In this document: piece by piece, positions 1 to 12,221 of the stretch
Position numbering within the stretch: the first letter of the stretch is position 1
How the letters are laid out: every line of letters begins with the position of its first letter
Virus genome (UHGV): UHGV-0371394
DNA from: a virus
Direction: 5' to 3' (one strand)
Length of the DNA stretch: 12,221 nucleotides
Translations under genes and position numbers: made by a program
Notes under the pieces: generated by a model
The model's database searches: none
What the model saw: only the letters and a program-made list of their open reading frames with translations
What the model was told of the DNA's origin: nothing

Positions 1-338
1 ATGTTATAGGGACAAAATGACGCGATACCCGCTTTTTGTGGTTCGGTCAGTGGTACTTTAATATTGCGCTCCACCCATGCCAGCGCCTTATCACGCTCAA
101 TGGCGTTGACCTGGTCGCATTTTTCCTTCGACAGTTTCATACCGGGAAAAACGGGTTTTCCATCCACCATCGTGGCACCCCGACAGATGGTCCAGATGCC
201 GGAACCATCGCGGTATGCCGTTGTGTGGTTACCTTCTTTTTCATCCAGAAACTGGTCGAGAATATCAGGCGCGGGCGCACCGACGGCAATCAGTGCCAGA
301 ACGGCAGCCGACAGGCCGTATCTGATTTTTGCGTTCAT
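1..338 (-). CDS. SAR-type endolysin (phage lysozyme, T4-lysozyme/GH24 fold), N-terminal 112 codons; gene continues beyond window start
   Basis: ATG at 338-336 on minus strand; my translation MNAKIRYGLSAAVLALIAVGAPAPDILDQFLDEKEGNHTTAYRDGSGIWTICRGATMVDGKPVFPGMKLSKEKCDQVNAIERDKALAWVERNIKVPLTEPQKAGIASFCPYNI stays open to position 1. Hydrophobic N-terminal signal-anchor-release-like segment and an E-x8-D-x5-T catalytic spacing as in phage 21 R / RrrQ-type lysozymes (recalled). Absent from the ORF track because there is no stop inside the window. Confidence 0.85.
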   Translation of the reverse strand, partial: MNAKIRYGLSAAVLALIAVGAPAPDILDQFLDEKEGNHTTAYRDGSGIWTICRGATMVDGKPVFPGMKLSKEKCDQVNAIERDKALAWVERNIKVPLTEPQKAGIASFCPYN

Positions 339-401
339 GGATATTTATCAGGATTTATCGGTTTCTGCCCACGGACAGGTTTATCTGTTCCGGTCAGTGA
401 C

Positions 402-752
402 TTAAGGTTGTGATTCCGGAGGAGTCTTCAGAGAACCAGTAATTCTTCCTGGTAGCTTTCCTTTGTAGGTTATCCACACATTCTGCGCCTCTAAAATTAC
501 GGGGCGCTTTTCCGGCGACTGCTCATCCCCTTCACATAACCCGGCAGCAACATCCAGGAAGACCTGTCTGATGCTCCTTCTGGCTGCTGCCTCATAAAAC
601 CCCAGCGCGGCACCTTCAACACGGTCCAGCGAGATGTCCAGGTCAAAAATTTCACCGTCAAAGCGTTTTTTGTCCCGTAACGCTAAAGTTACCGTAACTT
701 TATTCTCAAAATTGCGGATCCCTTTCACAATCAGTTCATAGTTTTGAGTCAT
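402..752 (-). CDS. DUF1327 family phage protein (YdfR-like), lying between holin and endolysin
   Basis: 116-aa ORF with ATG at 752-750 and GGAG about 9 nt upstream; N-terminus MTQNYELIVKGIRNFENKVTVTLALRDKKRFDGEIFDLD resembles the Qin prophage YdfR family (recalled); position inside the lysis cassette. Confidence 0.7.
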   Translation of the reverse strand: MTQNYELIVKGIRNFENKVTVTLALRDKKRFDGEIFDLDISLDRVEGAALGFYEAAARRSIRQVFLDVAAGLCEGDEQSPEKRPVILEAQNVWITYKGKLPGRITGSLKTPPESQP

Positions 753-756
753 TGAA

Positions 757-972
757 TTACTCTCCCCGTGCAGCCTTACGACGGTCCTCTCTGATTTTGA
801 AATACAGGTTAGTCAGATATGTCAGGAAGCCCAGAACCAGACTCCCCAGTACACCAATCGCAGCCCACTGTGACGGACTGACCTGATCAAGCCACTGTAA
901 AAACCAGTAGCCAGCACTGCCTGCGGAGGTGCCGTAGGCAATGCCCGTTGAAATTTTATCCATGGATTTCAT
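757..972 (-). CDS. Class II holin / pinholin of phage 21 S type with dual-start motif (MKSMDK)
   Basis: ORF track 757-1071 contains [71 protein letters not shown]; ATG at 972-970 preceded by GGAGGTGAGG; second in-frame ATG at 963-961 gives the Met1-Lys2-x-Met4 antiholin/holin arrangement; two TM segments and a charged C-terminus. The 33 codons upstream in the track ORF have no SD and are taken as non-coding. Confidence 0.85.
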
Positions 973-1109
973 AGCCTCACCTCCGCAGCGAACGGATGGC
1001 GTAGTTATAAGGGGAGCGAAAAAGAAAGAATGCGCGATTGCGCAATATGGTAACGTCAGGGTATTATCCACTGGCTGAATAGATCACTTCACGTTTTTTG
1101 TTCCTTGCC

Positions 1110-1137
1110 GCCCGTATCCATATGCGGGCTTTTTTTT
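1110..1137 (+). terminator. Intrinsic terminator (plus strand): 8-bp stem gcccgtat/atgcgggc, 4-nt loop, then T8
   Basis: Hairpin 1110-1129 followed directly by tttttttt (1130-1137). Would stop antisense (plus-strand) transcription through the tRNA/Q region. Confidence 0.5.
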
Positions 1138-1143
1138 GCATGT

Positions 1144-1174
1144 AAAAAGGCCCCAACACATGTGCGTGGGGCCT
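1144..1174 (-). terminator. Intrinsic terminator (minus strand): GC-rich hairpin ggcccc...ggggcc followed by T5 on the minus strand
   Basis: Plus-strand aaaaaggccccaacacatgtgcgtggggcct; on the minus strand the hairpin is followed by TTTTT. Lies between the tRNA cluster and the holin gene, back to back with the plus-strand terminator. Confidence 0.5.
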
Positions 1175-1373
1175 GAGAGTATACATGGTTTCAGTCAACT
1201 GCATGGTGCCGGGTGCCTCCCGGTGAATTCAGTACCAGCACCTGAATCCGCGATTATCCCATATACCTACTCGCTGATTGCCCCTCCGCACAGGGGGATT
1301 CACCATGCCAGTTTCTTTTAACAAACTCCCCGCAAAACAGACAACTGTCAACCGTCTGAATTGTGAGACATTT

Positions 1374-1400
1374 AAAAAAAAGGCCCGCAAAAGCGAGCCG
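1374..1400 (-). terminator. Intrinsic terminator (minus strand) directly downstream of the tRNA cluster
   Basis: Minus-strand hairpin ggctcgc-tttt-gcgggcc (one mismatch) followed by T8 (plus A-run 1374-1381). Confidence 0.45.
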
Positions 1401-1413
1401 GGAAAAATAAGTC

Positions 1414-1490
1414 TGGCGCGTTGTACTGGATTCGAACCAGTGACCGATTGCTTAGAAGGCAATTGCTCTGTCCGGTTGAGCTAACAACGC
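1414..1490 (-). tRNA. tRNA-Arg (anticodon UCU, decodes AGA/AGG), phage-encoded
   Basis: Minus-strand 77-nt sequence GCGTTGT-TA-GCTC-AACCGGACA-GAGC-A-ATTGC-CTTCTAA-GCAAT-CGGTC-ACTGG-TTCGAAT-CCAGT-ACAACGC-G-CCA folds as a canonical cloverleaf: 7-bp acceptor, D loop with GG, TTCGAAT T-loop, encoded CCA. Confidence 0.85.
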
Positions 1491-1503
1491 AGGGTACAGA
1501 TAA

Positions 1504-1580
1504 TGGACCGCCATCGAGGACTCGAACCCCGCGCAACCAGCTTCGAAGGCTGGCGCTCTATCCTGATGAGCTAATGGCGG
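1504..1580 (-). tRNA. tRNA-Arg (anticodon UCG as read; decodes CGA/CGG), phage-encoded
   Basis: Minus-strand CCGCCAT-TA-GCTC-ATCAGGATA-GAGC-G-CCAGC-CTTCGAA-GCTGG-TTGCG-CGGGG-TTCGAGT-CCTCG-ATGGCGG-T-CCA. Acceptor stem perfect; T-stem has one G-U pair; 5' C is unusual, so boundaries and isotype should be confirmed with a tRNA finder. Confidence 0.7.
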
Positions 1581-1587
1581 TATGTGA

Positions 1588-1663
1588 TGGTGGCCCTTGC
1601 TGGATTTGAACCAGCGACCTGGCGATTATGAGTCGCTCGCTCTCACCACTGAGCTAAAGGGCC
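1588..1663 (-). tRNA. tRNA with CAU anticodon, most like tRNA-Ile2 (lysidine, decodes AUA; ileX/ileZ-like) rather than elongator Met
   Basis: Minus-strand 76-nt GGCCCTT-TA-GCTC-AGTGGTGA-GAGC-G-AGCGA-CTCATAA-TCGCC-AGGTC-GCTGG-TTCAAAT-CCAGC-AAGGGCC-A-CCA; the anticodon arm (GCGACTCATAATCGC) closely matches my recollection of E. coli ileX. Ile2 versus Met cannot be settled from the anticodon alone. Confidence 0.8.
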
Positions 1664-1703
1664 GGGAGCCGCATAATAACGACGCGTAATTAATTCTTCA
1701 ATA

Positions 1704-1982
1704 TCATCCGTTCTGGCTGACTAAATCCTGTACTTCCCGAACCGTCTGCTCAAAACGTTCAGTCTCCAGCTCAACGCCAATTGCACGACGCCCGAGCGCC
1801 AGTGCCGCTTTCACTGTCGAACCCGACCCCATGAAAAAATCTGCAATCAGGTCACCCGGACGACTGCTAGCGCTGATTATCTGCTGCAGCATTTCTGCCG
1901 GTTTTTCGCACGGATGTTTCCCGGGATAGAACTGCACCAGTTTATGCGTCCAGACATCGGTATACGGCACCTGCGCCGTCAC
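1704..1982 (-). pseudogene. 3' remnant of a DNA methyltransferase gene (N4/N6 MTase, C-terminal AdoMet-binding part only)
   Basis: 92-codon ORF starting at GTG, with HPCEKP and DLIADFFMGSGSTVKAALALGRRAIGVE (FxGxG AdoMet motif); the N-terminal catalytic (DPPY) half is missing because the tR'-like terminator and the Q gene lie immediately upstream. Confidence 0.55.
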
Positions 1983-2040
1983 GCCAAAATACCGCCGCAG
2001 TCGGCATTCACAACCACCAGCGCATTTAACGTTCAGCCAT

Positions 2041-2066
2041 AAAAAAACCCGCTCGCGGCGGGTTTA
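2041..2066 (-). terminator. Intrinsic terminator on the minus strand downstream of Q (tR'-like)
   Basis: Minus-strand hairpin aaacccgc-cgcga-gcgggttt (8-bp stem) followed by a T-run; about 70-90 nt downstream of the Q stop, as expected for the short pR' transcript ending at tR' in lambdoid phages. Confidence 0.6.
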
Positions 2067-2133
2067 AGCTGTGTGGCGAAGTAACCACTCTTAACATACT
2101 GACATACTTTTTGCGGACCGCACTAATCATTTT
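2067..2133 (-). promoter_or_regulatory. Putative late promoter pR' / Q-engagement region (between Q stop and terminator)
   Basis: Positional inference only: lambdoid late promoters sit immediately downstream of Q and upstream of tR'. Hexamers not confidently assigned. Confidence 0.3.
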
Positions 2134-2514
2134 TTACTTTTTTAGCAGCCAGTCGTCCATCTCCAGTCTTACCCCCAGCACAGACAAACATCCGTCAATA
2201 AACCCTTCGGCTATCTGCATCTCAATTCGTATTGCTTTTTCGCTTTTCTTTCTCGTCCTGGCTATCTGTCTTTTTGATATTCGCAACAAATAATGAGCAA
2301 TGAGAAGCGAATACTCCTCAGGTTTTTTCTGCTTCAGACGAGCAAGACAGTTTTCAATGATAAGTCCGTCATCATCGCAGCAGGCCGGACGTGGTTTAGT
2401 GGCAGATGGTAAAAGTCCTTTGAATCCGGCAGCGATCGGAGAATAGTCCACCCCGGTGTTACCACTTGCCGCCCATGCCCCCCAGCGTTCAAGAACCATC
2501 TGAATATCACGCAT
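2134..2514 (-). CDS. Q: Late antiterminator Q (phage 82 / QuuD-QuuQ type)
   Basis: ATG at 2514-2512 with GGAG 7 nt upstream (the track start at 2529 is a TTG); MRDIQMVLERWGAWAASGNTGVDYSPIAAGFKGLLPSATKPRPACCDDDGLIIENCLARLK... matches the 82-type Q family (recalled); followed by a terminator and the late/lysis genes. Confidence 0.8.
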   Translation of the reverse strand: MRDIQMVLERWGAWAASGNTGVDYSPIAAGFKGLLPSATKPRPACCDDDGLIIENCLARLKQKKPEEYSLLIAHYLLRISKRQIARTRKKSEKAIRIEMQIAEGFIDGCLSVLGVRLEMDDWLLKK

Positions 2515-2531
2515 CAACTTTCTCCACAAAA

Positions 2532-3527
2532 TCAGGACAGCACACCAATCGCCAGCGCGCGATCGATAAAACGAAATATCAGCTCCAGTTGGGAACCATA
2601 CTTCTCTTCAAATGCCACGGTATCCGCATGCAGCTCGTCGTGATGTTTTCTGCACAAAGGCAACACAAAGAGGTCATGCGCTTTTGTACCCATTCCCCCC
2701 TGACCGTGGCCTATCAGGTGGTGGGGATCATCAGCTGGCTTTCCACAACATGCACACGGCTGTGTCTTAACCCAGCGCGTGTACTTTTCATTAACCCAGC
2801 GGCGACGTTTTGGGCGTAACATAAAAGACTCCGGCGACTCCGGATCCACTTTCAGCGCCAGCACCTTTTTCGCTTTATCCTGGATAATGCTGGTGGCAGG
2901 AACCGAAGGAACAAGATCACTCTCCCGGGTGACAGACGGCACAACAGGCTTCGGTAATCTCAGTGCCTTACGGGCTGCACTTTCCGGTAAGGCATCCGCC
3001 AGGTCATTACGAATCAGCCACCAGCACAGTTCCGGCATTGTCACAACGTGACTGTCATCAAAACCGAGATCACGGCGCACAACAGATAACACCCAGCGGG
3101 CACAGTTATCCGTTGCCATTGATTCCAGCCGTTCCGTGAACTGGTCACGGAGAAGATTGTCACAGTGCCAGCACAGACGGATTGCGCCTGGCGCGTGCCG
3201 CATTGTGGTCATGTTCTCGCTGTGCCAGTCGGAATGAGGCCACTGACAGCCCTTTTCACGAAGTAACCAGCTCTCAAGGCATTCCACGCCACCAGCACGA
3301 CGGATCACCGCCTCATGGCGGAACACGGCCCGAACGGCAGGATCATCCGCCAGCGGTTGTGATGCTGCCGGAACGGCACCACTGGCAAAAGATGAATAAC
3401 GTTCCGGCTCAGGCTCCAGCAGGACACGCCCCTGCATAAACAGGGGCATCAGCTCTGAACCTGGCCTGAACAATACGATCCCCATACGCGGGGCAATTTC
3501 AGGGGTCAGTAGTGCTCTCACAGTCAC
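2532..3527 (-). CDS. DUF968-family protein (YdfU-like) with C-terminal HNH-like Cys/His motif
   Basis: 331-codon ORF; C-terminus CACCGKPADDPHHLIGHGQGGMGTKAHDLFVLPLCRKHHDELH resembles an HNH-type metal-binding nuclease motif. GTG start at 3527 (or 3521) directly after the upstream stop; position immediately upstream of Q as for ydfU in Qin. Confidence 0.75.
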   Translation of the reverse strand: MTVRALLTPEIAPRMGIVLFRPGSELMPLFMQGRVLLEPEPERYSSFASGAVPAASQPLADDPAVRAVFRHEAVIRRAGGVECLESWLLREKGCQWPHSDWHSENMTTMRHAPGAIRLCWHCDNLLRDQFTERLESMATDNCARWVLSVVRRDLGFDDSHVVTMPELCWWLIRNDLADALPESAARKALRLPKPVVPSVTRESDLVPSVPATSIIQDKAKKVLALKVDPESPESFMLRPKRRRWVNEKYTRWVKTQPCACCGKPADDPHHLIGHGQGGMGTKAHDLFVLPLCRKHHDELHADTVAFEEKYGSQLELIFRFIDRALAIGVLS

Positions 3528-3528
3528 C

Positions 3529-4326
3529 TCAATGAACGGTATCGAGCAGCTTTAACAGCTCAGGAAATCGGGATTCGAAGAAATGCGGCTGCGTCTCGCG
3601 CGGATTTGCAGGACTGGTGATGTTCTTGCCGAACATGCAGCCTTTCGCTGTCAGCGACCAGAATTTTTTGATGTTGTTAATCGCGGTACGGCTGTATCGT
3701 TCGCGTTGTTCAACGATCCCCAGCTTCGCCAGCTGGTGATATGCCTGATTAGCCGTCAGGCAGATACCATACTGTTTCAGCAGTGCACTCAGTGACAGTG
3801 TCAGGCGACTTGAGCCATCAGGCGCGTCAGCAGGAGCATCAATGGCATAGCGCGGTGCCAGATTCGGTAAGCCAACAGCCTCCTGAAGCTTCTGACAGGC
3901 TCCAAGCACTGATGAGTTAGACAGGTTTAATTCCCGGCGCATAAAGTCCAGCAGGATCACGCCAGCCTGCATCTTGTCAGCAGCCTGCCCGGATAATTTT
4001 TCCGGTGTGCTGGTTACCATATCGAAAGTACGGATCACCTTCAGATGGAATGACGGGCTGATCCACATTGCATAGGCATACACCAGTTCTTTGCAGACAT
4101 ACGTCCCCTGGTTATTTCCGCCACGAATAACGTTAACTGGCTCTATATTGACCGAGTTGCAAATCTGCAACTCGCTTATTAAACGTTCAGTTTGCTCATT
4201 GCGGAGCCAGAATGCAGGCTTATGCTTATCCAGAGAACCGGCAGCCCTGTGCAGATCGTTCAGGCTGTAACGCCCATAAGCATCACGACGAACTTCAATA
4301 CCATCAATGACCATCAGATTATTCAT
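3529..4326 (-). CDS. KilA-N domain protein (putative antirepressor-like DNA-binding protein)
   Basis: ATG at 4326 with strong SD AAGAGGAGA; N-terminus MNNLMVIDGIEVRRDAYGRYSLNDLHRAAG...KPAFWLRNEQTERLI fits the KilA-N fold signature (recalled). Confidence 0.7.
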   Translation of the reverse strand: MNNLMVIDGIEVRRDAYGRYSLNDLHRAAGSLDKHKPAFWLRNEQTERLISELQICNSVNIEPVNVIRGGNNQGTYVCKELVYAYAMWISPSFHLKVIRTFDMVTSTPEKLSGQAADKMQAGVILLDFMRRELNLSNSSVLGACQKLQEAVGLPNLAPRYAIDAPADAPDGSSRLTLSLSALLKQYGICLTANQAYHQLAKLGIVEQRERYSRTAINNIKKFWSLTAKGCMFGKNITSPANPRETQPHFFESRFPELLKLLDTVH

Positions 4327-4345
4327 ACTTCGTTTCTCCTCTTAA

Positions 4346-4735
4346 TCAGGCGGCTGCACCCGCCGTTTTCTCGTACTTACTGATAGTGATCTCGACCTTC
4401 CCTTCCGGGACAACCGGTCCCCACTCCACCAGCATTCTTTTCACCTGACTGTCGTCTTCCCACACACCCGCGTGGGTCAGGGCGTCAAACAGCGCCTTGT
4501 TATAGTTGTCCAGATCGCGGATCCGGTTATCCGGTGGAAACAACACGATCTCCACTGCAGCAGGTGCCGACGTTGGTTTCGGCAGACGACGTAACTGCTC
4601 AACTATTGCTGCGCACGCCGCGCTCTGGAATTTTCGCCCCGCCGCGCTTATCAGGCTCTTACCAGCAAACGCCCCTTTGTTGGGGTGTCGCCAGTACGTG
4701 TTGACGCTGGGCGGAAAAGGCAGAATAAGCTTCAT
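4346..4735 (-). CDS. rusA: Holliday-junction resolvase RusA
   Basis: 129 aa; MKLILPFPPSVNTYWRH...RDLDNYNKALFDALTHAGVWEDDSQV matches the RusA family motifs (recalled E. coli RusA: PWPPSNNRYYRH...[28 protein letters not shown]); ATGA start/stop overlap with the upstream gene. Confidence 0.85.
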   Translation of the reverse strand: MKLILPFPPSVNTYWRHPNKGAFAGKSLISAAGRKFQSAACAAIVEQLRRLPKPTSAPAAVEIVLFPPDNRIRDLDNYNKALFDALTHAGVWEDDSQVKRMLVEWGPVVPEGKVEITISKYEKTAGAAA

Positions 4736-5058
4736 ACTTTCAGGCCCCTCTCATGTAACCAGTGGGCTGCACGCAGCCTTGCGTTTTCCTCACCGGCAAG
4801 CAGTGAGCGGATAATCCCGACCGCCTCGCTGTCGTCGTCCTTCACCGCGGTATGAAGCGTGATCCCCCGGGCCACACCACGCTTTATCGTGATGACGCCT
4901 TTTTTCTCCAGTGCGCGAAGATGCTCCACCGCTGCATTCACCGAACGGTATCCCAGCATGGTTGCCACCTCCTGATTGGTTGGCGGGAAGCCACGTTCTT
5001 TCTGATAAGAAATCAGCATATCCAGCACCTGCTGCTGGCATTGAGTTAACGTCGTCAT
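4732..5058 (-). CDS. LexA N-terminal DNA-binding-domain protein (winged HTH only, no S24 peptidase domain)
   Basis: 108 aa; MTTLTQCQQQVLDMLISYQKERGFPPTNQEVATMLGYRSVNAAVEHLRALEKKGVITIKRGVARGI aligns position by position with E. coli LexA residues 1-70 ([66 protein letters not shown], recalled), including the recognition helix S-x-NAA-x-EHL. ATGA overlaps at both ends. Confidence 0.7.
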   Translation of the reverse strand: MTTLTQCQQQVLDMLISYQKERGFPPTNQEVATMLGYRSVNAAVEHLRALEKKGVITIKRGVARGITLHTAVKDDDSEAVGIIRSLLAGEENARLRAAHWLHERGLKV

Positions 5059-5708
5059 GCCGCCATCTCCCTGACCAGTTTTTCCGCCTGCTGGCGAACC
5101 TGCGCCAGAAACGCCTCACCACATGCCTCAAGTTCATCGCGCCCGATGTAGCTGATTGCCGGTCCCTTCCAGGTCTTGTCGAAAACAGCAATAGCACCAG
5201 CGAAGAAAGCGCCTGTCGGCACCTGCTTCTCATCCTTCGGGATAAACCAGGCAGGCAGTTCAAAACCAATACGCCCGCGAATAAAAGCAATATGGTCCGC
5301 ATCTTCCGGCCACCACACTTCGCTGGTGGCAGCTTTGATCAGGAAAACATAGCGCCCGCCCTTATCACGCATGGCACTGGCATGTTTCATGATGTAACGC
5401 ATGCCGGTGATGTATTGCCCCTCATGCTGACTGGCGCGGCTGTATGGGGGATTACCAAAGGCAGCACCTTTAAGCTCCGCAAGACGTTCTGACCAGTCAT
5501 GCGCCAGCGCGTTATCTTCCGCCGTGTAATACGCGGCACATTTGGCGTTATCACCGTCAGTAAACAGATCCAGAACAAACGGGCCAAACAGGGTGTTAAT
5601 TCCCCAGAAAATGTTGTCCGGCGTGCGCCACTGATCGCCCGCTTCCTTCAGTTCATGGGCTGGTTTGTTCCGCAGTTCCGCCAGCGCCTGGCAATATTTA
5701 TTACTCAT
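5055..5708 (-). CDS. Phage DNA N6-adenine methyltransferase (Dam-like)
   Basis: Contains FGNPPYS (N/DPPY catalytic motif). ATG at 5708 overlaps the upstream stop as TAATG; an alternative GTG at 5741 with SD AGGTGA would add 11 codons. Confidence 0.7.
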   Translation of the reverse strand: MSNKYCQALAELRNKPAHELKEAGDQWRTPDNIFWGINTLFGPFVLDLFTDGDNAKCAAYYTAEDNALAHDWSERLAELKGAAFGNPPYSRASQHEGQYITGMRYIMKHASAMRDKGGRYVFLIKAATSEVWWPEDADHIAFIRGRIGFELPAWFIPKDEKQVPTGAFFAGAIAVFDKTWKGPAISYIGRDELEACGEAFLAQVRQQAEKLVREMAA

Positions 5709-6202
5709 TAAGCCCCCACGTAATTCCCTGAGAGATACCACTCTTCACCTGATGCAGCCCGCTTACTGCTTTTCCGTAAACACCGTTCACGACGCGCCAG
5801 AAAATTGTTTCGTTCTGGCTGGGAGTGGCTTTCACGGAATGCCGCCATCCACACGGTTGCAGCACGACGGTATAAGCCCCTGGACTCCAGTTCTTCAGCC
5901 TGGCGGGTCAGGCACAAAATCACCCGTGGATCGTTAGTGCCGACATAGAAATTGCGCACAGGTCTGGTTTCTCGAACTGGTTGTGGTTCCGGCTCCTGCG
6001 ATATCTCAGCCTGGCGCGGGAAATGTCTGCGTGTATCCCCTTCACAACGGTGAGCCACACGCCCACTCTGACGTAACTTGCTTGCTGACTGCAGAACGCG
6101 CTGCCGTGAGTAACCTGCAAAAGCATCCGCAATGTCTCCGGAAGTACACCCCGGATGGGCTTCAATGAATTTCTGAACGTCATTTAACAGACTCATGATC
6201 AC
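5708..6202 (-). CDS. PerC-family-like transcriptional regulator (N-terminal wHTH-like region plus C-terminal PerC/Pch-like segment)
   Basis: C-terminal LESRGLYRRAATVWMAAFRESHSQPERNNFLARRERCL resembles the conserved core of PerC/Pch regulators (recalled, not searched). Start is either GTG 6202 (GTGA overlap) or ATG 6196. Confidence 0.5.
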   Translation of the reverse strand: MIMSLLNDVQKFIEAHPGCTSGDIADAFAGYSRQRVLQSASKLRQSGRVAHRCEGDTRRHFPRQAEISQEPEPQPVRETRPVRNFYVGTNDPRVILCLTRQAEELESRGLYRRAATVWMAAFRESHSQPERNNFLARRERCLRKSSKRAASGEEWYLSGNYVGA

Positions 6203-7140
6203 CCTCTGAATCCTGCCGGGATCTGGCTGTAGTCCACGTTGTCGTAACTGGCTTTGAAGTACGGGTCCTCGCGTTTTTCGGTGTACGTGCTGACGGACGG
6301 CGATAAGCGCAGGGAAAGCTCATCCCATTTTTCCCGCAGCTTCGACGGGCTGAGCACGTTACGGCACCAGAACGGATCGCGGCTGACGCGGCTGTACATC
6401 TCGCAGATTTGTTTGTGAGTACGCCCATCCTGTACACACATCAGGCGAATTTCGTTTGCCCAGGCTGTCCAGTTAGGTTCTTTGGGACGAACCACCTCGC
6501 CGTCACATTCGGCAGCCTGCTCGTACAGGGCGATGATTTTTTTCCAGAGCCACTGTGCGCAGGTCAAATCATCCTGCGTCCCCCACTGGCGCTTTTTAGG
6601 GCTGAATACAACCGCATCAGGATGGCGAGTTAAAAAATCCTGTTCAGCCGTCTGCGTGTCCGGTTGCGAAGCGTCCGGACGAGAAGGTTTTTTATCTGAC
6701 GGATCATGTTTTGATTTTACTGACGGATCCCCGCCAGATTCTGACGGGTGAAAACCCGCTTTTTTGCCAGATTTCGACGCATCAAATTTTGACGGGTCAG
6801 ATTTTGATGCGTCAGATTTTGACGGGTCAGAATCTGACAGTTGAGAAAATGCCGCTGTCTGAAGCTTCGCAACGTTAAGCTGATAAACATTCGACGCATT
6901 GCGGTTACCCTGGCGACGCGCCTTACGCGTTAACCAGCCTTCTGCTTCCAGCCGTGCGATAGCCGTTCTGACGGTACTCATCCCCGCGCCAATCTGACGG
7001 GCAATGGTTTCAATTGATGGCCAGCACACACCTTCGTCATTACTGAAATCAGCCAGGCGGGCCATAATTGCCACGCTGGATAACTTCATGCCTGATGCAG
7101 CGCAACCATCCCATACATAGCCGGTTAATTTAGTGCTCAT
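6199..7140 (-). CDS. Replication initiation protein (HTH-domain initiator, lambda O functional analogue) with low-complexity repeat linker
   Basis: ATG at 7140; N-terminal winged-helix region (SSVAIMARLADFSNDEGVCWPSIETIARQIGAGMSTVRTAIARLEAEGWLTRK) typical of phage/plasmid initiators; central S/D/K/P-rich repeats encoded by tandem 15-bp DNA repeats; position right after the cro/cII-like genes. Confidence 0.7.
   Translation of the reverse strand: MSTKLTGYVWDGCAASGMKLSSVAIMARLADFSNDEGVCWPSIETIARQIGAGMSTVRTAIARLEAEGWLTRKARRQGNRNASNVYQLNVAKLQTAAFSQLSDSDPSKSDASKSDPSKFDASKSGKKAGFHPSESGGDPSVKSKHDPSDKKPSRPDASQPDTQTAEQDFLTRHPDAVVFSPKKRQWGTQDDLTCAQWLWKKIIALYEQAAECDGEVVRPKEPNWTAWANEIRLMCVQDGRTHKQICEMYSRVSRDPFWCRNVLSPSKLREKWDELSLRLSPSVSTYTEKREDPYFKASYDNVDYSQIPAGFRG
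6692..6843. repeat. Iteron-like array: at least 8 imperfect direct repeats (consensus about ATTYTGACGGRTC), the last five exactly 15 bp apart
   Basis: Cores at 6698, 6722, 6743, 6776, 6791, 6806, 6821, 6836; all spacings are multiples of 3 and lie in the initiator-gene linker, as lambda ori iterons lie inside O. Confidence 0.5.
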
Positions 7141-7149
7141 GACCGACCT

Positions 7150-7488
7150 CTATTTCCCTGAATTTACGACGAAACTGTTCGAGCGGACTGAAGCATTCAT
7201 GCTCATAACCTTCGCGGAGGTAGATAACCCGTTGTGTTTCCGGCTCCCAACGAATGACTCTGACGGGCACTCCGTAGTGATCTTTGAACCAGCGGTTAAC
7301 TTGTCGCAAAGGACTGTCTCCTTCTGCCGGTTGAAATCACCCACAGCCCACTCTGCAAAGCTGTGGGTTACAATTTCCCTGTCACCTGGTACATTCACTG
7401 CATAGCAATATTCCACCTTCGCTTTTCCACCCGGTACAGGAAGCGCAATCAGTTGCGAGCGACGGTAGTGTGTTGTTAAACTGTTCAT
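7150..7488 (-). CDS. Hypothetical early protein; 3' part of this frame looks non-genuine (possible frameshift, see findings)
   Basis: ATG at 7488 overlapping the upstream stop (ATGA). The first roughly 65 codons are protein-like; the C-terminal 45 are S-rich low complexity, while an alternative frame (7130-7309) is protein-like and ends 9 nt inside the initiator gene. Confidence 0.4.
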
Positions 7489-8042
7489 GCGTTAGTTTCT
7501 CCACAACCAGAAGCAATCGACGCCACGACGCCCGGAGCTGCACACTCGCGGGCGTCATTACTTTCTGAAATGCAAAAAATTTTGTAGACAAGTGCTGCAT
7601 GCTCCTGCAGCTTCGAAATTGAGAGATACAGCTCGTCGTTAATTGCTGTCTTCTCATGCGGTTCCACTACACCGTCTTCGATTGCTGAACGAATCTGTTT
7701 TGAATAACTGCCGATCTGTTCAATGACTTCCAGCAGACGCTGGTTAATATCGGCGTTGTCCACATCCTCGACGTCAGGAAGAGACACAAAGACGCCATTT
7801 GCAGACTGCGCCACAGCATCAGCAATGAAGTGAGTGCCACCAGCACGCTGTAAAACCATTGCCCATCCCAGCGGGAAAATCTGATCGCCATCTGCACGAA
7901 GGCGGTTGAATAAAGCGTTTTCTGTTACATCGAGCCAGTCAGCCGCTTCAGCGTAACCACCCGGCAACGCCGCGATAGTTTTTCTGACAGCTTTCACGTA
8001 CCACTCAGGCTGTTTTTCTATTTTCCAGTGATGCTTACCCAC
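7485..8042 (-). CDS. Hypothetical early regulatory protein at the cII position (possibly CII-like / Phage_CP76-like)
   Basis: 185-codon ORF starting at GTG 8042 with strong SD AGGAGGT 6 nt upstream; immediately downstream of the cro-like gene. Family assignment is by position and weak recollection only. Confidence 0.45.
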
Positions 8043-8295
8043 GGCTTACCTCCTGTTCCTGTGGTTTTAACTCATTCCGGTTTTGACTAGATTGAAAGCG
8101 TGCAGGATAGAGAATCTGCATTTCGCTGATTTCTCCCTTAAAAAAATTGGCCAGACGCTCTGCAAGATCGATAGATGGAATTTGTTCCAGTCTCTCAATA
8201 CGACTCAGCGTTGCTGGATTAACCTGAACGCCCGCAGCAACATGCTGCAAAGTAAACCCGTGCGCCTTACGCACATTTCGTAATGGTGATTGCAT
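8035..8295 (-). CDS. Cro-like HTH (XRE-family) repressor, divergent from cI
   Basis: 86 aa; ATG 8295 with GGAGG SD; HTH segment RKAHGFTLQHVAAGVQVNPATLSRIE; divergently oriented to the CI repressor across an operator region. Confidence 0.75.
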   Translation of the reverse strand: MQSPLRNVRKAHGFTLQHVAAGVQVNPATLSRIERLEQIPSIDLAERLANFFKGEISEMQILYPARFQSSQNRNELKPQEQEVSRG

Positions 8296-8392
8296 ATAAC
8301 CTCCACATATTGCGTGATGAGCATATTATTTCACGCAAATATTTTGCGCAAGTTGATTTGCTTAACGCGCAATAAAGAAATGTAATAAACGC
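8296..8392. promoter_or_regulatory. OR region: divergent promoters (pR towards cro, pRM towards cI) with operator half-sites TTGCG/CGCAA
   Basis: Inverted repeat TTGCGTGA-N13-TCACGCAA (8310-8338), palindrome TTGCGCAA (8344-8351) and 15-bp site TTGCTTAACGCGCAA (8358-8372) sharing TTGC-N7-GCAA with the OL sites. Candidate pR on the minus strand: -35 TTGCGC, 17-nt spacer, -10 TAATAT. Candidate pRM: -35 TTGCTT, -10 GTAATA ending about 6 nt before the cI ATG. Confidence 0.6.
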
Positions 8393-9085
8393 ATGAACAT
8401 AGGAAATCGAGTCAGACAACTTCGCCAGGCGAAGAACATGAAAATCGCCGATCTCGCTGAAGCAATAGGAGTGGATGCGGCGAATATCTCACGCCTGGAA
8501 ACAGGTAAGCAGAAACAATTCACTGAACAAGCCCTGAGTAATATTGCCAGGAGCTTAGGTGTTGATATTGCTGATCTCTTTACCTCAGACTTCAAAAGTA
8601 ATACTGTATGTAAAAACAGTATTAGTGAGGATGTTGCGCAGGTGAAGGATGTATTCCGTATTGAAATGCTGGATGTCAGTGCCAGTGCGGGAAATGGCCT
8701 TATCCAGGGCGGTGATGTCATTGATGTGATTCATGCCATTGAATACAGAACTGATAATGCTGTATCGATGTTTGGCGGACGACCAGCCAATCACATTAAA
8801 GTTATCAACGTTCGTGGGGACAGTATGTGTCCAACCATTGAGCCAGGAGATCTCATCTTCGTTGATGTCAGTATCAATCAGTTTGATGGAGATGGTATCT
8901 ATGTATTTGGTTTTGATGATAAAATTTATGTCAAACGACTGCAAATGATACCTGACAAACTACTGGTGATTTCGGATAATCAGATTTACCGTGAATGGGG
9001 AATTACCAGCGAAAATGAACACCGGTTTATGGTCTTTGGAAAGGTCTTAATCAGCCAGTCACAAACCCTTAAGCGACACAATTAA
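8393..9085 (+). CDS. cI: CI-type phage repressor (N-terminal HTH_XRE, C-terminal S24 LexA-like autopeptidase domain)
   Basis: 230 aa; N-terminal HTH (MNIGNRVRQLRQAKNMKIADLAEAIGVDAANISRLETGKQ); C-terminal VRGDSMCPTIEPGDLIFVD...KIYVKRLQ with the Ser/Lys dyad context of S24 peptidases; flanked by the OR and OL operator sets. Confidence 0.9.
   Translation: MNIGNRVRQLRQAKNMKIADLAEAIGVDAANISRLETGKQKQFTEQALSNIARSLGVDIADLFTSDFKSNTVCKNSISEDVAQVKDVFRIEMLDVSASAGNGLIQGGDVIDVIHAIEYRTDNAVSMFGGRPANHIKVINVRGDSMCPTIEPGDLIFVDVSINQFDGDGIYVFGFDDKIYVKRLQMIPDKLLVISDNQIYREWGITSENEHRFMVFGKVLISQSQTLKRHN
8602..8621. promoter_or_regulatory. LexA (SOS) box-like palindrome TACTGTATGTAAAAACAGTA inside the cI coding sequence
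   Basis: Matches CTGT-N8-ACAG with flanking TA on both sides; 17/20 identical to the E. coli SOS-box consensus TACTGTATATATATACAGTA; lies in the cI interdomain linker codons (TVCKNSI). Confidence 0.5.
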
Positions 9086-9105
9086 CCCTTACCTCCTCAT
9101 CAATT

Positions 9106-9127
9106 AGCCACCCGAAGGTGGCTTTTC
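9106..9127 (+). terminator. Intrinsic terminator downstream of cI
   Basis: Hairpin agccacc-cgaa-ggtggct followed by TTTT, 20 nt after the cI stop. Confidence 0.55.
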
Positions 9128-9140
9128 ACTACCCATTAAA

Positions 9141-9195
9141 TTGCATATCTCGCAACAAAACACTTGCATAATGCGCAAATTCATTTTATCTTTCT
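9141..9195 (+). promoter_or_regulatory. OL operators and putative pL (plus-strand early-left promoter)
   Basis: Two 15-bp sites TTGCATATCTCGCAA (9141-9155) and TTGCATAATGCGCAA (9164-9178), 8 bp apart, same TTGC-N7-GCAA architecture as the OR site; candidate pL -35 TTGCAT (9164-9169) and -10 TATCTT (9187-9192). Confidence 0.55.
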
Positions 9196-9603
9196 TTCCA
9201 GACAAACAAACAAGGTACTAACAAAATTTGGTTGTAACACGGCGTATGGCACATGCGTCGTTAGCGGTCTGGGGACGTTAAAGGGGACAATCCACTCCTT
9301 GCTCGGGCAAACAAACCAGGTAGCCGGAATGTGCAAGTCAATGATGATGCTGATAAGACGCCTAACCAGCGTGGCGATTCGGTTTGACGCCTGGGAAGAG
9401 ACCAGGGTGCAACGATGAGGGCATTTATGGAACCGCGACAAAGTGTGGTGCCGTAACTGGCTAAGTGCTCTCAGCGTTGTGGTAATCCGCGAAATGGCGC
9501 GGCGGTAAGTATGGCGGGGTTACTCTTTCCCCGTTGAGGACACCGGATTGTCAGGTTGACCATACGCCTGAGTGACAACCCCACCACAACAGCCACTGCT
9601 TTG

Positions 9604-9650
9604 GCGGTACCAGTTTGTACACTTGCTTCCGGCTGGTACCGCTCTTTTTA
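9604..9650 (+). terminator. Terminator-like hairpin in the pL leader (10-bp stem gcggtaccag/ctggtaccgc, long loop, then TCTTTTTA)
   Basis: Perfect 10-bp inverted repeat 9604-9613 / 9633-9642 followed by a T-rich tract; the 3' side CGCTCTTTTTA also resembles a boxA-like element. Confidence 0.4.
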
Positions 9651-9786
9651 CAAAACAGAGAAGAGCATCACCGGACGACGGGCTCATAACCCAATCCATC
9701 CGGGCGGCTGCCACCGCAGGTGTTCTTCTCTGTTTTGTGGAGAAACCAACCGACCTTGCAGGGTCGATATGATGAGGAGCAGCAAA

Positions 9787-10149
9787 ATGGCTAGCGAACG
9801 CAGTACTGATGTGCAGGCATTTATCGGGGAGCTGGACGGCGGCGTATTTGAAACCAAAATCGGCGCAGTTCTCAGTGAAGTCGCTTCCGGTGTGATGAAC
9901 ACGAAAACCAAAGGTAAGGTCTCACTCAACCTGGAAATCGAACCATTTGATGAGAACCGTGTGAAAATCAAACACAAACTCTCATATGTTCGCCCGACTA
10001 ACCGCGGGAAAATTTCCGAAGAAGACACCACCGAAACGCCGATGTATGTCAATCGCGGTGGTCGCCTGACTATTCTGCAGGAAGACCAGGGACAATTACT
10101 GACTCTTGCCGGTGAACCTGACGGAAAACTACGCGCAGTAGGTCATTAA
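9787..10149 (+). CDS. yfdP: YfdP-like hypothetical protein (first gene of the pL operon)
   Basis: ATG 9787 preceded by GAGGAG at 8-nt spacing; 120 aa; assigned by size and synteny with the following yfdQ/yfdR-like genes (CPS-53 order yfdP-Q-R-S-T, recalled). The track ORF 9556-10149 has a Cys-rich, non-protein-like N-terminal extension that I do not accept. Confidence 0.6.
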   Translation: MASERSTDVQAFIGELDGGVFETKIGAVLSEVASGVMNTKTKGKVSLNLEIEPFDENRVKIKHKLSYVRPTNRGKISEEDTTETPMYVNRGGRLTILQEDQGQLLTLAGEPDGKLRAVGH

Positions 10150-10214
10150 TATCGTTCTTAATTAACTGATTATTTATCTCATCACTGAATATCTTTATAT
10201 AGTGAGGACTTATT

Positions 10215-11039
10215 ATGTCTCAGAACTTAGACGCAACCGCAATTAATCAAATCCATGCCCTTATTTCTGCTCAGGGTGTTAATGAAATTATCAGTAAGAT
10301 TGGTGCCGATGCTGTGGCATTGCCTGAGAATTTCCGCATTCATGATCTGGAAAAATTTAATTTAAATCGCTTCCGTTTCCGTGGTGCGCTTTCCACTGCC
10401 AGCATCGATGACTTTACCCGTTATTCTAAAGATCTTGCAGATGAAGGCACCCGCTGCTTTATCGATGCTGATAATATGCGTGCCGTCAGTGTGCTTAACC
10501 TGGGTACTATTGATGAACCAGGTCACGCAGATAACACCGCCACTCTCAAACTGAAAAAGACAGCACCGTTCTCTGCTCTGTTGTCTGTTAATGGCGAGCG
10601 TAACTCCCAGAAGTCACTGGCAGAATGGATTGAAGACTGGGCCGACTACCTTGTAGGCTTTGATGCTAATGGTGACGCTATTCAGGCAACAAAAGCGGCT
10701 GCAGCTGTCCGTAAAATCACGATTGAAGCAAACCAGACCGCTGATTTTGAAGATAATGACTTCAGCGGCAAACGCTCCCTGATGGAGTCTGTCGAGGCGA
10801 AAACCAAAGATATTATGCCAGTGGCATTTGAATTTAAATGCGTTCCGTTTGAAGGTCTGAAAGAACGTCCGTTTAAATTACGCCTCAGCATTATCACTGG
10901 CGATCGTCCTGTACTGGTTCTGCGCATTATTCAGTTGGAAGCAGTCCAGGAAGAAATGGCTAACGAATTTCGTGATCTGCTTGTTGAGAAATTCAAAGAC
11001 AGCAAAGTAGAAACCTTTATTGGTACTTTCACCGCCTGA
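10215..11039 (+). CDS. yfdQ: YfdQ-like protein (DUF2303 family), function unknown
   Basis: 274 aa, the length I recall for E. coli CPS-53 YfdQ; SD GAGGA upstream of ATG 10215; followed by an HD-domain YfdR-like gene. Confidence 0.7.
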
Positions 11040-11051
11040 TTTCATTACTGC

Positions 11052-11074
11052 AAATGCCCCTGCGGGGGCATTTA
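11052..11074 (+). other. Stable GC-rich hairpin (aaatgcccc-tgcg-ggggcattt) between yfdQ-like and yfdR-like genes; possible attenuator or processing site
   Basis: 9-bp stem, 4-nt loop; only a short U-tract follows, so not a strong intrinsic terminator. Confidence 0.3.
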
Positions 11075-11166
11075 TGGAAACGTAATTAACTCAATAATCG
11101 CCGGATGGTAAGGGCTTCTTTTTACCAAAATTCAGTGCGGTGCAGCGCATATACGTGGAGAACAAA

Positions 11167-11703
11167 ATGTCATTTATTAAAACTTTTTCCGGGAAGCATT
11201 TTTATTATGACAAGATAAATAAAGACGACATCGTTATTAACGATATCGCGGTTTCCCTTTCAAATATCTGTCGCTTTGCAGGGCATCTTTCACACTTCTA
11301 CAGCGTCGCCCAACATGCGGTGCTTTGCAGCCAGCTGGTACCGCAGGAATTTGCTTTTGAAGCGTTAATGCATGATGCAACAGAAGCATATTGCCAGGAC
11401 ATCCCCGCACCACTGAAACGACTTCTTCCTGACTATAAACGGATGGAAGAAAAAATAGACGCCGTAATCCGTGAGAAATACGGGTTACCCCCAGTTATGA
11501 GTACGCCCGTGAAATATGCCGATCTCATCATGCTGGCAACCGAACGCCGCGATCTCGGGCTTGATGATGGCTCTTTCTGGCCTGTACTGGAAGGTATCCC
11601 GGCAACAGAGATGTTCAAAGTGATTCCACTGTCGCCAGGCCATGCCTACGGGATGTTTATGGAACGTTTTAACGAGTTATCGGAGTTACGCAAATGCGCA
11701 TGA
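11167..11703 (+). CDS. yfdR: HD-domain phosphohydrolase, YfdR-like 5'-deoxynucleotidase
   Basis: 178 aa from ATG 11167 (GGAG upstream); HD signature H...HD (FAGHLSHFYSVAQHAVL ... ALMHDATEAY); size and position match CPS-53 YfdR (recalled). Confidence 0.75.
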   Translation: MSFIKTFSGKHFYYDKINKDDIVINDIAVSLSNICRFAGHLSHFYSVAQHAVLCSQLVPQEFAFEALMHDATEAYCQDIPAPLKRLLPDYKRMEEKIDAVIREKYGLPPVMSTPVKYADLIMLATERRDLGLDDGSFWPVLEGIPATEMFKVIPLSPGHAYGMFMERFNELSELRKCA

Positions 11704-12044
11704 ATGTTTTCGAAATGGAAGGGTTTCTTCGCGGGAAATGTGTACCACGAGATCTGAAAGTGAATGAAACAAATGCTGAGTATCTGGTGCGTAAATTCGA
11801 TGAAGTACGTGCTGAGGCTCGCAACGAGGGTATTAACTATACCGCAAGCCGTCTTGCTGCGGCTTTCAATCACGGATTTATCAATAAGTCTTTACGTGAA
11901 GTTTTCGACGTTACACGCATGATTCTGTCAGCGAAAGAAGAGTTGGCTAATGAACCACACCCGATTGATGGCCTGTCCGGTGAATATGCGGAGAAATCCC
12001 TAGAAGAATGGGCGGAACAGATTCGCAAAGGAGGCAACCAGTGA
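11694..12044 (+). CDS. yfdS: YfdS-like hypothetical protein
   Basis: 116-aa ORF with GGAG 8 nt upstream of ATG 11694; overlaps the yfdR-like stop (an alternative ATG at 11700 forms an ATGA overlap); assigned by synteny. Confidence 0.6.
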   Translation: MRMNVFEMEGFLRGKCVPRDLKVNETNAEYLVRKFDEVRAEARNEGINYTASRLAAAFNHGFINKSLREVFDVTRMILSAKEELANEPHPIDGLSGEYAEKSLEEWAEQIRKGGNQ

Positions 12045-12221
12045 GCAAGATTGACTATCAAGAACTGCGCGAGGCGGCGGAACAGGCAACGCAAGATGAA
12101 TGGGTAGCATATATTTTGCCGGGTCATAACGGCATTTATCCTGCGCGCACGTCTGAGGGTAGGCATTGCGGATACTTTATTGACTGGCCTGGCGTCTGTC
12201 AGGGGCGGGAGAGCATCAGCA
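12041..12221 (+). CDS. yfdT: YfdT-like hypothetical protein, 5' portion (runs off window end)
   Basis: GTG at 12041 overlapping the upstream TGA (GTGA) with strong SD AAAGGAGG 6 nt upstream; open frame VSKIDYQELREAAEQATQDEWVAYILPGHNGIYPARTSEGRHCGYFIDWPGVCQGRESIS to the window end; assigned by synteny. Confidence 0.5.
   Translation, partial: MSKIDYQELREAAEQATQDEWVAYILPGHNGIYPARTSEGRHCGYFIDWPGVCQGRESIS

Follow-up and report, generated by a model that had tools for sequence, protein, structure and literature searches.

A LexA-type DNA-binding head followed by a predicted two-helix module is encoded in the early operon of lambdoid prophages

LexA represses the SOS regulon through an N-terminal winged helix-turn-helix, and its C-terminal S24 domain holds the Ser119/Lys156 dyad and also provides the dimer interface. 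What, then, could a phage do with the DNA-binding part alone? A stretch of viral DNA of 12,221 nucleotides (UHGV virus genome UHGV-0371394; the whole of it is hereafter called the window) raises this question. On its minus strand, an open reading frame with an ATG start codon at 4732..5058 encodes a protein of 108 residues in which a LexA-type winged helix-turn-helix precedes a C-terminal two-helix module and the S24 domain is missing (ORF map, PF01726, and PHROG 362). We examined what this protein is, how widely it occurs, and which of several possible activities its residues and its genomic setting favor.

The protein contains a LexA winged helix-turn-helix and lacks the S24 domain

The winged helix-turn-helix spans codons 1–69 (4852..5058, minus strand), as delimited by Pfam (residues 1–65), AlphaFold2, and Foldseek. 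The Pfam profile LexA_DNA_bind (PF01726, cutoff 23.7 bits) matches residues 1–65 over its entire length (profile positions 1–65 of 65) with 69 bits and E = 2.9e-19. A phmmer search of the PDB recovers the LexA N-terminal domain (1lea, E = 7e-16) along with full-length LexA chains (E about 1e-15). Two AlphaFold models have mean pLDDT values of 76.9 and, with a deeper alignment, 84.2. The AlphaFold2 secondary structure comprises helices at residues 6–22, 28–35, and 40–52 and strands at 56–58 and 66–68, and Foldseek superposes the predicted head on the LexA–DNA complex 3jso with an rmsd of 1.6 Å over 68 columns at 50% identity. A preliminary description of this DNA, made from the letters alone, had aligned the first 70 residues with the LexA winged helix-turn-helix and had proposed a PF01726 search and a structure prediction as checks; both bear out the assignment.

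The same description had held that the autocleavage domain is missing, and this too is confirmed. Apart from PF01726, no Pfam family scores above its cutoff anywhere in the protein, and there is no match to PF00717 (S24). The BLASTP alignment with E. coli LexA (39 of 90 positions identical, 43%, E = 1e-21) is confined to LexA residues 1–86. A match to the NCBIfam lexA equivalog TIGR00498 covers model positions 1–91 of 203 and scores 70.8 bits, below the cutoff of 110.95; because the match stops at position 91 and remains under the cutoff, the S24 half is absent and not just diverged. With a chain that ends at residue 108 before any S24 domain, and with a score short of the equivalog cutoff, the protein is not a LexA. 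Since it has neither a Ser/Lys active site nor a docking surface for the RecA filament, RecA-stimulated self-cleavage should be unable to remove it. Several records misname it as a protease, under “SOS-response repressor and protease LexA” or “RecA-mediated autopeptidases”.

A predicted helical hairpin forms the C-terminal part

Beyond the winged helix-turn-helix, AlphaFold2 predicts a low-confidence linker followed by two confident helices at residues 75–88 and 93–103 (pLDDT 87–89). The linker comprises codons 70–74 (4837..4851, minus strand); pLDDT falls below 50 at residues 71–75 in the first model and averages 62 over this block in the second, and both its length and its sequence differ among the aligned homologs. 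The two helices make up a family-specific hairpin of codons 75–103 (4750..4836, minus strand), delimited from AlphaFold2, conservation, and the translation. In the family alignment, Ala97 and Leu101 are invariant, positions 80, 83, 86/87, and 100 stay hydrophobic, an A-R-x-R-A motif is retained, and the hydrophobic stripe persists down to about 40% identity. At that distance the module is conserved over at least six enterobacterial genera. Judged by these alignments, the two-helix module is a trait of the LexA-like family. It had been overlooked in the preliminary description.

The isolated LexA head is a poor operator binder and requires a dimerizer. When fused to heterologous leucine zippers, LexA residues 1–87 repress SOS operators, which is the principle behind LexA-based bacterial two-hybrid systems; therefore, a LexA head on any dimerizer should be sufficient in principle. 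These fusions resemble the form proposed for the phage protein in combining a LexA head with a small helical dimerizer into a RecA-insensitive repressor of SOS operators. They differ in being artificial and in carrying the exact LexA head, whereas the head encoded in the window is 57% diverged and its dimerization is a matter of prediction. The hairpin appears amphipathic and would be too small for stability alone, and two hairpins could assemble into a four-helix bundle. Residues 75–103 may thus substitute for the S24 domain as the dimerization element, with the module dimerizing the protein via the flexible linker. Comparison of the C-terminal tail with solved structures returned no significant match; the best was the HOIL-1L LTM at E = 1.3, and homology of the tail to a solved dimerization motif was rejected on that account.

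The gene is common in E. coli and already annotated

At a threshold of at least 95% DNA identity, the gene is present in 2233 of 5426 complete E. coli genomes (41%), with up to four copies per genome. The window is identical to an E. coli chromosome across both this gene and the cI gene, and its positions 4300–5800 are 97–98.5% identical to the phages SfV, SfII, SfIV, mEp460, and cdtI and to many Stx2a, Stx2c, and Stx2k phages. PHROG 362 matches the full length of the protein, residues 1–108 including the two-helix tail, with E = 1.4e-59. RefSeq calls the gene “LexA family protein” or “LexA family transcriptional regulator”, and phage records use “LexA DNA binding domain protein” (mEp460), “LexA-like protein”, or “orf42: unknown” (SfV). 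A pangenome study of Stx phages merely lists pham 237 (pfam01726, 15 phages; PMC8136144), which most probably is this gene. PHROG 362, pham 237, SfV orf42, SfII_44, and the mEp460 gene represent the same family, to which the window copy is 95–100% identical. In the full-text literature we found catalog mentions only and no functional study of the family. As a sequence, the gene is not new: it is common and already annotated. Both the existing annotation and the extreme commonness had gone unmentioned in the preliminary description.

More distant members were recovered by an exhaustive profile search, which finds full-length relatives at 40–49% identity with Cronobacter, Kosakonia, Enterobacter, Cedecea, and Salmonella as named sources. 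Nearer relatives come from Citrobacter and Hafnia, and every named source belongs to the Enterobacterales. Most related loci recovered from species-representative genomes were bona fide lexA genes.

The gene is embedded in an early rightward operon

The locus is the early rightward operon of a lambdoid prophage of the SfV/SfII/mEp460/CPS-53 type. According to Pfam and the ORF map, its minus strand encodes a cro-like helix-turn-helix protein (8035–8295), CII/CP76 (7485–8042), a replication protein (6199–7140), and a PerC-like protein (5708–6202). The immediate upstream neighbor of the LexA-like gene is a phage Dam N6-adenine methyltransferase (5055..5741, minus strand; PF05869, E = 2.4e-45), and its downstream neighbor is a RusA Holliday-junction resolvase (4346..4735, minus strand; PF05866, E = 5e-15). 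A KilA-N protein (3529–4326), a DUF968 protein (2532–3527), and the Q antiterminator (2134–2529) follow on the same strand, and the cI repressor, with helix-turn-helix and S24 domains, is divergent (8393–9085, plus strand). The sequence and ORF coordinates show that the stop codon of Dam overlaps the start codon of the LexA-like gene in an ATGA at 5055..5058 and that its own stop codon overlaps the start of RusA in a second ATGA at 4732..4735 (both minus strand). The translationally coupled placement between Dam and RusA that had been described earlier is therefore correct.

This arrangement recurs in Citrobacter and Cronobacter prophages, where the order is cI(S24), cro, CII, DUF4222, replication, PerC, in some cases Dam, the LexA-like gene, RusA, DUF968, and antiterminator. 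A consensus scan found no promoter-like site directly upstream of the gene or within Dam and PerC. Rfam has no match in or near the gene, and annotation of anti-phage defense with PADLOC yielded just a weak, irrelevant CARF match. The early rightward promoter would drive the gene on one transcript with cro, cII, the replication gene, perC, dam, rusA, and Q. Because transcription is early and rightward, the protein should appear only upon prophage derepression or infection.

DNA-contact residues point to a CTGT-like half-site in the E. coli subfamily

The recognition helix (VNAAVEHLRALEK) corresponds to codons 40–52 (4903..4941, minus strand), as read from the translation and from alignments to LexA. 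In the contact list of a review that cites the LexA–DNA crystal structure, Ser39, Asn41, Ala42, and Glu45 are the primary CTGT contacts of LexA (PMC11442139), and in the alignment all four residues on that list are kept in the phage protein. Older contact lists based on NMR add Glu44 (PMC3091678; PMC13416735). Relative to LexA, the recognition helix carries the substitutions P40V and E44V. The wing residues Arg64-Gly65-Ile66 are kept as well and are invariant across the family, and the DNA-contact residues together with the wing form the most conserved part of the protein. For the E. coli subfamily, a CTGT-like half-site would be the most economical expectation. Given that the E. coli version retains the CTGT-reading residues, binding to CTGT-type palindromes is its most likely activity.

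The wider family is less uniform. Glu44 is replaced in all 13 of 13 diverse members, by Val, Ala, Thr, Phe, Leu, or Tyr; Glu45 is present in 8 of the 13 and Ala42 in 10. Positions 42, 44, and 45 also differ between subfamilies, with NTIAGHL in Citrobacter and NAATDML in Cronobacter. To our knowledge, enterobacterial LexA and the SOS box are invariant, and the variation in the helix therefore suggests that at least some subfamilies act on other operators. Weighed heavily, as we think it should be, the variation at contact positions argues against one host SOS-box function for the family as a whole.

Comparison with LexA and with GIL01 gp6

The protein shares with E. coli LexA (1lea, 1jhh, 3jso) the winged helix-turn-helix, the four contacts on the review's list (Ser39, Asn41, Ala42, and Glu45), the Arg64-Gly65-Ile66 wing, and an A-G-E sequence at the position of the cleavage site. 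It differs in lacking S24, in P40V and E44V, and in a hairpin that is unrelated to LexA. LexA is autoregulated from its own SOS boxes, whereas the gene in the window is part of a phage operon and is not controlled in this way.

The only characterized stand-alone LexA-head protein of a phage that we found in the literature is gp6 of the Bacillus thuringiensis tectivirus GIL01, a truncated LexA homolog that activates the late promoter P3 (Fornelos et al. 2018, PMC6182141). Lys38 of gp6 is required for P3 binding, and the palindrome that gp6 recognizes, GaCACAnnTGTGaC, is not an SOS box (PMC6182141). Like the protein studied here, gp6 is a LexA winged helix-turn-helix without S24 that is encoded by a temperate phage and made as an early product following derepression. 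It is 66 residues long and ends just past the wing, whereas the enterobacterial protein has an additional 38 residues of linker and two-helix module. At E ≤ 100, BLASTP yields no alignment of the two, and each resembles the LexA of its own host (44% identity for gp6 and 43% for the window protein); they are therefore independent captures. When the recognition helices are set against each other by eye, SHKTAHRYL in gp6 and SVNAAVEHL in the window protein, Lys38 of gp6 lies opposite Asn41. By analogy of build and working, and not by descent from gp6, the window protein may be grouped with phage stand-alone LexA-head proteins. The gp6 precedent had been overlooked in the preliminary description. 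BFVD contains many further viral proteins that consist of a LexA head only, at 65–152 residues, and metagenomes encode minimal LexA heads of 69–82 residues as well as proteins with a tandem pair of LexA heads.

A candidate surrogate for cleaved LexA

Our preferred reading, to which we assign a probability of about 0.42, is that the protein is a dimeric, delayed-early DNA-binding regulator, insensitive to RecA, that recognizes CTGT-type palindromes and serves as a LexA surrogate after cleavage of the host repressor. A captured enterobacterial LexA DNA-binding domain would here have become a sequence-specific DNA-binding regulator. With host LexA already destroyed during lytic growth, the uncleavable surrogate would re-occupy SOS boxes; its targets would be host boxes and, where the phage has them, boxes in cI and in a late methyltransferase gene. 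The analysis establishes the fold, the domains present, the conserved contact residues, the place in the operon, and purifying selection; that the protein dimerizes, which operator it reads, whether it represses or activates, and what the phage gains are inferred. That the surrogate goes on to re-repress the SOS regulon late after induction, among its targets genes under LexA control in rival prophages, colicins, and toxin modules, is a rather unlikely extension; if it were true, a single prophage would influence SOS-dependent mutagenesis, the cross-induction of other prophages in the same cell, and the amount of Shiga toxin that multi-prophage cells release.

If SOS-box binding is true, about two-fifths of sequenced E. 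coli genomes contain a natural LexA that is beyond removal by RecA, among whose carriers are Stx2a-, Stx2c-, and Stx2k-converting phages and Shigella serotype-converting phages. Such binding could change the duration of the SOS response after induction, with consequences for mutagenesis, antibiotic tolerance, induction of neighboring prophages, and toxin release. Experimental interest comes from two facts: the gene is very common both in E. coli and among Stx phages, and the CTGT-reading residues are retained.

Strong LexA boxes are present in the phage lineage of the window. A canonical LexA (SOS) box, TACTGTATGTAAAAACAGTA, lies inside cI at 8602..8621 (no strand assigned) and is the sole exact CTGT-N8-ACAG in the window, embedded in a longer perfect palindrome. 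Scored with a position matrix of 29 E. coli boxes, it has a heterology-index-like value of 3.2, compared with a median of 6.6 for the 29 known boxes; shuffled windows contain 0.015 sites scoring below 8. The strong SOS box that had been noted in cI is thus real. In SfII cI the box reads TACTGTATATAAAAACAGTA and the flanking codons are different, and preservation of the box amid changing flanks suggests selection on the DNA sequence itself. The box is a candidate target only for phages with that cI allele.

A second box, TACTGTAAAAATAAACAGTG, lies downstream and overlaps codons 3–9 of a gene for a 350-residue methyltransferase located between Q and the holin. In a phage database, the LexA-like gene is found in 13 of 13 records with the cI allele and in 27 of 28 with the methyltransferase; because these records represent one phage lineage, common descent accounts for the co-occurrence no less well than a functional tie would. 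Of 51 IMG/VR loci that extend at least 5.5 kb to either side of the gene, the cI box is present in 14 and the downstream box in 17, whereas 26 lack any strong LexA box over that distance. LexA boxes are absent from the Citrobacter and Cronobacter loci, and the cI allele occurs in 1040 genomes as against 2233 for the LexA-like gene. On these counts we rejected the idea that gene and cI box necessarily go together, and the functional tie between the two that the preliminary description had implied is not supported. A link to the methyltransferase box was likewise rejected, as phage phiNP also carries a methyltransferase with the box and the surrounding stretch of about 14 kb that was examined contains no annotated LexA-like gene.

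Alternative functions

The box counts bear directly on a different possibility, namely a phage-specific transcription factor that reads an operator diverged from the SOS box and activates or represses a phage promoter, with no role at host SOS genes. We regard this as a serious, if tentative, alternative. It has a precedent in the activation of P3 by gp6 through its own palindrome GaCACAnnTGTGaC (PMC6182141); the family-wide loss of Glu44, the P40V substitution, and the variation among subfamilies at positions 42, 44, and 45 resemble the diversification of immunity specificities; and half of the carrier loci lack a canonical box nearby. These points are offset by the E. coli subfamily, in which four of the four primary LexA contacts on the review's list are kept, and by the presence of the Q antiterminator, which already serves the late genes of the window phage. 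Moreover, when intergenic DNA of the window and of the Citrobacter and Cronobacter loci was scanned for inverted repeats, no palindrome other than SOS boxes proved to be conserved, and a scan of the same loci for CTGT-Nx-ACAG with x = 0–20 detected no shared phage-borne operator. The best candidate, an intergenic-looking palindrome at 7339–7368, was rejected as an operator, as it falls within a conserved 112-residue ORF and is not conserved in Cronobacter. If the protein does act at an operator of its own, it is an uncharacterized early-operon regulator in a medically relevant group of phages.

Were the protein expressed in the lysogen, it could raise the threshold for SOS and induction, as a non-inducible dampener of SOS or as a second lysis-lysogeny switch. 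That 41% of complete E. coli genomes carry the gene, in as many as four copies, hints at a benefit to the host, and the window phage has a LexA box within cI. We nevertheless consider this improbable. Expression in the lysogen is not indicated, because the gene lies inside a pR-driven delayed-early operon, with ATGA overlaps on both sides and no promoter-like site upstream in Dam or PerC. Most carriers lack the cI box (1040 genomes with the allele, 2233 with the gene), and frameshifted alleles are common in cryptic prophages. The earlier proposals of a second lysis-lysogeny switch and of dampened Q-dependent late genes fit poorly with this delayed-early setting and with the lack of a promoter-like site directly upstream.

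A protein decoy that works without DNA is very improbable. Such a decoy would titrate a LexA-binding factor or serve, through an LLAGEE sequence in the C-terminal hairpin, as a cleavage substrate or competitor for LexA and RecA*. LLAGEE does align with the LexA cleavage-site motif VAAGEP: residues 79–90 (AVGIIRSLLAGE) correspond to LexA 75–86 (GLPLVGRVAAGE), including the Ala-Gly scissile pair, with Ala88-Gly89 opposite Ala84-Gly85 of LexA. The matching positions, however, are limited to AGE and a few hydrophobic ones, the model shows a helix here and not a strand or loop, and the catalytic domain is absent. RecA* contacts the C-terminal domain of LexA (PDB entry 8trg), which is precisely the domain that the phage protein is missing, and it is the DNA-contact residues and the wing that are best conserved.

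Both halves of the protein are under purifying selection. Across head and tail, pN is 0.2–0.36 against a saturated pS of 0.7–0.9, and for the C-terminal helices pN is 0.26 against a pS of 0.9. By these sequence comparisons, the gene is real, under selection, and of two-part build. A functionless, decaying remnant of a captured lexA, which the many frameshifted or internally deleted alleles might suggest, is effectively refuted by the strong selection in both halves, by the distinct C-terminal module kept at 40% identity over at least six enterobacterial genera, and by the conserved operon position. The frameshifted alleles, common in cryptic prophages, are as expected for prophages in decay.

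A near-consensus LexA box lies within cI

The cI repressor gene (window 8393-9085, + strand) contains a near-consensus LexA box, TACTGTATGTAAAAACAGTA, enclosed by a perfect palindrome with 9-nt arms (8599-8624) in the stretch that codes for the repressor's linker. This cI allele is found in 1040 of 5426 E. coli genomes; the cI gene of SfII carries the box as TACTGTATATAAAAACAGTA, and the codons flanking it differ from those of the window allele. The sense strand of cI also holds a weak promoter candidate, composed of TTTACC (8579-8584), a 17-nt spacer, and TACTGT (8602-8607), whose -10 element the LexA box would cover. This candidate promoter could give rise to a transcript for the C-terminal domain of cI, with Met92 (ATG at 8666) as the start. 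We found no paper in the literature on this box.

A second LexA box and the region downstream of Q

Between Q and the holin gene lies a gene for a DNA methyltransferase of 350 aa, whose codons 3-9 overlap a second recurrent LexA box, TACTGTAAAAATAAACAGTG. This second box recurs in 20 of the 80 related loci (at 14999-15018 in the IMG/VR locus L043, for example) and in the Citrobacter phage phiNP (L107, 7047-7066). The corresponding methyltransferase gene in the window (1704-1982, - strand) is a remnant comprising the last 92 codons only. Downstream of Q, at 1138-1337 and 1414-1663 (- strand), lie an STnc100 sRNA, matched to Rfam RF02076 at 140 bits, and a tRNA-Met/Arg/Arg cluster. Stx phages carry tRNAs and stx at this same position; the window contains no stx gene.

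Open reading frames and repeats around the replication gene

Two ORFs on the - strand overlap in different frames in the interval between cII and the replication gene, and which of them is called varies by annotation pipeline. The 112-aa ORF (window 7150-7488) is annotated in SfII and shows synonymous-type differences from Cronobacter in its 5′ part. The 59-aa ORF (7130-7309) occupies the position of DUF4222 calls in related loci. Inside the replication-protein gene, nested inverted repeats (GACGCATCAAATTTTGAC / GTCAGATTTTGATGCGTC and GTCAGATTTTGAC / GTCAGAATCTGAC, 6776-6838) look like origin iterons and fall in a serine/aspartate-rich repeat-coding stretch.

Distribution and possible decay of the LexA-like gene

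On the right side of cI (window 9556-11703, + strand) are genes that look like counterparts of YfdP, YfdQ, and YfdR from CPS-53/KpLE1, a cryptic prophage of K-12, and the PerC-like gene is annotated as yfdN in related records. The K-12 copy presumably carries a deletion that starts inside the Dam gene (yfdM) and continues onward; in that case the LexA-like gene is missing from it, an absence that may explain why the gene escaped K-12-based regulator surveys. Among E. coli genomes, LexA-like alleles with frameshifts or internal deletions recur (P0089, P0094, P0117, P0074, P0087, and P0100), and several of the damaged alleles are broken at the run coding for RGVARGI, a pattern consistent with decay in cryptic prophages.

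LexA-type heads also exist in other architectures. P0131, P0160, and P0179 are minimal LexA heads of 69-82 aa. Five metagenomic proteins (P0128, P0129, P0138, P0139, and P0142) carry two tandem LexA-type winged HTH domains per chain without an S24 domain, and may be single-chain pseudo-dimers.

Follow-up and report, generated by a model that had tools for sequence, protein, structure and literature searches.

The initiator gene and its surroundings

The window, by which we mean the whole 12,221-nucleotide stretch of the viral genome UHGV-0371394 that was analysed, contains a replication initiator gene whose product consists, in order, of a winged-helix N-terminal domain (N-domain), a repeat-encoded linker, a lambda-O-like C-terminal domain (C-domain) and a DnaT-like tail. 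These parts and two neighbouring genes are located as follows.

6199-7140, minus strand: replication initiator gene, 313 aa (open reading frame and translation)
6847-7140, minus strand: N-terminal winged-helix DNA-binding domain, aa 1-98 (HTH_36 in Pfam at aa 23-70; AlphaFold aa 1-98)
6307-6651, minus strand: lambda-O / phi80-gp15-type C-terminal domain, aa 164-278 (BLASTP; pLDDT 86-96)
6202-6273, minus strand: tail of the protein, aa 290-313 (REDPYFKASYDNVDYSQIPAGFRG), whose last residues carry the conserved motif found at the C terminus of host DnaT
5708-6202, minus strand: PerC-like protein gene (Pfam PF06069)
5055-5741, minus strand: Dam-type N6-adenine methyltransferase gene (Pfam PF05869)

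The initiator matches PHROG 391 ('replication initiation O-like') with an E value of 1.7e-135 and shares 98-99% identity with its counterparts in phages SfII, SfIV and Kati. By BLASTP, aa 131-277 align with the C-domain of lambda O (36% identity, E 1e-25), and the C-domain aligns with that of phi80 gp15 (36% identity, E 4e-25), which places a lambda-O-type C-domain, as found in Phage_rep_O initiators, in this protein. In contrast, its N-domain matches HTH_36 (PF13730) only, and not Phage_rep_O (PF04492), the family of lambda O and phi80 gp15. The assignment of the gene as a lambda-O-type initiator is supported by the homology of the C-domain, which recurs in mEp460_4F5 at about 97% nucleotide identity next to a different N-domain. 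A PDB sequence search with the initiator returned weak MarR-type matches to the N-domain only, and neither DnaT nor a solved O-like C-domain was among them. The repeats described below encode aa 101-149, between the N-domain (aa 1-98) and the C-domain (aa 164-278) as delimited by Pfam and AlphaFold, and linker residues 103-162, with pLDDT values below 50 in the AlphaFold model, are predicted to be disordered. These limits bear out the view of an earlier note on this DNA that the repeats encode a D/S/K/P linker between an N-terminal HTH domain and a C-terminal domain.

Downstream of the initiator lie genes for the PerC-like protein, the Dam methylase, a protein with a LexA DNA-binding domain and RusA. 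Lambda P, E. coli DnaC and E. coli DnaB gave no matches in the window when used as tblastn queries, and Pfam and the gene content of the window agree with the earlier note that no P/DnaC-like loader follows the initiator. A helicase loader or helicase is also absent beside the initiators of SfIV, phiNP, mEp460_4F5, SfV and LLS. The upstream small ORF (7150-7488, PHROG 1170) was considered as a P analogue or loader but is more likely regulatory, because it is fused to an Ash+Rha regulator in SfV-type phages. It accompanies most tail-bearing initiators. The suggestion that the replication module may work differently from that of lambda is matched by an independent survey, in which 'O-only' replication modules were assigned to 34 of 314 lambdoid phages, including LLS, and their replication was described only as not understood (Zheng, Casjens et al. 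2025, PMC12315714); the term 'iteron' does not occur in the text of that paper.

Repeat geometry and conservation of the DNA

Same-orientation, in-frame repeats had been claimed at 6692-6843, with at least eight copies of which the last five are spaced by exactly 15 bp, and each of these points was confirmed. Five tandem cores, starting at exact 15-bp steps (6826, 6811, 6796, 6781 and 6766), a sixth core and two half-sites occupy 6694-6837, so that at least three direct repeats lie in the middle of the initiator coding sequence.

6766-6837, no strand assigned: five head-to-tail 15-bp units, candidate iterons (repeat scans, family logo)
6826-6837, coding strand: array core TCAGATTCTGAC
6811-6822 and 6796-6807, coding strand: array cores, both TCAAAATCTGAC
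6781-6792, coding strand: array core TCAAAATTTGAT
6766-6777, coding strand: array core TCGAAATCTGGC
6694-6756, no strand assigned: single-copy DNA-conserved block (codon entropy, third-position identity, per-column profile)
6682-6721, no strand assigned: candidate unwinding region; of all 40-bp duplexes in the gene the least stable and the richest in A+T, bordering the repeats on their promoter-distal side

Tandem Repeats Finder reported a period of 15 with 4.3 copies and 81% matches at 6768-6831, and also scored the array as period 30. The motif given in the earlier note, ATTYTGACGGRTC, matches the plus strand with up to 2 mismatches at 6693, 6717, 6738, 6771, 6786, 6801 and 6816; the eighth copy (6831) has 4 mismatches to it and, as 6826-6837 in the family register, 2 mismatches to TCAAAATCTGAC, the family-derived core on the coding strand. 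Repeat statistics, which had been proposed as a check, showed both motifs to be enriched, with none of 200 shuffles reaching the observed counts: ATTYTGACGGRTC with up to 3 mismatches was found 27 times (9.6 +/- 3.0 expected), and TCAAAATCTGAC with up to 2 mismatches 9 times in the 12.2-kb window (1.27 expected), 8 of the latter falling within 6733-6838. Weak motif copies at 6965 and 6991 lie in the N-domain coding region, where codons vary freely in the family, and are ascribed to chance, as is a weak copy at 7257. Tandem-repeat and core scans of the 12-kb window found no second repeat cluster of the same kind.

Each array core contains an imperfect dyad, TCA-N5-TGA, and the 15-bp units are translated in frame as D-x-S-K-S pentapeptides. 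The single-copy block holds the sixth core (6733-6744, TCAGAATCTGGC, 33 bp beyond the array), two half-sites GATCCGTCAG (CCGTCAG) and two invariant GATC (Dam) sites at 6702-6705 and 6726-6729.

Conservation was assessed in 54 non-redundant homologues with 275 repeat units, drawn from many Enterobacterales genera, among them Citrobacter, Kluyvera, Yersinia, Providencia, Proteus, Rahnella and Pantoea. Normalised codon entropy across the 54 homologues is 0.14 in the linker block versus 0.81 in the N-domain (Mann-Whitney p = 4e-8), and pairwise third-position identity is 0.89 versus 0.44, these codon statistics being uncorrected for phylogeny or for concerted evolution in arrays, the latter of which does not affect the single-copy block. 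Among the 275 units, the Ser3 codon is TCA in 92% (background 17%), the Lys4 codon AAA in 100% (background 63%) and the Ser5 codon TCT in 75% (background 9%), while AGY serine codons, with a background of 47%, do not occur. The family logo (275 units, 54 genes) shows TCA, AAA, TCT and GAC to be conserved, third codon positions included. The encoded peptide is loose, with K, E, N or D at position 4 and A, P, T, G, L or R at position 2. Comparison of repeat number among relatives, another of the proposed checks, gave 3-9 array copies that differ by 15-bp steps.

The same pattern is seen between the window and phiNP, where synonymous differences at codons for identical amino acids amount to 40/84 in the N-domain and 5/51 in the linker (Fisher p = 4e-6), whereas non-synonymous changes go the opposite way (13/97 and 12/63, respectively). 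For one and the same D-P dipeptide, Asp is encoded 101 times by GAT at the two GATC-forming positions of the block and by GAC in 43 of 43 cases in the array. In the per-column profile of the block, invariant synonymous positions alternate with freely varying codons at single-nucleotide scale, and in phiP27 the repeat core is retained although the N-domain is only 60% identical. Because synonymous sites are conserved while the encoded residues change radically (K/E/N/D), this sequence pattern marks the repeats as selected as DNA rather than as protein, i.e. as a putative cis-acting DNA element. Such synonymous conservation proves a function at the level of the nucleic acid without telling which.

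The repeats are co-inherited with the N-domain across different C-domains: phiNP has the N-domain and repeats of the window with a different C-domain, and mEp460_4F5 has its C-domain with a different N-domain and different repeats. In lambda, phi80, mEp460_4F5 and SfV, whose initiators have other N-domains, this position is occupied by repeats of a different kind; the repeat finder used here recovers the lambda iterons and detects distinct families at this position in mEp460_4F5, SfV, L081, L082, L083 and L084. The repeats are under constraint at the DNA level and go with a particular type of N-domain; the winged-helix N-domain is the presumed reader of the candidate iterons.

A candidate replication origin

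Origins with iterons inside the initiator gene are textbook knowledge for lambda, phi80 and P22. We consider it probable, at roughly three chances in four, that the repeats are the iterons of the prophage replication origin and that this origin is likewise embedded in its own initiator gene. The four annotated iterons of lambda and the four annotated gp15 sites of phi80 occupy the matching position between the N-domain and the homologous C-domain, and the lambda-like layout suggested in the earlier note, with ori iterons inside the O coding sequence, finds support in position, C-domain homology and DNA-level selection. The analogy with lambda and phi80 rests on architecture and on the C-domain, and not on the DNA-binding domain, because the N-domain belongs to PF13730 and those of lambda O and phi80 gp15 to PF04492. 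An O-only module with this N-domain, array, block and tail is present in the plaque-forming phage LLS, which indicates that the module works in a live phage.

The candidate unwinding region has a nearest-neighbour dG of -47.0 kcal/mol, compared with a window mean of -55.5 +/- 3.9 (98th percentile), and the GC content falls to 0.325 at 6680-6719; the stretch is modest, with about 67% A+T, and much less marked than that of lambda. A search for DnaA boxes gave a single match in the window (470-478), which is at chance level, and none near the initiator gene, so that nothing points to a DnaA-dependent origin; a promoter scan found no promoter-like site in the repeats. A plasmid search for small replicons using the initiator alone returned just prophage-like copies in large records. 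A paper describing the origin of this initiator family was not found in a literature search.

We propose the following hypothetical course of initiation, in which (i) the initiator would be expressed from a pR operon, for which the order cro, cII-like gene, small ORF and initiator, all on the minus strand, was observed; (ii) the N-terminal winged helix would bind the 12-bp core TCAAAATCTGAC, present five times at one per 15 bp, once 33 bp further on and as two half-sites; (iii) the initiator-DNA complex would destabilise the adjoining A+T-rich stretch at 6682-6721; (iv) the C-terminal part of the initiator would recruit the host helicase, the DnaT-like tail being the most likely handle. In the absence of a phage-borne P, DnaC or DnaB gene, helicase recruitment must use host proteins. 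More speculatively, the presence of a Dam methylase gene in these modules and of two invariant GATC sites in the block suggests that the origin may be modulated by its methylation state.

Close parallels are found in lambda ori. There, too, the iterons sit midway in the initiator gene, with a DNA-binding N-domain encoded on one side and the homologous C-domain on the other, the repeats are each internally dyad-symmetric, and the initiator gene follows cro and cII in the pR operon; the candidate unwinding region would correspond to the readily melting DNA on the promoter-distal side of the lambda iterons. However, lambda O has a PF04492 N-domain instead of PF13730 (HTH_36) and no DnaT-like tail, its four iterons of about 19 bp are spaced 20-24 bp apart instead of five 15-bp units head to tail with three further sites, its A+T-rich stretch is much stronger, and a P gene, absent here, follows the initiator gene. 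In phi80 gene 15, the four gp15 sites are in frame and comprise 21 bp or 7 aa (peptide FPKTGKS), which is paralleled in the window by units of 15 bp or 5 aa (D-x-S-K-S) at the same position and beside a homologous C-domain; phi80 differs in its PF04492 N-domain, its repeat TTCCCGAAAACGGGAA and the P-like gene 14 downstream. The 15-bp spacing of the window is tighter than that of lambda (20-24 bp) or phi80 (21 bp). The gene 18 products of P22 and phage L are distantly related initiators, each with its own in-gene repeats; in contrast to the window, which encodes neither helicase nor loader, their modules encode a DnaB-type helicase (gene 12). For phage L, six 11-bp repeats were described and their ori status inferred (PMC8022706), and our origin assignment would be of the same kind. 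LLS gene 44 is 81% identical over aa 1-161, has the same array and block, ends in a ...KIPEGFRG tail and has no loader downstream, but its C-domain is of the Phg_2220_C type instead of the lambda-O type.

The conserved segment could also be a cis site that the initiator, or some other protein, binds for a purpose other than origin firing, with the true start elsewhere; it might then serve autoregulation of the pR transcript or a transcriptional roadblock, copy-number control by handcuffing only, or a Dam/SeqA-sensitive switch. Conservation at the DNA level is silent on function, plasmid iterons serve both replication and control, and the invariant pair of GATC sites, with a Dam gene close by, would suit a regulatory methylation switch. 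We nevertheless regard this as unlikely in view of the position, which is homologous to the mapped lambda and phi80 origins, the least stable duplex adjoining the array, and a window that holds neither another such repeat cluster nor a DnaA box near the gene. That the segment instead acts in the mRNA, by folding, by pausing translation or by serving as the target of an antisense RNA, appears exceedingly improbable. Inverted repeats are abundant in the array, and a terminator-like hairpin is predicted on the antisense strand at 6745-6758; however, this hairpin lies partly in a spacer that varies across the family and is probably due to chance, terminator-like sites are only weakly above the shuffled level (6 vs 2.8 +/- 1.5), and a directly repeated, dyad-like 12-mer has the form of a protein-binding site. 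An Rfam scan gave no matches in the initiator gene, and in the window just STnc100 and three tRNAs far downstream.

Two further explanations would require no selected site. Slippage in a low-complexity, disordered linker, with DNA that has no function by itself, would be consistent with the predicted disorder of the encoded segment, its richness in D, S, K and P, and copy numbers varying by 15-bp steps. It is largely refuted, and we see very little chance for it, since there is hardly any change at synonymous sites despite radical amino-acid replacements, the single-copy block is beyond the reach of slippage homogenisation and yet has the low codon entropy given above, the choice between GAC and GAT depends on position, and the core survives the divergence of the phiP27 N-domain. 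Recent recombinational spread of a module-boundary sequence that promotes lambdoid mosaic exchange would fit the location of the segment exactly at the junction where C-domains are swapped, and models of lambdoid mosaicism have invoked conserved boundary sequences. This is highly unlikely, as the alternation of invariant and free positions at single-nucleotide scale indicates site-by-site constraint instead of recent descent, the N-domain with 44% third-position identity would demand repeated double crossovers within about 150 bp in each lineage, and copy number and the 'x' codon differ by lineage while the core is constant.

The DnaT-like tail and the spread of the module

The end of the initiator is identical to that of E. 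coli DnaT at 8 of the last 9 residues (SQIPAGFRG vs SQIPPGFRG), to which the BLASTP similarity between the two proteins is confined, and the tail of a family member, ERDINAISRPDTSIPPGFRG, aligns with DnaT at an E value of 5e-8. Initiator and DnaT have the motif (RD.N..S.PD..)IP.GFRG in common over their last 7-20 residues; in its full form (RD.N..S.PD..IP.GFRG) it is invariant in 104 DnaT clusters. Neither the N-terminal oligomerisation domain of DnaT nor its acidic PriB-binding linker is present in the initiator, and Pfam as well as the PDB sequence search gave no counterpart of the DNA-binding three-helix domain of DnaT (PF17948). The database name 'primosomal protein I' for the phage initiator therefore rests entirely on the tail. 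The same tail occurs on three unrelated C-domains and is a portable module. Among the sampled initiators, a loader was found beside 0 of 53 with the tail versus 9 of 31 without it.

We tentatively suggest from these sequence features that the O-only module may work through the initiator's copy of the DnaT tail, which would plug into a host partner (PriA/PriB or DnaB-DnaC). This proposal, which we hold as a possibility only, includes loading of the host helicase at a sequence-specific origin without a phage P, DnaC or DnaB. A statement on the role of the last 20 residues of DnaT was not found in a literature search, and a 2026 preprimosome paper does not discuss the tail.

The initiator is matched by 2374 protein clusters, and the repeat-spanning segment 6560-6960 by 2957 of 5426 complete E. 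coli genomes. The K-12 cryptic prophage CPS-53 is among the carriers, and so are phage LLS and two serotype-converting Shigella phages, SfII and SfIV.

In summary, the cis element is narrowed to about 150 bp with a 12-bp core, which provides a substrate for studying lambda-like phages without a loader. It is also a clean case of a linker whose protein sequence is dictated by overlapping DNA sites, and it calls for caution in reading 'low-complexity' initiator repeats or recoding such genes. From the DnaT-like tail comes a specific and cheap hypothesis for helicase recruitment which, if true, would explain replication in about 10% of lambdoid phages and give the uncharacterised tail of DnaT a function.

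The initiator gene and its tandem repeats

The window is the early-right part of an SfII/SfIV/KplE1-type lambdoid prophage, with the same gene order as the SfIV record, and its lambda-O-type replication initiator gene is 98–99% identical to the copies in Kati, SfIV and SfII. Downstream of the initiator follow, in order, PerC-like, Dam methylase, LexA-DNA-binding-domain protein and RusA genes, then KilA/Rha-like, HNH and Q-like genes.

Features of the window
8393–9085, + strand, cI-like repressor gene
8035–8295, − strand, cro-like gene
7485–8042, − strand, CP76/cII-like gene
7150–7488, − strand, 112-aa ORF (PHROG 1170)
6199–7140, − strand, initiator gene, 313 codons
6733–6744, sixth repeat core, in the single-copy block
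6726–6729 and 6702–6705, GATC sites of the block
6202–6273, − strand, DnaT-like tail of the initiator, ending ...DYSQIPAGFRG
5055–5741, − strand, Dam-type methylase gene
1138–1337 and 1417–1663, − strand, STnc100 and tRNA region (Rfam)

In about 45 of the related loci, among them that of the plaque-forming O-only phage LLS (gene 43), the 112-aa ORF directly precedes the initiator; its PHROG 1170 homologue makes up the N-terminal portion of an Ash+Rha regulator in SfV-, cdtI- and ST64B-type phages. Downstream of the Q-like gene, Rfam recognises three tRNA genes and the sRNA STnc100 (140 bits), an arrangement also seen in many Stx-type and lambdoid late-region leaders.

The earlier note had described 15-bp tandem repeats in one orientation, five of them at exact spacing, and both Tandem Repeats Finder (15-bp unit, 4.3 copies, 6768–6831) and motif enrichment recover them. 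The motif proposed there has 27 matches in the window where 9.6 would be expected, and seven copies on one strand fall in 6693–6828; the 12-bp core derived from the whole initiator family, TCAAAATCTGAC, matches 9 times (up to two mismatches) against 1.27 expected, 8 of these within 6733–6838. Five cores, at 6826, 6811, 6796, 6781 and 6766, are exactly 15 bp apart and form the array; past the sixth core come two CCGTCAG half-sites, each with a GATC ahead of it. All units are in frame and translate into D-x-S-K-S pentapeptides, which agrees with the proposed linker: aa 103–162 are predicted to be disordered (pLDDT <50) and precede a confident helical domain (aa 164–278, pLDDT 86–96) that is 36% identical to the C-domains of lambda O (E 1e-25) and phi80 gp15 (E 4e-25), while the last 24 residues, the tail, have low model confidence. 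The spacer that separates array and block contains, on the + strand and hence antisense to the initiator, a hairpin resembling a terminator, CGGGTGAAAACCCG and then T6 (6745–6758); it is probably due to chance, as 6 such sites occur in the scanned 6100–8500 against 2.8 expected.

Selection on the DNA and the case for an origin

A scan with the N-domain (one genome per species) returned 79 loci, 67 of which, from many Enterobacterales genera, have all three of N-domain (68–99% identical), array and block. Their arrays hold 3–9 D-x-S-K-[SF] units and vary in length by 15-bp steps, the copy-number comparison among relatives that had been suggested; the block F[HD]P[SP]ESGGDPSV is invariant, and N-domain, array and block are kept together whichever C-domain comes next.

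Within this family the sequence comparisons indicate that the DNA is what selection acts on and the linker peptide largely a by-product, because synonymous sites are conserved while amino acids are loose. Between the window and phage phiNP, nucleotide identity is 0.93–1.0 in the repeats and 0.70–0.83 in the flanks, and synonymous differences at codons for identical residues number 5/51 in the linker against 40/84 in the N-domain (Fisher p = 4e-6), whereas non-synonymous changes are relatively commoner in the linker. In a set of 54 non-redundant genes, the codons of conserved residues have a normalised entropy of 0.81 in the N-domain and 0.14 in the block (p = 4e-8), and pairwise third-position identity rises from 0.44 to 0.89; codon p-values are nominal, since repeat units are related through descent and duplication. 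Duplication is no concern in the single-copy block. Codon choice in 275 repeat units is equally narrow (Ser3 TCA 92% against 17% background, Lys4 AAA 100% against 63%, Ser5 TCT 75% against 9%, and no AGY serine codons against 47%), while the residue at position 4 varies among K, E, N and D, and position 2 accepts nearly every small residue. The D-P dipeptide is encoded by GAC-CCG in the array (43/43) and by GAT-CC at the two GATC-making positions of the block (101 times). Column by column, the family profile places the DNA constraint at about 6694–6843, close to the span of 6692–6843 first assigned to the repeats.

Nearly all family members keep the two GATC sites of the block (exactly two in 45/54), and the array avoids the site (none in 51/54). 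The initiator is followed, one or two genes on, by a gene for a Dam-type methylase, which in many loci directly overlaps the initiator's stop codon; methylation control of the candidate origin is possible.

The parallel with lambda, whose iterons lie inside the O gene, holds in position: the four annotated iterons of lambda and the four annotated gp15-binding sites of phi80 occupy the same place in the homologous gene, and the in-frame 21-bp spacing in phi80, which yields an FPKTGKS peptide repeat, is a direct precedent for 15 bp encoding five residues. A repeat finder that recovers the lambda iterons also detects private families of repeats at the corresponding position in mEp460_4F5 (23 bp, 5–6 copies), SfV and loci L081–L084, whose initiators have other N-domains. 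phiNP combines the window's N-domain and repeats with a different C-domain, and mEp460_4F5 the window's C-domain and tail with another N-domain and other repeats; the repeats therefore co-travel with the DNA-binding domain. In phiP27, with an N-domain just 60% identical, the TCA-N5-TGA core is retained. Of all 40-bp duplexes in the gene, the least stable (6682–6721, only ~67% A+T) adjoins the repeats on their promoter-distal side, as does the A+T-rich region of lambda. Searches for Rfam families and DnaA boxes suggested no alternative reading.

As far as sequence comparison goes, the iteron/origin reading is supported; the origin of phage L was inferred in print from evidence of a like kind (PMC8022706). 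The repeats are a known kind of element, but this specific origin, with a 12-bp core peculiar to it, tandem units every 15 bp, a conserved GATC-bearing block and a putative HTH_36 reader, appears undescribed.

The promoter-distal repeat edge is also a sharp mosaic junction, and the candidate origin segment coincides with a module-exchange boundary: mEp460_4F5 shares only the C-domain half (6199–6698, ~97% nucleotide identity) and phiNP only the N-domain and repeats (6662–7139, 82.5%).

A loader-less module and its DnaT-like tail

As the earlier note had observed, no helicase-loader gene accompanies the initiator: searching by tblastn with lambda P and with the DnaC and DnaB of E. coli gave no match in the window, nor in SfIV, phiNP, mEp460_4F5 or SfV, and no gene for a helicase or loader is annotated in the LLS region. 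LLS gene 44 is a family member that agrees with the window's initiator in N-domain, array, block and tail, and since LLS forms plaques, the module functions in a plaque-forming phage. The text of PMC12315714, which notes the O-only class of lambdoid phages, does not mention iterons.

The initiator end matches the E. coli DnaT end at 8/9 residues, and because of this resemblance databases name it 'primosomal protein I'. This name, carried in the records of SfIV, SfII, Kati and mEp460_4F5, is otherwise unjustified, as the match is confined to the 9-residue tail and there is no DnaT domain. In other family members it extends to 20 residues (ERDINAISRPDTSIPPGFRG against E. coli DnaT, E 5e-8), and RD.N..S.PD..IP.GFRG is invariant across 104 DnaT clusters; we found no publication that gives the tail of DnaT a function. 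The identical 24 residues close the SfV initiator, whose C-domain is unrelated, and a related tail closes that of phiNP. Capping three unrelated C-domains, the tail is a separate module. It occurs in 57 records of the phage collection, at the 3′ end of the initiator gene in every annotated one, and the five further annotated records examined all lacked a loader. With loci and phages pooled, a P/DnaC/DnaB gene lies near 0/53 tail-bearing and 9/31 tail-less initiators (Fisher p = 5e-5, kinship ignored), the nine being lambda, phi80, phiP27, L049, L055, L058, L083, L084 and L085. A second class (L019, L025, L026, L043, L050, L053, L054 and L060–L072), with no loader gene nearby, has initiators of 335–350 aa with two C-domain types and no GFRG tail; their genes' 3′ ends encode a different conserved motif, ...[FY]A.SRWN.IWKE... 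or ...GRKAW.GIWQQ..., and the tail is therefore not the sole solution.

In E. coli K-12 MG1655, the cryptic prophage CPS-53/KplE1 carries a truncated initiator copy in the yfdO region (2473239–2473586); yfdO is the C-terminal part, with the array intact (98.6% identity) and the N-domain lost. Of 5426 complete E. coli genomes, 2957 contain matches to segment 6560–6960. The candidate origin belongs to a widespread loader-less module, and the tail may provide a lead on how this module works.

Follow-up and report, generated by a model that had tools for sequence, protein, structure and literature searches.

The repressor gene and its surroundings

We analyzed a 12,221-nt stretch of the virus genome UHGV-0371394 (hereafter, the window), which carries a cI-type prophage repressor gene and, divergent from it, a cro-like gene. 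The coordinates of these and all other features discussed below are collected in Table 1. Pfam assigns HTH_3/HTH_26/HTH_31 to residues 3–64 of the repressor and Peptidase_S24 (PF00717) to residues 104–218, while the linker (approximately residues 65–90) is hypervariable. Ala 99 and Gly 100 of the predicted autocleavage site, as well as catalytic Ser 144 and Lys 181, are all invariant in a 20-sequence protein alignment. Judging from its sequence, the protein, with its HTH and S24 domains and its Ala-Gly and Ser-Lys residues, is a repressor of the autocleaving LexA/CI type. It is annotated as cI or as an XRE family regulator in an identical E. coli prophage and in phages mEp460, SfII and Stx2a_1447. 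FsoR of Fels-1, a member of the same repressor family that is 52% identical to the window repressor, gives rise to C-terminal 'cleavage products' after mitomycin C treatment (PMC3121763).

The terminator hairpin directly downstream of the repressor gene has a fold energy of −11.8 kcal/mol (z = −4.0), and its counterpart in SfII is annotated as a putative rho-independent terminator. An Rfam search of the repressor gene returned no matches. The region is common: with positions 8000–9300 as the query and at least 80% of it covered, it has places in 1040 of 5426 complete E. coli genomes, or about one in five.

Table 1. Features in and around the repressor gene (coordinates refer to the window)
Feature	Position	Strand	Basis
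LexA-DNA-binding-domain ORF, 108 aa	4732–5058	−	Pfam
Divergent cro-like HTH gene	8035–8295	−	Pfam HTH_3; Cro annotation in related phages
Intergenic region, presumed OR operators and pRM/pR promoters	8296–8392		
cI-type prophage repressor gene, 230 aa	8393–9085	+	ORF list, Pfam
Candidate −35, TTTACC, over Leu-Phe-Thr codons at the end of the HTH domain	8579–8584	+	predicted
Predicted LexA operator (SOS box) TACTGTATGTAAAAACAGTA, repressor codons 70–77 (N T V C K N S I), in frame	8602–8621	+	
Candidate −10, TACTGT, left half-site of the LexA box	8602–8607	+	predicted
Shine-Dalgarno-like GAGGA, 10 nt upstream of the internal GTG	8627–8631	+	anti-SD energy
Proposed nested in-frame ORF, 147 aa, GTG start at cI codon 84	8642–9085	+	predicted from sequence
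Predicted autocleavage site, Ala99-Gly100 codons (GCG GGA)	8687–8692	+	alignment
Catalytic Ser144 codon	8822–8824	+	alignment
Catalytic Lys181 codon	8933–8935	+	alignment
Intrinsic terminator hairpin AGCCACC-CGAA-GGTGGCT, then TTT, directly 3′ of the cI stop	9106–9126	+	

A predicted LexA operator in the linker codons

A sequence-only reading of this DNA had pointed to a near-consensus SOS box inside cI, in the codons for the linker between the HTH and S24 domains. Both the identity and the placement of the box are borne out. Direct comparison of TACTGTATGTAAAAACAGTA with the consensus TACTGTATATATATACAGTA gives agreement at 17 of 20 positions, and codons 70–77 fall between the two Pfam domains. 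Moreover, this is the only exact occurrence of CTGT-N8-ACAG in the window. The same reading had put the chance expectation for such a pattern at about 0.001, and our recomputed value for 12 fixed positions in 12.2 kb, approximately 7 × 10⁻⁴ occurrences, agrees with it.

The strength of the site was estimated with a LexA weight matrix derived from 21 E. coli operators known from the literature. On this matrix, TACTGTATGTAAAAACAGTA reaches 25.9 bits (heterology-type index 3.2), which by this measure places it among the strongest E. coli LexA operators: the 21 operators span 12.3–27.5 bits, with umuDC at 27.5, recA at 22.7 and sulA at 22.6. The second-best site in the window reaches only 9.0 bits. 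Our literature search found no EMSA, footprint or ChIP results on the site at 8602–8621.

Conservation of the box among homologues

Among 24 genomic homologues retrieved by protein similarity, 21 carry a box of 18.8–29.1 bits at gene nucleotide 210; in a Proteus homologue, which has a one-codon deletion, the box is at nucleotide 207. The homologues come from Shigella, Citrobacter, Kluyvera, Klebsiella, Pseudescherichia, Buttiauxella, Trabulsiella, Pantoea, Mixta, Rosenbergiella, Proteus and Serratia. Phages SfII, Eeyore, ST64B, Klebsiella 1 LV-2017, phiNP, Fels-1 and Cronobacter ENT47670 have the box as well. Its position is kept down to approximately 50% amino-acid identity, with mEp460, SfII, ST64B and Fels-1 FsoR among the carriers.

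Codon usage was analyzed in a set of 13 non-redundant genes sharing less than 90% nucleotide identity. A single codon is used in six of 115 conserved residue columns, and three of these six are box columns: Thr is encoded by ACT (13/13), Tyr by TAT (11/11) and Ser by AGT (13/13). Outside the box, the share of the top codon is at most 62% in Thr columns and 33–85% in Ser columns. In addition, the codon preceding the box Thr has T as its third base in 11 of the 13 genes. A box of at least 18 bits is present in 18 of 18 genes against 1.2 expected from synonymous shuffles, although such counts overstate the number of independent events because the homologues share ancestry.

The conservation is confined to the motif itself. 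The linker residues flanking the box are hypervariable across homologues, and strict nucleotide conservation ends at the LexA motif on both sides. Residues in the middle of the box differ as well (C/Y/H/N/D/E/F, K/I/N/E/T and others), always in ways that a LexA box tolerates. The sequence-only reading had proposed to weigh retention of the palindrome against synonymous drift; it turned out that the palindrome has been kept while synonymous sites and neighboring linker residues diverged. This DNA-level conservation supports a real, functionally meaningful LexA operator. We rejected a chance match on the grounds of the score, the conservation and the absence of any other such site in the window.

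Repressors without a box include e14 CohE and those of BTP1, PhiR34_1, ST101-KPC2phi6.1, Yersinia 30.14, HK022, Providencia PSTCR7lys, Mannheimia PHL101 and Klebsiella RCIP0114. As none of these repressor genes contains a box, the module is confined to one clade. Klebsiella RCIP0114 was also considered as a free-standing gene for the C-terminal domain, but its product is a complete repressor that has another type of N-terminal domain.

A putative internal ribosome-binding site and start codon

The box is followed by a second conserved signal that the sequence-only reading did not contain. The GAGGA string downstream of the box has a predicted anti-SD duplex energy of −6.3 kcal/mol, compared to a background mean of −1.8, and precedes an in-frame GTG. 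Translation from this codon would give a product of about 16 kDa consisting of the S24 C-terminal domain and a 15-residue N-terminal arm before Ala-Gly. Over 83 aa, the predicted product is 36% identical to the UmuD core. In the window, the start is codon 84 and the SD spacing of 10 nt is rather long, whereas the family-typical start is codon 87.

A start triplet (ATG, GTG or TTG) occupies the aligned codon 87 in 15 of 18 box-bearing genes; anti-SD energies there average −7.2 kcal/mol (background −1.8). If codons 84–90 are considered together, a start codon with an SD of −5 kcal/mol or stronger is found in 17 of the 18. Synonymous shuffles produce this combination in 3.0 ± 1.3 of 18 genes (maximum 9), a control that corrects only partly for the preference of linker-typical Glu, Gly, Asp and Lys for purine-rich, SD-like strings, because the linker residues themselves may be shaped by the SD signal. 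Any other seven-codon window of the gene yields at most 5/18. Moreover, GTG accounts for 12 of 14 Val codons at the start column, compared to 19% elsewhere, and the SD is kept even though the residues it encodes change (E-G, G-D, R-R, G-R, E-V). One Klebsiella phage has no good SD at the start position.

A protein-based scan of IMG/VR retrieved near-identical copies only and served to assess population variation alone. A DNA-pattern scan yielded 19 further non-redundant genes, chosen for the presence of the box; the same start lies 12 codons before Ala-Gly in 18 of them and four codons before it in the other one. Altogether, an SD with an in-frame start, 9–16 codons before Ala-Gly, is present in 35 of 37 non-redundant box-bearing genes. 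The same combination is found in none of eight close box-less relatives, and among four more distant box-less repressors it occurs only in Mannheimia PHL101. The distance from box to start is 20–30 nt in box-bearing genes; a distance of 20–29 nt resembles that in umuD and sulA. The internal SD and start codon are thus conserved and coupled to the box.

A candidate promoter over the box

With a crude sigma-70 matrix, the best sense-strand candidate has the form TTTACx-17-TACTGT in 27 of the 37 non-redundant genes. The sense candidates average 7.2 bits, within the top 4% of background windows; that of the window itself scores 7.3 bits, which is weak. Transcription would be expected to start at approximately 8614–8616, inside the box, and this geometry would put the box over −10 and +1. 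The −35 and −10 hexamers, both built from constrained sequence, do not constitute independent evidence, because the former derives largely from the conserved Leu-Phe-Thr codons and the latter from the box itself. In two homologues the box starts with G or C, which breaks TACTGT, and both have a compensatory in-box TATAAT with a −35 of its own, scoring 10.8 bits each. A generic consensus promoter scan of positions 7900–9500 found nothing at the box on either strand.

The sequence-only reading had offered four roles for the box: a roadblock to transcription from pRM, an internal SOS-regulated promoter, an antisense element and a target of the phage's own LexA-domain protein. The conserved ribosome-binding site and in-frame start just downstream favor the internal promoter. 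A published description of the ST64B transcriptome mentions no feature inside cI. In Salmonella D23580, the cI gene of ST64B is STMMW_20241 (2098186–2098881), which would place its box at approximately 2098395–2098414. Two small RNAs were considered as explanations and rejected, as both lie away from the box: svsR is at the 3′ end of a cI gene (PMC12803456), and STnc1310 of ST64B is about 325 nt downstream of cI.

A predicted SOS-controlled gene within the repressor gene

On balance, we consider it probable that the box serves host LexA as a true operator, that DNA-level selection has retained it in the linker-coding part of the gene, and that a LexA-repressed internal promoter drives a nested gene for the S24 C-terminal domain alone. 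The proposed SOS unit would comprise a weak promoter under the box, a leader of 25–35 nt with an SD, and the in-frame GTG at 8642; binding of LexA, promoter activity, the product and the direction of its effect are predictions from sequence. In an undamaged lysogen, LexA would shut the internal promoter, and only the full-length repressor would be made, from pRM. DNA damage would deplete LexA, upon which the internal promoter would fire and the 147-aa S24 dimerization/autocleavage domain would be made alone. In strength the box matches late SOS operators like that of umuDC, so deep or sustained damage would be needed. The terminator downstream of cI would stop full-length and internal transcripts alike.

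As S24 C-terminal domains mediate dimerization, we infer that the isoform, devoid of a DNA-binding domain, would pair with the full-length repressor. Such pairing could weaken operator binding and cooperativity, or result in cleavage in trans. A LexA-gated second input would then join RecA-stimulated self-cleavage and sharpen the commitment to induction. The nested product would probably serve to modulate induction from within the repressor gene, and its likeliest mode of action is that of a dominant-negative partner; it could equally be a decoy that delays induction. The lexA3(Ind−) allele leaves mitomycin-C activation of a Fels-1 late-gene fusion unblocked (PMC3121763). LexA release is therefore not needed for induction, and any role of the box would be accessory.

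A bolder proposal extends the nested gene to the whole clade, which is widespread among enterobacterial prophages and includes Shiga-toxin phages, serotype-converting phages of Shigella, and prophages of Klebsiella and Citrobacter. Its repressors would encode their own SOS-inducible antagonist, a GTG-started S24 isoform expressed from an internal promoter that is off while LexA is bound, and this antagonist would poison or trans-cleave the repressor or cross-talk with repressors of other prophages; RecA* and LexA occupancy would then represent two separately tunable inputs. We put this extension forward tentatively, as a possibility that we would lean against at present. Our literature search found nothing relevant on an intragenic LexA box in cI or on a truncated repressor made from an internal start.

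Alternative explanations

The alternative that fares best, though we think it unlikely, is a roadblock. LexA bound 210 bp into the gene would partly block polymerase coming from pRM or pRE, the repressor would be damped in undamaged cells and would increase upon LexA cleavage, and weak or transient SOS would be buffered. On this view, the nearby ribosome-binding site and start either would be in constitutive use on the full-length mRNA or would have nothing to do with the box. Roadblock operators within genes are well documented in other systems, such as PurR in purB and the CcpA/CodY sites. Here, too, the operator lies within a transcribed region, and strict conservation of the LexA motif alone fits a function in binding only. 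The lexA3(Ind−) result, in which induction proceeds with LexA still bound, is likewise compatible with a roadblock (PMC3121763). However, the roadblock explains neither the fixed gene position of the box nor the SD and in-frame start 20–30 nt past it, which are lost together with the box. It also predicts more repressor in SOS, contrary to the logic of an SOS-inducible prophage. Moreover, a single dimer bound far from the promoter usually makes a weak roadblock.

Less probable still is that the box represses a promoter on the minus strand, from which an SOS transcript would run through the 5′ half of cI into OR and cro and lower cI expression by collision or RNA pairing, in analogy to the antisense RNAs of lambdoid switches. 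This direction would favor induction, the minus strand of the box does hold the −10-like hexamers TACAGT and TATTAT, and minus-strand promoter scores near the box average 5.9 bits against a background of 2.75. Nonetheless, sense-strand scores are higher (paired Wilcoxon p = 0.003), and the antisense geometry is inconsistent: the best hexamers and spacings differ by homologue, and the −35 region falls into hypervariable sequence. The antisense model also ignores the conserved sense-strand SD and start.

The sequence-only reading had also named the 108-aa phage protein as a possible ligand of the box. This protein has a complete LexA DNA-binding domain (PF01726, E-value 3e-19) and no S24 domain, and is 43% identical to residues 1–90 of E. 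coli LexA. Being uncleavable, it might occupy LexA boxes during lytic growth. Its winged helix is full, the recognition-helix residues S39, N41, A42, E45 and H46 are conserved, and all E. coli and Shigella phages found with this cI allele encode it too. On the other hand, the box is kept equally well in ST64B, Fels-1, phiNP, Eeyore, ENT47670 and Klebsiella phages. Relatives of the 108-aa protein are encoded in 61 phage records, and none of these phages appears in the 60 that were listed. Conversely, many phages that encode the protein have other cI alleles, such as the Stx2c phages, cdtI, SfIV and SfV. These distributions weaken the case for the protein as the main ligand, and we regard that role as very improbable; it may be an additional ligand, but not the reason for the box.

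Finally, it is scarcely credible that the palindrome is a by-product of a T-V-Y/C-K-N-S peptide or of chance, with the SD-like string reflecting linker composition or an inter-domain translational pause: T-V-x-x-x-S is indeed conserved at the protein level and linkers are rich in residues with purine-rich codons, but a peptide constraint would not fix ACT (one of four Thr codons) and AGT (one of six Ser codons) in every diverged lineage, nor force T at the third base of the preceding codon or GTG for Val, the middle residues vary as a LexA box allows, and synonymous shuffles give neither the box nor the start/SD signal. In view of this codon-level fixation, we rejected the peptide motif as an explanation.

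Implications

Prophage induction is usually taught either as RecA-stimulated self-cleavage of CI, as in lambda, or as the action of a LexA-controlled antirepressor on a non-cleavable repressor, as in 186 and Gifsy. If the nested gene is real, both mechanisms would be combined in a single gene, and operator, promoter, ribosome-binding site and start codon would form overlapping codes within the linker codons. Medically relevant carriers of the repressor allele include Stx2a phages, SfII of Shigella, ST64B and Fels-1 of Salmonella, and Klebsiella prophages. As the allele is also widespread in E. coli, the module could affect the release of toxin and the transfer of genes by phages when antibiotics induce SOS. 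More generally, 'hypervariable linkers' can hide regulatory DNA, and nested cistrons escape gene callers.

Relation to known systems

LexA-controlled antirepressors have been described in several prophages: Tum in 186 and Fels-2, and GfoA, GftA and GfhA in Gifsy-1/2/3 (PMC3121763). As in these modules, a prophage operator for host LexA is predicted here to couple SOS to a small protein acting on the repressor. However, phages with Tum or GfoA have a non-cleavable repressor and a separate, unrelated antirepressor gene elsewhere, and LexA cleavage is required for their induction. In contrast, the repressor considered here is of the RecA-cleavable S24 type, and the putative LexA-controlled frame is nested in-frame and encodes the repressor's own C-terminal domain. 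Because LexA cleavage is dispensable for induction of Fels-1, we do not classify the nested module with Tum/GfoA antirepressors, although it may work like them in an accessory way.

Phage 434 Hex is a second protein of a cI unit, which modulates RecA-stimulated repressor autocleavage and lysogen stability (PMC3564112). Its ORF, however, is a separate one, whose overlap with cI is limited to the 3′ end of that gene. In lysogens Hex is expressed from the pRM transcript; LexA does not control it, and the protein is no isoform of the repressor. Hex thus represents a different kind of overlapping gene and was rejected as a precedent.

The PurR operator in purB codons 62–67 is an intragenic roadblock. 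Like the box described here, it lies in coding sequence about 200 bp from the promoter, with codons constrained to keep the site. Sites of this kind, however, come with neither a downstream ribosome-binding site and start nor a promoter-like geometry, whereas the box described here has the two together, and they vary along with it.

The inhibitor (Inh) of Tn5/IS50 is an N-terminally truncated antagonist of the transposase made from an internal start, and the Tn5 transposase promoter is reported to be LexA-sensitive. There, as predicted here, one frame gives two proteins, the shorter of which lacks the DNA-binding N-terminus and keeps the oligomerization surface. Tn5 nevertheless belongs to another family with a different biology, and its truncated form is a constitutive inhibitor, not a stress-induced one.

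In its predicted make-up, the nested gene resembles the LexA-repressed umuD: like UmuD, its product would have a short N-terminal arm, a cleavage site of the Ala/Cys-Gly type and an S24 fold that lacks a DNA-binding domain. The box allele of SfII has the same sequence as the umuDC operator. The difference lies in the partner: there is no umuC here, and the product would be a repressor isoform rather than a polymerase subunit, with the full-length repressor as its predicted partner.

The repressor gene and its surroundings

The window comes from a lambdoid E. coli prophage, of which it is the early and immunity region, and is 100% identical to one in strain CMZE063. Over 8000–9300, phages mEp460, PhiR63_1, 1720a-02 and Stx2a_1447 are 96–97% identical to it and Shigella phage SfII 90%, and 1040 of 5426 complete E. 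coli genomes hold a place covering at least 80% of this interval. Residues Ala99-Gly100, Ser144 and Lys181 of the encoded repressor are invariant across homologues. Both flanks of cI, at 8296–8392 and 9130–9200, carry candidate repressor operators with the pattern TTGC(G)-N-(C)GCAA, such as TTGCGTGA...TCACGCAA and TTGCGC...GCGCAA, as one would expect of OR and OL. A minus-strand hairpin that resembles a terminator and has a T-rich tail lies at 8259–8275, a short way into the cro-like gene from its 5′ end; it may have arisen by chance or may attenuate early rightward transcription. The intervals 1138–1337 and 1417–1663 (both minus strand), which lie upstream of the lysis region, comprise an Rfam match to sRNA STnc100 (140 bits) and, beside it, three tRNA genes, annotated as Arg, Arg and Ile in the identical prophage.

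Features of the repressor region and of the phage LexA-domain gene
Feature	Position	Strand	Details
CII-family gene	7485–8042		divergent from repressor gene
cro-like gene	8035–8295		divergent from repressor gene
Repressor ORF	8393–9085	+	230 aa; XRE-type HTH, residues 3–64; Peptidase_S24, residues 104–218
Candidate −35	8579–8584	+	TTTACx, then 17-nt spacer
Candidate −10	8602–8607	+	TACTGT, left half-site of the box
LexA box	8602–8621		TACTGTATGTAAAAACAGTA; in-frame codons 70–77 (N-T-V-C-K-N-S-I), inter-domain linker
Internal start	8642–8644		GTG, codon 84; Shine-Dalgarno (SD) GAGGA at 8627–8631
Intrinsic terminator hairpin	9106–9126		3′ of repressor gene
108-aa protein	4732–5058	−	complete LexA winged-helix DNA-binding domain, no S24 domain

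A LexA box under selection within the linker codons

The sequence-only reading had noted a near-consensus LexA box in the linker codons of the repressor gene, with a low estimate of its occurrence by chance. Both description and estimate were correct, and the box is the only exact CTGT-N8-ACAG in the window. When scored with a weight matrix built from 21 published E. coli operators, it reached 25.9 bits, within reach of umuDC (27.5) and above recA (22.7) and sulA (22.6). The second-best site in the 12 kb scored 9.0 bits.

Homologues were gathered by protein similarity, giving 24 loci from one-genome-per-species contigs in addition to annotated phages. Of the 24 genomic homologues, 21 have a box of 18.8–29.1 bits at gene nucleotide 210, with amino-acid identity as low as 54%; in the Proteus homologue, which has a one-codon deletion, it is at nucleotide 207. 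Box-bearing genera include Shigella, Citrobacter, Kluyvera, Klebsiella, Pseudescherichia, Buttiauxella, Trabulsiella, Pantoea, Mixta, Rosenbergiella, Proteus and Serratia. The box is also found in phages SfII (where it matches the umuDC operator exactly), Eeyore, ST64B, Klebsiella phage 1 LV-2017 and Citrobacter phiNP, as well as in Salmonella Fels-1 and Cronobacter ENT47670, whose repressors show 52% and 50% identity. In IMG/VR, 79 near-identical copies were read; the box is unchanged in 75 of them and differs by one base in four.

The linker around the box is hypervariable, with T-V-x-x-x-S persisting. Codon usage settles the question of selection. In 13 genes less than 90% identical to each other in nucleotide sequence, Thr71 is always ACT (13/13), Tyr73 always TAT (11/11) and Ser76 always AGT (13/13). 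Only six of 115 conserved residue columns use a single codon; these three are among them, and none of the other three is four- or six-fold degenerate. Elsewhere, the commonest codon accounts for at most 62% in Thr columns and 33–85% in Ser columns. The middle residues of the box (C/Y/H, K/I/N/E, N/Y/H/T/S and others) vary only as a LexA box tolerates. Moreover, a box of at least 18 bits was observed in 18 of 18 genes, as against a mean of 1.2 (maximum 5) in within-gene synonymous codon shuffles. The box thus outlasts synonymous drift, and the codon data exclude both chance and a purely peptide-level constraint. Given codon fixation and the excess over shuffles, the palindrome is a DNA element under purifying selection, one that shapes the peptide and is not shaped by it. 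That it is a selected LexA operator, as originally proposed, we consider very likely.

A ribosome-binding site and start codon accompany the box

Downstream of the box, aligned codon 87 is GTG in 12, ATG in two and TTG in one of 18 non-redundant box-bearing genes. GTG makes up 12 of the 14 Val codons at this position, compared with 19% of Val codons elsewhere. GGAG- or GAGG-type strings lie about 8 nt 5′ of it, and the mean anti-SD duplex energy before codon 87 is −7.2 kcal/mol versus −1.8 over all in-frame codons, just 5.8% of which reach −6. The SD is kept though it encodes various residue pairs (Glu-Gly, Gly-Asp, Arg-Arg, Gly-Arg, Glu-Val). Within codons 84–90, 17 of 18 genes have a start whose SD reaches −5 or better, as opposed to 3.0 ± 1.3 (maximum 9) in synonymous shuffles, and in at most five of 18 in any other seven-codon window of the gene. 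A DNA-pattern scan of IMG/VR added 19 non-redundant box-bearing genes, 49–73% identical to the window protein, and in 18 of them the start precedes Ala-Gly by exactly 12 codons and has an SD of at least −5.2 in strength. In the nineteenth, as in the sole exception among the first 18, a GTG with GAGGT lies only four codons ahead of Ala-Gly.

Box and internal RBS and start come and go together. None of eight close box-less relatives (two Dryocola, Phaseolibacter, Yersinia 30.14, ST101-KPC2phi6.1, PhiR34_1, BTP1 and e14 CohE) has a start with SD at the corresponding place. In the Dryocola clanedunensis gene (locus L021), nucleotides 210–229 hold a GC-rich relic, CGCTGTGCAAAAGCACAGCG, with CTGT-N8-ACAG intact (8.9 bits) and a Gly codon in place of the start at column 87; the whole module looks to have decayed in this lineage. 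Four more distant repressors (HK022, Providencia, Mannheimia and Klebsiella RCIP0114) also lack the box, and only that of Mannheimia phage PHL101 has a start with SD. In this cI, 39% identical, an in-frame ATG lies exactly 12 codons before Ala-Gly (SD −6.0 kcal/mol), so C-terminal isoforms initiated internally may predate LexA control or extend beyond it. The conserved operator–RBS–start module is a new result and, as judged from comparative sequence data, implies a LexA-controlled nested gene for a repressor isoform devoid of its DNA-binding domain.

A candidate promoter and a proposed nested SOS gene

A consensus promoter scan found nothing at the box, and neither flank holds further strictly conserved nucleotides. 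A crude sigma-70 matrix revealed a geometrically constant sense candidate in 27 of 37 genes, with a mean best score of 7.2 bits (top 4% of background windows). In two genes the box begins with G or C and TACTGT is lost; both have instead an in-box TATAAT with its own −35 (10.8 bits each). This promoter evidence is supportive but weak. The −35 traces to conserved Leu-Phe-Thr codons, the −10 to the box itself. Of the roles suggested in the sequence-only reading, the internal SOS-regulated promoter is the one that the comparison of homologues favors.

Taken together, the box, the internal RBS with its start and the promoter candidate are most simply read as one SOS gene nested within that of the repressor. 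LexA would sit on the −10 and +1 of the internal promoter; upon its depletion, a short-leader transcript would run from about 8614–8616 to the terminator and be translated from the internal GTG. The predicted product, (M)KDVFRIEMLDVSASA/GNG... followed by the S24 domain, has 147 residues. In it, an arm of 15 residues would precede the Ala-Gly site and the fold for dimerisation and catalysis, and a DNA-binding domain is missing. As the box is as strong as late-derepressed SOS operators, expression would probably need deep LexA depletion. That the box gates such a transcript seems to us somewhat better than an even proposition.

The S24 C-terminal domains of LexA and CI mediate dimerisation and higher-order contacts, and the likeliest action of the isoform would therefore be to form mixed oligomers with full-length repressor that bind operators poorly, making it a built-in LexA-gated antagonist. 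Trans-cleavage has been described for LexA and lambda CI fragments; in a variant, the isoform would cleave full-length repressor in trans. Promotion of induction is nevertheless a tentative proposal, which we hold at appreciably lower confidence than the nested transcript. Alternatively, the isoform might act as a decoy, competing for RecA* and delaying induction.

The phage LexA-domain protein had been put forward as one possible ligand of the box. It is 43% identical to E. coli LexA 1–90 with recognition-helix residues kept, and would be an uncleavable LexA mimic. Its gene, in the delayed-early region, has a Dam-like methyltransferase gene on one side and rusA on the other. Many lambdoid phages of E. 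coli and Shigella encode the protein, among them Stx2a, Stx2c, SfII, SfIV, SfV and cdtI, and so do all those found to have this cI allele. However, ST64B, Fels-1, phiNP, Eeyore, ENT47670 and the box-keeping Klebsiella phages have no relative of it among the 60 listed of 61 matching records. In lytic growth it could re-repress SOS boxes, including that in cI. It may be a second ligand that re-closes such boxes, but is not the reason for the one in cI. Moderate LexA-like sites, TCCTGT-N8-(C)CAGT(T/A) (8–13 bits), occur at the cII/O junction, the position of the lambda oop/pO region, in several lambdoid phages without a cI box (phage records L241, HK022, 160–179; L238, 1582–1601; L035, 814–833; L037, 740–759; L034, 751–770). 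A weak site (8.5 bits) occupies the analogous place in the window, at 7466–7485.

A pure roadblock, in which LexA on the box hinders transcription, fits the intragenic position, but it leaves the RBS/start coupling and the fixed position unexplained and predicts more repressor in SOS. An antisense promoter, also possible, ignores the sense-strand signals, and the minus strand at the box scores lower (5.9 bits; paired Wilcoxon p = 0.003) with inconsistent hexamers and spacings.

Relation to known systems

FsoR, the repressor of Fels-1 (Salmonella LT2), belongs to the same clade, with the box TACTGTAAATAAATACAGTG and a GTG start with AGGAG. After mitomycin C, C-terminally tagged FsoR yielded 'cleavage products', and mitomycin activation of a Fels-1 late-gene fusion was not blocked by lexA3(Ind−) (PMC3121763). 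Induction can thus proceed without LexA release, which leaves the module at most an accessory role, be it in timing, in threshold or in cross-talk. No feature within cI is mentioned in the paper on the ST64B transcriptome (PMC7067206), and the papers searched report neither an intragenic LexA box in a cI gene nor a truncated repressor from an internal start. A 77-nt sRNA, svsR, which limits infection by other phages, was reported at the 3′ end of cI of the E. coli lambdoid prophage NC-SV (PMC12803456). Should the NC-SV cI be a member of this family, an internal transcript induced by SOS and running to the cI terminator could supply such a 3′-end RNA (window 9000–9130).

Modulators of prophage repressors under LexA control are a known theme, of which the module would be a new form. 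It is not classed with the Tum and Gifsy antirepressors, because LexA cleavage is not required for induction. It also differs from 434 Hex, which is a different overlapping ORF rather than a repressor isoform from an internal start. The predicted isoform is similar in build to UmuD, with 36% identity over 83 residues.

Follow-up and report, generated by a model that had tools for sequence, protein, structure and literature searches.

In phage lambda, as in the locus described here, the early-left promoter (pL) is separated from the first early-left gene by an untranslated structured leader, and a long double-stranded stem closely precedes the ribosome-binding site of that gene. Phage HK022, which likewise lacks N and has a structured RNA close to pL, produces the put RNA, about 70 nt in length and folded into two stem-loops from the start of the transcript (PMC9378689), and SfII, SfV and SfIV have also been reported to be without N (PMC3851460). 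In the Qin prophage of E. coli K-12, the dicBF leader (RF00039) lies 3' of a repressor gene and a pL-like promoter and 5' of the first ORF, as the present leader does, and gives rise to DicF RNA as a 190-nt species with an RNase III-dependent 5' end and a 53-nt species that depends on RNase E (PMC10448788), as well as a 72-nt species with an RNase III-made 3' end about 19 nt beyond the terminator (PMC5069750). E. coli K1 RS218 carries, in an mEp460-like prophage, the 193-nt sRNA-17, which was mapped by RACE and Northern blotting by authors who draw no link to DicF, RNase III or pL (PMC7719688).

The stretch of DNA analysed here (12,221 nt of virus genome UHGV-0371394, referred to throughout as the window) belongs to the N-less lambdoid prophages of SfV/mEp460/cdtI type. 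Around the interval 9196-9786, a 701-nt query is 99% identical to E. coli JS316, where the annotated order runs from Q through the replication genes, ymfL, a cro-like gene (minus strand), a CI-like repressor gene (plus strand) and a gap of approximately 700 nt to yfdP-yfdQ-yfdR...int; the gene order of mEp460, SfII and SfV (cro-like, cI-like, leader, yfdP-int) is the same. Of 5,426 complete E. coli genomes, 1,008 match at least 80% of the length of this query and 4,740 match parts of it; it also matches Stx2c, Stx2a and cdt phages. In the K-12 prophage CPS-53, the leader is reduced to its final 19 nt (window 9768-9786), which is why EcoCyc holds no annotation for it. In our view the early-left (pL) operon probably has this interval as its non-coding leader, which four exchangeable RNA modules make up. 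The following elements lie at its borders.

9106-9127, plus strand: likely cI terminator, hairpin AGCCACC-CGAA-GGTGGCT followed by a T run, directly 3' of the cI stop codon
9141-9178, no strand assigned: OL, two operator copies of repeat family D1, TTGCATATCTCGCAA at 9141-9155 and TTGCATAATGCGCAA at 9164-9178
9164-9192, plus strand: pL candidate from the sequence, with -35 TTGCAT at 9164-9169, a 17-nt spacer and -10 TATCTT at 9187-9192
9750-9795, plus strand: hairpin CCGACCUUGCAGGGUCGA at 9750-67 preceding the ribosome-binding site, Shine-Dalgarno GAGGAG at 9774-79 and the yfdP ATG at 9787, all from the sequence

A rho-independent terminator is annotated in SfII and SfV at the position equivalent to the 9106-9127 hairpin. 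The two OL copies have the form TTGC-N7-GCAA and match a third copy in the cro-cI spacer (8358-8372), and transcription from pL would start near 9199. The Shine-Dalgarno sequence serves the ATG at 9787, where the JS316 annotation also begins yfdP; two further ATGs, at 9769 and 9772, share the yfdP frame.

The leader region is not coding. The earlier note, made from the sequence alone, had seen no credible gene in 9196-9786, and the ORF survey, Pfam, PGAP and the classes of indels all agree with it. All ATG ORFs starting within 9196-9768 have at most 29 codons, and ORFs of at least 60 codons are limited to the non-ATG frames TTG 9164-9418 and GTG 9572-9772 on the plus strand and to 9181-9441 and 9520-9714 on the minus strand; Pfam had no match for any non-ATG ORF of this size in the leader, and PGAP (NCBI) annotates no gene across the leader in the 99% identical prophage. 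A protein-coding interval, expressing a peptide from ATG 9329, the GTG ORF 9572-9772 or the minus-strand ORF 9520-9714, is therefore very improbable, even though ORFs were called here in old phage annotations and PHROGs gave matches of the GTG ORF to phrog_33599 (E = 5e-17) and of the minus-strand ORF to phrog_3651 (E = 5e-38), both families of unknown function. The phrog_3651 profile, at 162 aa, would extend antisense through yfdP, and is cut to 64 aa in the window. Furthermore, two conserved points of module C (see below) are separated by 11 different spacings in 132 unique relatives, representing all three modulo-3 classes; the ORF opened by the invariant ATG 9329 is anywhere from 4 to 96 codons long in the 96 copies compared; and the sequence variation is compensatory for RNA helices. 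The lack of an N gene was likewise confirmed, in that no N-like ORF was found and neither Pfam nor PHROGs returned any translated similarity to N. ARAGORN found no tRNA or tmRNA within the leader. The leader was also correctly described as GC-rich (53.1%, versus 42.3% for cI and 45.3% for yfdP-yfdQ) and stably folded, the whole interval reaching -228 kcal/mol (z = -4.7 versus dinucleotide shuffles).

In comparisons with more distant phages by BLAST, the leader breaks into segments, each with different relatives. The segment 9226-9483 is 79% identical to P1 (between trnI and ban), 9239-9482 is 82% identical to phiV10-like phages, and 9602-9800 finds matches in SfV, SfIV and SfII. Compensatory base changes, which the earlier note had proposed to seek in homologous leaders, were found for module A, the H6 stem, module B and module C, each described below. 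The RNA-family scan proposed with it gave nothing in the leader, at gathering and permissive Rfam thresholds and over the window, its sub-windows and 17 related loci. STnc100 (RF02076), which has no match within the leader in the Rfam scan, matches in full elsewhere in the window (1138-1337, minus strand), and sub-threshold matches to it (34-40 bits) occur in the SfV, SfII and Qin leaders.

The first of the modules begins approximately 40 nt past the predicted start site and is composed as follows.

9239-9406, plus strand: module A core, a conserved structured RNA (alignment A1, 33 sequences)
Helices of module A: H1, 9240-45/9255-60; H2, within 9264-72/9316-24; H4, 9358-61/9369-72; H5, 9390-94/9402-06
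Putative pseudoknots of module A: PK1, 9249-54/9329-34; PK2, 9364-67/9381-84
9319-9337: invariant block of module A, GGUAGCCGGAAUGUGCAAG

Module A is a well-supported structured RNA without a database entry. Across the 33 sequences of A1, 99% of the cells in H1, PK1, H2, H4, PK2 and H5 are paired, compared with 26-50% when the partners are slid; 11 pairs show compensatory changes, and the covariation score of 0.247 (0.107 for shuffles) was reached by none of 500 shuffles. PK1 is invariant across A1 and was partly fixed by the search pattern, and is therefore regarded as putative, while PK2 contains one covarying pair, in four sequences. No Rfam 15 family matches module A in the window or 14 related loci. 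Searches with the invariant 19-mer GGTAGCCGGAATGTGCAAG yielded more than 120 viral contigs, and those with a 16-mer reached genomes of Kosakonia, Kluyvera, Klebsiella, Citrobacter, Phytobacter and Erwinia; the module is present in more than 100 phage contigs, P1 and phiV10-like phages among them.

The surroundings of module A are also recurrent. Of 96 unique copies, 19 have a tRNA-Arg and 18 have module B on their downstream side, nine have a CAU-anticodon tRNA in front of them, and 69 have a terminator-like hairpin downstream (median 325 nt past the anchor), ending in ...CCGC(C) in 58 of these 69. The phiV10 locus has the same plan, with module A, tRNA-Arg, a DicF-style terminator and then an ORF. 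The P1 ban operon, like the window, possesses both module B (75% identity, in its annotated 'dicF-like region') and module A (79%, trnI-ban), although in reversed order and separated by tRNA genes and tciABC. It is conceivable, if rather doubtful, that module A represents a new class of phage RNA, a pseudoknotted leader element present in lambdoid, P1-like and epsilon15/phiV10-like phages of Enterobacterales and acting on the machinery of transcription or processing, with the tRNA-like arm of module C (see below) as a functional mimic. The unit would then be a cassette headed by module A, with an RNase III stem, tRNA or sRNA cargo and a DicF-type terminator after it, in which module A might serve, for example, as a put-independent antiterminator, an anti-Rho element or a folding or processing chaperone for untranslated cargo, and the module C arm as a decoy or sensor of factors recognising tRNA-fMet (VapC-type nucleases, for instance, or IF3 or the 30S P site). 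GOLLD and ROOL are conserved structured prophage RNAs of unknown function that often adjoin tRNA genes, and are much larger than module A and found in other phyla; we take their resemblance to module A to be one of context alone. No sequence relation to either was found, and their Rfam models have no match in the leader.

The distribution of module A also bears on antitermination, which the earlier note had suggested by analogy with HK022. Module A would in that case be a cis-acting processive antiterminator, put-like in action though unrelated to put, the nascent RNA making polymerase resist both the 9603-9650 terminator and, along the untranslated leader, Rho, and so replacing N. The phage is indeed without N; module A follows pL by approximately 40 nt here and the promoter of the repressor gene in mEp390 (TTGACA-18-TACATT, approximately 40-50 nt upstream of module A, a distance like that from pL); the invariant loops and putative pseudoknots suggest binding to a conserved host machine; and the cargo is often untranslated RNA, usually with a terminator downstream, as counted above. 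Nevertheless, SfV and SfII share the terminator, module C and the yfdP-int genes without having module A, and since SfV in particular has the same terminator and genes without it, we regard put-like antitermination as unlikely. Module A is approximately 170 nt in length with five helices, unlike the put RNA, and a covariance model of its core (R1) matches only the window and P1, finding nothing in HK022 (nun-cI-cro region), SfV, SfII or Qin. A canonical boxA lies downstream of module A in only one of the 96 copies and the boxA-like string of the window is not conserved (see below), while in P1 module A stands downstream, not upstream, of the dicF-like terminator of the ban operon. Cleavage in H6 would, in addition, sever module A from the downstream RNA, although this need not matter, as put RNA stays bound to polymerase.

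Module A is followed by a long stem.

9410-9479, plus strand: H6, a 14-bp stem formed by CAACGAUGAGGGCA and UGCUCUCAGCGUUG around a variable insert (alignment A5)

In A5, H6 is 92% paired, with six compensatory pairs. The RACE-mapped 5' end of sRNA-17, CGTTGTGG, falls in the 3' strand of H6, and in Qin the 190-nt DicF RNA has its RNase III-dependent 5' end within the H6 counterpart (PMC10448788); counting 190 nt back from the Qin DicF terminator leads to the counterpart of the same strand. By this analogy, H6 is probably an RNase III site. The H6 3' strand was also considered as a boxA, a reading that is not conserved as such. The authors of the sRNA-17 study treat the module A DNA as the ArcA-regulated promoter of the sRNA itself (PMC7719688); if they are correct, the 5' end is primary and not processed, which would count against the attenuation mechanism proposed below. 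Module A would then be an ArcA-controlled promoter or regulatory region, with a separate sRNA starting at 9475 and pL irrelevant. The basis for this is a gel shift on their 'promoter fragment', which is module A (equivalent to 9226-9463), together with the Northern signal of the sRNA in an uninduced lysogen (PMC7719688). The gel shift, however, required 20-80 uM protein, and the qRT-PCR amplicon of the same study spans from 9226 into the sRNA, so that module A and the sRNA are co-transcribed. Moreover, the compensatory changes in five helices reflect selection on RNA structure rather than on a DNA site, the 5' end lies inside the conserved double-stranded stem H6, and a promoter scan of 8900-10300 returned only two sigma-70 matches, near 8916-8980, with none in 9197-9475. 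On this evidence a separate ArcA-controlled promoter is quite improbable.

The portion of the leader that corresponds to the mapped sRNA comprises a precursor domain and a terminator.

9475-9650, plus strand: sRNA unit, allele of sRNA-17 and of the 190-nt DicF precursor, from its end sequences and identity
9476-9590, plus strand: module B (alignment A2, 22 sequences)
Parts of module B: closing stem 9476-83/9583-90; hairpins 9487-9502 and 9515-9533; helix 9545-53/9573-81; pseudoknot helix 9509-14/9560-65, crossing helix 9545-53/9573-81
9603-9650, plus strand: intrinsic terminator, also the 3' hairpin of the sRNA, in the place of DicF, from fold and sequence

A riboregulator or sRNA had been among the suggestions of the earlier note, and 9475-9650 is in fact an allele of two RNAs already described. 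The primers used for sRNA-17 place that RNA from CGTTGTGG to GGTACCGCTCTTTT (PMC7719688), and the window has both ends, the former at 9475 and the latter as the 9603-9650 terminator, at the same locus, with the repressor gene on one side and yfdP on the other. Over the final 65 nt, terminator hairpin included, the window does not differ from sRNA-17/mEp460, and it also has the same closing stem GUUGUGGU/ACCACAAC. In contrast, pairwise alignment shows the body of approximately 110 nt within the closing stem to be unrelated, an mEp460-type cassette in sRNA-17 and the Qin-type module B in the window, and this difference from the mapped RNA weighs against the attenuation mechanism. Module B itself is 92.5% paired in A2 (33-55% with slid partners), with seven compensatory pairs, and the segment 9476-9598 is 89% identical to the 123 nt directly upstream of dicF in K-12 Qin. 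Module B is followed in relatives by various terminal hairpins, namely canonical DicF, the type seen in the window and eight or more further types. Module B was also compared with tRNA: no tRNA model matches it, and the likeness is one of position only, with the tRNA-Arg slot of phiV10-like phages.

The relation to DicF is thus one of position and precursor. As in Qin, the RNA ends in a terminator 3' of a conserved precursor domain within a pL-type operon; a long stem lies 5' of that domain and another after the terminator, and these conserved stems (H6 and module C in the window) appear, from their sequence, to stand at places corresponding to the processing ends of DicF. Both RNAs end in a ...CCGC(C)UUUUU terminator and carry UUUGGCGGUAnCAGUUU, whereas the window sRNA is without the 5' 12 nt of DicF and has a different hairpin loop; in Qin, furthermore, the ydfABC ORFs occupy the place of the module A core and the spacer downstream of DicF is STnc100-like instead of module C. 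The window hairpin is not a DicF by the tests that were run. The Rfam DicF model (RF00039, gathering threshold 48 bits) gave no match in the leader at E values up to 10, with Qin DicF scoring 76.7 bits as the positive control, and as a regulator of ftsZ the window sRNA was rejected, its predicted duplex with the ftsZ start region (-24.5 kcal/mol, versus -38.5 for DicF) being weaker than those of 96% of its own shuffles (mean -31.1 kcal/mol). A scan of the window for targets of the hairpin loop found no site better than those of shuffled queries, the best cis site, a 12-bp pairing with a 3-nt bulge at the module A anchor, reaching -24.8 kcal/mol versus a shuffled mean of -28.9 kcal/mol. The window copy is a chimeric allele of a known kind of element, the sRNA-bearing pL leader, of which the dicBF operon and sRNA-17 are examples.

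The terminator-like hairpin noticed earlier has been substantiated. Its stem pairs GGCGGUACCAG (9603-9613) with CUGGUACCGC (9633-9642) and is followed by UCUUUUUA (9643-9650), and a 64-nt stretch around it folds at -21.2 kcal/mol; its 19-nt loop is the sole reason why a simple terminator scan passed over it. In relatives, 78 distinct variants of hairpin and U tract precede module C in the same slot, and in 66 of the 78 the hairpin ends no more than 3 nt from the U tract. The boxA-like reading of CGCTCTTTTTA did not survive this comparison, as relatives have CCGTCCTTTTT or CCGCCCTTTTT at that position, the string CGCTCTT becoming CGTCCTT or CGCCCTT; since it is not conserved, CGCTCTTTTTA is taken to be simply the 3' arm of the terminator with its U tract. 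A further suggestion, that the interval is a decayed N/nutL remnant with chance hairpins, could point to the position between pL and the first gene and to the presence of CGCTCTT. It is hardly credible, as the string is not conserved, no translated similarity to N exists, and all of the modules are conserved with compensatory changes across many phages (dozens to hundreds of contigs); the degraded N region is accordingly rejected.

The remainder of the leader, up to the hairpin ahead of the yfdP ribosome-binding site, is occupied by the last of the four modules.

9650-9746, plus strand: module C, a long stem around two hairpins, followed by GGAGAAAC (alignment A3)
Stem of module C, 16 + 4 bp: 9650-65, a CAU bulge and 9669-72, paired with 9719-22 and 9723-38
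9680-9692, plus strand: hairpin GGGCUCAUAACCC, a copy of the initiator-tRNA anticodon stem-loop, by identity to metY

Module C is a well-supported structured RNA that is missing from Rfam: in A3 (24 sequences) it is 94% paired, compared with 37-55% with slid partners, and shows seven compensatory pairs, a result reached by 0 of 500 shuffles. The stem encloses a CCGGR/YCCGG helix, a variable hairpin and GGGCUCAUAACCC. Over 14 nt, the sequence CGGGCTCATAACCC reproduces the anticodon arm of the E. coli metY initiator tRNA exactly, and with an anchor independent of the hairpin, the tRNA-like hairpin was found to be exact in 59 unique flanks, with a variant loop in nine further module-C-like flanks.

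Taken together, we judge attenuation to be the most likely mechanism, and a probable one, in which the terminator both yields the sRNA and limits early-left expression, with no N-like protein involved. With the CI-like repressor off OL, transcription would proceed through module A, H6, module B and the 9603-9650 hairpin, and most pL transcripts would end at this intrinsic terminator. An RNase III cut in H6 would then release an sRNA of approximately 175 nt (9475-9650), the counterpart of the 193-nt sRNA-17 and the 190-nt DicF precursor, which RNase E may trim further. Polymerases that read through would continue to yfdP-yfdQ-yfdR...xis-int, and on these long transcripts the 20-bp stem of module C would provide a second RNase III site, splitting the sRNA from the mRNA and fixing where the yfdP message begins, in the manner of the lambda N leader and the 72-nt DicF species. 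We infer the processing sites, the partial readthrough and any role of module A or of the tRNA-like hairpin, while the homology, the conserved structures, the features of the terminator and the identity to an RNA already mapped are shown directly; H6, module B and the module C stem are supported by covariation. Unlike lambda, the window has no N gene and no conserved boxA/boxB, and has an intrinsic terminator inside the leader. If that terminator is efficient, expression of xis/int still requires some bypass, and none was identified in the leader. Work by Roberts from 2007 reportedly dealt with transcription-termination immunity in SfV, and may describe the barrier function of the SfV version of this leader. 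When the body of sRNA-17 was replaced by a Cm cassette, the read counts of yfdP rose approximately 95-fold and those of yfdR also increased (Table 1 of PMC7719688), which fits a barrier acting in cis, but may stem from the cassette's own promoter.

On the attenuation reading, DicF and sRNA-17, studied apart until now, are alleles of one exchangeable early-left leader cassette, and sRNA-17 is predicted to be processed from pL transcripts by RNase III rather than expressed from an ArcA-regulated promoter of its own. Modules A and C add two well-supported structured RNAs without an Rfam entry. As the full leader is present in about 1,000 E. coli genomes and in Stx2c and cdt phages, its regulation bears on prophage induction and on the carriage of virulence genes, and the old question of early-left expression past the terminator in N-less lambdoid phages of the SfV type becomes testable.

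The stem that closes module B, the body of the leader's sRNA unit, is formed by the same strands, GUUGUGGU and ACCACAAC, in the window (9476-9590) and in mEp460 (L002, 4378-4510), whereas the inserts of about 100-120 nt held within it are unrelated between the two. In the phiV10-like phages, the start of a tRNA-Arg gene falls in the final bases of the same GUUGUGG motif. To judge from these sequence comparisons, the slot within the closing stem behaves like a cassette site.

Matches to the STnc100 family and related features were placed as follows.

Window, 1138-1337 and 1414-1663, minus strand: STnc100 match and tRNA-gene region
SfV (L005), 2336-2551: STnc100-like match, sub-threshold
SfII (L004), 3278-3493: STnc100-like match, sub-threshold
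Qin (L014), 1133-1342: STnc100-like match, sub-threshold

The matches in SfV, SfII and Qin score 34-40 bits, below the gathering score of 47. In the SfV and SfII leaders the match stands in place of modules A and B of the window and ends in the terminator hairpin that is also found in the window; in Qin it fills the dicF-dicB spacer. In the window itself, three tRNA genes (Met-CAT, Arg-TCG and Arg-TCT) have a full-length match (140 bits) directly downstream of them; it appears to lie in the late region, on the same strand as the Q gene. This gives the same prophage a further pairing of RNA cargo with a structured spacer after it.

Variation is also seen around module A, the structured RNA of the leader, and H6, the long stem that follows it. 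In SPN1S the variable H6 insert contains a T-arm-like sequence, CTGGTTCAATTCCAG, and a kindred sequence, GGTTCGATTCC, occurs in another related locus (L211), which suggests that some copies hold tRNA fragments. Locus L196 carries a variant of module A in which a hairpin follows the core, together with a canonical boxA of the rrn type, TGCTCTTTAACAATC, about 195-290 nt past the module A anchor (3234); such a boxA follows module A in this copy alone (1 of 96 unique copies).

The invariant module A block CCGGAA-UGU-GCAAGU (9325-9339) is complementary to the terminator-hairpin loop ACUUGCUUCCGG (9620-9631), with 12 bp, a 3-nt bulge and -24.8 kcal/mol. This energy is no improvement on the best sites of shuffled queries within the window, and the complementarity may be due to chance.

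Towards yfdP, two ORFs overlying the structured RNA match the PHROG families phrog_3651 and phrog_33599, and module C, the long stem 3' of the terminator, contains a short hairpin.

9520-9714, minus strand: PHROG-matched ORF
9572-9772, plus strand: PHROG-matched ORF
9680-9692: module C hairpin, GGGCUCAUAACCC

Both families were probably assembled from ORFs called in error in phage genomes (cdtI gp40 and mEp460_036 are examples). Two ATGs (9769 and 9772; window 9769-9789) lie in frame with and upstream of the annotated yfdP start (9787), and the pre-RBS hairpin overlaps them at its end. Of the three starts, 9787 is the one that the Shine-Dalgarno sequence GAGGAG favours. The module C hairpin is identical at 14 of 14 nt to the anticodon stem-loop of metY, the E. 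coli initiator tRNA (CGGGCUCAUAACCC), including its three G-C pairs, and is almost unchanged in diverged copies of the module; it could be a mimic or a decoy aimed at factors recognising tRNA-fMet.

Follow-up and report, generated by a model that had tools for sequence, protein, structure and literature searches.

The closest described relatives of the genes studied here lie in CPS-53 (KpLE1) of E. coli K-12, which carries yfdP-yfdQ-yfdR-yfdS-yfdT, and in the phages SfV (orf29-32), ST64B (gp35-37), LLS (gp37-39), phiNP, mEp460, cdtI and Stx2c, in which a yfdR/yfdQ/yfdP-type trio stands at the repressor side. 'yfdPQ' has been given as an operon (PMC9181523), and a yfbR/yfdQ/yfdP cluster was described in 2025 as fairly common in lambdoid early-left operons (PMC12315714). 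K-12 YfdR binds domain I of DnaA, oriC initiation in vivo is inhibited when yfdQRS or yfdQRT is present in multicopy, and YfdQRST extracts inhibit initiation in vitro (PMC4776307). The effects on DnaA appeared solely when the genes were expressed in multicopy; a yfdQRST deletion left initiation unaffected, and the authors concede that overexpression might have produced an artefact. A passage of the same paper cites Rooney 2009 and Wang 2010 for sensitivity of a yfdQ deletion to MMS and H2O2. A sequence-only reading had described the five genes at this locus as being of essentially unknown function, which is at odds with the published YfdR-DnaA binding and oriC inhibition and with the earlier description of the cluster.

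We analysed a 12,221-nt window, UHGV virus genome UHGV-0371394; all features described below are on the + strand unless stated otherwise. Positions 9787-12221 form the promoter-proximal stretch of a leftward early operon, which belongs to a lambdoid prophage of E. coli of the SfV/ST64B/mEp460/LLS type. An annotated prophage locus of E. coli CMZE063 is 99.7% identical to the window, 263 phage records contain the region (e.g. Stx2 phages, mEp460, cdtI, 2H10 and SfV), and the yfd module is matched at least in part in 4832 out of 5426 complete E. coli genomes. Five + strand open reading frames are present as claimed, the fifth starting with GTG at 12041 and running out of the window. They do not make up the entire operon, as had been proposed: the window stops within gene 5, and the CMZE063 operon extends over seven annotated features on the same strand (an Ead/Ea22 pseudogene, a hypothetical gene, DUF551, DUF4222, a second hypothetical gene, xis and int).

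Gene order and strand are shared with CPS-53, and YfdP, YfdQ and YfdR are 98-99% identical to their K-12 counterparts. CPS-53 no longer has the immunity region or the structured leader, and ori-type iterons of yfdO abut yfdP there; in addition, the C-terminal part of YfdS and YfdT are replaced here by Ead/Ea22-type modules. The phages listed above have leader DNA upstream of yfdP as in the window, whereas their downstream mosaic genes and cI-leader segments vary. The gene content of 9787-12221 is ordinary and already described; less ordinary is the conserved folded RNA leader upstream. The gene finding carries limited weight, given K-12-like proteins, a described cluster, published DnaA binding and a deposited YfdQ structure. 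Intact prophages keep a conserved structured leader that K-12 has lost, so natural regulation of these genes is invisible to work in K-12. We give about an even chance to the best joint explanation, which combines a lambdoid early-left start, a yfdP-yfdQ (+yfdR) unit, shutdown of DnaA/oriC, a YfdPQ device acting on DNA and control by the leader.

The start of the operon is that of a lambdoid immunity region, as the sequence-only reading had recognized. A cI-like repressor with HTH and S24 peptidase domains (8393..9085; Pfam Peptidase_S24 6.5e-19, HTH_3 1e-10; phrog_4, transcriptional repressor) is divergent from cro-like and cII-like genes. It is followed by a terminator-like hairpin with a T-run at 9106..9127 (AGCCACC-CGAA-GGTGGCT then TTTC; MFE -11.8 kcal/mol) and by a candidate OL/pL at 9141..9192, which contains two operator-like sites TTGC-N7-GCAA (9141-9155 and 9164-9178). 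Four exact matches to this pattern occur in the window against 0.42 expected, including one at 8358 in the cI-cro spacer, where a further site with one mismatch is found at 8310. The placement of the five genes on the cI side, downstream of repressor-operator-like sites, was borne out. The putative pL would use a -35 hexamer TTGCAT at 9164 and a -10 hexamer TATCTT at 9187 with a 17-nt spacer, both being moderate hexamer matches. The description of yfdP as pL-proximal needs correction, because yfdP is not adjacent to the candidate promoter: ~590 nt of structured non-coding DNA and a terminator-like hairpin intervene. The open reading frames between cI and yfdP match no Pfam family and, among PHROGs, solely families of unknown function; yfdP is the first gene. 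We found no N-type antiterminator at the operon start. With no such antiterminator, and with a terminator-like hairpin ahead of yfdP, the immediate-early expression assumed in the sequence-only reading is at most putative.

The first element of the presumed pL transcript is a structured RNA module, element B (9226..9420), for which RNAalifold gives 34 pairs, 9 of them compensatory. Element B has ~80% identity to non-coding stretches that lie between trnI and ban in P7/P1 and beside tRNA-Arg in phiV10, and an 18-mer from it occurs in >120 viral contigs (89 distinct cores). Further downstream lies the terminator-like hairpin (9603..9649; MFE -21.2 kcal/mol), which has 13 bp in the MFE fold (9603-9643) and a U-run at 9645-9649; an equivalent GC hairpin with a T-run is located upstream of the leader in most genera. 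The leader itself, leader D (9645..9786), abuts yfdP and folds as a three-way junction captured by a covariance model. Its P1 stem of ~25 bp pairs 9645-9669 with 9719-9743, and the U-run is the pairing partner of GGAGAAAC. P1 encloses the P2 hairpin (9671-9703), with the loop CUCAUAA (9680-9692), and P3 (9704-9717). A fourth hairpin, P4 (9751-9766), is followed by the Shine-Dalgarno sequence and the yfdP AUG.

Covariation in leader D is strong. The alignment of the main class of leaders has 40 pairs, 11 of them compensatory (-44 kcal/mol). When all leader classes were aligned by MAFFT, RNAalifold found no more than 9 pairs, since the arms diverge too much to be aligned by sequence. The covariance model was built from the main class and the other classes were realigned to it. 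The model matches the + strand directly before yfdP in 31 loci at E<1e-35, plus ~25 further genera, and scores 125-160 bits on the + strand versus 30-40 bits on the - strand. In 15 sequences on which the model had not been trained, 92.6% of cells are paired, compared with 73.6% in shuffles, and both-side changes are seen in 25 of the 40 pairs. P1 comprises 22 pairs in the model, with 94.5% of cells paired across genera and frequent G-U pairs, and the MFE of the leader D segment has z = -5.1. A search of 9080-9800 with the Rfam 15 covariance models gave nothing at E < 1 for element B or leader D.

We also considered whether this interval encodes protein. Stop-free reading frames are common on both strands of the leader, so the openness of a frame is uninformative on coding. 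Leader core lengths (96, 97, 99, 102, 103 nt and others) differ by amounts that are not multiples of three, and the sequence changes are pair-compensating rather than codon-like. PGAP places an 'RdgC pseudogene' at 9623-9772, which we rejected: a tblastn search with host RdgC at E values up to 10 gives only noise across the window, and the peptide of the pseudogene retrieves no phage gene annotated as RdgC. A minus-strand open reading frame (9520-9714) matches PHROG 3651, a family of unknown function, at 5e-38, a match that in our view reflects conserved DNA which has been mis-annotated repeatedly. We also dropped a possible interaction between the P2 loop and the ribosome-binding site of yfdP, since complementarity is limited to 4 nt in most genera.

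Two known leaders offer comparisons. As in the lambda N leader with its RNase III hairpin, a long structured element lies between pL and the ribosome-binding site of the first gene, and leader D has in P1 what RNase III processing hairpins have, a near-perfect double-stranded stem of at least ~20 bp on the transcribed strand. By this analogy, P1 would most simply serve in RNA processing and in translational control of the first gene. The HK022 put RNAs, which are two short stem-loops, also lie between pL and the ribosome-binding site of the first gene; they differ in form from a three-way junction with a ~25-bp stem, and comparison of put with the window (blastn, word size 7) gave chance matches only. 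As in HK022, no N gene stands in position here. Versions of element B and leader D are both present in the P1/P7 ban operon, and in one locus (L206) a genuine rdgC lies behind leader D. Tentatively, and short of even confidence, we suggest that the ~590 nt between pL and yfdP may be a composite RNA control region made of two previously undescribed modules, element B and leader D, the latter with an anticodon-loop-like CUCAUAA loop. These modules would be common to N-less lambdoid prophages of many Enterobacterales and to the P1/P7 ban operon, leader D preceding whichever gene is first (yfdP here, rdgC in L206). The two modules and the terminator-like hairpin that separates them would control early-left expression at the RNA level, through processing, attenuation or N-independent antitermination.

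The leader is followed by yfdP (9787..10149), which encodes a 120-aa protein that is 98.3% identical to K-12 YfdP and matches phrog_204 (4e-49). It belongs to the PF27127 family, an assignment precomputed on its cluster. The next gene, yfdQ (10215..11039), encodes 274 aa that are 99.3% identical to K-12 YfdQ. It had been identified as a DUF2303 protein, and this was confirmed with PF10065 (E 2e-92; 309.7 bits versus a cut-off of 26.6; profile positions 2-269 of 269). After yfdQ comes a GC hairpin (11052..11074; -17.3 kcal/mol), and a hairpin of different sequence is found at the same place in 11 out of 11 other genera checked. We consider it a candidate weak terminator or stabiliser that would close the yfdPQ unit. 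The genes had been called tightly linked, which is true in part: yfdR and gene 4 overlap by 10 nt and gene 4 and gene 5 by 4 nt, yfdP and yfdQ are separated by 65 nt, and yfdQ and yfdR are separated by 127 nt including this strong hairpin.

We surveyed the gene neighbourhood in 80 species-level loci. yfdP lies immediately upstream of yfdQ in 78 out of 79 species loci, with YfdQ identity down to 41%, and yfdR is the next gene after yfdQ in 56 out of 77. Conservation beyond Escherichia does not extend to YfdS, YfdT or the Ead-like gene. In a set of 80 E. coli viral contigs that encode an identical YfdQ, the YfdS N-terminus was present in 61, YfdT in 45 and gene 5 of the window in 4. The proposed conserved five-gene module does not survive this comparison: only yfdP-yfdQ is obligate, yfdR is frequent and the remainder is mosaic. 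Co-occurrence showed independent distribution for genes 4 and 5 and, in part, for yfdR. The evolutionary unit is the bicistronic yfdP-yfdQ, flanked on its 5' side by the structured leader and on its 3' side by a hairpin, and yfdR usually accompanies it. Joint deletions can therefore be designed around yfdP-yfdQ, alone or together with yfdR, rather than around yfdPQRST.

Neither fold nor profile matches assign a biochemical activity to YfdP or YfdQ. YfdQ matches the PDB entry 9o7m ('YfdQ Protein') at E 1e-44; the Foldseek PDB library (through April 2026) returned no 9o7m, and we found no publication for the entry. It holds 36 chains with one YfdQ sequence, and YfdQ probably forms a large homo-oligomer, judging from these identical chains. 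In distant relatives, the genes upstream of the pair encode RecT and YqaJ, YqaJ alone, or Sipho_Gp157, and those downstream encode SSB or an Rv2179c-like exonuclease. YfdP-YfdQ would be a separate, older two-protein device that probably acts on intermediates of DNA replication or recombination. A more specific version, in which the pair forms an oligomer of annealase-like or mediator type, works on single-stranded DNA or recombination intermediates and replaces the missing Red/Erf of a Rec-less prophage, draws on several observations. Locus L001 is without a recognisable Rec module between yfdR and xis, distant relatives place the pair between RecT/YqaJ and SSB, the 36 chains suggest a large oligomer as in annealases, and the MMS sensitivity of a yfdQ deletion is cited in PMC4776307. 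The window also contains 7 Chi octamers, as is seen in Rec-less lambdoid phages dependent on RecBCD (PMC12315714). We still regard this specific version as unlikely.

The third gene, yfdR (11167..11703), encodes a 178-aa HD-domain protein that is 98.3% identical to K-12 YfdR and matches phrog_318 (4e-110) and PDB 2gz4 (2e-13). Its H..HD..D residues are present in the translation (AQH, MHD and YAD), and the identification as a YfdR-like HD-domain gene was correct. YfdR probably shares the HD phosphohydrolase fold family with YfbR, the E. coli 5'-deoxynucleotidase, which has these residues too, and PGAP and PHROGs label YfdR a 5'-deoxynucleotidase. Dephosphorylation of dNMPs by YfdR, reshaping nucleotide pools for phage DNA synthesis, would be a form of the nucleotide-pool manipulation suggested by the sequence-only reading, and the HD motif is intact. 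We consider it improbable, as the matches of YfdR to YfbR models fall under curated cut-offs: the YfbR-like Pfam family PF12917 gives 2.8e-5 and 24.3 bits (cut-off 25.9) and NF003009 gives 19.9 bits (cut-off 122). Matches to Pfam HD_3 and NCBIfam PRK03826 are also below their curated cut-offs. [quoted passage not shown]

We favour shutdown of host initiation for YfdR. On loss of the cI-like repressor, transcription would start at the repressor-controlled candidate promoter near 9200 and cross the ~590-nt structured leader, including the terminator-like hairpin, before YfdP, YfdQ and YfdR are made. YfdR would then bind domain I of host DnaA at Phe46, competing there with DiaA and DnaB, and YfdR, YfdQ and one downstream gene product would block new rounds of initiation at oriC. 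In a live phage, this action of YfdR/YfdQ may stop initiation by the host and make the host helicase available to phage replication. The proposed blocking of DnaA-DnaB or DnaA-DiaA contacts by initiator binding resembles that of lambda P (DnaA domain III) and, at domain I, of B. subtilis SirA, Dps and DiaA competition (PMC4776307). These other inhibitors have no sequence or fold relation to the HD-domain YfdR; the likeness is one of working and not of family membership. In K-12, oriC inhibition also required YfdS or YfdT (PMC4776307), neither of which is conserved here. In addition, yfdR is absent from about one quarter of yfdPQ loci, including all the non-Enterobacterales ones, and targeting of DnaA is therefore not the core function of the yfdP-yfdQ pair.

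The sequence-only reading had also suggested counter-defence. In such a module, the three Yfd proteins would disarm an anti-phage system of the host, perhaps through HD hydrolysis of a nucleotide signal, or exclude superinfecting phages. The early-left accessory region is the usual lambdoid place for such genes, YfdR retains its HD phosphohydrolase motif and the module is extremely widespread, at least in partial form, in complete E. coli genomes. However, PADLOC gave no match, and neither PADLOC nor NCBIfam assigned YfdP, YfdQ, the YfdS-like product or gene 5 to a family. Fold searches were without an informative match, no similarity to any solved anti-defence protein was detected, and the retrieved titles and abstracts on DUF2303, yfdQ or yfdR contain no anti-defence topic. 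The pair is fixed beside recombination and SSB genes across orders, unlike fast-turnover anti-defence cargo. We consider counter-defence quite unlikely.

The two remaining genes of the window are not the yfdS and yfdT that had been named. Gene 4 (11694..12044) is chimeric and has no Pfam family match. By blastp it shares only residues 1-42 with K-12 YfdS (88%), and the rest of YfdS is absent, including its C-terminal part, the DUF551 domain (PMC4776307, PMC10834534). Residues 36-116 match phrog_614 and phrog_368, the latter being matched by gene 5 as well. Gene 5 (12041..12221, cut by the window end) gave no blastp match to YfdT at E 1e-3, even with the full 226-aa product from locus L001. It is Ead/Ea22-like instead (PF13935, cut-off 27), at 1.8e-12 and 48.5 bits for the 60-aa fragment and 1.5e-27 and 97.3 bits for the 226-aa protein. 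The cassette at the junction of genes 4 and 5 (KGGNQ-stop/GTG) recurs one gene later in L001.

Five plus-strand genes start at 9787-12221, the number given in the sequence-only reading, but gene 4 is only partly YfdS and gene 5 is not YfdT. Genes 1 to 3 encode near-identical counterparts of proteins of the K-12 cryptic prophage CPS-53: yfdP (9787-10149, 120 aa, 98.3% identity), yfdQ (10215-11039, 274 aa, 99.3%) and yfdR (11167-11703, 178 aa, 98.3%). YfdQ covers the DUF2303 profile end to end (E 2e-92). For gene 4 (11694-12044), the alignment with YfdS is confined to the first 42 residues, and the part beyond matches the same PHROGs as Ead/Ea22-type proteins. Gene 5, with a GTG start at 12041 and truncated by the window end, is Ead/Ea22-like (PF13935), and a comparison with YfdT gave no similarity. 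Where gene 4 meets gene 5, the sequence GGAGGCAACCAGTGA provides a Shine-Dalgarno sequence, the GTG start and a TGA stop at once. The junction cassette GGAGGCAAYCAGTGA occurs at 12030-12044 and again, one gene later, at 17622-17636 of a prophage of E. coli CMZE063 (L001), in both cases at successive boundaries of Ead/Ea22-type genes. This repeated cassette, of a kind typical for mosaic boundaries, is likely a mosaic recombination joint and accounts for the chimeric gene 4. The CMZE063 prophage is 99.7% identical to the window and was our source for gene content past the window end. On its same strand, gene 5 is followed by a second Ead/Ea22 remnant, a hypothetical gene, DUF551, DUF4222, another hypothetical gene, excisionase and integrase. 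The five genes are therefore not the entire operon, as had been proposed.

We assessed co-occurrence in 80 loci of YfdQ relatives (YfdQ identity 41-99%), each from a different species, with partners placed by tblastn. The results do not bear out a conserved five-gene module. Of the 79 loci that could be tested, 78 have yfdP as the immediate upstream neighbour of yfdQ, among them those of Marinobacter, Hahella, Photobacterium, Kistimonas and Pontibacterium. yfdR lies downstream of yfdQ in the same orientation in 56 of 77 loci (adjacent in 51) and is missing from every non-Enterobacterales locus of this species-level set. The YfdS N-terminus, YfdT and gene 5 of the window are essentially limited to Escherichia among these loci; in a set of 80 E. 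coli viral contigs whose YfdQ is identical, they were found in 61, 45 and 4, respectively. A strong GC hairpin directly after yfdQ (11052-11074, plus strand) recurs in 11 of 11 other genera examined, though its sequence differs from genus to genus, and identifies yfdPQ as a bicistronic unit. A K-12 regulon paper also gives "yfdPQ" as an operon (PMC9181523). From the locus counts, the hairpin and this operon entry, we conclude that the unit is yfdP-yfdQ, usually with yfdR, and that the remaining genes are mosaic. The YfdQ family is moderately large: of 1.84 billion cluster representatives, 1,467 match at E up to 1e-3. All or part of the region occurs in 4832 of 5426 complete E. coli genomes and in 263 phage records.

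The module is already known and ordinary. To call its function essentially unknown overstates its obscurity, as the cluster has been described (PMC12315714) and binding of YfdR to DnaA has been published (PMC4776307). Overall, the initial observation is partly confirmed and its interpretation partly supported, with the size, completeness and obscurity of the module overstated. Noguchi and Katayama (2016) isolated yfdQRST as a multicopy suppressor of over-initiation; suppression needs yfdQ, yfdR and either yfdS or yfdT (PMC4776307). YfdR binds DnaA in a Phe46-dependent manner and competes moderately with DiaA and DnaB, whereas deletion gave no initiation phenotype and the authors allow for an overexpression artefact (PMC4776307). 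A 2025 Genome Research study of Chi-rich lambdoid phages finds genes of the yfbR/yfdQ/yfdP type to be fairly common in early-left operons; since they are not limited to Rec-less phages, its authors consider hidden recombinases unlikely (PMC12315714). The PDB entry 9o7m, "YfdQ Protein", contains 36 chains of one 274-residue sequence and matches the window YfdQ at E 1e-44; a literature search for this entry found no paper. In distant relatives, yfdPQ sits among DNA-transaction genes. Upstream are RecT and a YqaJ exonuclease fused to a T7 gp5.9-like RecBCD-inhibitor domain, or YqaJ alone, or Sipho_Gp157; downstream is SSB or an Rv2179c-like 3'-5' exonuclease. We therefore favour, with about even confidence, takeover of host replication by YfdR and its partners and an accessory role in DNA replication or recombination for the YfdP-YfdQ pair. 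A substitute for recombination functions is unlikely. Of the functions first suggested, counter-defence is somewhat less probable still, and manipulation of dNMP pools is improbable.

The minus strand from about 400 to 8300 forms a lambdoid rightward operon, with cro-like (8035-8295) and cII/YmfL-like (7485-8042) genes, replication genes, a methyltransferase, RusA, KilA-N, DUF968 and a Q antiterminator. Downstream of the antiterminator, on the same strand, are three tRNA genes (Arg-tct, Arg-tcg and a CAT-anticodon Met/Ile type; 1414-1663) and a match to the STnc100 sRNA family (1138-1337, 140 bits). A cI-like repressor gene with HTH and S24 peptidase domains (8393-9085) lies on the plus strand. 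Everything to its right, genes 9787-12221 included, is also on the plus strand, so that side is the "left" of the phage map. Chi octamers (GCTGGTGG) occur at 2014, 2889, 3018, 3289, 4426, 5322 and 7837 (two on the plus and five on the minus strand). These seven compare with about 0.4 expected at random in 12.2 kb, a count that matches the Chi-rich lambdoid class lacking a Rec module (PMC12315714).

The window holds four copies of the 15-bp pattern TTGC-N7-GCAA, where 0.42 would be expected. The spacer between cI and cro contains one (8358), along with a copy that has one mismatch (8310), and two are directly past the cI terminator hairpin (9141 and 9164); the fourth, inside a tRNA gene, was discarded as a chance match. 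A candidate promoter, TTGCAT-17-TATCTT, overlaps the 9164 site. The arrangement supports a putative repressor-controlled pL starting near 9200. ORFs between cI and yfdP matched no Pfam family, and their PHROG matches were solely to families of unknown function. One of them, on the minus strand (9520-9714), matches PHROG 3651, a family of unknown function, over its C-terminal half (E 5e-38); it is probably an antisense ORF that has been annotated time and again across the conserved leader, but may be the remnant of a real antisense gene. The "RdgC pseudogene" annotated by PGAP at 9623-9772 lacks sequence support. We also observed a short recurring module, AGTGCTCT(T/C)..CGTTGTGGT.AAT.CGG, with a boxA-like TGCTCTT core, in the leader region of the window (9461-9505), in the ban operon of phage P7 (L003, ~1470-1500 and 2045-2085) and in Buttiauxella loci.

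Across genera, conservation is higher in the DNA immediately preceding yfdP (80-93% nucleotide identity over 9634-9706) than in the proteins (55-62% identity). Here, directly before the yfdP start codon, lies a structured leader (leader D, 9645-9786, plus strand), the sole part, itself outside 9787-12221, that might repay further work. In the predicted fold, a helix of about 25 bp (helix P1) encloses hairpin P2, with the anticodon-loop-like loop CUCAUAA, and the variable hairpin P3; a conserved GUGGAGAAAC pairs back onto the U-run of the terminator-like hairpin that comes before helix P1, and a short GC hairpin (P4) precedes the yfdP ribosome-binding site. We built a covariance model from 20 main-class sequences (40 pairs, 11 compensatory). 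Its matches lie on the plus strand and end at the yfdP start codon: 31 loci score E < 1e-35, and a further 25 or so genera fall between 1e-16 and 1e-3, with far lower scores on the minus strand. For 15 sequences of genera not used in training, standard pairs filled 92.6% of cells, compared with 73.6% in shuffles and 33-61% with slid partners; both sides had changed in 25 of 40 pairs, and 16 of the 22 pairs of helix P1 showed covariation. Although the test alignment was fitted to the model, which favours structure, the effect size and a G-U asymmetry argue for a real RNA helix, and leader D covaries strongly across Enterobacterales. Neither leader D nor element B, a second structured, RNA-like module at 9226-9420, matched an Rfam family. 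Leader D has been lost from K-12 CPS-53.

Between the candidate pL and yfdP lies a terminator-like hairpin with a U-run (9603-9649, plus strand), at a position where the phage has no N gene; many genera carry a longer form with the inner motif GAAGATAATGTTCTG. On the simplest reading, helix P1 would serve as a processing and translation-control hairpin, much like the site that RNase III cleaves in the lambda N leader. It might instead act by attenuation or by antitermination that does not need N.

Leader D is not specific to yfdP. In another lambdoid contig (L206, 9209-10293), leader D (95 bits) is directly followed by a full-length rdgC homologue, not yfdP, whose product is 66% identical to host RdgC. 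The P7 ban operon carries a homologue (L003, 1625-1769) with an entirely different helix P1 sequence and the same P2 loop, ACGGGTTCATATCCCAATC; it lies between tRNA genes and is followed by a Shine-Dalgarno sequence and an unannotated ATG. A version also occurs in the ban operon of phage P1. Element B (plus strand; also L003 3001-3184 and L004 3001-3245) is the first element of the presumed pL transcript. It is ~80% identical to the trnI-ban spacer of phages P1 and P7 and to a spacer next to a tRNA in phiV10. Compensatory changes are clear in two of its hairpins, and an 18-mer from it occurs in >120 viral contigs. In lambdoid as in P1-like contigs, elements B and D share an orientation. In Erwinia typographi (L046) and Proteus terrae (L061), tRNA T-arm-like sequences (GGTTCAAATCC, GGGTTCGAATCCC) lie in the yfdP leader, ~200 nt upstream of the gene, which suggests that RNA genes generally land in this spacer.
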